From the NCBI GenBank assembly GCA_024137785.1, contig JAHRHZ010000042.1:23346682-23410681 (forward strand): a stretch of 64,000 nt of DNA. The letters are read 5' to 3'. The notes beneath the pieces were generated by a model. It ran no database searches and was not told the DNA's origin. It saw nothing but the letters and a program-made list of their open reading frames with translations. The position numbers were made by a program, and so were the translations under genes. The stretch comes from Ginglymostoma cirratum (Eukaryota). Numbering within the stretch: the stretch's first letter is position 1; every line of letters starts with the position of its first letter. Below are positions 1-64,000 of this stretch, in pieces.

Positions 1-329
1 AATAAGGCCATAAGCAAAACAAGAAAGACAATAGGTAAATGCATAAATTCTTCAATGTTCAATCTTCAATTCTTCAACATATCTATGGGTTTGCCTTCCA
101 TTCTTAAAGGGTACTGGAAATCTCATCTTTATTCACTTGAATCATCTAACTCTAACCAGTCTGAGGAATATCAATATATGTGTGACCATGCTCCCATCAA
201 AGAGTCTGTATGCTGTTGAAAAGCTAACCACAAAGAGGAACACCACTTAAGGTCCTAACGTGCAAGTCTATCTATGGAAGCTGGAGGCCCAGGCCAGTTG
301 GAAAACCAGGCAAATGACATTCAACTTCA

Positions 330-700
330 TGAGAGAATAGGGTAGTGGAGGAGAGGAGCAGAGAAAGAATGGGGCAAAGGAGGGTTAGAAGGGGGAGAGG
401 AAGGGGAGGGTATTGAGGAGGATGAAGAAGAGGAGGAAGAGGAGGAAGTGGAGGGGTGCGGAGAGGAGGGGAGAGGAGGAGGAGAGGAGAAGGCAGAGGA
501 AACAGGGAGATGAAGGGGAGGGAGAGGATTCCAAGCAGCAAAGGAAGTTGGAGATTATGGAGGGAGGGATGGGGGAGAGAACAGGAAGGGGTGGAGAAAG
601 TCAAGGGACGAAGTTAGAGAGGATGAGATGGGGGAGTATGGAGAGAAGGGTGGGAGAAGGAGAAGGGAAAAGGAGGGCTGAGGGTTGGGATGTAGAGAGA
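330..700. repeat. Purine-rich (G/A) low-complexity tract
   Basis: Runs of gga/gag/agg on +; the source of spurious R/E/G-rich and P/L/S-rich ORFs. Confidence 0.9.
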
Positions 701-1858
701 TGAAGGCTACTGAAGGGGTGACCCCCTTTAAGGGTTTCTTGTGCCCATCTGAGGCACATGTCAAAAACCCTTAAACCTTACATACCCTTTTCACCAAGAC
801 TTGAAAACTTGATGAAACCTCACACTTACTGGAGACACTGGTCCCATTGTCATCCACTCCCTATCGGAATCACTGCAGTGGCCACTGCTGAGCCTGGCAC
901 TGCAGGTTGGCTCAGCTGCTGTCATTATCCAATCAGCTGACATCTCTAGAAGTGGAATGTCCTCCCGAATCGGAGCAGCATTCTAATCTGAAGTGAATCC
1001 ATGTTACTCCCTGTTTTAAACAGCACAGAGCAGCAAGCATTTTTGTTGGTGGGCTTGCTCACAACTTTCTCATCAGTGCAGGGGTGTGAGACCTGTTAAA
1101 CTCATCATTTCCTCTGTATTGTTAGAATCAGGCCCATCCAGGCCAAGCAATGACCAAGCCATAAAGCTGGCTTTTAATGTACCTGACCAGCTTCGAATGG
1201 AGTGGTCTTCTAAAGCAATCCATTTTCACTCCAAGTCCCTATGCCCTCTCCAGACCCCTGTCTCTCTTCCACACGTGCCTTCCAAGTGCCCCATAAAATC
1301 CATCCCTTTACATTTTATGGTGTCAACGCTCTGTAAGCTGCTTGTGTCAATCCCTGAAATATCAGTATAAGTAATCCCAGCCGATCACAGTGCATCTTCT
1401 TTCATCATTCTCAAGAGTGTCCTCAAAAACAGAACTTAAATACAAGTTAACATACAAATGTTAAAATACTGGCAAAATAAGGGCAACCGCATATCTCAAT
1501 GCCCAGACTGCGCACTGGAAACATTTGAAAACCACTTTTTGCTCAAAGTAAACAGATGTGTTTGAAACTTTTCCGTCTATTTGAGGTTAAAATAGTATCA
1601 TATTGCTGCTGAGGTTTTTGAGGCTGCCTGAAGCCTTGTAATAAAAATTGAACTGAGATATCATATAAACAACTGAGGGAATTTATTTATCATTGTGAGC
1701 CATGGAATTTAAAACAAAAATGTTTATTTGTTTGAAGCTTCACCTTGTATATTGTCGATTTTATTCCAGTAAATCTGGAACATAATTTAGCTCATATTTA
1801 TCACCAGTCGTTTATGCTGTCTATATGAAACTCAAACTGCTTTTCTTTTCCTTCATAG

Positions 1859-1942
1859 GTAGTTTTCCAGTTCGATCTGTAACATTTCTAGTCTTTCTCG
1901 TCTCTGTCATTTCATTACTGATCTGGGGCAGTGAATGGAAAG
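1859..1942 (+). CDS. Predicted transmembrane exon of an unidentified type I membrane protein (gene A): GSFPVRSVTFLVFLVSVISLLIWGSEWK
   Basis: Strong acceptor tgcttttcttttccttcatAG, donor AAG|GTaaat, 84 nt, open in phase 1-1, hydrophobic stretch of about 19 aa. Phase is compatible with the exon at 3610. Confidence 0.7.
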
Positions 1943-2029
1943 GTAAATTTACCAAAAGTTGACGTCCAGCACAAATGTGAGCTGACAATTGTAAAAGATA
2001 CAGACTCACTTCTGAAACAAAATAAACTG

Positions 2030-2240
2030 TGGGTCCTGAAAATCTGGATCAATTACAGAAACTGCTGGAGAAACTCAGCAGGTCTGGCAGCATCTGTAGA
2101 GAGAAATCAGAGGTAACCTTTCGGGTCCAGTGACCGTGAGTTCTGAAGAAGGAACTCTGGACACGAAACAGTAATTCTGTTTTCTCTCCACAGACACTGC
2201 TAGACCTGCTGAGTTTTTCCAGCAGTTTGTGTTTTGGTGT
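2030..2240. mobile_element. Old Penelope-derived foldback element (inverted arms, degenerate hammerhead core)
   Basis: tgctggagaaactcagcaggtctggcagcatctg is inverted relative to cagacactgctagacctgctgagtttttccagca; core gagttCTGAAGA...GAAAC. Confidence 0.7.
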
Positions 2241-2744
2241 GGACCCATTCACCAGTTGATATGATGCAATTTGTTTTTACTGGGAGGCTTCCACTATGTC
2301 AAAGGTGCTCAGTGGCTGAGAGGCTGAATATCCGGCACACTGAGGGTCACCTCCTGGCCCTTTGATGTAGGCACCCTCTGCTTTTCTGTCCCCATGCCCC
2401 TCACTCTGTGGATCTTGTCCCCAGCTGTTTACATGTGGCCTGAGTCACTCTGTAATTCTGCGACTCTGGAGATTAGTTTTTTTTTTCTTGGAACAGCCGT
2501 GGCCTCCTGTGCCATGAACAAAAGAACTGCAAGCCTCAGCATTCAGTTGGGAAGATTTCTATCCTCAGTCTGAATCCAAGGGATGGCCTGCAGGTGGCCT
2601 ACCTGCACTGCTTGATTGGCGTATGGTTCAGTGGGTCTTCTCAAAAACAGAGGCCCATACAGGTCTCTTGCTGGCTCTCTGGCTGACAGGCAGGAGCCAT
2701 AATGCCTCAATAAGATTCCATCTGCTGCTTAAAGACAAGCAAAG

Positions 2745-3420
2745 GAGCACCAAGAACAGGTAACCAGGACAGCTAATGGAATGTTGGCTCTCATTTCAAG
2801 AGAATTGGAGGACAAGAATAGGGAAGTCTTGCTGCAACTGTACAAGGTGGTGGGACCACATCTAGAGTTCTGTGAGCAGTACTACACTGCTTATTTAAGG
2901 TCCACTTATTTAAAGAAATATATTATTCCATTAGAGGCAGTTCAGCAAAGGTTCATGAGGATGATGCCTGGTATTGAGGGATTGTTTTATGAGCAAAGGT
3001 TAAACAGGTTGGGACTGTATTCATTAGAGTTTAGAAAAAAGAGGTGATCTGATTGAAACATACAGGATTCTTAACCACCTTAATAGGGCAAATGATGAAA
3101 GGACGTTTCCCTCAGCGGAAGAAGCTAGGACCAAAGGGCAAAAGAGGTGTCAATTTAAGACTGAAATGGGGAGGGATTTATTTTCACAGAGGTTTGTGAG
3201 TCTTTGGAATTCCTTGCCCTGGAGAGCTGTGGAGGCAGGGTCCATGTGTATATTTAAGGCTGAGATCGATTCTTGAATAGTCAAAGATTCAAAAGTTATG
3301 GAGAAAGGATTGGAATATGGATATGAGGAATTGCAGATCAGCCATGATCCCATTGAAGGGCAGAGCAGGCCTGAGGGGGCTGAATGGCCTACTCCTGTCC
3401 CTATTCTTATAGTCTTATGG
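2745..3420 (+). mobile_element. CR1-type LINE, 3' fragment (ORF2 C-terminus and 3' UTR)
   Basis: Translation VLLQLYKVVGPHLEFC...LEAVQQRFMRMMPG...RLNRLGLYSLEFR is the typical CR1 RT C-terminal region. Confidence 0.9.
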
Positions 3421-3609
3421 TAGCAGGCAAATGCATCATGAGATAGATAAGAAGAAATGGAAGAAAGAAAGGCTTCAATGCTATAATAACCAAATAAAGC
3501 TTGAAGAAATCATCTTCCAACAACAAAGCATATGTAGAGACTTGCAGGATGAAAATATGTTCTCATTGCAGAATATTCCTAGTAATGTTAAATTCTTCTC
3601 ATTTCACAG

Positions 3610-3634
3610 ATCGATACTGTCCTTGCAACTCTAG
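3610..3634 (+). CDS. Gene A short cytoplasmic exon: DRYCPCNS(R)
   Basis: Acceptor ttcttctcatttcacAG, consensus donor TAG|GTAAGT, 25 nt, phase 1 in and phase 2 out, open. Confidence 0.7.
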
Positions 3635-4899
3635 GTAAGTCACAACTTTAGTTCTTTAGTCCAAGCTTCTTGAGTATAACTTTTGAATCTACAACAGTTC
3701 AAGATAATTTGCAGCAGGCAACGTGCACATTTAAAAACACAGGAAACAAATCTTAATCATTGCAGTCTACAGGAAGTTCTAAACCTCAGACACTGACTTT
3801 GTTTGTACTATAGCAGTTCTCAGAGTTCAAGTGAACTGAAGTTTCCAAGAGTAAATGACAGGGCACCACCCAAAAGGATATTGCAACAATCAGGGTGGAA
3901 GGAAGAAACACCAGCTCTCCTATCTCAGCCACGTTCAATATTGCCCAGCCCCCACAGCTTCCAAGTCAACATCAGGACCAACGTCTCCAATTTCCCCCAA
4001 AACATCTGACCACACCCCCATCATGAGCCTGCCAGGATCACCATCCTATACCAGGCTGGAATCAGCCCCAGCTCAGAATTAACACCAGCCCTGTCCAGGA
4101 TAAAGGCCTGATTTCCCATAAGAGTTATCAAATGTACCTCCCTCATGATCCTTGTACAAGTGAAAGCCAAGTCAGTAAGTTGGGAGAAACCAGTTGGCGA
4201 TGACACGCACACTCTGTGATGTTAAAACTTCAGAGCACATGGGGAGCCCTGACGTCTGGGTTTTCCATGTTTACTTAAAGTGTGGTGGAGATGGGGTCAG
4301 TTGAAGCTTTCAAAAGGCAATCTGCTGATTACCTGAAAAAGAGACATTTACCAGCTTTGGGGATTGTCAGGGGAATACCATGAGGTGAATTGCTTGTTCA
4401 AAGGGACAACAGCAACACTATAGGGGCCCAATGGTTAACTTTTGTGCTGTGAGCACTTTACGCTCAGATCACCCCATTCCAGATTGATCAGCTACATTAA
4501 AATCCAGCCCTATGGCTTGATCCACACCTGACCTGGATGCCTGATCCTAACAACACAAAGGAAATGTCAAGTTTGAGACGTGTATCGGAGACATGCATCA
4601 TCAGTATCCCTATGGAAGTTAACTACAAATCTTCAGATAATATGCAGGGCAGGAGGTGGTAGAGGACTGATTCCTGATTGACTCTGGAAGAGATAAGGTG
4701 GGCTGGGAGAGAAGCTTTTGCCAGAGACACACTGTTTTCGGTTGGATGAGTGAGATTGGAACCTAGCAAGGGTGATTCTTCAGAGCTGATAACATGCGAG
4801 ACACCTGGAGATAAGAATAATGTGATTTATCATAACAGGCTCCAGAGAAATCAAAAGGCATGAAATGCAATACAGTCATAGTCATAAAGGATCTCATTT

Positions 4900-5900
4900 G
4901 AGACTTTGATTGGGCCTGTTTCAATACTAAAGGAGTTGGGGTTGAGGGTAGAGTTTGAGTGGTAGTGTCAATGTTATTGAAGCAGATTCAATCAGGAAGC
5001 TATAGGAAAGATGGCACACTGGGAAATGAGGGCACACTGAACGAGAACATGGCAGGAGAAATTGAGGCTAGTGATTTGTAGTTTTTCAGAGACACCAGTG
5101 TATTTTCTTTTGAGCAGAGCAAAAAGCAATGTAAAAGCTAAAAGGAACATACTTGACAGGGAGGAACTATTTATAATGTCAGTAAGGTTGGAACCAAAAA
5201 AATGGACAGTTGGCAATTTAGTGGAATTGGTGTCGAGGGAGAACATGTGGGCTTCATAGATGAGCTCAAAGAAGGTGAGAAATGAAAGAGAAACTAGATT
5301 TTTTCTTTTTTTTCATTCATGGGATGAGGGCATTGCTGTCCAGGCAGCATTTATTGCCCATCCCTAGTTGCCCAGAGGGCAGTTCAGAGTCAACCCCATT
5401 GCTATAGGTCTGGAGTCACATGTAGGCCAGACCAGGTAATAATGGCAGTTTCCTTCTCTAAAGGACATCAGTGAACAAGATGGGTTTTTCCCCTGACGAT
5501 GGGTTCATGGTCGTCATTAGATTGTTAATTCTAGATTTGTTTTTTGTAATTCAAATTCCACCAATTGCTGTGGTGGGATTCGAACCCAGGTCCCCAGAAC
5601 GTTATCTGGGTCTCTGGATTAACAGTCCAATGATAATACCACCAGGCCTTACCTTCCCGGTATAGATAAAGGTGAAAGTTGGGGGCAGGCTGGGATAGCT
5701 TAACTGGCAAAAAACAGGGAGAAGTCATTGGAGCAGCAGAATGATTGGTCTCAATCTTAGTGACAATGTCCATGACTTCCTTATATTTGTTTGAAGTTTT
5801 GGTGGCTGGGGAGAGAATACTTAGGGTTAGAAAATGGCTAAAGGTGTCGAACAGAAGTGTGAATTACATTTCACGACAGGAGAGAGAAAGGGATTTACCC
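4900..5900 (-). mobile_element. Decayed LINE fragment (L2/CR1-group-like) interrupted by a SINE
   Basis: Degenerate LINE-like sequence on both sides of the SINE at 5310-5650; family assignment is tentative. Confidence 0.4.
5310..5650 (-). mobile_element. tRNA-derived shark SINE (SacSINE1-like)
   Basis: B-box-like ggattcgaacccagg at the right end and gcatttattgcccatccct tail; related copies at about 50225-50465 and 57060-57385. Confidence 0.7.
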
Positions 5901-6289
5901 AAACATGAACACAGGACAGCAGAACTTAGAAATCTCAGCCAACATACATAAAATTGAATTTGTGGCTCATTACTGGAGCTTCACAATTAAAAAAAAACAA
6001 TCAAAAATGAAAGGAAAGAAAACTGGTCATCATTTCATGAGTCATAAGATGAACTCAGGACATCACCTCCTCTCAAATATTCCATCACAAATAACATTCA
6101 TTTCATTCCCTTCAGAGTCCAGGCCAGGCAGCTTCATTCATAATACAGAAGTAGTCAGAATGGGCATTGTGGTTTTAGGAGCAGTAAGACATCCTCTACC
6201 AGATTATTGTGGTAACTTAAGTAATCCAGGCAACAACTTGCCTGGATTACCCTCAGGCCCTTTTATTCAGAGAACATTGGCTTTCATAG

Positions 6290-6625
6290 ATCATAGAGTC
6301 CCTACAGGTGGAAGCAGGCCATTTGGCCCATCAAATCACTGACCCTCTGGGAGCATTCCACCTAGACTCACCCTATCCCTATAACCCTACATTCCCCATG
6401 GCTAACCCACCCTTCCTATACATCCCTGTACATCATAGGTAATTTAGCATGGCCAATCCACCGAACTTGCACATCTTTGGACTGTAGGAGGAAACCAGAG
6501 GAAACCCATGCACACAATGAGAATGTACAAACTCCACACAGACAGTTACCCCCAAGACTGGAGTTGAACCCAGGTCCCTGGCATTGTAAGGAAGAAGTGG
6601 TAACCACTGAACCACCGTGCCAGCT
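6290..6625 (-). mobile_element. HE1-like tRNA-derived SINE
   Basis: The minus strand begins ggcacggtggttcagtggttaccact..., contains gtctgtgtggagtttgtacattctc and cagtccaaagatgtgcaagttcggtggattggccatgctaaatt, and ends in a CR1-like tail. Confidence 0.85.
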
Positions 6626-6798
6626 TTGTTTAATCAAGATGTGGACATCTCAAGAAGATTGTGCATTATCGTTTGATAGGAAAGACTTCCCTCACAATGG
6701 GGGAGTCCCACCACTTTGTGACGGTCTGCTGAAATAACTGATTATTCCTGCAGTCAACAATAATTGGATTGAGATGAATCAATGACAGAGTAGATTGT

Positions 6799-6959
6799 GC
6801 AAAGCGAAAGAACAGCAGATGCTGAAAATCAGAAACATCTGGAAAAGCAGGTCTACTCAGAACGAGTTCTAAGGAAGGGTCCTGAAACGTTAACTCTGAT
6901 TTCTCTCCATAGATGCTACCAGTCCTGCTGAGCTTTTCCAGCAAGCTTCTGTTTTTGTT
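6799..6959. mobile_element. Penelope-derived foldback element with a perfect 14-bp TSD
   Basis: TSD acagagtagattgt at 6785-6798 and 6960-6973; hammerhead-like gagtt-ctaagga-...-gaaacgtt-aactc. Confidence 0.75.
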
Positions 6960-7091
6960 ACAGAGTAGATTGTATTCTGTGGAAGCAGCTGATTTGAAAG
7001 ATTAAATTACCTTACACATTCTGTTTTATTTTCATGGGGCAACCTTTAGGAGTTTCTCTTAGAATGTTTCCATTTCTTTTTCTCTCATTAG

Positions 7092-7117
7092 GAATGCAAA
7101 ACTAAGTGAAAACCGAG
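7092..7117 (+). CDS. Gene A cytoplasmic exon: (R)NAKLSENR
   Basis: Acceptor ttccatttctttttctctcattAG, donor GAG|GTaaac, 26 nt, phase 2 in (matches the previous exon) and phase 1 out. Without splicing it reads on to GKPCEVDPM* (stop 7144-7146). Confidence 0.65.
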
Positions 7118-7233
7118 GTAAACCATGTGAAGTTGACCCTATGTGAGATGCTGACGTCCATGAAGAAATAACGTCAAAATTATGAACATCTAAGGATTCT
7201 CATTTCCAATCTGTCAATTTTTTCTTTCCAAAG

Positions 7234-7307
7234 TACCATCAAGTCCAACAACTCACTCAGGCAGAACACCTTTAAGACAATCATATCCTAAAACCTACCG
7301 TTTCTAA
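7234..7307 (+). CDS. Gene A predicted last coding exon: VPSSPTTHSGRTPLRQSYPKTYRF*
   Basis: Acceptor ctgtcaattttttctttccaaAG after a 116-nt intron, phase 1, TAA at 7305-7307. Confidence 0.55.
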
Positions 7308-8239
7308 AAAAAAATTTATGCCAGGAACACAAATTTTCTAGGCAAATCTAACATGTTGCTGAAGGCCACTCAGCTGCCCCAGCCTTTTGACAAAGCAAAT
7401 GTTTTTCCTCACCATGCCATCAGCTGAAGGTGCCAACCCCAGTGATAAGCAATAGGCTCCTTCTCGTGGTAGTATCCCTACCGCAAAGACAGGAGGCCTG
7501 GTTCAAATCCCAAGTGTTCCAGAGATGAGTAATGCCATCTCTAACAGGTTGCTTAGAGAATATCTAGTCTTATCTGGTCGATTTTACTTGCTTCACTTTT
7601 CATGTCAATTTATTAGTCATGTTTGAGAGAGGCAATAGAGGTAAGGGACCTAAAACCAGTATGACATTCACCCTGAAAAGTTTCCCCACCCATAAGGCCA
7701 AACATTAGTTTCTAATAATTGGCGTTTCAAGTCTCCAAGAATGTAGAACAACAAGTGGTCAGCTTTGTCTGAGAACATTAGCAGCTGTGTTTTTATTTCA
7801 TTTTTTTTACTTGAATCGTGGTCAACAGTTGTTCATGACTGTGCTGAATGTCTCAGTTTTGTAAAAATGTACAGAACTAACCAGGTACAATAATTTCTTT
7901 TCCTGCCATGAGGATAAATCTCTGCATTTCATTTGAATCTAAATCCTATGAATGTTTAAGGGTCAGATATTTAATCAGTCTGAAGGAATCAATCTTGGTT
8001 AATTTAATCCAAATGTAGATAAATGAAGTAATTCATTGTCATTACTACATTGATTACATAAGAAATAAAGACAACATGGGATCACCTAGGGTATATGGAA
8101 ACTCTAACACTATCAAAGTATATTTGTTGTAACATGTTTGATGAAGATGAAATGTGGGGGCATGGTGATATATTATGTGATGCAAACCAATACTGATTAT
8201 ACCCAACAAAAAACAAAAACAAAATTCAGATACTGGTTG

Positions 8240-8432
8240 TCTCAAAGCCACAACAGAAATTGCTGGAGAAACTCAGCAGATCTGGCAGCAGCAGTGGAGA
8301 GAGAGCAGTGTCAACATTTCAGGTAGAGTGATCTTATTTCAAAGCTGTTCTGAAGAAATGTTACTGAAACAGCATTGTTTTCACTGCACAGATGCTGCTA
8401 GGTCTGCAGAGTTTCTCCAGCATTTCTGTTAT
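8240..8432. mobile_element. Old Penelope-derived foldback element
   Basis: aacagaaattgctggagaaactcagcaga is inverted relative to tctgcagagtttctccagcatttctgtt; central ctgaaga...gaaac. Confidence 0.7.
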
Positions 8433-8524
8433 TGTTATTGATTACATCCAATGTTGGCAACTCCAGATATAACCAAATATAGTAAAACCTTACAACACAA
8501 TCATGCTCTAAAACTTAGTCAATG

Positions 8525-8815
8525 CATAGAATCCCTGCAGTGTGGAAATAGGCCCTTCAGTCCAACAAGTCCCCACTGACCCTTGGAGCATCCTCCCAGA
8601 CCCCACCGAACCTACACATCCCTGAACACTACAGGCAATTTAGCACAGCCAATCCACCTAACCTGCACATCTTTGGACTGTGGAAGGAAACTGGAGGAAA
8701 TCCACACAGACATGGGGAGAATATGCAAACTCCACACTGGCAGTCCCCTGAGGCTGGAATTGAACCCCTGTCCCTGGTGCTGTGAGGTAGCAGTGCTAAC
8801 CATTGTGCCACAAGG
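8525..8815 (-). mobile_element. HE1-like SINE
   Basis: Same diagnostic blocks as the copy at 6290-6625. Confidence 0.85.
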
Positions 8816-9523
8816 TGAGGCCTTTCTTTTGAATTGAGCAAAACTGATGTCTTAATGGACTTAAATTTTAAAAGAATCTTCCACATTGCTCTAACTTTCT
8901 CTCCATTATGCTTTAAGTCAGCCTTTAACCCATCAGAAACCACAGAATCCCAGGAGGCCACAGTACAGTTCTTGCTGAAGTTACACTTATTCCTAGAATT
9001 ACAAAGCATTTTTATTGCCAGTCATGAGATTAATCAAAGTAGTCAGGAGGAAAGAAAGGGTGAAAGCTGCCGTTAGTAATACAGATCAAATTAAAATTAA
9101 AAATAAACCTGAGAAGTTGACTGTAACATTTAATTGTGAAGATGTTAAAGAAAAAGACAATCATTTTGTTCAACTTCCTTCTGACAAGAAGACACAAATT
9201 TAAAAGGAGCTGTCAATCTTCAGGCTGACTTTAGCAACAATTTTCATCTAATTGGCCTCAAAACGTCAGCATGCAGACTTCCATAAGACTTTGCTCCTTA
9301 AGAACACTCTAAACTTATATAGCTCGAGTGCACTGAAGTTTCGAAGGATGATGTGTACACATATTTACACAAAAGCAGTCCGCCTTCTCGTCCAACCATG
9401 GGTTTATCATAGTCAGTCATCAGGTGATCAATCCAACAATGTAGCAAAATAAGCGACACTGTCTACGTTAGATGCTGTCACTGTGGCATTCGCAACCAAC
9501 CAACTTTATTCATGACATTATAG

Positions 9524-9642
9524 TCAAACATTCAATATTAAGACAATCACCAGCAGAAATACCACACTAGGGCTATCTGAGTGGACTTCAACTTGTAGGG
9601 AAGATGTTTTAGTGAGTGTGATGGGGAGAGATATCTTTGAAA
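9524..9642 (-). CDS. Candidate terminal exon: (V)SKISLPITLTKTSSLQVEVHSDSPSVVFLLVIVLILNV*, an S/T-rich stalk with a hydrophobic C-terminus
   Basis: Phase-1 acceptor ttactttatAG, 38 open codons, 13 hydrophobic residues before the stop, AATAAA at 9510-9505. The acceptor is only moderate. Confidence 0.3.
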
Positions 9643-9799
9643 CTATAAAGTAATATTTTGGTCTATAACAACATACAGCATGCAAAATTACTTGATTGTT
9701 TAACCATTGACAAAGCAAATCCAAAACAAAGCGTTAGCCAGAGTTAGAATGAATGGTAGCCCTGTGAATGTGATATAGCAGAGACAAAATGATGGCACT

Positions 9800-10000
9800 T
9801 ATCCTTGTGCAGTGCAGAAGATCTTTGATCTCTTTCCCGAATGACCATTCTAACCTAGGAAACAAGCACTGACCAGGACTGCTACCTGGATCAGTGCTGG
9901 CTTGGTCTGATGGTACAGCCTTCTGTGACAGTCTGTAGGAAAAAGCATTGTCCCTTTTCTCCGGCACAAAACACCTCCAGGTCCCTGTCTGCAAGGTGGG
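9800..10000 (-). mobile_element. PIF/Harbinger-type Myb/SANT-like gene relic
   Basis: Translates HLADRDLEVF...KEIKDLL across frameshifts; paralogous to 15065-15282. Confidence 0.5.
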
Positions 10001-10189
10001 TGTGAGCATTCCTTTCTGTGACCCAATGGTCCAGTATTATAGTTTTAGGGGCAGTTTCTGGTTTGCTGTTTCTAAAGTGGTATTCAGCTGTCAGACGTTT
10101 GGTCCATTCACACAAAAAATTGATATCAACTATATATATTTGAGCGCCAAGCTCTGATTCCTGATTCACTCCACTGCTTACAGCTTGTC

Positions 10190-10870
10190 AACATACAAAA
10201 GGCCCACTTAGCCCTATTCTATGCTTCCTTTTAACTAACCAATCTTTTATCCATGTGAAGGTTACCCAACACACCACATGCTCTTATTTTGTGTAGTAAC
10301 CTTTCTATGAAACCTGAGGGGATGATTTTTTTTTCAAATCGAAGAACACCACATCAACTGATTTTCTTCTATCTACATTGTTTGCTACTTCCTTAAAAGG
10401 CTCTAACAGACTAGAGAAAAATGATTTCCCTTTCACAAAATCATGTTAACTCCGATCTTATAATTTTCTAAGTATCCTATTAGAGACTCCTTAATAACAG
10501 ATTATAGAATTTCCCTACTACTTCCTATCTTCTTCCTTTCTTATATAAGAGTGTTATATTTATTTTTCAATCCCAATCCAGAATCTAAGAAAGATTTGGG
10601 GAAGATTAAAACCAAGCACCTACTCTCTTTACTGCCATTTATTTTAATAGGTGCAGGCCATTGGTTCTGGGAATGTCAGCCTCCATGCCTTATGGTTTTT
10701 CAATTCCTTTTCCCTGGTGATGGTGATGTTCTCTTCTATCTCTAGATTTTCAAATATCTTTGGGATGTTTTCTAAGTCTTCTGGAATGATGACAGATACA
10801 AATTAAACATCTTCACCATTTCCTTGTTTTCCATTATTGATTTCCAAGACTCACTCTCTAAAGGATCATC
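10190..10870 (-). mobile_element. Decayed CR1-type LINE (RT region)
   Basis: Reverse complement resembles CR1 RT (tttccctttcacaaaatcatgtt, accacatcaactg); appears to continue at about 11600-11820. Confidence 0.55.
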
Positions 10871-10934
10871 ATAGCTTTAAATTATTAGTTTTTTGTTTAA
10901 AGGCTAGCAGAAACTCAATGTGCTTATATTAGAG

Positions 10935-11582
10935 ATAACAAGCATGGGGCTGGACGAACACAGCAGGTCAAGCAGCATCATAGGAGCAGGAAAACTTGAC
11001 GTTTTGGGCCTAAACCCTTCATCAGAAATGGGGGAGGGGAAGAGGGTTCTGAAATAAATAGGGAGAGAGGGGGAGGCGGATAGAGGATGGATAGAGGAGA
11101 GGATAGGTGGAGAGGAGGCAGACAAGTTGAAGAGGCGGGGATGGAGCCAGTAAAGGTGAGTGTAGGTAGGGGGGTAGGGAGGAGATAGGTCAGTCCAGGG
11201 AGGACGGACAGGTCAAGGGGGCGGTTTTATTCTGAGGAATGGGAGGGGGAGTTGAAATGGTTCGCGACTGGGAGGTGCAGTTGTTTGTTGCGAACTGAGC
11301 GCAGGTGTTCTGCAAAGCGGTCCCCAAGCCTCTGCTTGGTTTCCCCGATGTAGAGGAAGCCACAACGGGTACAGCGGATGCAGTATACCACATTGGCAGA
11401 TCCGCCTCCCCCTGTCTCCCTATTTATTTCAGAACCCTCTTCTCCTCCCCCATTTCTGATGAAGGGTTTAGGCCCGAAACGTCAAGTTTTCCTGCTCCTA
11501 TGATGCTGCTTGACCTGCTGTGTTCGTCCAGCCCCATGCTTGTTATCTCGGATTCTCCAGCATCTGCAATACCTTTTATCTC
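10935..11582. mobile_element. Penelope-like (Neptune-type) inverted insertion with a GIY-YIG fragment and a perfect 16-bp TSD
   Basis: The left arm is the reverse complement of parts of 39150-39870; the right arm is an inverted copy of the 3' end; TSD tgtgcttatattagag at 10919-10934 and 11583-11598. Confidence 0.9.
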
Positions 11583-11829
11583 TGTGCTTATATTAGAGCT
11601 CACTTTCACTCATATTCTTTCATTCTCTTTTTTTTTTAAGTCATTGTTTGTTTGTTGGCTCTAAGAATCCAGCCAAATTTCTCACCTACCATTATTTTTT
11701 GCAGGTATATAGTGTTTCTTTCAATTTTATGCCATTTTTAACGTCCTTATTTAGCCATTGCTCATATAGGCTTCTCAAAGAATCTTTCTTTCTCACTGGA
11801 ATAAACCTTTGCCTTTGTTCAAACATGGA

Positions 11830-13110
11830 CAAAAGTGCTGACGTCTGGAGGTGAGGTGAGGTGAGGTGAGAGTGACTGTCCTTAACATCAAGGTTGCATT
11901 CGATCGAGTGTGGCATCAACAAACTCTTCCAACCCATAGCCACTTTCACCTGGGACAGGGCAGCAGGTACATGGGAATACCAACACCATCAAGTACCCCT
12001 CCAAGACATTCAGCATCCTGATTTAGAAACAGATCATTGGTCCTTCAATGTCGCTGGACCAAAATCATGTAAATTCCTCCATCTACCTTCAGCACATGGT
12101 GTTGGTGTTCAGCAGTTCAAAGAGGCAGCTCACTACCAGCACTTCAAGGGCAACTAGGAATGAATAATAATGCTGACCCAGCCAGTGATATCCACATCCC
12201 ACATATGAATAAACAAATTGAAGATGTTTGCAACCCAACACCATTTGTGACTCCTCAAATACTGAAGCAGTTTATTTCCAAATGCAGCAAGACCTTGACA
12301 ATGCTGACAAGTGGCAAGTAACATTCATACCACACAAATGCCAAGCAGTGAACATCTCCAACAAGAGACAATCTAACTATCGCCCATTGACATTCAACGG
12401 TATCAACGTTGCTGGATCCCCCTCTAACAACATCCTTGGGCAATGTCATAAGTCCACCCAGTCCAACACCAGCACCTCCACATCATAACATCCTTGGGGT
12501 TATCATTGACTGAAAATTGAACTGGACAAGTCATACAAGTACATGGCTCCAGAGGCAGGTCAGAGGCTAGGAGCCTTGCAACGAATAACTCACATCCTGA
12601 CTTTTGTAAGCCTGTCCACTATCCACAAGGCACAAGTGATGGAACAATCCTCACTTGCCTGCATGTGTGCAGCTTCAACAAAATTCAAAAAGCTGGAGAT
12701 CACCAACAGAAAATAATCCACTTGATTGGCAACACATCCACAAACATTCACTCTCCGATACCAACGTTCAGTAGCAGCAGTGTGTACCATCTACAAGATG
12801 CACTGCAGAAATTTAGGAAGGCTCCTTAGACTGTACATTCCAAACTCACAACCTCTTCTATCCAGGTCAATGGCAGCAGATACATGGAAATACCACCATC
12901 TGCAAGTTGACTCACTCTCCAGCACTTGAAATACATCACTGTTCCTTCGGTGATGCTGGATCAAAATCCTGGAATTCCCTCCCTAATGGCATTGTGAATA
13001 ATCTACAGCAAATGGAATGCAGTGGTTCAAGAAGGCAGTTCGCTACCACCTTCTCAAGGGCAACCAGGGATGGACAATAAATTCTAGCCCAGCCTGTGAT
13101 GCTAACATCT
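11830..13110 (+). mobile_element. Second CR1-clade LINE family, 3' fragments (two tails)
   Basis: MQQDLDNADKWQVTFIPHKCQA and RSVAAVCTIYKMHCRN; tail caaggg caactagg...aat...ccagcc.gtgat. Related copies at about 27920-28440, 42400-42790 and (minus) 55850-56950. Confidence 0.8.
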
Positions 13111-15064
13111 TAGGAATAAACACAAAAAGAAACATGAGTTGCCACCCTGCTCCCCTTTAAGTCATTACATTTTCTCTGGTTAAACTGTTTATTTTTAATA
13201 AATCAAAATATAAATAGTACTAGAGAATACAAATTAATCCTCGAATATTAACAGACCACAAACAACATTGCTCTACATCTTCTCCACTGTAGGCTAACTG
13301 CTTCAAAAATATGTCTGTATAGATAAAGCAGTTAATACATATCTTTAGGTACTTTTATCTTGCTGCTGTTATTCTCGTTTCATGTGATGTTACTATATTA
13401 ACTTTGGAGCAGTTTTCTGCCCTTTACATTTTATTTTTCATGATCCAGTTTCTCCATTTCCTCATGAGACTAAATTGGAATTGCTAAATGTTTACATTGC
13501 TTAGTTTCATGTTACGCAGAAAAAAACAGATGGTCAGGCGCCACTAGTATCTGATTCAGAAGAACAGTTTCTTATCAGCAGAAGCACAACTGAGTATGCA
13601 AAGTCTTCAGACTGGAAAGGATTCGATAATTTTCATAGTAGTTCACGAGAAAAGACCCCGGGGTTGGAACATGCACAGGCCCCGAATCATGTGGGCTTTG
13701 ACGAGAAATTTGGAAAAACGTACAAAGCCAAGTGTGACCTTTCTTGATATTGGGAGCTGTAAGTTATAGTATACATCCAACTTGCAGATATTGAGTCAAG
13801 ATTCTCACTGGTGAGCAGCTTTTTGAGTGGATTTATCAGTCATTATTATTTATTAATACTGTTCTATTTATTAATACCATTCTAAGACCTGCCAGATAGA
13901 AGCAAAAGGCCAAGATGTCCCCACATAAAGGTCAGGACGTGTACCTGATGACTCCAGCTCACCGCTTGCTCCTCTGGGCCCATCTTGGGCATCCAGTACC
14001 AATATCTCGGGGCATACGCCATGGGCAAGAGCTGCATACACTCCATGGCCAATGCTACCTGTTATATGCCAACCTCTCTACAACATCATGGCACATCTTC
14101 AATCCACTTACAGTACACTTCTACATTTTAATGCTGCACTTTGCAGCACATCGGTAACTATAATTGGAATGCATGCTGCAAAGACACTTAACTCCTCTGA
14201 TGGTGCCTGGCCTGCTGTGTTCATCCAGGTCTACACCTTGTTAACTTAGTGTGTTGGGACAGGCACCAGCTCACAGACTGGACCAGCCTGCTTCTCACGG
14301 CCGCTCACTTACTTTCCTAGCTCTCACTCACTTAGCAGCGACCCAAATGGTCTCAGCATTCCTGCCTTGCCTGTTAGTGCAGTGCCTCCTAAGCTAGGGT
14401 TATCAGGAGCACAATACTTCTGCCGTAACTTGCCTTTTTGCACATAATCAGGAAACTTGTCATTGTAACCAGCAGTCATCAATCAAAGAGGTGGACATAT
14501 TTGCTGTACAGCACCATGTTGTGTCAATCTCCCACCTGCACAATGTGCCAGCAGCACTAACAGCAAACACACCGCATGCACTACAAGCAAATAGATATGT
14601 CTCAAAATCCAAGTAGAGTAATCCTCAGTTAAGACAAGACACTCTTAATAAGACAGTCCTGGCATAATAAGTCACAGGCAACCTTCAGCATCAGTGCAGG
14701 ACTTGGACATGGTCATTCACCTGGTCAGGGTTGGACCTATCCTTGCAGGAATCATATGTGAGGCACTCACCATCCATTTTGCATCTTTCTAACCTATTGT
14801 GGGCTGTTTTCTGCTGGAATGAGAAAATGGGAGAGATTGATTGAGGTGAAAGTGGGTGTAACAGTTGTTAGTACTGGAGTAGGTCAGGCAAATTTTCTGA
14901 GGTGTCCTGAGTGAGTAGGTAGACAGTGCAGAGATCACAAAGGGTTCGCAGTTGTGGGACTTGTGTGGGTGAGGGAAGATGTTACATGCAATTGTTCAGT
15001 GATTTATCATGAGCACTAACAGAGATAGAGTAGGAGGTAGTAGAGAAAAGGTGGCAGCACTTAC

Positions 15065-15282
15065 CCTGGGGAAGCAGAGAAGGTCATTGACCTTCTTTCT
15101 ACATTGTTGCGTGTTTCTACAGATGGCTGAGACCACAACTCAGCCCAGGTGGCAACCTTGGTCCAGCCTGGCAGAATCTGGAATCACAGCCTCTTCTGTC
15201 AGTTCTGTGGGAAAGGAAGTTCTTCTTTCACACCACTTCATCCACCAGAACCTCCAGGTCCCTGTCCTCAAAGTGGGGCAGC
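15065..15282 (-). mobile_element. PIF/Harbinger-type Myb/SANT-like DNA-binding exon relic
   Basis: PHFEDRDLEVLVDEVV*...AWTKVA...RNTQQCRKKVNDLL, then a GTAAGT donor. Matches the NAIF1/MSANTD-like domain pattern; contains a stop and frameshifts. Confidence 0.65.
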
Positions 15283-16294
15283 AAATTCACTGCATCTGTC
15301 ATGTCCAAGACAAGTGTAGCAAACTATGCAGGGCAGCTCCAGACTGGCAGTGCATGACTGGATGCACAACTGCCTTTTGAAGATGACAGTGGGGCCAAAG
15401 ATTCTGGCATATCCCACGATGGCAAGAACCTCAGGTAAGGTGAATGGGAGAACTGGGGTAGAATCCAACAAAAAGGCATGGTAAGTAATTTATGATGTGA
15501 GTTTGGGATGATGGAGTGAGAAAATTCACTAGGCCTTGCGAAGAGAACCCCAGTATGGAACTCAACAAAATGTGACTTTGCCAAAATATGATTCGATTCA
15601 GTACTAAGGTTCGTTTAAGATTCAGTGGAAAATGTCAGTGCTTTAGTCTGGAGCAAATGTTTTTACGATTATGTTCAGTGACTGACTACCACGGTAACCA
15701 CAATGCAACAAAAACCCCTCATGACTAATGAAGCCAGATTTCGTTCTGGGATCTCTAATCCCCAGTATTGTGATCGGCTGATTAACATTAGATACTTTAG
15801 CAGGGAAGAAACAAAGCCAGCAAATGCAACAGCAACTCTCAAACCCCAAAATAAATTAGCTTCTGCTGAAGCAAAAGGAAGTCCAACCCTTCACAAATAT
15901 AGCCACCATTGGGAAGACAAGGCACATCGAATCTTCTGCATTTTTCTAACGCAGAAACATCTTTTTGCTCGCAATCTGAACGCCTTTTAAACACTTTATT
16001 CTTTATATTGTTATTTCAAGAATTATTTACTTTGTAAAATAAGTAATAAACATCTATTCATTTGACACATAAATTCATGAACTTACTCTGAAGTTAGGTA
16101 GGTCAATTAGATGATGCAGCTCAACATCAACAGTTGGAAAACTAAACATTTTATACATAGAATTTTTCATACATCGACACATTAGAATTCAACAGAGTTA
16201 ATCACAAAAAAGCATACTGGTAAATTTGTAACAGAAAATGTGCACAATAACATACAGAATAAGAAGTCCTATATAACATAGAACAGTTTCAATG

Positions 16295-16600
16295 AGGTCA
16301 CAGAGTCAGAATTGTACAGCATGGAAATAGATCCTTCAGTCCAACTCGTCCATGCTGAACAGGTATCCTAAATTAATCTAATCCTATTTGCCAGCATTTG
16401 GCCCATATCCCTCTAAACCCTTCCTATTCATATATCTATCCAGATGCCATTTAAATGTTGTCATTGTACCAGCCTCCACCACTTCCTCTGGCAGCTCAAT
16501 TCCATACACGCACAAGCCTCTACATGAAAATGTTGCCCCTTAGGTCCCTTTTAAATCTTTCCCCTCTCACCTTAAACCCATGTCCTCTAGTTTTGGACTT
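16295..16600 (-). mobile_element. CR1 LINE 3' end
   Basis: cccatatccctctaaacccttcctattca...ccagcctccaccacttcctctggcagc, the CR1/HER1-type tail. Confidence 0.85.
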
Positions 16601-17783
16601 AGATTAAAATACCAGACCCTCTGGTATAAGGCATTGAAGACTGATTGAATGAGAGTAACCAACAAGATGCCTTTTTTTTTCACTCAGACCAGCTAATCTT
16701 TGATTAGATGACGCAATCTATTTCTTCACATTTATTTCCAGTTATAATGTAGTGTGTATAAATAATATTGAAACTACTAATTTTAAAACTATATGTCACT
16801 GAACAGAAGTGAGTGACAAAGCAATTGGACTGCAGAACAGTGATCCAGAAACCATGTGAAACTCAGATTCCTCAACACTTCAAATGTCACAGTTCAACAG
16901 TAACTTGTAAAATGACATGATTAGCTATTTCCATCAGAGAATGTGTAGCAGACATACTCAGTGAACAGCAACCAAACGGCAGTTGAATACTTCAATGTAA
17001 TACTCTTCCAAATAAAAGTTGTAGGATTCAAGGCATTAATTTTATTATTCTCTGCACAGATGCTGCCAGACCCGCCTGTTTTTTCCAGCACTTTCCGTTT
17101 TCATTTCAGATCTCCAGCATTCACATGATTTTACTTCTGCTTCACTATTAGAATTAGATTTGCTGATGGTAACCATTAATTGTTGGTGAATGTGAATGCC
17201 AGCAACACTTTTGTAAATTTATTTTTTGTAGGATGTGGACGTCACTAGCTGACCAGCATTTATTGCCCATCCCTAGTTGCTCTTCAGAAGGTGATGGTGA
17301 GCTGCCTTCTTAAACTGCTGCAGTCTACCTGCTCACCACCACCTTCTCATCTGGGGATGGGCAATAAATTCTCACCAGCCACCGAGTATCGGGCACTTAA
17401 TCAGTCAAGAAATTTGGTAAATGAGGGTATTTTTGAGCTCTTATCTGCACCATCCACTGTTACAACAGGCTGCAGAGGGAGTGAGAATTAATTAAGCACA
17501 ACATCAAATACACACAAATATAGACATAAAGTTTACAAAAAAGAATCTAGTATCATAGGATGATTAAAAATATGCAGTTTATAATACTCTTAGCATCTTT
17601 GAGTTGTTACATTTAAACCGGGGCGATGGTTGTTCAGTTGATGTCTCATATCCTCAGCAAGAGTGAAATTTGTAGAATTCTTCAGTTCTCAGTGGAGTGA
17701 GTTTCTCCAACTTGTTTTAACTCTAGTGCTGGCCTTCGAGATGGTGAAAGGAAAACCAGGAAAAGCAGAATCTTTAAAACCTT

Positions 17784-18249
17784 AGATAACAAGCATGGGG
17801 CTGGATGAACACAGCAGGNNNNNNNNNNNNNNNNNNNNNNNNNNNNNNNNNNNNNNNNNNNNNNNNNNNNNNNNNNNNNNNNNNNNNNNNNNNNNNNNNN
17901 NNNNNNNNNNNNNNNNNNNNNNNNNNNNNNNNNNNNNNNNNNNNNNNNNNNNNNNNNNNNNNNNNNNNNNNNNNNNNNNNNNNNNNNNNNNNNNNNNNNN
18001 NNNNNNNNNNNNNNNNNNNNNNNNNNNNNNNNNNNNNNNNNNNNNNNNNNNNNNNNNNNNNNNNNNNNNNNNNNNNNNNNNNNNNNNNNNNNNNNNNNNN
18101 NNNNNNNNNNNNNNNNNNNNNNNNNNNNNNNNNNNNNNNNNNNNNNNNNNNNNNNNNNNNNNNNNNNNNNNNNNNNNNNNNNNNNNNNNNNNNNNNNNNN
18201 NNNNNNNNNNNNNNNNNNGGATTCTCCAGCATCTGCAGTACCTTTTATC
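17784..18249. mobile_element. Penelope-derived foldback element spanning an assembly gap
   Basis: Termini match 10935-11582; TSD tctttaaaa(c/g)ctt at 17771-17783 and 18250-18262. Confidence 0.75.
17819..18218. other. Assembly gap (400 N)
   Basis: Run of N. Confidence 1.
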
Positions 18250-20235
18250 TCTTTAAAAGCTTGCTGTTATCAACTCATTTCCATTTTCTCTGCTGGTCTG
18301 CCAAACAGCTACTGGATTAAGGTTCATTTGTGTATTCCTACTCAGGCTTCATTGCCTTTCTAAGCTGAATAGTTTCAGGAAACTCTTTTGTGTTCAATAT
18401 GTGCTACTTCTCAAACAAATGCCGTTAAAACAGTAGGTGTGAGTTTCTTGATGCCTGATTCAGTTAATTGATTTCAAAGCCTTTGGACGGAACAGTAGTT
18501 TCAGTTGAAATTATTTAATTTATTCCATATTGGTTTCATGAGTCTGCCTCAAACCACAGTCAGAATGATTGTTAACAACATCCGTGTCTCTTCCTTGTTA
18601 AAACCATCACAGTCTCTGAAAATCTCAGGTATTAGAATCACTTGAAGTTGAAAACTGACAGTCCTTATTTTACAACTATTGAGACACCATTAAATAAACA
18701 ATATAAATTAATAGCTTTACCACTGTGTTTCCTCGTTGCTCCCTCCAATTGATTTCACTCACTTACACCAGTTCTCTTTGCTTGTTTTGGGATTTGAGTT
18801 GGATTCAGGTCTTTGTGAACGTGTTCATTTTATTTTTGTACTGATACTTTCTCCAGTTCTGAAATCTGATCACTATTTATTAGAAGATAGTGCCTGTCTG
18901 CTCCAAATTGGACTATTAATTATCATTTGGTAGCACAGAACCTGAAATTGTTGTAAAGTGACATGCTTGATCAAAGTCTTTCAACTTGCAGTCATCAGGA
19001 CATTGACGAAATACCAACGTAAAGGGGATATTTCTATACTGTTGGGAACAACACACTGACTGTCTGGCAAGTGGATTCTGAGTGGGAAAGGTGTTACTAT
19101 GGAACATATACCAGTTCGATAATGAATGACAGCTACTTACCAAGAATTCTTTAAAATTAAAACCAGGTAGATCGGCTCTGATTGCTCAAGGCGTTGTCCT
19201 GCAGAAGGAATCAGAGAATGACACTGCGTTTCATGCTGTGCAAGCATAGAGTGGTTGGGTACAGTCTGTAACTTTTCTGTTGCAAATAGCTGAGCTGGAA
19301 TGTTCTTTAATATGACATTCCAGACATAATGATGTACACACTAGCATCACACCAGCTCTACAATCCATGCACCACATCATGCATATGTGCAACAGGCAGA
19401 TGTCCTTTTTGGTTTGACAGCAACATCCTGTTCATGGCAATAACATAACTCCCTTTACATTGTTATACTTGTAAATGTCATGATGAGTGCAAGACAAAAA
19501 GCTTTGAAATGATTTTTTAAACAATGCTCAAACTATTAATGTTACCGATCCTCTGTGACTTGTTGAAAATTTTGATCGCGTTCTGTAAATGAAAGGACAA
19601 TACAAACAATATTTTTCAGCAGCTTTTCGACCGCTTTTACATGAAAAGTTGCAAATTAAATAACTCTTTAACCTCTTTTAACCGACTAACTGTTAAAAGG
19701 GCAGAAGATGTCTCCAAGGGGAAACTAAAGGAAAAAGAAACACAAAACATCTCAATTTCTCATTATACTACAGACTGGCATTCATGTAAAGAAAAATACA
19801 ATTATATAATGCTTTTCAAAATTGTAGGTTGTCCACACTTTATCCCTTGTTATTTTTGAAATGGAGGGAAAGATATAAGACAGAATATCATTTCAAGTTA
19901 CTTCAACTAAATAATCAGACAAAAAATCATATATAAAAATGAGAAAAATTTGCTATTCACGTTGATGAAGTTGAAGAAATGCACAGAACCACCACATTTG
20001 TCAATTCACAATATTGAGGGGATATACAACAAAACATTACATTAAATAGATGGGATATTGGATAATTCCTAATAAAGTCTATTATATGTACATGGCACTG
20101 AAACAAGGCAGTCGATCGCAGAAATGACGTTGTTGTTTCTTACTTGTCCATTTTATTTCCTTATGTTATGTCCCAATCATAAATTGAAACAATGTCTTGG
20201 TCAGTTGCACACTGAATGAGGCAACTGTTGCTGTC

Positions 20236-20291
20236 TTAAAATGGTAAACTGTCAAATAACACAGCAAGTGGAAGTAGCCAAAATATTGAAT
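20236..20291 (-). CDS. Gene B last coding exon, hydrophobic GPI-type signal: DSIFWLLPLAVLFDSLPF*
   Basis: Very strong acceptor ctttattctttttatttcAG, phase 1, TAA at 20238-20236; AATAAA at 20157-20152. Confidence 0.7.
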
Positions 20292-21390
20292 CTGAAATAA
20301 AAAGAATAAAGATTAAAAATGTTATTGTTATATGCAAATGAAATAAGTAATTATAAATAGAAATGACAACTAACACGATAAACCCTTACTAGCCTAAACT
20401 AGGGTGTCACGTTTTCTCTCATACAGGTTAATCAACAAGTAATGTGGCCTCTTGGTAAGGGAATGATGCATGTGGGATAGGATCATATTGAAAAGGTTAA
20501 AATTCAATAAAAACAGTGGATGAATGTGTTAATATATCGACTGTACAACATAAGCGGCTAGTTTGAGATAAGCTACTGCACTGCTGTTAGATTTAAGAAT
20601 AAGTTTCCAACCAAAGGTTTTGTACATTTTGCCGTGCAAAGGTGAGACACACACACACACACGCACACATAGATTCTATTTGGCTATAATGAGGTCAATG
20701 ATATTCCTTTGTACTGTACAGTAAAATTCTATCGTGATTCAATAAAGCAAATATGTATAGCTAGCGTACACTTGAAATTGAATCTACAACTTGATTAAGA
20801 TGAACACTTCAGATTTGAGTAATTCTTGTATTATTTTTGCGGAAATTAAGCACCAATTACTCCATTGGCATATCACGTGTTATAACTTCAGAGCCTTCAA
20901 TTGTAAATCAGCAACATGGAACACATCAGTTACTTACACGCATCAATGAAAAAAAAAACAGAAAAAAGGGACAAAGATAGAATACTGAGGCTGTTGGAAA
21001 TCTGAACTCTTCAGCAGACAGGCAGCAATAGCAGAGAAAGAAACAAAGCTATCATTTCCATTCAATGACTGTTTGGCAGAACGGTTTAGATGGAAGGTCA
21101 TTGACCTGAACTGCCAACTCTCTCGCTCCACATATACTGTCTGACCGGATACAGCCTTAGTGAGATCATGAGGGTAATATTTGGGAGTCATGAAAAACTT
21201 TTGATTTGTCCAAAATTTAGCACCTCAGTTTAAATAATCTAAACATTCCACCTATTCTTCCATCTCTTGAGGACTAGCCTTTGCTTAAATATTCGTATGC
21301 TAGTGTTGTGGCTTCAAACTGAATAGCTACCCAGTCACTCAATTGCACATATTTCTTGTTAAAAAAAGTCCATGCGGTTGACCTTCTCAC

Positions 21391-21435
21391 CTGCTTTGAA
21401 AAGACTTCCACTGGAGGAAGATCTCGTCCGGGCTG
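21391..21435 (-). CDS. Gene B stalk/omega-site exon: AARTRSSSSGSLFKA
   Basis: Acceptor ttctctttattacaatAG(cAG), donor CAG|GTGAGA, 45 (or 42) nt, symmetric phase 1-1, open. Confidence 0.72.
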
Positions 21436-23062
21436 CTATTGTAATAAAGAGAATTTTGAGACAGGATTAAATTTAGTAATTTTATTTGAATTGGTAAAAT
21501 AACAATTTAGACTTCATAAGGGAACCCTTAAAATAAAGCACAATATCGACATAGATGTATCAATTTAGAAAACCACATTAAGACCCTATTCTACACAGCC
21601 CATAATAAATTGTTCCAAAGTGTATTCCATTTAATTCATGGAAGAAACAATGTAGGTAGTAAACACACTCAGAAAAAAAATTTCCTTTACAGACTAGGGG
21701 AAATTAAGTAACCCTGGAGAGAGCTCTGAATGTAAATCCAATTTTACAATCCCCAGCTTGCGGTTGTGGATCTTTCAACCACAGGCAGATTCGCCTTGAG
21801 ATTTTACTCGTGGGCTCAGAACATAACATCCAAATAACCATTTTATCCGAAGCATGCACTAGCTTATAGCTTAAAACAGTACTCTGGCTTCTAGTGAGGC
21901 AAGGTTTGCTAATTTTAGCATATGTGCTGTGCAATATAATTTAAATTAAAGCAAGTGATTAATAGGAACCTCACGTTTGAAACTCTAATCTCTTGCTTGC
22001 TTTCATCAATGATGTTCAATAAAAGAGGGGTGAGCAGAAACACTGGCCCTGCATGCAGTTTTCCAAAATGTACATTGACTAATTCTCTTCCCTTCTCAAT
22101 AAACTGAAATGCAGTCACCAAACATTGTTTTTTCTCTCATTGTTGACTGACGGGCAGCATGTGTGTCGACAGACACTCATACATCAGTACTTACAGTCTT
22201 TTTGCACAGTGCACAAAGATCCACAGCAAATCTATAGAAATTCATGAGAAGGTTCTTGATCTTTACTCTGTGGATGAACCATGTTTGTGTCAGGAATGCA
22301 ATCTCAAGCACACATTGCATGTTGATGACCTTAGGATAGTATGCATCACGTAAGTTCCTTTGGATAGTCAGTGCCAGTGATTCCTCTCAGCCAGTCTCTG
22401 AGCGTTGATCTGCTTTGGCAGTCAAATTGCAGCAATAGAAACAAAGCATACTAAACTAGACAATGCTGTTTGCATTTGATTTAAGGATAAGGATTTGTTT
22501 GTTTTTTTAAAATTCAGACGTTGATTCTGAAACTAAAACTATACACACATTTTGCAAGAATTTAATCAAAAGGATGGAAAAACAGGTTTAGTTTTCATAA
22601 AGTGCTTCCAGAGTGCAAACCTTTTCAATTTGATAAAATAAAGCCAGTTAAATCACTTTGCTGGAATCTGAAGATGTCTTCGTAAAACTTTCGTGCCTGG
22701 GGCTTAACTTGTCATTACACATTCAACTGCAATTTGACCTTGTAGTTTTTAGGAATTCTTCCTTTCATTTGTTTGGTTTGAAAGTAAAACCAATGGTCAT
22801 CAGTTGCAACCAAAATACTGGAGAACTCAGCAGTGCAATTTTTTTTAAAAGCACAATCTCATTCAAGTAAATCAACACAAGATTTACAGGGTATGTCTTT
22901 CAGTTTAGCGTACTGCATTTTCTGTTCGCAACATGGTCTCCTGATTTTTGGGGAGATCAAACGCAGACTAGAGACTGTTTAGCAGAATATTTACATTCAA
23001 TGCCAATATCATATCAAAGTACAAGCCTATTCCTCAAAGAAAGCAACAGCATTTTTTGAGGG

Positions 23063-23295
23063 ATAGCAGGAACTGTTGACGCTGGAGAATCTGAGATAAC
23101 AAAGTGTAGAGCTGGGTGAACACAGCAGGCCAAGCAGCATCAGAGGAGCAGGAAAGCTGACATTTCGGGTCTGGACTCTTCTTCAGAAAATGGCAGAAAA
23201 ATTCTGAAGAAGGTCCAGACCCGGAAGATCAGCTTTCCTGTTCCTCTGATGCTGCTTGGCCTGCTGTGTTCATCCAGCTCCACACCTTGTTATGT
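23063..23295. mobile_element. Penelope-derived foldback (hairpin arms of about 100 bp) with a 16-bp TSD
   Basis: Arms are near-perfect reverse complements; TSD cagca(t/c)tttt(t/c)gaggg at 23047-23062 and 23296-23311. Confidence 0.9.
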
Positions 23296-24404
23296 CAGCA
23301 CTTTTCGAGGGCTTCCTTTTTAAGAAAATGCTTGTTTTGAAATTTCTGATTGAACCCAAATTACCCTTGGTATGTTTACTTGGGGCTAGCTATTAATTTT
23401 ATTATTCTTTTGATTCAGATTGAGGAAAGAAAGAAATTGCAAAAATCAGACAAATAGTAGTTGAACATGCATCAGCACTGCTTAATTTTTATTCAAACAA
23501 CCCTAAGCTGTAAGTAGCTAAGAAACGACTTGTCAATGCATATTAAGTTTGCAAACAAATAGTTGAACTGTTCTTCTATTGTCAATTTAAAAAGAATTGA
23601 ACTCCGATCATGGAAGCCAAAACTGTTTCCTTAGTTGTTACTTAATTCCTTCAACTCCCTTCTAGATATCATCAATCAACCAGTTCAGATGCCATTATGA
23701 CATTTCTGTGGAACAAATGGGATGTGAAACCAAGCCTTCTGGATCAGGGGTAAGACACTGCCTATGCACCGCAAGAGCCTGCCAACTCCCTTTCACACTG
23801 TTTTGATAAAACTCAATTGAGCTTGAGGAGCAGCACTTCATCTGTCAATGAGGTATGTCTGGGTAATTTCAGAAAGAACCTAGCCATTAATCCACTTTTT
23901 AAGGCAACAGTTTTTAGCGATGATTCTGTCATTTCTACTTACACACTGTCTAGACCGATCTTTTGTTTCTATAATTGTGCTCATGAGCATACCTTTGTGT
24001 TACAATGACATCCCTCTCATCATTTAATTTCTTCTGCCTTCCACCTTATTATAGACCTTTATTTTTGTCCTTTCCTTTCCTTTTACTGTATATCTCCACT
24101 AAACCTGTGACACACCCCCGGCACTTTCTTCCGTTCTGATGAAAAATCATCATCCTAAAAGTCTTTGTTTCTCTCCTCAGAGCTGCTATCTGAACCACTG
24201 AGCACTTACAATTTTCCTGCTTTCATGTTAGAAAATTACTTGCAATTATTGAAGTTGCTGAGATAAACAAATCTTGTCACAAAAAAAGAGTTTAACCGCT
24301 GAAAGCTGAAAGAAAGGTAAAGTCATGAAACCTTGCTCATTTAACAGTGATGAGATGCAAACACCACCTCAACTTATTTGTAACTTGGGATTGTGAGGTA
24401 AGAA

Positions 24405-24950
24405 TAAACCATATTCGGAGTGCTGTGTGCCATTTCTGGTTGCCCTAATATAGGAAGGATGTTTTTGAACTGGAAATGGTGCAGAAAAAATTTACAAGGA
24501 TTTTACCAGGACTGGAAGGTTTGAGTTATAATGAGATGCTAAATAGGCTAGGACTTTTTTCCATGGAGGGTAGGAGGCTGAGGCTTGATCTTGTAGAGGA
24601 TTATAAAATCATGAGAGGCACAGATAAGGTGAATAGCCAAGGTCTTTTTCCCCAGGAGAGGGGAGTCCAAAACTAGACAGCAAATTTTAAGGTGAGGTGG
24701 AAGGACTTGAGGGGCAAATTTTTCACAAAAAGGGTGGTGCGTATATGGAATAAGCTACCAGAGAAAGTGGTAGAGGCAGGTACAACTAAAAGATTTAAGA
24801 GAGTTTTGGACAGGTACATGGATAGGAAAGGTTTAGAGGGATATGGGCTAAACACAGGCAAATGGGACCAGTTCAGTTTATGAAACCTGGTCAACATGGA
24901 CAAGTTGGGCCAAAGGGCCTGTTTCCGTGCTGTATGACTCTATGACAAAG
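24405..24950 (+). mobile_element. CR1 LINE 3' fragment
   Basis: VQKKFTRILPGLEGLSYNEMLNRLGLFS...; tail tgctgtatgactctatgac. Confidence 0.9.
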
Positions 24951-25232
24951 TAAGAACTGACCACTCCAGTGCTTAAGCAACTTGTTTTTGATACAAAGCA
25001 CATCATGGGAAATGTGGTAAAAAAAAGAACAATTAGTTACACATTTCTTCATGAACAGATGCTTACTAAAGAAATTGCTGACAATTTCATATGAAACAAA
25101 GCTCTTTAGTCACATCAATTTTTTTTGAGGATGAGAGAACTTCCATTTTCTGTGAAACAAACTGAGCTGATACATCAGAGAAGGAGATCATCTATCAGAC
25201 AGTCTAAAGAAAACACAAAGTGTCTTCTGAAA

Positions 25233-25377
25233 TAACAAAGTGTGGAGCTGGAGGAACGCAACAGGCCAAGCAGCATCAGGGGAGAAGGAACATTGACGTT
25301 TCGGGTCAGGACCCTTCTTCCTCCAGCTCCTCACTTTGTTATCTCTGACTCCAGCATCTGCAGTTCTTGCTACCTTT
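25233..25377. mobile_element. Short Penelope-derived foldback with a 15-bp TSD
   Basis: TSD aagtgt(c/t)ttctgaaa at 25218-25232 and 25378-25392. Confidence 0.8.
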
Positions 25378-26504
25378 AAGTGTTTTCTGAAAATTTTTTT
25401 ATGGGATGAGAACACTGCGGTGAGGCCAACATTTATTGCCCGTCCCCGCCAGGCTTAGAGAAGGTGGTGGTGAGCTGTCTTCTTGAATCATTGCAGATGT
25501 TGGAGTGTAGAGTTGCTCACAATACTGTTAGAAAGGGAATTTCAGGATTTTGACCTGGTGACAGCGAGGGACTGGTGGTATCGTTCCAAATCAGGATGGT
25601 GAGTGGCTTGGAGGGGAACTTGCAGAAGTATAACAAAAAGTGCTTGAATCATAGAAGGTTCAGCACAAACAACTCTGATACTAGTTATATTTATCCTCAT
25701 TTTACGTTTCGGTTGTTAGCCTTCATTCAAACTTTTGTATGTTTTCCAGGGTTTACCTGATTCCCCCTTAAATGTAACATTTAATTACACCTTAGTATGT
25801 ACTTATAATAATACATTCCATTTCCTAATAACCTCTCTGTGTCATACACTATCATGTCATCATTTTTTTCATGTTAAAATGCTGGTGGTGAATGTATTAT
25901 CCACGAACTCTAGAAATTGCTCCTTCACTAATGACTGTCTAATCTTGCCTTGCTCAAAACTTAGTTAAAATCTTTACTGTGATGTAACTTACTGTAAAAG
26001 ACTGTTTAAGAACCGTTCGATACAGGTTACATTGTAGTTACTTTGCAGTAGTCAAATTCTTAGCAAATTTAAACCAAAGTTACATTCAAAAGCTTTTCGA
26101 AGTACAGTTATTAATACCTTTGCATTCAAAACAATTGGCTTAATTTATACAGCCCCCTCAAAGGACTGCAAACAAGCATATAAACTTCCAGTTATGATTG
26201 ATTCAGCCAGGGATATGTTCAAACATTTGTCAGGAGAGTGCTGACTTCTACTGCAATGTTTTTAAAACGAGCGCAGAAGATCACATAAACTTAATAATCG
26301 AAAAACATTCCCTAGTATTTGCATTTGGTCTGCTGAATTTCAGGTGAATTGTGCAGAATAAATGAACACAGCTAAGTAAAAATTCTGGACACCAGTTGTA
26401 AGAATGAAATCAGAAAGTAAAGGCTCAGTATGAAGCTGACAATGACCAAAGGACCTGCCTTTGCACAAATCATATACAATTGGATGAATGAACTGTTGCA
26501 AAAA

Positions 26505-26710
26505 TGGATAGCAGAGGAAGACGTGGAGGCTGGTACAACTACAAGATTTAAAACGCATCTGGATGGGTTTATGAATAGGAAGGGTTTAGAGGGATATGGG
26601 TCAAATGCTGGCAAATGGGATTAGATTAATTTAGGAATCTGATCAGCATGGACGAGTTGGACTGAAGGGTCTCTTTCCGTGCTGTGCAGCTCTATGACTC
26701 CATGACTCTA
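26505..26710 (+). mobile_element. CR1 LINE 3' end
   Basis: gtggaggctggtacaactacaagatttaaaacgcatctggatggg...ctctatgactccatgactcta. Confidence 0.85.
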
Positions 26711-27919
26711 ATTGAGAATTATCTTCACCAGAAATATGCAGATCTGGATGTTGAAATTTTCAAGACTATAATGTTTGGGACATTGTGCAATAGAGGCAAA
26801 TGTACTGACATTTCAATCAGTTATTTGAGATTCTGATCCACTCACTGTCAAGCACAGCATACAATTCCTCAAATGCTTTGTGATGAGGAATTACCATCAC
26901 TGTGTGATTATAAATCACTACATGAAATGACATACAGGATACAACAGTACAGGATATAACCCTTCCTTTCATATAGAACATAGATGAAATCAGAGCATCC
27001 TGTGCCAAATTTAAAGCACAGACCATTGTTCTAAAAGGTTGACCAAATTTACAGTAATATTAGCCATTATAGTGCCACCAACTCCCCAAGAAATGTACAA
27101 TAAGGAGAAAAAATGTACAACACATCTTAATTCTTTCAATCATATCGTGTGACACAGGTGCAGCAACACAAGAAATCAAATGAACAGTGCACAATAGGAT
27201 ATAATTGCAGGCTGCAACCTATTTGAAAATGATTCAGGAGCTGTCAATTTTATTGTCTCTCAAATCAAGTTTTTAAAGTCTACAGTTGCTGGAACAATGA
27301 TCCCTAAGATATCTAATTTCCATATTGTCTCTCATAATTCTCAGTCACTTCTGATAAGTAGAAGAAAAGCAGAGCTGCTATAATTTGGAGAATAGCATCA
27401 AATATACAATCATAGCGTATTAATGGTACATGGAAAGATTTAGAAAATTGAAATGATTTGCACTGCAGCAAGGAAGTTTGAGAGCAAAAATGATTCAAGA
27501 TTAAATAATGAATAAATAAAAGTAAACAAGAGAGTAGTGTATAATAATGTTATTCAACTTTGACTGTCAGCAGAGAAGTAAATTGCACCGTAACAGGTTC
27601 TCAGATGCTGCAGGCGTTTCCAACTTCAATTTCTCGGGGTCACCTGTTGAACATTTACTTGGAAAATGGGATGGTGAGTCATAACTATAAATATCAGTGG
27701 TCAAATGTTGTATAGGGCACAATGGGTGGTTTTTAAAAGCTGATGGTGCAGACATTAAATATCATGTTTTGTAAACAACAAGTGCATACTGTGGGATCTA
27801 AATCAGCTTTTCTCACTCTTTCCAGGACATAGGTATCAGTCTAAAGGCCAGCATTTATTATCCTTCACTGCTTGCTGTCAAGACAAAACTGAATAGTTGA
27901 ATCACATTTAGGCCAGACA

Positions 27920-28440
27920 CAAAGTCTGAATTGGGGATGTTTGCACGATGTTCAGCACCACTCGTGACCCCTCAGATATGACACGGCCCAAGTCAGGAAT
28001 GTAATGGAATACTCCCTGCTTGTCTGGACGGATGCAGCTCCAACAACACTCAAGAAGGACCATCAAGGACAAAGCAGCATGCTTGATTGGCATCACACTC
28101 ACAAACATCCACTCCTATCACCACTCACACTCAATAGCAGCAACAAGAACTATCCACAAGATGCACTGCAGAAATTCAGCAAAGATCCTTAGGCAGCATC
28201 TTCCAAGCCCATGACCACTTCCATCTAGAAGGACAACGGCAGCAGATATATGAGAACAGGATGACGTACAAGTTCCCCTCCAAACTCACCACCCTCACTT
28301 GGAAATGTATCGCCGTTCCTTCACTGTCATTGGGTCAAAATCCTGGAATTCCCTCCCTAAGGGTCATTGTGGGTCAATCTACAGCACGTGGACTGCAGCG
28401 GTTCAAGAAAGCAGCTACCACCACCTTCTCAAGGGCAAAT
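27920..28440 (+). mobile_element. Second CR1-clade LINE family, 3' fragment
   Basis: MEYSLLVWTDAAPTTLKK / TIKDKAACLIG / TIHKMHCRNS. Confidence 0.8.
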
Positions 28441-28569
28441 TACAGCTTTTTCCCCTTTGAGATTCTCCTGTAATCTCAATGAATGAATGATGGTGAAACT
28501 AAACCCCACAAAAATTAAAGTGATCGTTTTTTAAATAAAGTAGGAAATATTTCGGTTTGATCTAGGTCT

Positions 28570-29050
28570 GTACAGAATTAGTTATAAACGCAGTCATTCA
28601 ACCTATCAAACCTGTCTGACCATTCAATTAAATCACAGCTGATCTTCTACCTCAAAGCAATTTTCCCACTCCATCTCCATATTCCTTAAAATCTTTAGAC
28701 TACAGAATCCTATTGATACTGCCTTCAATATACCTGATGATTAAGCTTCCAAAATTCCTCAGATTAGAGAATTCCAAAGTCTTACCATGAACTGAACCAA
28801 AAAAAAAAATTCCTCCTCATCTCCACCTTAAGTGGCCTATGGCTTATTCTGAGGGTCTGTTCCATGGTGCTACAGTTACCAGCCAAGGGAAAAATCTCTT
28901 CAATATCCAACCCATCATGCCATGTAAGAACGTTACAAGTTCAAATGAGGTCTTCTCTCTTTCTTTAAAACTCTTGAGGACATAGACCCATTTTCCATAG
29001 TTTCTCCTCATAGCTAATCCTGAATCACATGGATTAATCCTGGTTGATAT
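28570..29050 (-). mobile_element. Decayed CR1 3' fragment
   Basis: agaattccaaag...aaattcctcctcatctc is the reverse-strand CR1 pattern. Confidence 0.65.
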
Positions 29051-29247
29051 GCAACATTTAGTGACAGTATTTGATGTTATAAATGAAAAGGTGGATGTGG
29101 TCCACTGAGAATGATGCTATTTGAAATTTGTCAAATCTTAAGCCATTTAATTGAATCTTAGCTTGAATCAAGCCCCCATATGAGCCAATGTCTCCTGAAA
29201 TATAAACCTTCAAACTATAATGCAAATATATTTTTAATGAAACCTAC

Positions 29248-29544
29248 CAGGCTGAACAAAAAGATCAATGTTGTTTTCAAATGACTTGTCTTTAGTGAAT
29301 GCGCAGCATGTGTATCTTCCGCTGTGTGAAAAATTTAATGTTGGAATTGTTAAAATCATTTCTCTATTTTCTATACGATGAGTCAAGCCCTTGCATTCCA
29401 CGCTATTAGCCTTTATATAGCAAATAAATTCATCATTAAGTTTCCAGTATACAATAACATCCTTTTCTTCACTGCTGAATGGGTAGACACACTTCAGTAC
29501 TCCTGGACTGCCAAATGTAGCATTCTGTTGTACAGGGTGACTGC
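29248..29544 (-). CDS. Gene B Ig V-type domain exon (CD160-like / B7-like)
   Basis: Acceptor gctcttttttttcaaacAG, donor CTG|GTAGGT, 297 nt, phase 1-1 (typical IgSF domain exon). B-strand Cys (VLKC), C-strand Trp (VIVYW), E-strand MILTI, F-strand HSGRYTCC, G-strand IDLFVQ. Confidence 0.92.
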
Positions 29545-31101
29545 CTGTTTGAAAAAAAAGAGCATAATCAATGTGCAATCTCATTTCATTCAGATTTTCT
29601 TATTAAGACACGTCAATAATCAGCACATCAGAATTTTGTTTGAAAGTATCCCTTGTAGGCCATATCCATTAGGGAATGTATCAGATACCCTTTTTTTTAA
29701 ATGATGTAGAGGTGCCGGTGATGGACTGGGGTGGACGCTCGTACTTATGAATGTGATCCCATAGAGTGGTCTAATTTTAAGTATCGAACATATGAATATA
29801 TCCTGTACTTACCAACAACTGCTTTATATTGTTCTACATTGTATTTTGACTTACATACAAATCAACCTGAGAATGGGCTCAGGGATGGAACTAGCTTGCA
29901 ACCCAGGGCTGCTTGTAAAGGGTTACCTATATCTTTAGTCTAAGAGTAACAACTGAGCAGATGTGTAAGATGCCATGCCACAGTGGCTGATCATATGGCA
30001 CTGGGACCCGACACTACAGGGTACCAGAGATCTCCTCTCTTACCATCCATATAATTACGCGCAATAAAGCCTGTTAATGATCACTCACCCAAATACAAAC
30101 CAGATCTTACTATACCAGAGATGTTGTTTAACTTGCCAAGTATTTCACCACTCTCCACTGTTACTGATTTATAATAGAAAGCTAATTCTACCTAAATGAA
30201 ATTGATCTACATGATTATTTTCATAACATTAACTTAACTGGTCAGCACTGATATAAGTGCTATGTTCTTTTAAAGTGAGGTCATAAATGTGACAGCTCAA
30301 TGCAAACCATGAAGCTTTATTCAGTCCAACTTCTCTGTTGTTGATCCATTGTACCTACAACAGGTTCAGAAATGATTTTACAAGCTAAATGTTACTCGGA
30401 GAGATCTTGCTATTTTACAATAGGAATCGCATTCTTTGGATATCTCAAGTTAAATCATTGATCCATTCAAAGGCAATTACTGTGGCTGATCAAGCAAAAT
30501 CAGCAGCTAATATGCAAACAAAATATCACAAATAGAAAATTATGCAAAAGGCTAAGTGATCCTATCTGGTTGTGCTAGTTGAGGGATGACTAGTTAAAGG
30601 CTAGTCTTTTTGACAAGGCAGCACCCTTTCAGGTCTGAATTGACATGTGACCCTAGATTGTGTACTCCAGTTCATGGGTGGTAACACTCCAGCTGGGAAA
30701 GGGCTGGCACAAAGGAATTCACAGCCACTGGCAATGCCATCCTTGCCCTGCTTTGCCGTAACTTACTGACACAAAGTGATAGTGTTACCACCTGTGCCAA
30801 TTTGACTCCAAACTGTGTTTGTAAAAAGTTGGATTTCTCCATTTGGTCCTCATGTCCATCAAACGTTAAGCTGAAATTGTTGCACAGGTAAAGATTTAGC
30901 AAGAATTCAGACCTTGAACATTTTTTTTAAAAACATGGTAATAAACATTAAGTATGCATGCTAGAAGGCAGGAAAATAGCTCCCATCTGGAAGCTCTTGT
31001 AACTCTGAAGTAAGTTCTGGTGTCAAAGGAATTTTTCTAGCATGACAAATTAAAGCACTACTTATGGACTCATCATGTTACGTCATCAACCCGATACGTA
31101 C

Positions 31102-31171
31102 TCTCAGTATTTCCTTGCAGCCCGATTGTTGAAAAAATCACAATGTGGATGGTAGTAGTAATGGTAAACAT
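31102..31171 (-). CDS. Gene B signal-peptide exon, coding part: MFTITTTIHIVIFSTIGLQGNTE(S)
   Basis: Kozak-like gcagccATG, 23 codons plus 1 nt, donor AGA|GTACGT, phase 1 matching the V exon. An upstream acceptor tcttgctttacAG (exon start 31194) implies at least one further 5' exon. Confidence 0.82.
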
Positions 31172-34100
31172 GGCTGCAGATTCAGTGGGAAAAGCTGTAA
31201 AGCAAGAGCACATTTCAATGGTAAACAAAAACATTAAAACATTCATATCCTATTTCATTGTAACAGTGATGAAGGAGCAGTACTCACTGTCCATCTCAAC
31301 AAAGTTATTTTCTGAGAGTAAGTTGGCTCCAATCTGGTGTTTCATTGAACACTGTGACTGTTAATAGGGGATCTGTGCAGCCTGGGAGTTGGAATTGCAA
31401 GGCTCTTCAGTTAATCAGGTTGAAGAGTGCTCACCATGACAGGTAGGACTAGATTGTAGTCCCTTCTTGAGCTGGGATTAGAGACAGGCCAGAGCCACAA
31501 ACAGTTACAACTGGCTTGCCGTGTCTGGCTCTATCCCACCGCTGACTATTTTTGCAGCACATAGGCAACCAGGCTCATTGTCCATGCTCCAATTTTCCAC
31601 AAATAGAAAATAGTGCAAAAGACGAAGTGATCTACTGTGGCATCACTGGTTGAAGGATGGGGCGTTGAAGCCAGAATGTCTGACAAGGGAGCACTCTTTC
31701 AGATCAACATTGATGCATCACCCTAGAGTGTGTACTCAAATAACAGGGGGTGACATAAAGATGTTTACAGCAATTAACAATGCTGTCTTCAACTTGCTTT
31801 GCTGTAACTTTCTAACACAAAGTGAGATTGTGTTCCCATCCATGTCAATTTGACCCCAATACTGTGTTCATTAAAAAGCTGATTGTTTTCTATTGGTTCC
31901 TCATTTAACATTCGGCTGGAATTGTGGCAAAAATAAAGATTTGGCAGACAATTCAGAGCTGGAAAAGGAAAAGAATGTGCAAAAATTGTACAGGAATTGT
32001 TTTGGTGCCTGAAAGCTGGCATTTGATGACAGGCAAAGGGGCTTATACTTCTGACAGGTGTTTCTTTCTTACCTTCTTTGGTGTAAGGAGCTACAGACCA
32101 CGAGGTAAAAAGGCTTCCCCATCACCTCCCTGACAGCTGAATCAGATTTTAACATTGAATATTTAAAAAATTGAAGAGGAAGTGCCTCCAAATTGAACCA
32201 CCCTCTCTCTAAGCTACCTATCAAGGTACCTGCTGCTCATTTTAAGCTGGAGGGCTTCTGACAGGCCCTCCATGTTGACAGGCCCTCCATGTTCAAGAGC
32301 CTTTCTGTGTAAGTGGACAGTAAACCTGCACTCTGACCATTCACTGACAATCCCAGGAGTTAAGTCCAGAATGCAAGATCAGTACCAACATTTATTTTCT
32401 ATCTTTGATGGAAATCCCTCCGCAATTTCAAAACCTATCAGTATAAAGCAGGAAGTGGGAATATCAGATTGAAATCAGGTACAGAAAGTGAAATAAAAAT
32501 TTAAATGGTCAGACAGAGTTTACAGAGAGAAAGAGAAAATGTAAAATGAAGTTAGATGGTCGTAGTTAAATTTCAACACTAATTAACTTCTGAAGAAATC
32601 AAACACTAGACTTGAAAATTAAATTTTCAGTGGATATTTTCCAGTGCCTATCATTTATCAGGCCAATAAATTTCATTTACTCCTTTATGTACCATTTCTA
32701 ACTTTCTCTGGCTTTGGAAAATACCCAAATTCATATCTTTGCAAGTCTTTCAATGGAAAGTCAATTGGAGTCATTTTATAACAGAACAGCCTATGCAACA
32801 TCAGAGTGATTCAACTTTCAGCATTTAAGGATTTATGCATGTACTCAAGCTGTAGACTAATTCAGTCAAGAATTCCACTGAGCGATGACAATTTCATCAT
32901 TATTATCAATACAGACGCATGACCAGCTTCTTACTTTTTGTCAAAAGGAATTCTCTCTATAAAACGTTTCGTAATTTGAGCAACCTCTGTTCACCTTTGC
33001 AACAGGTATGTGAATTGAATGACGTTTTCACTGGTCCGAACAACAAAAAGATCTAAAAAATAGGAGGAAATAATATCAAATTGTTGTAGAATTATATTAA
33101 ATACCTAAAGCATTTCAAGGATGTCCTAAATATAACACTGTTCCAATTAAAAGGGACACAATCTGGCTATTAGCATGAGTGGTACGAATGTGCAAAATGT
33201 TCCTCATCTCCACACTAACTCAGAATTATTGAGAGCTGGAAAAACAAAAGCTGAGGTACCCATTTTATTATACATTTGAAGGCAGTATAATACGCAGCAT
33301 GTTTGTTGCAACTCTGTCCAGAATTTGAGAAGTGCATTACTTCTTTTGATCATGAACTGCAAATTACACGCAGCCAATTCTGAATGAAAGGCAAGCCACA
33401 AGGAAGTGCCCATTAAGCTAATGATCTAGAAGCATAAAACTATAAATCTTTTCAGGAGTTATATTTTTACACACATATTTCCTATAATGCTGCTATCCTC
33501 ACACAACTATTCTTTGAGAACCTTGTTGTGATTGTGATAAAGATGAACAATCAATTTTTGTTTTCTTGTTTTAATAATTGAGACCTTGCGTGGACTAAAA
33601 TTGTTTAAAACAAAATCACTGCCTTAAGCCAGGTAAGTTTCACACACTGGGGATAAGACACCTGTACATTATCCAGCTGGGGAGTAAAAAAGGGATGGAG
33701 TCTGATGTAGAAATATAGATATGAATTAAGATTTGAGGGGACTACTTTGGACAGATTAGAGGGAGAGAAAAAATGGATTTGTAGCAGTAGACCTGGAAGA
33801 TTTGCTCTCTCCCTGCTTTTTCTCTCAGCTCTGAAGAGACAACAGTCAGTGAAAGCAAATTGGAGAAACATCCATTCACTGAGCATTCAAAGATACCTAC
33901 AAATTCTGCTTCTACAGAAAATAATAGTCCATGAACTACGCAACCATGATCTCAGAGTAAAATGTAACACTTCAAGGATACTAAGGATTTTAAAATTGTA
34001 TGTTCTTTTATCTTTCTGATTGAACCGGGAAGTGACCCCCTTTAAACGTCATACCTGTGTTTGTCTGTGCATTCAATATCATATATTATTACATTTCTTA

Positions 34101-34435
34101 GCTTTAGTATGCAAGAAATACTTGTAACTGATTCATTCATTTTGAATTAGCGAACCGCTTTTAATTGAAGTTCTGTATAGTCTTGTGTTAAAAAAAATCT
34201 TCATTGTAATATGTCAAAAGCTAAAAATTCACCCTTTTTATCTGGTTACAACACTCTTAACTGAAAGCTGATCACCAAATAACTGGAAAACAAAATGTAC
34301 CTGACTCAATTTTTATGATCAGAATAATTGCTTAAATTGTATAATTAGACTTTACATTTGAGAATTGTGCAACATTTTAAAATTAACCCTGACCAACTGG
34401 GTTTTATAGCTCACAGAAAACTCATCAGATAAAAG

Positions 34436-35690
34436 AGGCGGCGTGGTGGCTTAGTAATTAGCACTGCTGCCTCACAGCACCAGGGGCCCAGGTTTGATAC
34501 CACCCTTCGGGGGCACTTTCTGTGTGGAGTTTGAACAGTCTCCCTGTGTCCGTGAGAGTTTCCTGTAAGTGTTCTGGATTCCTCCCACAGTCTATAGATG
34601 ATGTGGACGTGTTGGTGTTGGACTGGGATGGACAAGGTCAGAAGTCATATGACACCAGATCATAGCCTATCAGGTACATTTGAAATCACAAGCTTTCAGT
34701 GCACTGCTCTGAAGGAAAGGAAAGCACGCACAGAATTTACAGGCAGAGAGATTAAAAAATAATACAAATGGTGCGAGTGGAGTGTCAGCAGGCTGAATAC
34801 CAAGTGTCTGCAGGTGATCAAAAGTGTCAGACGGTGTGAGTAAAGTGTCACCAGCTGAATAGCAAGTGAAGGGATGACCTATGCTCCAGTTAATTGAGGC
34901 TGAAAGATCATTACAAAAAATTAAAAATAAGACTGTTCCCTCCCAGTCAGAGAGCATTTCGGCGGTCATGGACATTCAGCCTCCGATCTTCCTCCAGGGC
35001 GGCCTTTGAGACACACAACAATACAGAATCGCTGAGCGGAAACGGATAGCCAAGTTCTGTACCCGTGAAGACGGTCTCAACTGTGATCTTGGGTTCATGT
35101 TGTGCTACATGTAGCCCCACCACACTGTTATCTATCTGTAAAACCTTCCTTACTGTACTGCTTTGACACCATCACCTTGATAACTTGTTATGATCTCTCT
35201 ACCTTAATTAGTTTGTACAGTGTTGGATTTCTTGTTACTTTGGTTCGACCTTTGGCATGTGACTCTTTTAATTATCATGATATTCCAGCCATTTGGTTTG
35301 TTTCCAGCACCATGTTTTTTAAATTTTTTTCATAATTATCTCTCTGCCTCAATTAATTGGATCATAGGTCATCCTTTCACTTGCTGTTCAGTTGTTGATA
35401 TTCCACTCATACCATTTGTACTATCTTTTGATCTCTCTGCCTATAAATTCTGTGCCTGTGCACTTCCATTCTCTTCACCTGATGAAGGAACAGTGCTCCA
35501 AAAGCCTGGGGCTTCAAATGAACCTGTTGACTATAACCTGGTGTTGTGTGACTTCTAAAACAGTCTAAAGATGTGCAGGTTAGCTGGATTGGCCAGGGGA
35601 AATGCAGAGACAGGGGGGTAAGGTTTGGGTCAGTGTGGATTCGATGGACGAAATGGTCTGCTTCCACACTGTAGGAATTCTACAATTTCT
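34436..35690 (+). mobile_element. HE1-like SINE split by a Penelope-like insertion
   Basis: SINE head at 34436-34600; body resumes at 35560. Confidence 0.8.
34601..35559. mobile_element. Penelope-like element (third family) with inverted terminal segments and a GIY-YIG C-terminal remnant
   Basis: EHFGGHGHSASDL...RIAERKRIAKF...DGLNCDLG; about 34640-34935 is inverted relative to about 35310-35557; TSD acagtcta(t/a)agatg at 34587-34600 and 35560-35573; CTGATGA core at 35479-35485. Confidence 0.8.
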
Positions 35691-36824
35691 CTGAAAAGGA
35701 AGTGAGGATTGTTAGATCCAGTTTATTGATTTTAACCTCCCCATCTAGTTCTTATTAACTGTGACCCTCTTCCACCCTCTCTGCCTCCTTTCTGACCAAT
35801 CCAATCTCCCTCCAATTGCCAATATTCCCTCCTGCGTTCAATGCCTTCACCACCACTGCAGCCTTTCCTTCCTTCCCCATGCCACTGGCAGCGCAGGGCT
35901 GACAGTGCAATTTGAGTTGGCAGGCTGTGCACCTCATCACAATGATATGGCTACCCACACGAATGTAACACAAAAGCAGCATCCCTCAACCATTCTGTGA
36001 GCCTACTTCGCACTTTGCCTGGAGACAAAACTGATCTGAATTTGCTGCCATCTTCACATTTGTAAGTTGATTGGAAAGTGAGGGATCCAAACATCCATTT
36101 TTTAAAAAATCAAACTGTTCGGAGGTCTTACAACACACCTCTGTAGCAGATGAGACTAGAAGCTGGGCCTCCTGGGTTAGAGGTAAGTTATAAACCACTG
36201 TGTCACCAAGAGCCATGACTCTATCACATTTAAAATCTATTTTTCAAATGCTTTTTGTCTGGTTCAACAGCCACCTGTGGCAAGATTCTCGTGAATATCA
36301 AATAGCAAAAAAGCAAAACTATACAAAGCTGGAATGTACACTGGCCAGCTGCTACTTTAGCTATAAAGATAATACAAAGTACACAAAAGGTATGTGGATA
36401 AAGGATAACAATTAATACGTGAGTCAAACCAAGCAGAACAACTTTACAGGCAAATAATTATGACTTGAGGCAGTAATTTTAGACAAATTACAAGAATCTC
36501 TTTCAGTTAGTACAGGAAGACAAAGAGTTGGCATCAGTGGGGATAATTAAAACAGCTCAGGAAAAGACTGGGTTGTTCAGAAAATCAAGCTCATAAAGTC
36601 ATGCTCTGTGAAGGAAATAACATTAATAACGTGAGGCAAAACAAAGTTACAGAGCCTGGAACTGGATCCTTAATCTGTTCATCAGGAAAGAATGGAACAA
36701 TTTTTGGTCCAACAGAGTGAAACAAACTTAATATTTGATCATTTAAAAGTTACACAACTTGTAGTGTAGCATTCACATCAAACTAAGAATCCCTTTGTAA
36801 CTTAAAAACATTCATTTTAAAAAA

Positions 36825-37055
36825 AACAAAAACACAAATTGCTGGAAAAGCCTAGCAGGTCTGCTAACAGAGAAATCAGAGTTAACATTTCGAGTCCAGC
36901 CGACATTTTCCTATCTACCGTCAGTTCTGAGGAAGGGTGGCCAGACCCAAAATGTTGACCCTGATTTCTCTTCACGGATGCTATCAGGCCTGCTCTTCCA
37001 GGAATTTCTGTTTTTGTTTCTGATTTACAGCACCTGCAGTTCTTTCTGTTTCTAT
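36825..37055. mobile_element. Old Penelope-derived foldback element
   Basis: Inverted arms around ctgagga-agggt...accc-aaaatgtt. Confidence 0.65.
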
Positions 37056-38129
37056 TCATTAAAAAAAAGGGCTAAAAAACACTCCTCATATCTTGAAGGC
37101 TGTAAATAGGGTTTTATAAAATACTTAAAACAAACAGAGCTTATGCCATGGCAGCTACGTGAGAGGTAGGTAATCAAAACTGTATCATCCAGTTTATACA
37201 CAAGCCATGTTGGTCTGATTGTTCTTTTAGTCTTTTGTCAACAGAGCAAATGACTTGCAACCATTTAGGTTATGTGTCAGCAGATGTTCAGGAAGCCGTT
37301 TACTCACAGGAATATCTTAAGCTGGATTTTACATCAGGAATAAATTGGTAGGCAACAGCAAATAGTCAGAATGTTGTCAATCCTAGTTATAATGGATGAA
37401 ATTGATCAATAATGTGATGCAGCTCATGATTGATATTCTGTTTCATATCCAACTTCTCCTGAATGGACTCCAAGTGAGATCAATAAAATCTACAGAGAAA
37501 AAATTGGATGAATTGTTAAAACATACTACTCTTTGATCTAACGTAATTCTTCTTTGGAGATTCCGAAGGATTCTTGTACCAAAGTTGGACCCTCCTGATG
37601 CCTCAAATGCATGTAGTTCAAGTAAGAGATGTCTTTTCTTTCCAGCCGTCATCACACAGTTACATTGACTCTGGCCTCAAATAACATAACCTGCAATGTA
37701 ACCTGTATGCCTCGAAGTCTTTTTGATCTGTACATACTTTGCTGCTGTGATCTGCCTGTACTGCTCGTAAACAAAGCTTTGCACTGCATTTCGGTACATG
37801 TGACAATCAATCAATCAATTTAGTTTGCTTGGAGACAGTCAAACTCCAATGTTTATTTGTTTCCTTGATATACCACTGTACAGGGCCAACCCGTATTTGT
37901 GATTCTTTTAAGGAATAAAACATATCTTTTGATAGTAAAAAAAAAAAAATCCCAAATAAAATAGCGTGGAATTTTGCCAATTTATCTGATTTGCAAGTTC
38001 GACCTAAAGCCTGTACGATGTTCTGCCCATTTTGCTAATGCACCCATGTATTCCCTCCACAAGTTATTTAATTACTCTTGCACTGAATGCACATAACTGG
38101 ATTTCTTTTTCAACTGTTTTGCTTTAGAC

Positions 38130-40200
38130 CTGATATACAGGGAAGTTCTGTCACTTGATGGATTCAAGATTGATATGGTGGAAGCAATGGATAGACTGTC
38201 AGTACTTAAAATTGACAAGGTGCCAGAACTGGATAAGATGCATCAAAGATGTAGATGTTCAAAGGAATTTGTGAATGTACAAAGGGCCCGAGGTGTCCTT
38301 CACCAGTCAACAAAAGTAGATAGGCAGATGAAGCAACAATCGGGGAAGTAAATGGTATATATGCAAGAGGATTTGAGTACAGAAGTAGAGATATCTTACT
38401 GCAGTTATACAGGATTTGTTGAGATCACAACTGGAGTAGTGCATGCAGTTCTGGCCGTTCTACCCTAAAAAAGGATATACTTGCCATTGAAGGTGTGCAG
38501 CAGAGGTTCACTAGACTAATACCAGGGATGGACGTAAGGAGAGATTGACTGGGCCTAATTCACCAGAATTTAGAAGGATGACGGGAGACCTGATTGGAAT
38601 ATATAAGATTCTAACAGGGCTACACCCAGAATACACCTCCTCCCACCCACCTTCCTGCAAAAATGCCATCCCCTATTCCCAATTCCTTCGCCTCCGCCGC
38701 ATCTGCTCCCAGGATGAGGCATTCCACTCCCGTACATCTCAGAGGTCCTCATTCTTCAAGGACCGCAACTTCCCCCCCGCAGTGGTCGAGAACGCCCTCG
38801 ACCGTGTCTCCCGCATTTCCCGCAACTCATCCCTCACACCCCGTCCCCGCAATAACCAACCAAAAAAGAATCCCCCTCGTCCTCACATACCACCCCACCA
38901 ACCTCCGGATCCAATGCATTATCCTCCGACACTTCCGCCATCTTTCCCTCCCCACCCTTGTCTGCTTTCCGGAGGGACCACTCTCTCCGTGACTCCCTTG
39001 TCCGCTCCACACTCCCCTCCAGCCCCACCATACCCGGCACTTTTCCCTGCAACTGCAGGAAGTTTTACACCTGCCCCCACACCTCCCCCCTCACCCCCAT
39101 CCCAGGCCCCAAGACGACTTTCCACATCAAGCAGATGTTTGCCTGCACATCTGCCAATGTGGTATACTGTATCCGCTGTACCCGTTGTGGCCTCCTCTAC
39201 ATTGGAGAAACCAAGCGGAGGCTTGGGGACCGCTTTGCAGAACACCTGCGCTCAGTTCACAATAAACAATTGCACCTCCCAGTCGCGAACCATTTCAACT
39301 CCCCCTCCCATTCCTCAGACGACATGTCCATCCTGGGCCTCCTGCAATGCCACAATGATTCCACTCGAAGGCTGCAGGAACAGCAAATCATATTCAGCCT
39401 GGGAACCCTGCAGCCCAATGGTATCAATGTGGATTTCACAAGCTTCAAAATCTCCCCTCCCCCAACCACATCCCCAAACCAGCCCAGCTCGTCCCTGCCT
39501 CCCTAACCTGTTCTTCCTCTCACCTATCTCCTCCTCCCACCTCAAGCCGCACCCCCATCTCCTATCTACTAACCTCATCCCGCCCCCTTGACCTGTCCGT
39601 CCTCCCTGGACAGACCTATCTCCTCTCTACCTCCCCACCTACACTCATCTTTACTGGCTCCATCCCCGCCTCTTGGACTTGTCTGTCTCCTCTCCACCTA
39701 TCTTCTCCTCTATCCATCTTCTATCTGCCTCCCCCCTCTCCCTATTTATTTCAGAACCCTCTTCCCCTCCCCCATTTCTGATGAAGGGTCTAAGCCCGAA
39801 ACGTCAAGCTTTCCTGCTCCTATGATGCTGCTTGGCCTGCTGTGTTCATCCAGCTCCACACCTTGTTATCCTGGATGCAGGGAGGTTGTTTTCCTTGGTT
39901 GGTGAATCTAGAGCCAGGAGATACTGTTTGAGGATCCAGGGTGGACCATTTATGACTGAGCTCAGGAAAAATTTCTTCACTCAAAGGATAGTGAACATGT
40001 GGAGAAGACTATCACATAAGGCTGTGGAGATCAAGTCACTGAATTTGCTCAAGGAAGAGATGGATAATTGCTTAGATTTTAAAGGCATCAAGGGGCACGG
40101 GGTAAAAGTAGGAATATGAAATTAAGATTAAGGATCAACCATGAACAGACTGAATGGTGGAGCAGGCTCGAGGAGCCAAATGGTCTCCTCTGAGTTTTTA
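38130..40200 (+). mobile_element. CR1 LINE fragment interrupted by a Penelope element
   Basis: CR1 ...EFRRMTGDLIGIYKILTGL stops at about 38620 and resumes as DAGRLFSLVGESRAR at about 39871. Confidence 0.85.
38621..39870 (+). mobile_element. 5'-truncated Penelope-like element (Neptune-type): RT C-terminus, Cys-rich linker, GIY-YIG endonuclease and 3' pLTR
   Basis: HPPSCKNAIPYSQFLRLRRICS (RT thumb); GTFPCNCRKFYTCPH; NVVYCIRCTRCGLLYIGETKRRLGDRFAEH (GIY-YIG). Frameshifted near 38865-38950. Confidence 0.95.
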
Positions 40201-40229
40201 TGATTAAAATATTGAAGGAAGCAAAAATC

Positions 40230-41860
40230 AAAATTGCAGGGGTACCTGTCATTATCTTTCATTCTTCCTAGAGACTCAGGGAAGGTGCCAGAGTTTTGGA
40301 GAATTGCAAATCTTGTACCCATGATCAAAAGTAGTTTGTATGAATGAGAATAGCAACTTTAGACCTGTCAGTTTAACTTCAGTGGCAGTGCAGCATCTAG
40401 GAACAGTTATTTTGTATAGAATTAATAGTCACGTAGAAAATGTCACATTGATTACAGCCACAAGGTTAATGTGGTGCACATGGAGTTTCAAAAGGTGCTT
40501 GACAGACTGCCACATTAAGACTTGTGAGAAAAAGTCATGGATAAAAAAGAGACTGTAGCAACTTGGATACAAATTTAGCAAAGTAATAGGAAACAGATTT
40601 GTTTTGGGCTCGGAGTAGGACTTGTAGTGGAGGTCGCCAGGAGTCAGTTTTGGGACCCTTGCATTCTTTGCCATTTATCAATTATTTAGATCTTGGTGTG
40701 CAGGAGGCATTCCTTAATGGGTTATAGGAGCAGGAAAACCTGTGGATATACGTGCATAGATCACTCAAAGTGACAGGACAGTTGGAGAGAGCAGTTAATA
40801 AAACACGCAGTACTCACAGCATTACTACAAAAGGTTAGAAGATGAACACATTGGAAAAAGTGGGAAAGCGATTTACAAGAATGGCTCCTGGATGAAGATA
40901 GATCGGACAGGCTTGGTCGATTCTTCTCAGAGAAAAGAAGACTAAGGGGGGGATCAGTCTGAAGTTTTCAATAAGAGATCTGAATGCAGTAGTTAGTGAG
41001 AAACTATACCCACCCGTAAAAGAATTGCAAATGCACATACAAACATACAAATTAGGAACAGGAGTAGGCCATTCAGAATGGTCATGCGATTCAATAAGAT
41101 CATAGTTGATCTGATTGTAGCCTTAAATCTGCATTCCCACCTAGACCTGAAAAACTTGCACCTCCTTGTTTAACAAGAATCCAACAAGAAACAAGTTACT
41201 AAACCCCTTGTGAGAGTAAACTTTACAGTATCTGTTTGATATGGGTGACCCCTGATGTTTAAACAGTGGTCCCTAGCTCTAGCTTCCACCATTAGAGGAA
41301 ACATCCTCTTCACATCTATCCTCTTCAAGGTCTTATATGTTTCAAACTGGTCACGTTTATTTAAACTCCAGCAGATACAAGCCCATCCTGTCTAATATAA
41401 CCTTGGAAAATGACCATGTCATTCCAGGTATCAGTCTGATAACAATTGTCTGAACTGCTTCCAATGCATTCACATTCTTCCTTTGTTAATGTGGTCAACT
41501 CTCTGTACAATAGTCCAGGTGTGGTATCACCAGTGTACTGTATAACTGAAGCACAATGCTCCCTCTGCCTTTGTACTCAATTTCTATCGTGATAAGTAGT
41601 CCAAGACTTAGAGTGAAGATAACAATATGATATCAGAAAAAGTCTTTTTCACTTAAGTTGTTGGATCTGGAGCCCGTTGGCGTGAAGTGTAGTGGAGGCA
41701 GGTTCAATTGAGGCATTCAAGAGGGCATTGTATAATAATTTAAATTGAAATGATGTGCAAGGGCATGGGGAGAATGGCAGGAAAATGGCGCTGAGATATA
41801 AAGCTTATTTGGAGAGGTGGGCTAGACGTGATGGGCTGACTAGCCTCCTTCTGCAGCATT
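40230..41860. mobile_element. Cluster of decayed CR1 fragments (+, nested -, +)
   Basis: NFRPVSLTSV RT motif at about 40355; a reverse-strand CR1 tail at about 41050-41590; the + tail resumes at about 41600. Confidence 0.7.
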
Positions 41861-42399
41861 TTCAATTTTGAATAAAACTTATACTTAGCGCATTAAATTA
41901 CATGAGGATAATTAAACAAAAACACTCAAAAACTGTAATCAAGGCCAAGATATGCAACACACCCATAACTCAGAACTCCTTTTTTCTTTTAGGGCTCACA
42001 ACTGGTTTGACACTAGATGTGAGAATATGAAAACTACTCCACTTCAATGTGCTTAAAATTGTGCATAACCCAAGCATAGTAACAAACAGGATAATATTTT
42101 GCAAGCAGCTAGTTACTTGTTTTGTCTGTACAAAACCAGAATCAGTGAAAATAAATGATGCACAACTTATTTTGCTTGTTTAGAAAATGTACACAACTTA
42201 AAGAGTTCGGTGCTGAAATAGCATCAGATCAAATATCTGATGTTTCAAACACAGAATATCATTGTTTGACAGAGGTCAGGTCTGCGTTGTCACATGATTT
42301 CCCTTAGCCTCTAAATCATGATTACATGCAGTTACATCTACTGCAGTGTCTGACAGGACTATTGCCAAACTTGCTAATCTTTGTGTGTGAGCCGAAATG

Positions 42400-42790
42400 A
42401 CGCTTGCCTGGATGTGCACAACTCCAACAACACTCAAGAAGCTTGACATCGTCCAAGTCAAAGTAGCCTGCTTGAATGGCACCACACACACAAGCATACA
42501 CCACCATCACTCAGTAGCAGCAGTGTGTACTATCTACAAGATGCACAGCAGAAATTCACCAAAGATCCTCAGGCAGCACCTTCCAAACCCACGACCACTT
42601 CCATCCAGAAAGACAATGCCAGTAGATACATGGGAACACCACCACCTTCAGGTTTCCCTCCAAGCCACTCACTGACCTAATATGGAAATATATCGCCGCT
42701 CCTTCACTCTTGCTGGATCAAAATCCTGTAATTCCCTCCCTGAAGGTATTGTATGTTAAGCTACAGCTTGACGGTAGCAGTCCAAGAACT
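42400..42790 (+). mobile_element. Second CR1-clade LINE family, 3' fragment
   Basis: LAWMCTTPTTLKKLDIVQVKVACL...VAAVCTIYKMHSRNSPKILRQHLP. Confidence 0.8.
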
Positions 42791-43589
42791 CAGCAGGTTC
42801 TTCAGCCGTCAGACAAACTGAATCCTGCCCACAGCCTCTAGCCAAACACGTACCAGATAACATTTAGCAGCTTACTCAAGCTCTCATCCTACAATAACCG
42901 AGCTTCACTGGAACATTTCTGGTTGAAGTGAGTTAATTCTGCTCACACTGCGGATTAAGCTTGTAAACTTTCTGTCCTTATGACTCAGTTCCATGCTTCA
43001 TTTATCAATTGAAACATTTGAAGGTGCTTTTTCTGAGCGTGCACAATGCTCACGTCAATGCCAACATATTGGAAACATAATTAGTTTTCTAGAGACATGC
43101 TGGCTTTACAGGAGAACTACAGTTTTCTGGTTGTTTAAAAATTCATGTGTAGAAGCTAATCTCAGGGTTTATTAGATCAGCCACCCAATGTCTGCAATTT
43201 CAGGTTTGATCAGAGACTACAGATTACTTGAAAGAATCAATGAGTTACAAGTGATACAGCTTTGAAAGCTTTAACATAGCTTATTGAAATACAACACATA
43301 GTAAAAAAGACGTACTTTATAATGACACATGAAGTTAGAAAGACAGAATGGTTTGGTATACTGTAACTATCTCTTCCAGGTATTTAGGCTCATTAGAATG
43401 TTAAACTAGCAAGGAAATTCTTCCCTTCATCCAAGCAATCTCTTTTAGAGCTGCTTTCTATGTATTTTATTTTTAGGGCTGGTAGGTATTTCATGCTAAG
43501 CGTGTGTTCTCTTACAAGGTGTCCAACACTGAAAGGGACACTCAGATTCCTCCTCCAGCTTTATTAGAGATGTGGTCCTGTAAACTCAC

Positions 43590-43629
43590 CTGCTGCAGTC
43601 ACTTGATATCCAGGTTCACAAGTGTCAAT
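43590..43629 (-). other. Candidate 40-nt upstream exon of gene B (5' UTR or N-terminal extension)
   Basis: Acceptor tttgcatcttgttgtatAG, consensus donor CAG|GTGAGT, in non-repeat sequence, no ATG. Confidence 0.45.
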
Positions 43630-44244
43630 CTATACAACAAGATGCAAAGTAGATTATATGTGGTCTTATCTTTTGAGGTTTAGGGTAGTCTAGAGTGTAG
43701 GTGAAATAACATTTGTGTTTATGCTACACCTACAAACCAATGAGATGGAAATTTTTTAATTGCTGTTGACAAAGTAAAACTGAACTTAAATAAATTCATT
43801 AACTCAGTGTCAATATACAGATCCAAATAATTTTCATAATCTACCACGGCACATACTGATTTGCCAAGTAAGGTCAGCAATTTTGAATATATGTACTTTC
43901 CTGGGATTATTTATAGATATGCTGCTGTAAATACATGCAAAACTGTGTCTATTTGCAAACAAGCATGAAGGAACTTGTTTAGCTCGATGATGATCTACAA
44001 ATTATGGTTTAGAAAGGAGATTGAGGATCCAAAGGAAGAGGTAGGAGAGCAGAGTTTGAACTCAGTGCCAAAAATGGTGCTGAGAATTCTGGAGACAAAG
44101 AAGATTGGAGGGTGGGATCTTTAAGCCTTTAGGTTTGCCTTTTTTTTCCCCATTTGTAATCGTCCTAACCTTTTTCCTTGTACTCTGGCCCTATTTGCAT
44201 CTCACCCTAGATTACCCTGTCAATATATAATGCATTTTAATGTT

Positions 44245-44900
44245 AGATAACAAGGTGTAGAGGTGGATGAACACAGCAGGCCAAGCAGCATCAGAGGAGC
44301 AGGAAAGCTGACGTTTCGGGTCTGGACCCTTCTTCAGAAGANNNNNNNNNNNNNNNNNNNNNNNNNNNNNNNNNNNNNNNNNNNNNNNNNNNNNNNNNNN
44401 NNNNNNNNNNNNNNNNNNNNNNNNNNNNNNNNNNNNNNNNNNNNNNNNNNNNNNNNNNNNNNNNNNNNNNNNNNNNNNNNNNNNNNNNNNNNNNNNNNNN
44501 NNNNNNNNNNNNNNNNNNNNNNNNNNNNNNNNNNNNNNNNNNNNNNNNNNNNNNNNNNNNNNNNNNNNNNNNNNNNNNNNNNNNNNNNNNNNNNNNNNNN
44601 NNNNNNNNNNNNNNNNNNNNNNNNNNNNNNNNNNNNNNNNNNNNNNNNNNNNNNNNNNNNNNNNNNNNNNNNNNNNNNNNNNNNNNNNNNNNNNNNNNNN
44701 NNNNNNNNNNNNNNNNNNNNNNNNNNNNNNNNNNNNNNNNNCGTTTCGGGTCTGGACCCTTCTTCAGAAGAGTTTCTGATGAAGGGTTCAGATCCGAAAC
44801 GTCAGCTTTCCTGCTCCTCTGATGCTGCTTGGCCTGCTGTGTTCATCCAGCTCTACACCCTGTTTTCTCAGATTCTCCAGCATCAGCAATTCCTATTATC
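44245..44900. mobile_element. Penelope-derived foldback spanning a gap, with a perfect 16-bp TSD
   Basis: TSD aatgcattttaatgtt at 44229-44244 and 44901-44916; hammerhead core at 44776-44803. Confidence 0.9.
44342..44741. other. Assembly gap (400 N)
   Basis: Run of N. Confidence 1.
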
Positions 44901-45339
44901 AATGCATTTTAATGTTCTTTCTTTTACTACTATCCTTGTTTCTCTTTGCCTTGTCACCCAAGGTCATCCTCAACACAAAAGCCTGGAACTCATTTGCTTC
45001 TTTCAGCTCATTCTGTTCTCACCAGTGAGAAGGTTGCTGATAGGCTCTGTGAGGCTTTCAGCTGCTACCAGGATGAGGATGACACAGCTGCTAAGAGCTG
45101 CTAGCTCAGCACTGCCACAGAGCAGGCTGTGGCTGCTACTGGTACAACAGCCAGGATGGATGATAAGCCATGGGCAAGGCCAGCACTGCTTGGGGTTGGT
45201 TTTACTGGGGGGAGGGTCACGAAGGGATAGAGGCCATGGAGGTAATAAGCTACAGCAGAGGTGGTGGGAGGTTTTGGCGACCATCCGCTGAATGTAAAAA
45301 TAATGGAGAAATAATTATGGTTGACTTTAATCTTAATGT

Positions 45340-47260
45340 TGGTTAATTCAATTAAATTGGAAAGGATAGCTATGACTATGAATTCATACTGTGCATTAGG
45401 GCTAGTTTCTTGTGGCAATGTGTCATGGAACCAAGCAGGGGACGGGGCTATCTTGGATCTGGTAAGGTGTAATGGAGCAAGTTTAATAAATGACCTCAGA
45501 ATAAAAATGTCCTATGGGAAGAAATGATCAAAAAGTATGATCACAGGGATCATAGAATTTAATATTCAATTTGAATGTGAGAAACTGTAGTTGGAAACAG
45601 CTGTGTTTAACTTAAGTAAAGGGAATTACAATAAAATGAGGATAGAGTTAGCTGAAGCAGACTCGGCAGATAGATTAGCAGGAAAGACAGTCAACAAAGC
45701 ATGGCAGACATTTAAGGTAGTAATTCTTCTCTCTTAGCAAAAAGACATTCCAGTAAGGAGGAAAGATTTTAAAAGCAGGATAAACCAACCATGGTTAACA
45801 AGGAGATTAAGGACAGTGTTAAGTTGAAAAAGAAAAGCATAGAAGGCGGAAAAGGCCAGTGATAGCCCCAAAGACTGGGATAAATTCATAATCCAGCAAC
45901 GGAAGAGTAAAAACATAATAAAAACAGAGAAAATAAACTAAGAGGGCAAACTGGTGAAGAATATAAAAACTGACAATAAAAACTTCTTGAAATTTATAAA
46001 AAGGAATAGTGAGGTGAAAGTAAACATAGGCTCCTTAGAAAAAGAATCTGGGGAAATGGTTATGGGGAACAAGGAAATGGCAGAGGAGCTAATGGCAGAG
46101 ATTGCATCAAACTTTATGGTGGAAGATATTTCAAATATCCCATTAATACTTAAAGCTGCGGAGAAGGAATTAACTAATGGGGCTAAAGTCAGATGAGTTC
46201 CCTGGCCCCGAGGGCTTACATCTTACAATCTAAAACGGGCAGCTACAAAGATACACGTTGTAATTTTCCAAAAGTCCTGAGAATCTGCAGAAGTATCAGA
46301 GAACTGGAAGACTACCAATGTGGCTCCCCTGTTCAAAATGGGAAGGAGGCAAAAAGCAGTAACTATAGGCTGATTAACCTAATATCTTTTGTTGGAAAAG
46401 TGCTGGAATCATTTATTAAGGAAGTAACAGCAGAACATTTGGAAAATCATAATCTAATCAAGCAGAGTCAGCAAGGCTTCATGATTATGCTTGACTAATT
46501 CATTTCAGTCTTTCCAAGGAAGTTTCGACCAACCAGAGTGGATAGAGAGGAATAAGCAGATGTGCTAAATTTGGACTTCAAGAAAGTGTTTGAGAAGGTA
46601 CCTCAAAAAAGGTTAAGTCATAACATAATAGGCTACATTATTGGAGTACAGGATAGGCTAATGGGTAATAAACAGCCAGTGGAGATAAGGGTTGGTGTTC
46701 CAAGGCCAGTGGGGTTCCACAGGGATCAGTTCTGGGACCACAACTGTTTACAATATTTATTAATGACCTGGAGGAAGGAAGTGAATGTACTGTAGCCAAA
46801 TTTGCAGTCAATACAAAAATAGATGGAAAGGCAAGTTGTGAGAGTGATACAAACAGTTTACCAAACAGGTATTGATAAATTATTAAGTGGGCAAGAAGTT
46901 GACAAATGGAGTATAAAGTGGGAAAATGTGAAGTTGCTCATTTTGGAAGGGAGAACAGAATTGCAGAGTATTGTTTAAATGGAGGAAAACTGCAGAAAGC
47001 TACAACACAAAGGGACGTTTAGGTACTTGGTGTATGAAACACAGAGAGCTAGCACACAAGTGTAGCAGGTAATCAGGAAGGTTAATGGAATGTTAGCCCT
47101 TATTTCAAGGGGGTTGAACTATTAGAGTAGGGAAGTGTTACCACAACTGTAAAAGGAGCTGGTGTCATTACAGTAGGAGTGTTATGAACAGTTTTGGTCC
47201 CCTTAGTTTTTATTTCATTGAAGGCAGTTCAGAGAAGGTTCACGAGGATGATCTCCAGTA
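45340..47260 (+). mobile_element. Long decayed CR1 LINE ORF2 (end of endonuclease, linker, RT)
   Basis: GAILDLV; NIKTDNKNFLKFIK; NYRLINLISFVGKVLESFIK; LDFKKVFEKVP; many stops and frameshifts. Confidence 0.9.
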
Positions 47261-48129
47261 TAAAGGCACAAAAGAACCAAGATGCTTGCCAGACAACTCA
47301 ATATCCTGCTCTGCTGCCCAGACCAGTGAACTGCACTACAGCGAAATTGGACCAGCTTTAAAATCAGTCGGTCTTACTCTTGAAGTCTCATGATATGATT
47401 AATCTTTGTGTGTAATGAGTTCAGGTTTAGAAGAACTGAGAGAGTCCACACCAGCAAATCCACTAGTCAAGGTGCTATGGTGTTCATATATGACTCCAGG
47501 TGAACGCAGCAGTGTTACACAGGTATGAGAAAAGCCTTAAAATGAGTGAAAAGGCAATAACTCTTAATTCTTCACCTAAGTCTAAGTGACTCCAGTGTGA
47601 GAAACACTTGGGCAAAGATGAATAGAATACAGTAACACCTGCACAATTAGCATTTGAAAAATATGTGCAAGAAATCAATCAAGCAGTTACATGCATTTGA
47701 ATTTTGAGGATAATGAAAATAAGTTATATCAATACCAGTACATACTCAAAGATTTTTATGTCAAAATGGATTAGTCTTCGGGGACCAGCATATTTGATAT
47801 TTGGTGATTACATAGTATAATTTCGGAAATAAGATTTATTCCCAGGTTTTCATTCAGTCATTTGAGTTATTTTTAAATTTAGGTCACTTTGTTGTTCAGT
47901 CCAGTATCCTGACCTAATCATTCTTCTGCCGAGACATTTGCCAGAAGGAAACCAATTACATCAATTCCAAGAGTATTTAGTGTAGAGATTCAGGTGACTC
48001 TTCACTTAGGTTAAAATGTCTGTGAGGGTATTGTTGAGATGAAAGGGATAAATCTTTCTTTCTTATATTTGTAATGGGATTGTTCCACTAGTTCTTGTCT
48101 AGTGTAATATAGATCAAAGGATAATAGAT

Positions 48130-49730
48130 CAAAGGGTTGTCAAAAGATACAGAAGGATATAGATCAGTTGGAAAGTTGGGCTGAGAAATGGCAAATGAAG
48201 TTTAATCCAGATAATTGTGAGGTGATGCATTTTAGAAGGTCAAACGCAAGAGGAAAGTATACAGTAATTGGTAGGACCCTTTGCAGCATCAAAAGACAAA
48301 GGGATCTTGAAGTCTGCAGCTCCCCGAGAGTGGCAATGTAAATGGATAGGTGGTAACAAAGACGTACGGCATGTATGCCTTCATTGGTTGGGGCATTGCG
48401 TATAAAAGTTGGCTAGTCATGTTGCGGCTGTATAAAACCTTAGTTCGGCCACATTTAGAGTATTGTGTGCAATCCTGGTTGCCACATGACAGGAAGGGTA
48501 TGGAGGTTTTGGAGACGGTGCAATAGAGGTTAACCAGAATATTGCATGGATTGGAATGTATTAGTTATAAGAAGAGGTTGGACAAACTTGAATTGTTTTT
48601 GCTAAAGCATCAGAGACTGAGGAGGAACCTGATAAAAGTATATAAAATTATGAGAGGCATGCATAGGGTGGGTGAAAGTCTTTTTGAAATTGTCGATATG
48701 CTCGCTGAGCCGATGTGTTTGGTTGCAAACATTCCATCACTCTGCTGGGTAACATTGTCAGTGCGCCTCCAGTAAAGTGTCGGTGTTCTGTCCCACTTGT
48801 TATTTATGTGCCTCGGTTTGCCGGGGTGTTTGTTATTACTTCCAGTTCTATTTCTCTGTTTGGCTTGTGCGATTATGGATCTGTTGTCGAACATAAAGGA
48901 TCCTATACCCAAAACCAGCAAAACTGGTGTAATATACAAAATACCATGCAAGGTATTTGTGAGAAATACTACACAGGCCAAACTGGAAGAAAACTGACAA
49001 ATCGGATACAGGAACACCAACAGACACGACCATTTCTCACTGGTCTCAATATACACGGACAACGAGGGACACGAATTCGACTGGGACAACACATCGATAA
49101 TCACACAAGCCAAACAGAGACATGCCAGGTAGTTCCTGGAGGCCTGGCATTCCAACTGGAACTCCATCAACAAACACATTGAATTAGACTCTGTGTACAA
49201 ACCACTGAGAAACAGAATAGGAAGTAATACCAACCACCCCAGCAAACAGAGGCATTTAATAACAAGCGGGACAGAACACCGATGCGCAGTGACCATGTTA
49301 CCTAGCAGGGTGACAAACGTTTGCAACCAAACCCACCGGCTCGGTGAGCATATCTCCAACCTCATCCACAACCCAAGTTACAAATCTTGTTGAAAACTTT
49401 AGAAAGTCTTTTTCCCCAGGGGAGAAATGTCAAATGTCGGGGTGTATAGCTTTAAGGTGAGGGGAGCAAGTTTAAAGAGAAGTGCAAGGCAGTTTTTTTT
49501 ATACAGAGGGTGCTACGTGCCTGAAACACACTGCTGGGGAAAGTAGTAGAGGCAGATACAACTGAAAAGTTTAAGAGGCATTTAGACAGACACACAAAAA
49601 GGCTGGGAATAGAGGGATACAGACCATGTACATGCAGATGTAATTAGTTTAGAATGGCGTCAATGTTGACACAGACATGATCGGCTGAAAGGTGTTTTCT
49701 TGTGCTATATTGTTCTACGTTCTACGAAGA
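48130..49730 (+). mobile_element. CR1 LINE 3' part interrupted by a Penelope element
   Basis: GLECISYKKRLDKLELF...NLIKVYKIMRG; resumes at 49402. Confidence 0.85.
48686..49401 (+). mobile_element. Penelope-like element (Poseidon-type GIY-YIG) with an inverted 5' copy of its 3' end and a 12-bp TSD
   Basis: KDPIPKTSKTGVIYKIPC / YYTGQTGRKLTNRIQEH / GHEFDWDN / FLEAWHS; 48690-48875 is inverted relative to 49095-49355; TSD gaaagtcttttt at 48674-48685 and 49402-49413. Confidence 0.9.
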
Positions 49731-49814
49731 AATTGTTGTATGCGCAACTGTTAAACAGGTTGGGCCTCAGTGAAAGGTGATCTCATTGAAACATATAGGA
49801 TTCTGTATATAGAC

Positions 49815-50230
49815 AGCACAGTGTGGAGCTGGATGAACACAGCAGGCCAGGCAGCATCAGAGGAGCAGGAAAGCTGACGTTTCGGGTCAGGACCCTTCTT
49901 CAGAAACTGGGGTGTGGAAGGGAGCTCGTAATTAAAAAGAAAGAGGAGGGGTGGGGCTGGGGAAGGTAGGTGGGATGGTGAGTGCGGCTAGGGAGTGGTG
50001 GGGATTGGACAGTGAGGTTGGATGGGCAGATAGGTGGGAAAGAAGATGGGCAGGTTGCGTCAGGTCGAGGAGGTGAGGATGAGAGGGAGGGTTGGTCGTG
50101 GGATGGGGCCGGGGGTGGGGAGATTTGAAAATGGTAAAATCCGCACTGAGGCCATTGGGCTGTAGGCTCCTGAGGCGGAAACTGGAGGAGCAGCACCTTA
50201 TATTACGCCTCGGGAGGCTACAGCCCAATG
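49815..50230 (-). mobile_element. Penelope-like 3' end with a short inverted GIY-YIG tail
   Basis: LQPNGLSADF on - and RKLEEQHLILRLGRLQPNG on +; same family as 38621-39870. Confidence 0.8.
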
Positions 50231-53166
50231 GGATCACATGTAGGTCAGACCAGGAAAGGACTGCAGATTTCTCTAAAAAGGATCTGGGTAAACCATATGG
50301 GCTGTTACAACAACAGTTACATGGCTGATATGAGGCCAACCGAATACTGCAGATTCTTTCATGAGTTCAAATTTCACTGTTTGCCAAAGTGGGAGTCAAA
50401 CCCACATCCCTGGGATGTCAGACCGGGCAATGAGTTAAGCGATATCAGCACGACGCCACTCTTCCAGTAATCAGGTAGCTGATTGGTTGCTGTAAGGCTT
50501 TTTGTCAGATTTAAAAACCTGCATTTACAATGAGAATTTGAACAAGTTTAGTCATTTCTGGATTGATTTGCCTGATCAAAAAGATGTAGAGGCATACAGG
50601 TTACATTCTAGGTTACATTATTCGAGGTTAGAGTCTATTCAACAGTCTGATAACTGCTGGAAAGAAGCTGTTCTTGAACCTGCTCGCGCATGTGTTCAGG
50701 CCTCTGTATCGTCTGTCTGATGGAAGAGTAGGTTAGTTGTCCATGCTAAATTTCCCCAGTCAGTCCAGGGATGTGTAGGCTAGGTAGTTTGGCCATGGTA
50801 AATGTGGGATTATGAGGGTTAGATCACGGGGCTGAATGGCCTCTTTTGCCACTCTGATTCTATATAATCCAATGGAGTAACTGAAGTGGAAGAGACAGCA
50901 CCCATAGAAAAAAAGGTCGGATCAGCAATCTTCACTTTCGTTCATAGAAATGTGTCCAGCAAGTTACAGTAACTTTTTTTTACTGTTAATGTGGGAACTA
51001 GTGCAGATACAAAAGAGTCAGTTACAAACCAGAATAAAAATCAGAGGGAACAGCAGAATTCGGGGAACTAAACAAGAATGACTGGGTGAAGCAAACAGCT
51101 ATCTTTGACCTTTCTTAGTCATTTCATTCCAATGGTGGAATGACTTAGCTAAACTTTCATTTACAGAACTGCACAGTGGAACTGACGGAGCATCGGTTAC
51201 CGCAAGTTGAAAGTGTCCGAAACACAGCACTTGCACCTTCAGTCATCAATGTAATCACACTTTGTAAAATGTTAAATCTGGAGCATTAAAAGCAAAAGCT
51301 GATAATTAACTGTAATATTTGGTGCATCCACAATTAAATGCTGGAAGCTCTGACCTGGCAAAATTTGTTTGCCAACTACACATTAAAACCAGCCAATGAG
51401 AGAAGCCACACTATTGTGACACACAACAGTTTTCAATTTACAAACTGGATATCATAACAAGCATCACACAAACTATTACATCTCCTCAAATCCAAGGTGA
51501 AGAGTCAAAAATCAGAAGTTCTGTTGGCTTGTTAGCAATATACTTGTATTTTTGTCCAATTTGGTCTCAGGAATTTTGTCTAACAATGTGTCAGGTTAAA
51601 CAAATCTCTCATTTTACAAGTTACAACAGCCCTTTAAACTTGGTTTTAAAAACTTGCGTTTACGATGAGAATTTCAACAAGCTTAGTCACCTTTGAATTG
51701 ATTTGCCTGATAAAATAAATTCCCTGTGAGTGTACGTTTTGTACAAATAACTTCATAACTTCAGGAGTTCACATTAGGGAGCATTTAGTCACTAGGTTAC
51801 CAGTTCTTGAGGCTGAATGTAGCTTATTCCACACTTTAACCAGCAGTGGTCCAGATTCAGCTGTTTTCGTCATTTAGACAAAGACAGAAAAGATTCAGCC
51901 CACTGTTCACTTTTTATCATATTGTGACTGAATAAAATTTGTTCCAGTTTCCTTTTTAGAAAAGTACTCCATCAATTGGATATCCAAGTTAACAGAATGC
52001 ATGGTTGGTGCTGAGACAGCAGTATTGGCCAAGAATACAACTTTCTGCAATCCTTCAGGAGTAAGATGAGACTTCTAACATCAACTTGAACAATCAGATA
52101 CCACATTAGTGTGGGCCAGGATCTTCAGTGAGTAATAGATACCTTGCTCATCGGTTACAATAGCAGTGGGAAGCCTTGTCACTTATTCTCTAGGAGGCCT
52201 GAGGCAATTTTTAAAAAATCAGGCACTTTCCTGGGCAGCGTCAGACCTTCCGTCCAATTAAGCCACCAGTAGTGCAGCAATTCCACCCTGTGCCACTGGC
52301 CACTCAGAGGCTGGTAGCTGACTAGTCATGGCAACACCACCTAAGGCATAGACTACCAATGGATGCCTGAAGATGGGGAGGGTAGGTAGGACGGGAGTCA
52401 CAGGAAGGGGGGAAAATCGCTGGTGTCAGAGGGTACAAGGGTCAGAAGCAAACGCAGAGACAGCCGGTGCAGTTATCCTGACTTTGCTCCCATTATCAAG
52501 CACAGAATGTCTTGGAGAAAGGGGCCACAATGCCAGGCCGTTAGTAAACCTGACAGGAATTCCTGGCAGCTTCATGTGCGTTGCCAGCCTCTGACTGAAC
52601 ACCAGTGACAATGGGATGAGGGCTTTAGGTGACCCTTAAAGGACTGCCTGTGTGAGCCTTCCTGAGCCAAACTTGATTGGACGGAGGTGAAATGCTGGTG
52701 AGATCTCCCTTGTGTACCCCTCCTGACCTATCAGTCAAAATCCCTGACCAGTCCCCATCCACCCAGCCATGAATGTGCCCCAAGGAGAGCATGAAATTCC
52801 ACCTCTCATAACCGATGGGGTCAGCTGCTACAGGGCTCTGCTCTCATAGTTCCATTTCCTTCCTAGACTGAATAATCAAGTTGAACGTGACAGCAACATT
52901 TCCAAGCTGCTCACTCTGAGGTAAGAGTGCACCCAAGTAAACCAAACCTGGAAGGATAGACTTCAAAAGTTGAATTTTTAAAAAATAATAAGTGTTCCCA
53001 GGGGTTGGAATCATAAAGAAAGCTCCCCAGCAAACTTCAACATCGATACCACTTCATGCTTGCAATAATTTCCCAAATCTGTTGCTGCTGCGAAACTCTT
53101 AACTTCCATTTTTTTTTCTGGAATCCAAGGGATTTGAGATAGTTCAAGTTTTGGCATGTCTGTCTC

Positions 53167-53245
53167 ATTTCACTTTCACTACTGCTTTTCGCAGTCAGTA
53201 CACAGTTTTTCTGGGCGGGTTTTCCTTTGCAAACTTTCCTGGGAA
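53167..53245. promoter_or_regulatory. Candidate cytokine-inducible promoter/enhancer: IRF-E/ISRE, GC box, NF-kB (c-Rel) and STAT (TTC-N4-GAA) motifs
   Basis: ATTTCACTTTCACT 53167-53180; GGGCGGG 53213-53219; CGGGTTTTCC 53216-53225; TTCCTGGGAA 53236-53245; all in non-repeat sequence. Confidence 0.5.
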
Positions 53246-53734
53246 TCTGTCAGCTCTTATTAGTTTTCAAATAAATCATGCATGAAGAAGGAACGGCAAG
53301 TACAGGCAGGAGATGTAAAAGGGAGCAAGAACTGCTGAATCCACGGCAACAGTCAAACACTGCACAGAAGGAAGGAATCCTGATTTTCGTGGAATTAGAA
53401 GAAAACTGGCTGTCATCCAACAATAATCTGCCCGTTTGAGTTAATATGTGCAAAGATCTAGAAACAACTAGGAATACAACCAGGTTTTTCTGCTCAAAAG
53501 TCTTGAACTAATGGGGAACTAAATTAATCCATTGACTAGAAAAGTCACAGTCGTGATGTGGGTTCATGTCTTGGGGTAAGGCTTGAAGGCCTGCTTAAGG
53601 ATGTGAAATGTCCAAGTTGCAGTCAATGTTCAAAGGCCTAGTGCAGCCTGCAAGTCAGCAGGCTAATTGGGTTTAATAAGCAAGAAGGTGATAATGGAAG
53701 GGCCATAAGAGCAGTCCACGTAAACACCCAAATT

Positions 53735-54540
53735 TGGACCAGGACTAGGCCATTTGGTCCCTTGAGACTTGCTCAACCACTTGATAAGTTCACGGCTGAC
53801 CTGATTGTCACATCAAACCCCTTTCCTGGCTACTCCTTAAGCTCTTTGGCTCCATTATTAGTCAAAAATCATAAAAACATCTGAAATAAAAGTAGGCCAT
53901 TCACTCCCAAGCTTGCCTCACTATTCTAATAATATCATGGCTTGTCAGCACCAGGCTGCAACTCTTTTTTCATGCCAACTCCTCATAGTCTTCAACTTCT
54001 TGATATTTCATAAATTTAAATATCTTCTCTTTAAATACTTCCAGTGATCTAGCTTCCACAACTTTCTGGGTTACAGAATTCCAAACATTCACTACTCTCT
54101 GAGAAGAAATTACTTTGTATGTCAGTTATAAATGCATGTCCTCTTAGTCCATAACTATGTCACCTAATTCAAGATTCCCCTATGACTGGAAAAATCTTCT
54201 CAAAATCTTCTATCCGGTCAAGCCCCCTCGGCAATCTTATATGTTTCAATAAGATCGCCTGTCATTCTTGTAAATTCTAATGAGTAAAGACCCAATCTAG
54301 TTAACCATGCTTGATAAGGTAACACCTTCATCCCAGATAGCAGCTTAGTGAATCACTTTTGAACCGTGACCAATACCAATCTATCCTTTCTTCATGTCAG
54401 GGATCAAAACAGTACACAGTATTCTAGGTATGTCCTCACCAACACCTTGCACAGTTGCAACAAGTCTTTTCTATTCTTAGACTCCAACACCCTACCAATG
54501 AAGGAAAAAAACTCTTCCACATTTTCAATTTCTCGCTTTA
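53735..54540 (-). mobile_element. CR1 LINE 3' fragment(s)
   Basis: agaattccaaacattcactactctctgagaag, gtttcaataagatcgcct, gatcaaaacagtacacagtattctagg (reverse-strand CR1). Confidence 0.8.
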
Positions 54541-54837
54541 AAAATATTCAATGTCCCTGCCTCCCATTGCTCTCTGGGGAAGGGAATTAGAAAGGTCAGA
54601 AATATTTACTTATCACGACTGTATCTCAAGTCTTTCCATTTGCACTTCATCTACTCCTTCTCTCACCAACACCCCACTTGCTCAATTCTTATTACATTTT
54701 TACCTTTTCCAAGTTCTGGTGATAGATCACTGACCTGAAATGTGACCTGTTTTACTCTCCACAGCTGTCAGATCTGCCAAGCTACTTTCAGTGAATTCTG
54801 TTTTCAATTCAAATTTCCACTAACCATAGTTTTTCTT

Positions 54838-54962
54838 AAGATAACAAGGTGTAGAGCTGGACGAACACAGCAGGCCAAGCAGATTCATAGGAGCAGGTGT
54901 GTTCGTCCAGCTCTACACCTTGTTATCTCAGATTCTCCAGCATCCGCAGTTCCTATTATCTC
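54838..54962. mobile_element. Minimal Penelope-derived foldback element
   Basis: agataacaaggtgtagagctggacgaacac / gtgttcgtccagctctacaccttgttatct, a perfect 30-bp inverted repeat. Confidence 0.85.
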
Positions 54963-55849
54963 TGATTTTTTTTTTTAAATTACTTTGGTATTTGTTTCTT
55001 AGTCTTCGGATTCCCTGGACTCCAAACTGTTCAAAACTCAGGTCTCCCATTCTTGTACCACAATGTTTCACTCTCCTGACTTACATTAGCTTCCTACCTC
55101 CCAATGTCTTCAATTTTAAAACTTTGCTTTCAAACTCTGCCATTGCCTTGCTTCACCTATCTCATTTTTGTTTATATCTTTGACTCTGGTCTGTAACTCT
55201 GTCCTCCCACCATTTGAACAGGAGTAGAAAATTGAATCCCACATTATGCCTACAGAAAACGTAAGCAGAAGAAAATGGAACATCATCAAAGAATGGTACA
55301 GCACAGGGGGAGACTCCTTGAGGAGACTAGTATTGTTTTTTTCCAAGAACTACATTGCCCCAATCTCCTGTTCTTTCCAAATAGCATCTGAAAAATGGCC
55401 CCATTCAATTAGACATCCAATTTCCCTTCAAAAAAGTTGATTTGAATCTGCTTCTGCGAGCCTCTTAGAAAGTGCATCAGGACAACTTGCTGAAAAGACA
55501 TGTTTTTCCTCAAGTTGCTGCTGGATCTATTAACAATAATCTAAAATATGTGTCTGCTAGTCAACGACCTGCAGACAATTGAACAGTTTCTTGTCATTTA
55601 TCAGTCCATCTTTTCGGATCAGTTCTATCTGTGACACAAGGTCAATAACCTGTGTGTGTAACCTTTACCATTTCAGTCCAATCATTCTGATTCATATCAT
55701 CAGCAAAGCAGCAATCATCACCGAATTGCAGATCCTTTCAAACTTGGCAAAGCTGTACCAGGTTTGTTGCTGGGTCTTCCCAGCCCGGTTTTGTCAGAGA
55801 TGTGGAACACTGTAACAGTGTAAGAGCTCCATTGCACTGCAGTCAAGTG

Positions 55850-56950
55850 GGGGAGGGGGCGTGAGGGTTGCAGATGGAGGACTTGATGTTACCTCTTTTT
55901 ACAACACTGGTTGTTGTAAAATAAGTTGATAAGCCTCAGTGTGAACGTCAGTGAATTGGCTGAAAACCAGCATCTCTGATCCTGGAGACCTTTGCAGAAG
56001 GCTGTGTTGGATCATTCACTCAGTACTTATGGTGGAAAATTCTTCCAAATGCTGGATCCTTATATTCTGTGCTGATATGCTGGGCTCCCACAACACTGAA
56101 GATGGAAACATTTGTGGATCCTTATCCTCCAGTGAGTTGTATAATTGTCTACCATCATTCAAGACAGGATGAGGGAGGAATGCAGAGTTTAGATCCAATC
56201 CAAGTGTTATGGAATCAGTTAGATCTGTCTACTACTTGCTTCTATGCTCTTCTGCAAGTAATCAGTCCTGTGTTGTAGCTGCAGCAGGCAGAAACCACAT
56301 GTTTAAGATGCTTGGTGCTGCTCCTGGCATTCTCTCCAGTGCCGTTCATTGAATCAGTATTGATCCCTTGCATAGATGGTAATGCTAGAGTGGGGAATAC
56401 GCTAGTTTGCAGATTTTGTTTCAATACAGTTCTGCCATCAATGGCCAGGTGCCTCATGGTTGAACAGTCTTGAGTTGGTAGATCTTTCTAAAAGCTATAC
56501 CATTTAACACAGTGGTAGTGCCATACAATATGGTAAAGGGTATCTTCAATGTGAAAATAGGGCTTGGTCTCCACAAGGGTTGTGCAGTGGTGTCTCCTAT
56601 ATATCCTCGCATGGACAGATGCATCCACAGCAGGCCAATTGGTCAGAATGAGTTAAAGGCTGCTTTTCCCTCTTGTTGGTTTGTTCACAACCTGCTGCTG
56701 ACTCAGTCTGGCTGCTCTGTCCTTTAGGACTCAACTAGCTCAGTTGGTGATGTTGCTACCAAGCTATTCTTGTTGATGGACATTGAAGACTACATGCAGA
56801 GTACGTTCTGCAACATTACTACCGTCAGTACTTCATCCACCTGAGGAAGTCCTGGTTCATTAAGATAATCAGCAAGAAATTTCCTTGTCTATGTTTGACT
56901 TGAAGTCATGAGAACTCATGGGGTCTTGAATCAATATCGAGGACTCCTCT
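55850..56950 (-). mobile_element. Decayed LINE of the second CR1-clade family
   Basis: Reverse-strand DPQMFPSSV...IRIQHLEEFS, consistent with the ORF2 endonuclease/linker region. Confidence 0.6.
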
Positions 56951-59519
56951 GGATGGTAGTAAAAATGACTTTAGAGAATTGATGCTTGTATACGCCTTTG
57001 GATTCAAGGTGCCTTAGCTGATGCCAGGTAATCCATGCAGTTTCAGAGTTTTCTTTTATTTAGACTTTGTAGAAGTTAGATACAACTGGGTGGCTGGCCA
57101 AATCATTTCAGAGTTCAACAGATTACTGAGATCTGAAGTCATGTCTAAGTTAGATGAACTAAGAACCTTCCCTAGCATTCCCTAAACAATGTTCATGGAC
57201 CAGACATCCCTTTTTTGAGACAATGCTTTTGTGATCACACTTAACCTAGTCTTTATTTTCAGGTTTATTGTTGAATTCAAATTTCACCACCTGCAATGAT
57301 GCGATTCAGACACACCTCTCCAGAGCATTAGGTATGGGTCTTTGGATTACCAGCCAAGTGACAATACTACTGTGACACCACCTTCCCAGGGAAGGGTGGT
57401 TAGTGGAGAAGTCAGCGTGAGAGATCATGGGTTCAGTCCCATCACTACTCAAGAGTTCAACCAGCTTTTTATCCATCTTAGAATTCCTAAGTAATAGTTC
57501 AAGCAAAGTGTGTGTAACTGTCCCAGATGTTCAACCCTCACTCAGAGTTGGAATCTTTTGTGGCGGGTTCTGTGAACAGGGAAGGTGCCCATTGGAAGTG
57601 TCAATGCATATGGTGGCTTGTACACTCAGTCTCTAATGGTTCGACTTGGAACATCTGGCCCCATATTAATTCAGTGACATTGCACATTGTTTCAGATGTG
57701 TTAACATTATTGTATATCCATTTATTGAGTGGGCATTTTAATATTCTTAAGGTGTAAAAATCTCCATAATGCAACAACAAACTGTAAAAGCAAAAGCTCA
57801 GCAGATTTATGGAAGCACATGAGTCAAAAGAATCTATTTAAAAATAAAATGTGATCTACGTCACAGTGCCAAAAGGGAAACTTTAACACCAACTCAGGCA
57901 ACCTCAATTTCTGCTTTAACCTCAGAACATGCTAAAGTACAATACTTAATGTTTCTGTGAAGTTTATGGTTCATTCTAATTACCAACACTTGGAAAGACA
58001 AAATGAATGCACTTCATTTTCTGTCCGCTGACATCATGGAGAAATAAACAATCAGTAATAACTTGGGTGTAACAATGAACTATTTTGCACTGAAGTTCTG
58101 TTTATGTCGATCAATTGCCTTGAGTAAAACAGAAGCTTACCAACACAACTTTCCCATCCTAACATGTTGAACGTTTTTCTAAAACCCCCTTTAAACCAAG
58201 CTTTTGGTGGTTCTTGTAAAGCATACTATTAAAAGATTCAATAAAAACATTGATAAATACAATTTAAAGGGGCTCTTGTAAAATACTCCAGTACCTATCA
58301 TTTTGGTGGCGAATTGTCAGAGCAGGAGCCCACACCCTTTAGGTTCTGAAAAGTGCTATCTGCAGCTGACAGGCATTCACTGCAAACTTTTACACTGGGA
58401 ATATTCAACTGCTGCTGGGTTTGTTCTGCTCATTCTCTCAATCCTCTTGAAGTGGCTGATCCCTCTGTCAAATGAATGTGGAAACATAAAATCCATTCCA
58501 TGCCGCAGTTTTCCATCACTGGTTTTCAGCCTTTTCTGGCTGAACAGCAAACCACAACAGTGACCACTCACATAAATATTAATAGCAATTGAGTGAGTTT
58601 CATTTGTAAAAAACAAAAAGGTATTAAACAGGAAGAGCGAGTTAACCAGAATCTTTGTGCAGAAAGAGAAAGTCACCACCAGAACTGGTAAGGTCACCTG
58701 CAAGGTTTACCATCTGTCGCAGTATGTATTTTCTCTAAACATCCAATGTTGTCTTTTTAAAGTTGTATAGTTTTACTAAGAGTCACTAAATTAAGCAAAG
58801 AAAAGCACTTTCTAGAAAGAGACATATTAGGATCCATGGAAAAGGTCTGCTGGGTCTAATGGTCTACACTGCTCCCAAAAAGAATCCTAAATCATGAAAT
58901 ATTTGACAGAAATAATGGCAGCAAGTTTACTCCCAAAACCCTAACAACATGCAAGGAACAGGAATTATATGGGAATAAGGGACAAAGATTTTGATTTGAT
59001 AAGATAAAGAAAAGCAATAGTCTGAGCTGTAGAAAATAGCTGTGTGCCATGGGCAGAAAAGTGGAAAATGACACGGAAATCTTTTTCATGATGAGCAGGT
59101 GTTGAGGCGATGGTATGTGAACTTGCAAATATATCCAGCATGATGCAATCAATCCCAAAGTGCCATCTCTGAACTTGGCATTGGTTTAAATATGAAGTAG
59201 TTCGTTGTGACCAACACCTCTTGAAACTTCATCCCTCCCAAAAACCTGTCCTCAACTAAATGCACAATATTCAGATCAATGAATAGCAGGTCTAAAGCAG
59301 CAATCTACAAATGAGAATGGTAGTGAACTGACAACTGAACACTGGCACAATCTAAAGTGGGACTCTATGGCTGATTCAGGAGGTAAGAGAATGATCGAGG
59401 TTAAGAAAGGCATATAGGGCTGAAAAGTACAATCATGTTTATTGAGTTGAGTATGGGAGGTGGTGTGGATGGCTCATGCCCCAGAAAGAAATACAGATGC
59501 AGCCTGACTGACTGCAAGG

Positions 59520-59850
59520 TGAACATAGAGCACAGAATCCCTACAGTGCAAAGAGAGGTCATTTGTCCCATCGGGTCTGCACCGACCCTCCAAAGAGCAT
59601 CCAAACCTCAAGACCCACTCCCATGTATTTCCACATTGCCCATGGCTAACTCACCTACCGTGCACATCCCTGGACACTACGGGCAAGTTAGCATGGTCTG
59701 TCCACTTAACCTGCACATCTTTGGACTGTCGGAAGAAACTACAGCACCCGGTGGAAACCCACGCAGACAGTCACCCGAGCCTGGAATCGAACGTGGCTCC
59801 CGGGAGCTGCAAGGCAGCAGGGCTAACCACTGAGCCATCGTGCCGCCCCT
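59520..59850 (-). mobile_element. HE1-like SINE
   Basis: Head gggcggcacgatggctcagtggttagccctgctgcc on the minus strand. Confidence 0.85.
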
Positions 59851-61539
59851 GCAGCCATATCATAGACTGGCCACCCAGGAGCCATAGTGTGCCATAGTGG
59901 GCTAAAGTGATGTACAGAAAGACTTCTGGCCCTCATCAGGAGGAAGTTGCCCCTTCTGGAGGTGGAGGTAAATTCTGCAATCCAGAGCTCTGCAGCAGAC
60001 ACTGAGGGTAGTCTCTCACAGGAAACCTCATGGGTTCCTGAGTGATGTTATTCAGGCAACTTTGGGCAGGATGAATTTTAGCACTTTGGAAACGGACGTG
60101 AGGTGGGGTGGGGTGGGGCTTGGAATTTGCATTATGGCAAATAGGAAGGAAGAAGTTTGCTATACGGTGTCTCTCCAATCAAGAAAGGGCACCCTCCTGA
60201 AGATAAAACAAAACTTCTCCTTCCTGCTTTTTGGAACATTAAATTAAAGGTATGTCCACTTTCAGTCATCTGCCCATGACAATCTTTTATGGCATGAGCA
60301 GCATAATATTTAGGTTAGATGGGCATTTAACAAATGAATATTGAGGAGTACTGCAAGATAATATGAGGCAACTTTTCAGAATGCATAAATAGTTGGCAGA
60401 TGAAGTTCAACAGAGATCATCGTGAGGCAGTAGATTTTTGGAGGAAGTAGAATGAATGCACTTTTACTTGGAAGCTCCGAGAAGGGTCACAAATGGTGCA
60501 GAACTCTGTGCAATCATCAGCAAACATCCCCAGCTTGTGATGGCAGAAAGACCATTAAAGAAGCAGCTAAAGATGGTTAGGTTTAGGGTCCTGAGGAACT
60601 TGTGCCGCGATGTCATCAATTTGAAGTGACTGACCTCCCAAATTCACAACCACCTTTCTTTATTCTCGGTTTGACCTCCAGGAATATGGATTCTGTAAGT
60701 GAAGACAGTTTTAATATGGAAGGGTAAAATGTGTCGGCGCAGAATGGAGGGTCGAAGGGTCTATTCCTGTGCTGTATTCTTTGTGTTCTAACCAGCAGAG
60801 AATTTTCTCTGCAATTCCCAGTGACTCCAGTTTTGCTAGGACGCCTCGACAAATAAAGCAAATGCACTTTGACAGACACATGCACTGATATCATTAGTAA
60901 ATTTGTTTATAAAAATAGGCTGAAACAGAGAAAGGATTTCAAAGAAATTAAAAGGTTGTTGTTGTAAAGATTGTTGTAAAAGGTTGTTAAAAATAATTGT
61001 CTGACTCACAAGGGTTGTGAGAAAATGTTCCTGTTTCATGTTTAGCTTGATTCTTATTAAGTTTGTTGGTGAAGAAGTATTTCCAGAGATATATTTTTAA
61101 CAGAGCAGCCCTCCTACAATGATAGAAACCACAGCGCTCCAAGCTCACTTATAATATTCATAGTGTTACCATCAAGTATCTGCACAAATTCTGCCCAATG
61201 TCAAGTGCATGTTTCAAAGTTGTTTACTCCAGTTAACACTGAAATTCATCTTTCACTACCTGCTGAACTGGTTACTTGTGACAGGAAGTTTTGAAATTGA
61301 CAAGTCAGGGAAATATTCTAAATGAGGCTGTTTAAACAAGGGCATTTCCAACCCTCACATGTCAGTACTCGTGTAATTTAAAACAACATATTTGTGTGCT
61401 GACCAACACATCTATAAACTTGAACTGTTACTTTCATTTTGATGCAGTTCAAAACTGACTACTGCTTCAATAGACCCTCCACGTTTAACTACATCAAAAA
61501 GGTGCCATATAAAGGCAAGTTGATGTTGAGGAAGATCAG

Positions 61540-63940
61540 GAATCTAATCGTTTCAGATCATGAAGAATCAAAGCAAAACAGCAACGTTTCAATGTTTCAA
61601 TTGGTCATGAGGGTTAAATAAATGACATTTGTCTTATCGTAATGCAAAAAGTGACAATACCCAAAAAGAAGTATCAAATAGAAACTTTACCCTGATGGAT
61701 GATGTTTTAAAAGATCATTACTGGTTAGAAAATTATAAGAACATAACCTGCTTGTACAATATATTGATAAATGAATCACAGATCACGTCTGTTGAATCTA
61801 AATTTTCTGAAGCAATGTCAAAATTAGTCAACAGGGAAGTTTCTATAGATTTTATTAAATGGACTTACAAAAGAATGAAAGACTCTTATACGAGACCATT
61901 TCTGAGACTCATGGAGTTAAAGCAAATTATTGACCCAAAGACAAAACTGGTTGAGTGGCAGAAAACAGAGAGAGTATAAGTAATGGGCAGGTATCTCTAC
62001 GAAGCAGCATTTTGCCAGCGGCATTTCATAAGGATATACTTTAGATCCTCAATTATTCAGTAAATTCATGAATGATTTATGATAGGATCCAAAGACAAAT
62101 ATTCAGATTTGCCAATGATAGGCAACATCAGATGGAAGCCTAAAAGTAAAAGTTACAGACAGATTAAGTGAAAAGACCAAACTATGACATATGGATTTCA
62201 ATGTAGGCAACTGTGAAATCACACACCTTGGAATCTAAAACGGATAGATTAGGATATTCTTTAAATGGCGAAAAGCTAAGCACAGTGGAAGTCCAAAGAG
62301 ACTGGGAGGGTTCTGGGTAATGAGGATTACTGAAAAGTGAAGAACTGTCACAGAAAAAGAAATCAAAAAGTCTAATGGAACACTGGCCTTTAGATCTACA
62401 GCAACAGAATACAAAGGAACAGGAGAAATGGTTCAGCTCTGGAAAGCGCTGTTCAGAACAGGCCATGAGTACAATGAACAGTTCTGGACCAGACCATAAG
62501 AAGGATATATTGGGCGTGGCACAGCGCAGCTTAACTTTCCCAAAATGATACCTGTACTCAAAGGGTTAACCTATAAAAGAGATTTTTAAAAAATATTGAG
62601 TTCTTTAAAATGTCAATGAATTAAGCAGAACAGAATGAATGGATTGGGAGAAACTACTCCTGTTAATTCAAGAGGTTAAGAATACTTAGCACAGTCAAAA
62701 ATTGAGACTTAGGCCTCTTAGCAGTCACACAAAGGCTGGTAGAGGAAATTGGCAGTACAGTGGACAGTGAAGAAGCTTATCTAAGATTACACAGCGTCTC
62801 AATCAATGGAGTCAATAGGCTGAGGAGTGGCAGATGGGAGTTTAATTTGGACAAATGCGAGATACTGCATTTTGGTGAAACAAACAAGGGCAGGACTTTG
62901 GGGTGACATGGTGGCTCAGTGGTTAGCACTGCTGCCTCAAAGCACCAGGGATCCAGATTGGATTCCAGCCTCAGGTGACAGTCTGTGTGGAGTTTGCACA
63001 TTCTCCCCGTGTCTACGTGGGTTTCCTCTGGGTGCTCTGGTTTCCTCCCACAGTCCAAATGTGTGCAGGTAAGGTGGATTGGCCACAGGAAATGCAAGTT
63101 ACAGGGATAGGGTAGAGTCATTGGTCTGAGTGGGCCACTCTTCAGTCAGTGTGGACTCAATGGGTTGAATGGCCTGCTTCTGCACTGTAGCATTCTATGA
63201 CTTATACAGTTAGTGGTATAGCCTTGGGTAATATTGTAGAACAGACAGACCTAGGGGTTCAGGTACTTGATTCTTTGAAATTTGCATCACAGTGGGTGGT
63301 TAAGAAGGCATTTAGCACACTTGCCTTCATCGCTCAGACCTTTGAGCATAGGAGTTGGGAAGACATATTGAGGTTGTCCAGGTCATTGCTAAGGCCTCTC
63401 CTGGCATACTGTGTCCAGTTCTGGTAGTCCTGTTACAGTAAGGATATTATTAAACTGGAGAGGCTTCAGCAAAGATTTACCAGGATGTTGCTGGGAATGG
63501 AGGGTTTGCAGTTATAAAAAGAGGCTGGATCGGCTGGGACTTTTTTCACTGGTGGTTGAGGGGTGACCTTATAAAGGTTTATAAAATCATGAGGGGCACA
63601 GATAAGGTGAAGAGCAAGGGTCTCTTACCTCGGGTGGGGGAGTTCAAAACGAGAGGGCATATTTGTAAGGTGAGAGGTGAAAGATTTAAAAAGCACATGA
63701 GGGACAACTTTCTTAAACAGAGAATGATTCGTGTGTGGAATGAACCGCCAGGAGGAAATGACAGGTGCAGGTACAGTTACAATGTTTAAAAGTAATTTGG
63801 ATAATTACATTAAAAGGAAAGGTTTGGAGGGATATGGGCCAAATGCAGGCGGGTGGGAATAGCTTAGTTTGGGAACATGGTCGGTGTGGACTCGTTGGAC
63901 TGGAGAATTTTTTCCATGTTGTACAACTCAATGATTCTAT
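61540..63940 (+). mobile_element. Two CR1 LINE fragments (older at 61540-62740, younger at 62740-63940)
   Basis: Degenerate RT region, then LSRSLLRPLLAYCVQFW and RGDLIKVYKIMRGTDKV, then the 3' tail. Confidence 0.85.
62900..63200 (+). mobile_element. HE1-like SINE nested in CR1
   Basis: ggtggctcagtggttagcactgctgcctca head; CR1 sequence resumes at about 63200. Confidence 0.85.
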
Positions 63941-64000
63941 AACTCTCTTCTGGAAAAGGCAATTGATGGTAGACTGATTGTTCATTTTAAATAGGAGATT

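Follow-up and report, generated by a model that had tools for sequence, protein, structure and literature searches.

A transcribed shark gene encoding a small surface protein, and its uncharacterised single-IgV family in sharks and skates

The window analysed here is a stretch of 64,000 nucleotides from the shark Ginglymostoma cirratum. A gene lies on its minus strand, with the following features (window positions; the basis of each call is given in brackets):

31102..31194, minus strand: first coding exon (sequence; RNA contig piece 31101-31194)
29248..29544, minus strand: IgV exon (sequence, Pfam, homology, AF2 model, RNA depth)
21391..21435, minus strand: stalk exon, ARTRSSSSGSLFKA (sequence; homology to the stalk of the bamboo shark protein P0001)
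20236..20291, minus strand: last coding exon (sequence; tblastn to the P0001 tail)
20152..20157, minus strand: AATAAA, candidate polyadenylation signal about 80 nt past the stop codon (sequence reading alone)

An earlier sequence-only reading of this DNA had proposed four minus-strand exons with GT/AG sites, all in phase 1, at 31171-31102, 29544-29248, 21435-21391 and 20291-20236. Direct reading of the sequence confirmed these coordinates, and the exon translations proposed then are identical to the per-exon translations made here. In exon order, the donors are GTACGT, GTAGGT and GTGAGA, and the acceptors ...caaacAG, ...acaatAG and ...tttcAG each lie downstream of a pyrimidine tract. The codons split at the three joins are AGC (S), GCA (A) and GAT (D). 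The first coding exon, directly preceded by an acceptor AG at 31196-31195, comprises 23 nt of 5' UTR, an ATG at 31171 and 70 coding nt, which encode the signal peptide MFTITTTIHIVIFSTIGLQGNTE and the first base of a Ser codon. The IgV exon holds 98 whole codons and is in phase 1 at both ends. The small-residue run of the stalk exon is a candidate GPI attachment (omega) region. The last coding exon encodes the hydrophobic C-terminal peptide (D)SIFWLLPLAVLFDSLPF, followed by the stop codon TAA at 20238-20236.

The junction 31102^29544, for which an RNA check had been proposed, was seen in five raw poly-A RNA-seq reads with four starts (X14; joint 29543->31101, 1557 nt skipped, minus-strand GT..AG) and in one assembled transcript contig each of X1 and X2. 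The X1 contig, of 712 nt, breaks off exactly at 29248, and its 29 additional letters are absent from 25800-29247, which indicates that the V-exon donor at 29248 is in use. The same contig continues for 293 nt upstream past 31194, just after the AG at 31196-31195. At least one further upstream, non-coding exon is therefore implied, at a position beyond 31799. Thus, the four-exon model holds for the coding exons, but an upstream non-coding exon has to be added and the first coding exon starts at 31194. RNA depth was also recorded over the IgV exon, where the reads carry an H73Y variant at 29326; this His is polymorphic within the species. For the joins 29248^21435 and 21391^20291, support comes from four annotated proteins that are colinear with the exons. 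As a whole, the four exons make up a genuine shark gene, transcribed and spliced, whose product is a small cell-surface protein.

In homology searches, for which single exons of the window and not the joined product served as queries, annotated proteins of 156-159 aa matched all four exons in the same order. The best match to the V exon was the protein GCC23276.1 (chiPu_0001670; 156 aa) of the bamboo shark Chiloscyllium punctatum, which is colinear with all four exons (V exon: 77% identity, E 2.7e-46). Colinear homologues were also found in the basking shark Cetorhinus maximus (LOC144669245, 157 aa; V-exon identity 54%), the smooth-hound Mustelus asterias (LOC144479844 X1, 159 aa; 47%) and the skate Rhinoraja longicauda (LOC144608712, 156 aa; 33%), and a further one is a skate-like Logan protein of 159 aa. 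With the V exon alone as query, E was 4.4e-18 to P0003 and 1.2e-10 to P0005. The stalk exon aligns with the stalk of P0001 (tblastn, P0001 126-138, 77% identity) and the last exon matches its tail (tblastn, E 5.5e-4). Twenty positions are invariant across six family sequences; in window V-exon numbering, they include Cys18, Tyr32-Trp33, Ile40-Cys41-Tyr42, Cys50, Gly52, Thr83 and Glu89. The window gene has the colinear signal, V, stalk and tail segments of the LOC144479844-like proteins, together with the invariant Cys18, YW, ICY and CxG. On these comparisons, it is a member of an uncharacterised single-IgV family found across sharks and skates. The occurrence of colinear homologues in sharks and skate points to an elasmobranch-wide and fast-evolving family. 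The annotated homologues are all named "uncharacterized" or "hypothetical", and none has a described function. The gene had been called hidden: no product of its own locus was among the protein search matches, but its homologues are annotated in other species. A second Mustelus isoform, X2 (138 aa), lacks the C-terminal tail. Mean pairwise identity in the family is 53% for the signal peptide, 43% for the V domain, 34% for the stalk and 56% for the tail. Conservation is higher in the tail than in the ectodomain, which would not usually be expected of a peptide that only has to be cleaved off.

We then considered how the protein may be held at the membrane. The translations bear out the earlier description: the signal peptide is followed by one IgV domain, a stalk with small residues and a hydrophobic tail without cytoplasmic part, and this GPI-type architecture is kept in sharks and skates. 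In every full-length family member, K, R, D, E and H are absent from a C-terminal run of 17-31 residues. Mean hydropathy over the last 17 residues is 1.8-2.35, and the hydrophobic part is preceded, at a distance of 5-10 residues, by small ones (S/G/N/A/C/T). The hydrophobic core of the window species, IFWLLPLAVLF, has a mean Kyte-Doolittle value of 2.62; it is uninterrupted over only about 11 residues, then followed by DSLPF, and no basic or cytoplasmic residues come after the tail in the last coding exon. Small residues upstream of a hydrophobic end without following residues form the classical GPI signal. A GPI anchor on the protein is probable. The higher conservation of the tail could also mean that it is kept as a membrane anchor. 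The C-terminal peptide would then stay on the protein as a transmembrane anchor without cytoplasmic tail, or serve in retention or association, and would not be a GPI signal. This is unlikely in our view, although the tail is the best conserved segment, the motif LL(P/S/L)LAV..(W/Y)NF is common to sharks and skates, and most members have 19-20 hydrophobic residues, a bilayer-spanning length. However, in no member does any residue, basic or otherwise, follow the hydrophobic stretch, small residues are found at a suitable upstream distance in all of them, and the uninterrupted core of the window species is short. A GPI signal is the most likely reading of the tail.

Pfam matched the V exon with Ig_3 (E 2.5e-5) and V-set (E 8e-5), both under the curated cut-offs. 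The AF2 model of the domain has nine strands and a pLDDT of 91.3, and the exon contains the sequons NAT and NFS. Every family sequence has Cys18 in the B strand, Trp33 in C, Cys41 in C' and Cys50 in C''; the F strand of the window V domain contains Cys79-Cys80. In the model, residues 41 and 50 lie opposite one another in the C'-C'' hairpin register, which is formed by strands 38-44 and 47-50; Cys41-Cys50 is thereby predicted to form a family-invariant C'-C'' cross-strand disulfide. The canonical B-F disulfide is predicted to be present in the window species, whose Cys pattern comprises the B and F Cys, the CC doublet and one extra pair. The doublet is found in none of the five other members: the corresponding residues are CS in the bamboo and basking sharks, SS in the smooth-hound and G/A-Y in the skates. 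His73 is common to the window species and the bamboo shark only, the position being D in the basking shark and skates and A in the smooth-hound. In smooth-hound and skates, the F-strand Cys is missing and a Cys is found in the G strand instead, so family members differ in their disulfide pattern.

The sequence-only reading had proposed that the gene is a deeply diverged orthologue or relative of CD160, with the His and the CC doublet as its marks. The searches do not support an orthologue or specific relative of CD160, which did not appear among the 57 sequences obtained with phmmer against all PDB chains (to E 10), among the best 60 family-profile matches (IgLON, titin, pIgR, CD4, CD80), among the Foldseek matches listed to rank 50, where B7-type V domains lead, or in the VIA-align best 50 of 48,161 representatives. 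Human CD160 is present in the PDB as 6NG3 (PMC12714101). The last VIA-align row, at rank 50, still has a Z of 11.8 and 427 chains have Z>=8; with rows so nearly tied, the absence of CD160 argues against a preference for it, not against a distant kinship. Both marks are confined to particular lineages of the family, and the His varies within the window species (H73Y). The motifs in common with CD160 are not ancestral in the shark family.

A cartilaginous-fish orthologue or close relative of CD160, the NK/T-cell receptor for TNFRSF14 (HVEM) and MHC class I, is accordingly a very improbable identity for the gene. The two proteins do share an architecture, CD160 likewise having a single IgV, a GPI anchor (putative in the shark protein), no cytoplasmic tail and a 5' non-coding exon. 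The five Cys of human CD160, including its YxCCA F strand, are matched in the window species only, and in each of the two proteins the B-strand Cys and the C-strand core residue are 15 apart. Soluble CD160 exists (PMC13682303), and the soluble Mustelus isoform parallels it. However, there is no detectable sequence similarity or preferential structural similarity between CD160 and the shark protein. The disulfides of CD160 are C44-C112 and C61-C68, the latter in the CC' loop, with C113 free (PMC12714101), whereas the extra pair of the shark family is predicted as C'-C'' (C41-C50). CD160 contacts HVEM through A, CC', F, G0 and G elements; its G0 and H strands have no counterpart in the 98-aa shark domain, and its FG/G0/G contact segment 110-128 (PMC12714101), compared by eye, shares only YxCCA and a later Phe with the shark segment. 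Among the window ORFs of >=80 aa, which are repeats or noise and ten of which were scanned with Pfam, we saw no PDZK1-, RNF115- or GPR89-like ORF. Furthermore, a 2026 survey places CD160 among the mammal-restricted IgSF genes (PMC13262535). It is equally improbable that the family as a whole corresponds, in cartilaginous fish, to a GPI-linked IgV immune receptor of mammals (most of all CD160), too far diverged for its sequence to be recognised and still pairing with TNFRSF14 and/or MHC class I. If true, the CD160-HVEM axis would have arisen at the base of the jawed vertebrates and not, as in the 2026 survey (PMC13262535), in mammals.

A B7-like V domain, which had been named as the alternative to CD160, fits the structure searches slightly better, but many families are tied and the fit is not decisive. 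B7 IgV domains gave the best superpositions of the AF2 model: in VIA-align, the top matches include CD80 (Z 14.1, rmsd 1.7, 95 aligned), B7-H6 (13.4), CD86 (12.9), B7-H3 (12.7) and PD-L1 (12.2). Foldseek ranks 1-12 are PD-L1 IgV chains (E ~5e-7 to 1e-6, TM 0.72-0.82), and the family profile matched the CD80 IgV at E 0.001. On this reading, the gene would encode a B7-related V domain whose IgC and transmembrane regions were lost or had never existed, and which acquired a GPI-type tail. We regard this as unlikely, since CD48, titin, SCN4B, JAML, CAR and nectins score like B7 domains in Foldseek and VIA-align, identity in the B7-family rows is just 12-19%, and the Pfam matches are generic. Moreover, B7 proteins have V and C domains and a transmembrane region, in contrast to the single domain and GPI-type tail of the shark protein. 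No IgC segment or exon was found in the alignments of any family member, and in the X1 contig the V exon is followed, after 29248, by sequence from outside 25800-29247.

Thy-1 (CD90) was brought in by the ESM Atlas. For the whole of P0001, Thy-1 clusters occupy ranks 1-3 (Atlas scores 0.96, 0.95 and 0.95; 190, 183 and 185 of 256 features shared), which supports a Thy-1-like architecture. Length (~156-161 aa; the Thy-1 precursor has about 160 aa) and the layout of signal, one V-like domain and GPI signal match between Thy-1 and the family. With the V exon alone, generic Ig clusters were retrieved and no Thy-1, which indicates that the resemblance is largely architectural. In Thy-1, a Cys of the A strand pairs with the Cys at the C-terminal attachment site, a B-F bond is also present, and the gene has three coding exons. 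In the skate members, a stalk Cys adjoins the predicted attachment site, similar to the attachment-site residue of Thy-1, which is a Cys. However, the alignment has no Cys before the B strand in any family member, so the A-strand Cys of Thy-1 is unmatched; the invariant C-strand Trp and the four coding exons of the family are further differences. A HMMER search of 1.84 billion representatives retrieved, apart from family members, no protein of Thy-1 size, and the NCBI label for the homologues is "uncharacterized". An elasmobranch Thy-1 orthologue or a Thy-1 paralogue is thus very improbable. The deeper ancestry of the family within the IgSF may be B7-like, Thy-1-like or CD160-like.

Taken as a whole, the evidence makes it highly likely that the locus is an intact transcribed gene of at least five exons, belonging to a family of small cell-surface IgSF proteins (~155-159 aa) that extends across the elasmobranchs and has a GPI-type layout. 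The precursor would consist of a cleavable signal peptide, a compact IgV domain, a 15-residue Ser/Gly-rich stalk and the hydrophobic C-terminal peptide. This peptide would be cut off in the ER, with transfer of the ectodomain to a GPI anchor near the SSSSGS run. The product may be a raft-resident recognition molecule without signalling tail, and could act as ligand or co-receptor via lateral partners, by analogy with Thy-1, CD160-GPI and CD48. Evolution is faster in the ectodomain than in either targeting peptide, and the ectodomain is also polymorphic, which suits an immune-type recognition role. In at least one species (Mustelus), an isoform that would be secreted is also annotated.

The four minus-strand coding exons in the window form an expressed gene, a new addition to an elasmobranch family of single-IgV proteins that has yet to be characterised. 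The positions, splice sites and phases proposed for these exons in the sequence-only reading were all borne out from the sequence:

Exon 1, coding part: 31171 (ATG) to 31102, minus strand, donor GTACGT
Exon 2 (V exon): 29544-29248, minus strand, acceptor side ttttttttcaaacAG, donor GTAGGT
Exon 3: 21435-21391, minus strand, acceptor side ttattacaatAG, donor GTGAGA
Exon 4: 20291-20236, minus strand, acceptor side ttttatttcAG, stop TAA

Translated singly, exon 1 gives MFTITTTIHIVIFSTIGLQGNTE, exon 2 the V segment of 98 residues, exon 3 ARTRSSSSGSLFKA and exon 4 SIFWLLPLAVLFDSLPF followed by the stop. The exon phases agree, since the codons split at the three exon joins read AGC, GCA and GAT. Exons 2 and 3 are separated by 7.8 kb. 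In all searches, the query units were single exons or natural homologue proteins.

With the V exon as query, we found GCC23276.1 of the bamboo shark Chiloscyllium punctatum (156 aa, 77% identity, E 2.7e-46). HMMER against 1.84 billion representatives gave Mustelus asterias LOC144479844 (48%) and Rhinoraja longicauda LOC144608712 (37%), and the profile search further yielded LOC144669245 of Cetorhinus maximus and, from Logan assemblies, a skate-like protein. The names of all these relatives (hypothetical or uncharacterized) are placeholders only. When the window exons were aligned as separate rows, each exon matched its own segment of the 156-159-aa relatives, and tblastn placed the matches of exons 3 and 4 in the correct order and strand. 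Through these colinear matches, the four-exon model is backed by independent annotations from four other elasmobranchs, including both sharks and skates, with the exon 2-3 and 3-4 joins supported by homology. The product of the window locus itself was not returned by the protein searches; the gene therefore appears unannotated in the Ginglymostoma cirratum genome, to which an expressed gene is thus added. We then used the six-sequence profile at E<=10 to draw named weak relatives (CD160, Thy-1, B7), and obtained family members only. Similarly, when five family proteins were compared with the window by tblastn, in search of paralogous V or alternative downstream exons, only the four known exons were recovered. 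A weak tblastn match at 28231-28389 sits within a highly repeated element. Literature searches on CD160 and Thy-1 in sharks and on GPI-anchored V-domain proteins in the nurse shark gave no account of the family.

Transcription was investigated over 25800-31799 with four of the 16 runs available for the V exon: raw poly-A RNA-seq reads (X14), a further RNA run (X15) and the contig sets X1 and X2. The predicted exon 1-2 junction, 31102^29544, was found spliced: the joint 29543->31101, which removes 1557 nt between minus-strand GT..AG sites, is carried by five X14 reads (four starts), one X1 contig and one X2 contig. X15 had essentially no reads across 25800-31799. The X1 contig (712 nt) contains, in order, 29 letters, 29248-29543, 31101-31194 and 293 more letters. 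As it breaks at 29248, the V-exon donor 29248 is in use, with a partner outside 25800-29247; contig set X2 also contains unspliced sequence spanning this donor. In the X1 contig, coding exon 1 starts at 31194, directly after the AG at 31196-31195, and since 293 nt follow past this acceptor, the gene has one or more 5' non-coding exons located upstream of 31799 and absent from the original model. At 29326, 7 out of 8 X14 reads display G>A, which changes His73 of the V exon to Tyr, and at 29345, 8 out of 9 display A>G, a synonymous change (Ile66). The X1 and X2 contigs carry the reference letter at both positions, which makes the difference from X14 a within-species coding polymorphism.

The six sequences (the window V gene and its relatives from bamboo shark, basking shark, smooth-hound and two skate or skate-like sources) share 20 invariant positions. 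In window V-exon numbering, these include Cys18 (B), Tyr32-Trp33 (C), Ile40-Cys41-Tyr42 (C'), Cys50 and Gly52 (C''), Ser74-Gly75, Tyr77, Thr83 and Glu89. The window V exon gives a confident AlphaFold model (pLDDT 91.3) of nine strands, with residues 41 and 50 opposite one another on the C'-C'' hairpin, which makes a second, family-specific disulfide (Cys41-Cys50) likely. Judging from the aligned sequences, the disulfide pattern is moreover shifted inside this one small family. The window species, bamboo shark and basking shark possess the F-strand Cys; smooth-hound and skates lack it and have a G-strand Cys as a replacement, and the basking shark has both.

All full-length members end in a hydrophobic peptide, with small residues a few positions upstream and nothing C-terminal of it; none of the last 17-31 residues is K, R, D, E or H, and the last 17 average a hydropathy of 1.8-2.35. 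A hydrophobic C-terminus preceded by small residues and followed by nothing is the classical GPI-signal layout. The GPI-type single-IgV architecture proposed earlier is well supported by this family-wide tail, and the proteins would probably be GPI-anchored at the surface. The hydrophobic tail may instead, though less probably, be a retained tail-less anchor, for which its mean pairwise identity counts (56%, the highest of the four segments, against 53% in signal peptides, 43% in V domains and 34% in stalks). The V domain and stalk are less alike than the signal peptide and tail, and the ectodomain is therefore the fast-evolving part. In isoform X2 of Mustelus asterias LOC144479844 (138 aa), a short hydrophilic end stands where other members have a stalk and a hydrophobic tail, and this form would probably be secreted. 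If the V-exon donor were read through in the window, only GRFH would be appended before a stop (ORF 29234-29584). In the skate members, a stalk Cys adjoins the predicted GPI attachment site.

We then compared the V domain with known Ig folds. In Foldseek, the PD-L1 IgV came first (E ~5e-7, TM ~0.8, 16-19% identity), followed by SCN4B/SCN3B, JAML, 2B4 and CAR; in VIA-align (48,161 representatives), CD80 came first (Z 14.1), then B7-H6, BARF1, CD48 and CD86. A B7-like V domain had been offered as the alternative to CD160, and PD-L1 and CD80 do head the two rankings, but the rows are nearly tied. A fair reading of the modelled domain is a generic compact IgV with a slight lean to B7. The strongest non-family HMMER matches were generic multi-Ig proteins (unc-89-like, hemicentin-like, Dscam, perlecan-like, JAML-like), uninformative as a clue to ancestry. 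In the ESM Atlas, the whole bamboo-shark protein had Thy-1 clusters as its top three (0.96-0.95); the V exon alone had generic Ig clusters only, and the Thy-1 signal was not reproduced. We take this resemblance to reflect a common layout, in which a small protein carries a signal peptide, a single V domain and a GPI tail, rather than demonstrated homology; the Cys pattern of Thy-1 is absent from the shark family.

The claim that the gene is a CD160 orthologue or relative, which would be remarkable if true, is not supported, no test run having given a specific link. Pfam returned only generic Ig_3, V-set and Ig_2 matches, all below curated cut-offs. CD160 was absent from the Foldseek rows down to rank 50, from the phmmer matches among all PDB chains up to E 10 (contactins, pIgR, SCN4B, CD4, PD-L1), from the best 60 matches of the family profile (IgLON proteins, titin, pIgR, CD4, CD80) and from the best 50 VIA-align rows among 48,161 representatives, rank 50 still having Z 11.8. 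Human CD160 has five Cys, with bonds C44-C112 and C61-C68 (CC' loop) and C113 free, and its residues 110-128 read YQCCARSQKSGIRLQGHFF (PMC12714101). The sequence-only reading was thus right on the CC doublet of CD160; within the shark family, the doublet occurs in the window species only. At the position of the "unusual His", basking shark and skates have Asp and smooth-hound has Ala, and the window species is polymorphic (His/Tyr). On this family comparison, the residues suggesting CD160 are lineage-specific. In addition, the extra disulfide of CD160 lies in the CC' loop, a topology different from the predicted C'-C'' bond of the shark family, and past YxCCA, the FG/G segment by which CD160 contacts HVEM has nothing in common with the shark protein. 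A 2026 survey lists CD160 with mammal-restricted IgSF genes (PMC13262535). This case is a warning that two or three motif residues are a poor ground for inferring orthology.

These data define a family of surface proteins common to sharks and skates, all of them small, with a single IgV domain and probably a GPI anchor. Beyond the slight lean to B7, sequence and model comparisons establish no CD160 or Thy-1 homology. With its fast ectodomain, its lineage-shifting Cys pattern and at least one segregating non-synonymous variant, the protein looks like an immune recognition molecule, and ligand-receptor screens in elasmobranch immunology could therefore reasonably include it.

Finally, we looked at the rest of the window, which is mostly repeats, including LINE fragments and highly transcribed repeats in intron 2. 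No marker genes of the CD160 or THY1 neighbourhoods were seen in the window, Pfam on ten large flank ORFs giving nothing beyond a GIY-YIG domain and a weak match to MADF:

38958-39503, plus strand: GIY-YIG endonuclease ORF within the GC-rich 38-40 kb block (Pfam E 1.1e-4, marginally above cut-off)
48715-49179, plus strand: ORF resembling the former by eye, no Pfam match
61629-61976, plus strand: 116-aa ORF with a weak MADF (Myb/SANT-like) match (E 9e-4, below curated cut-off)

The domain of the first ORF is consistent with a Penelope-like retroelement, and the third may be transposon-derived. N runs at ~17.8-18.2 kb and 44.3-44.8 kb of the window correspond to assembly gaps or masked sequence. 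In all RNA sets, 26400-26800, 28000-28430 (intron 2) and 29600-29800 display contig depths in the thousands along with numerous variant letters and internal joints, a pattern typical of interspersed repeats that are abundant and transcribed, and not of this gene.
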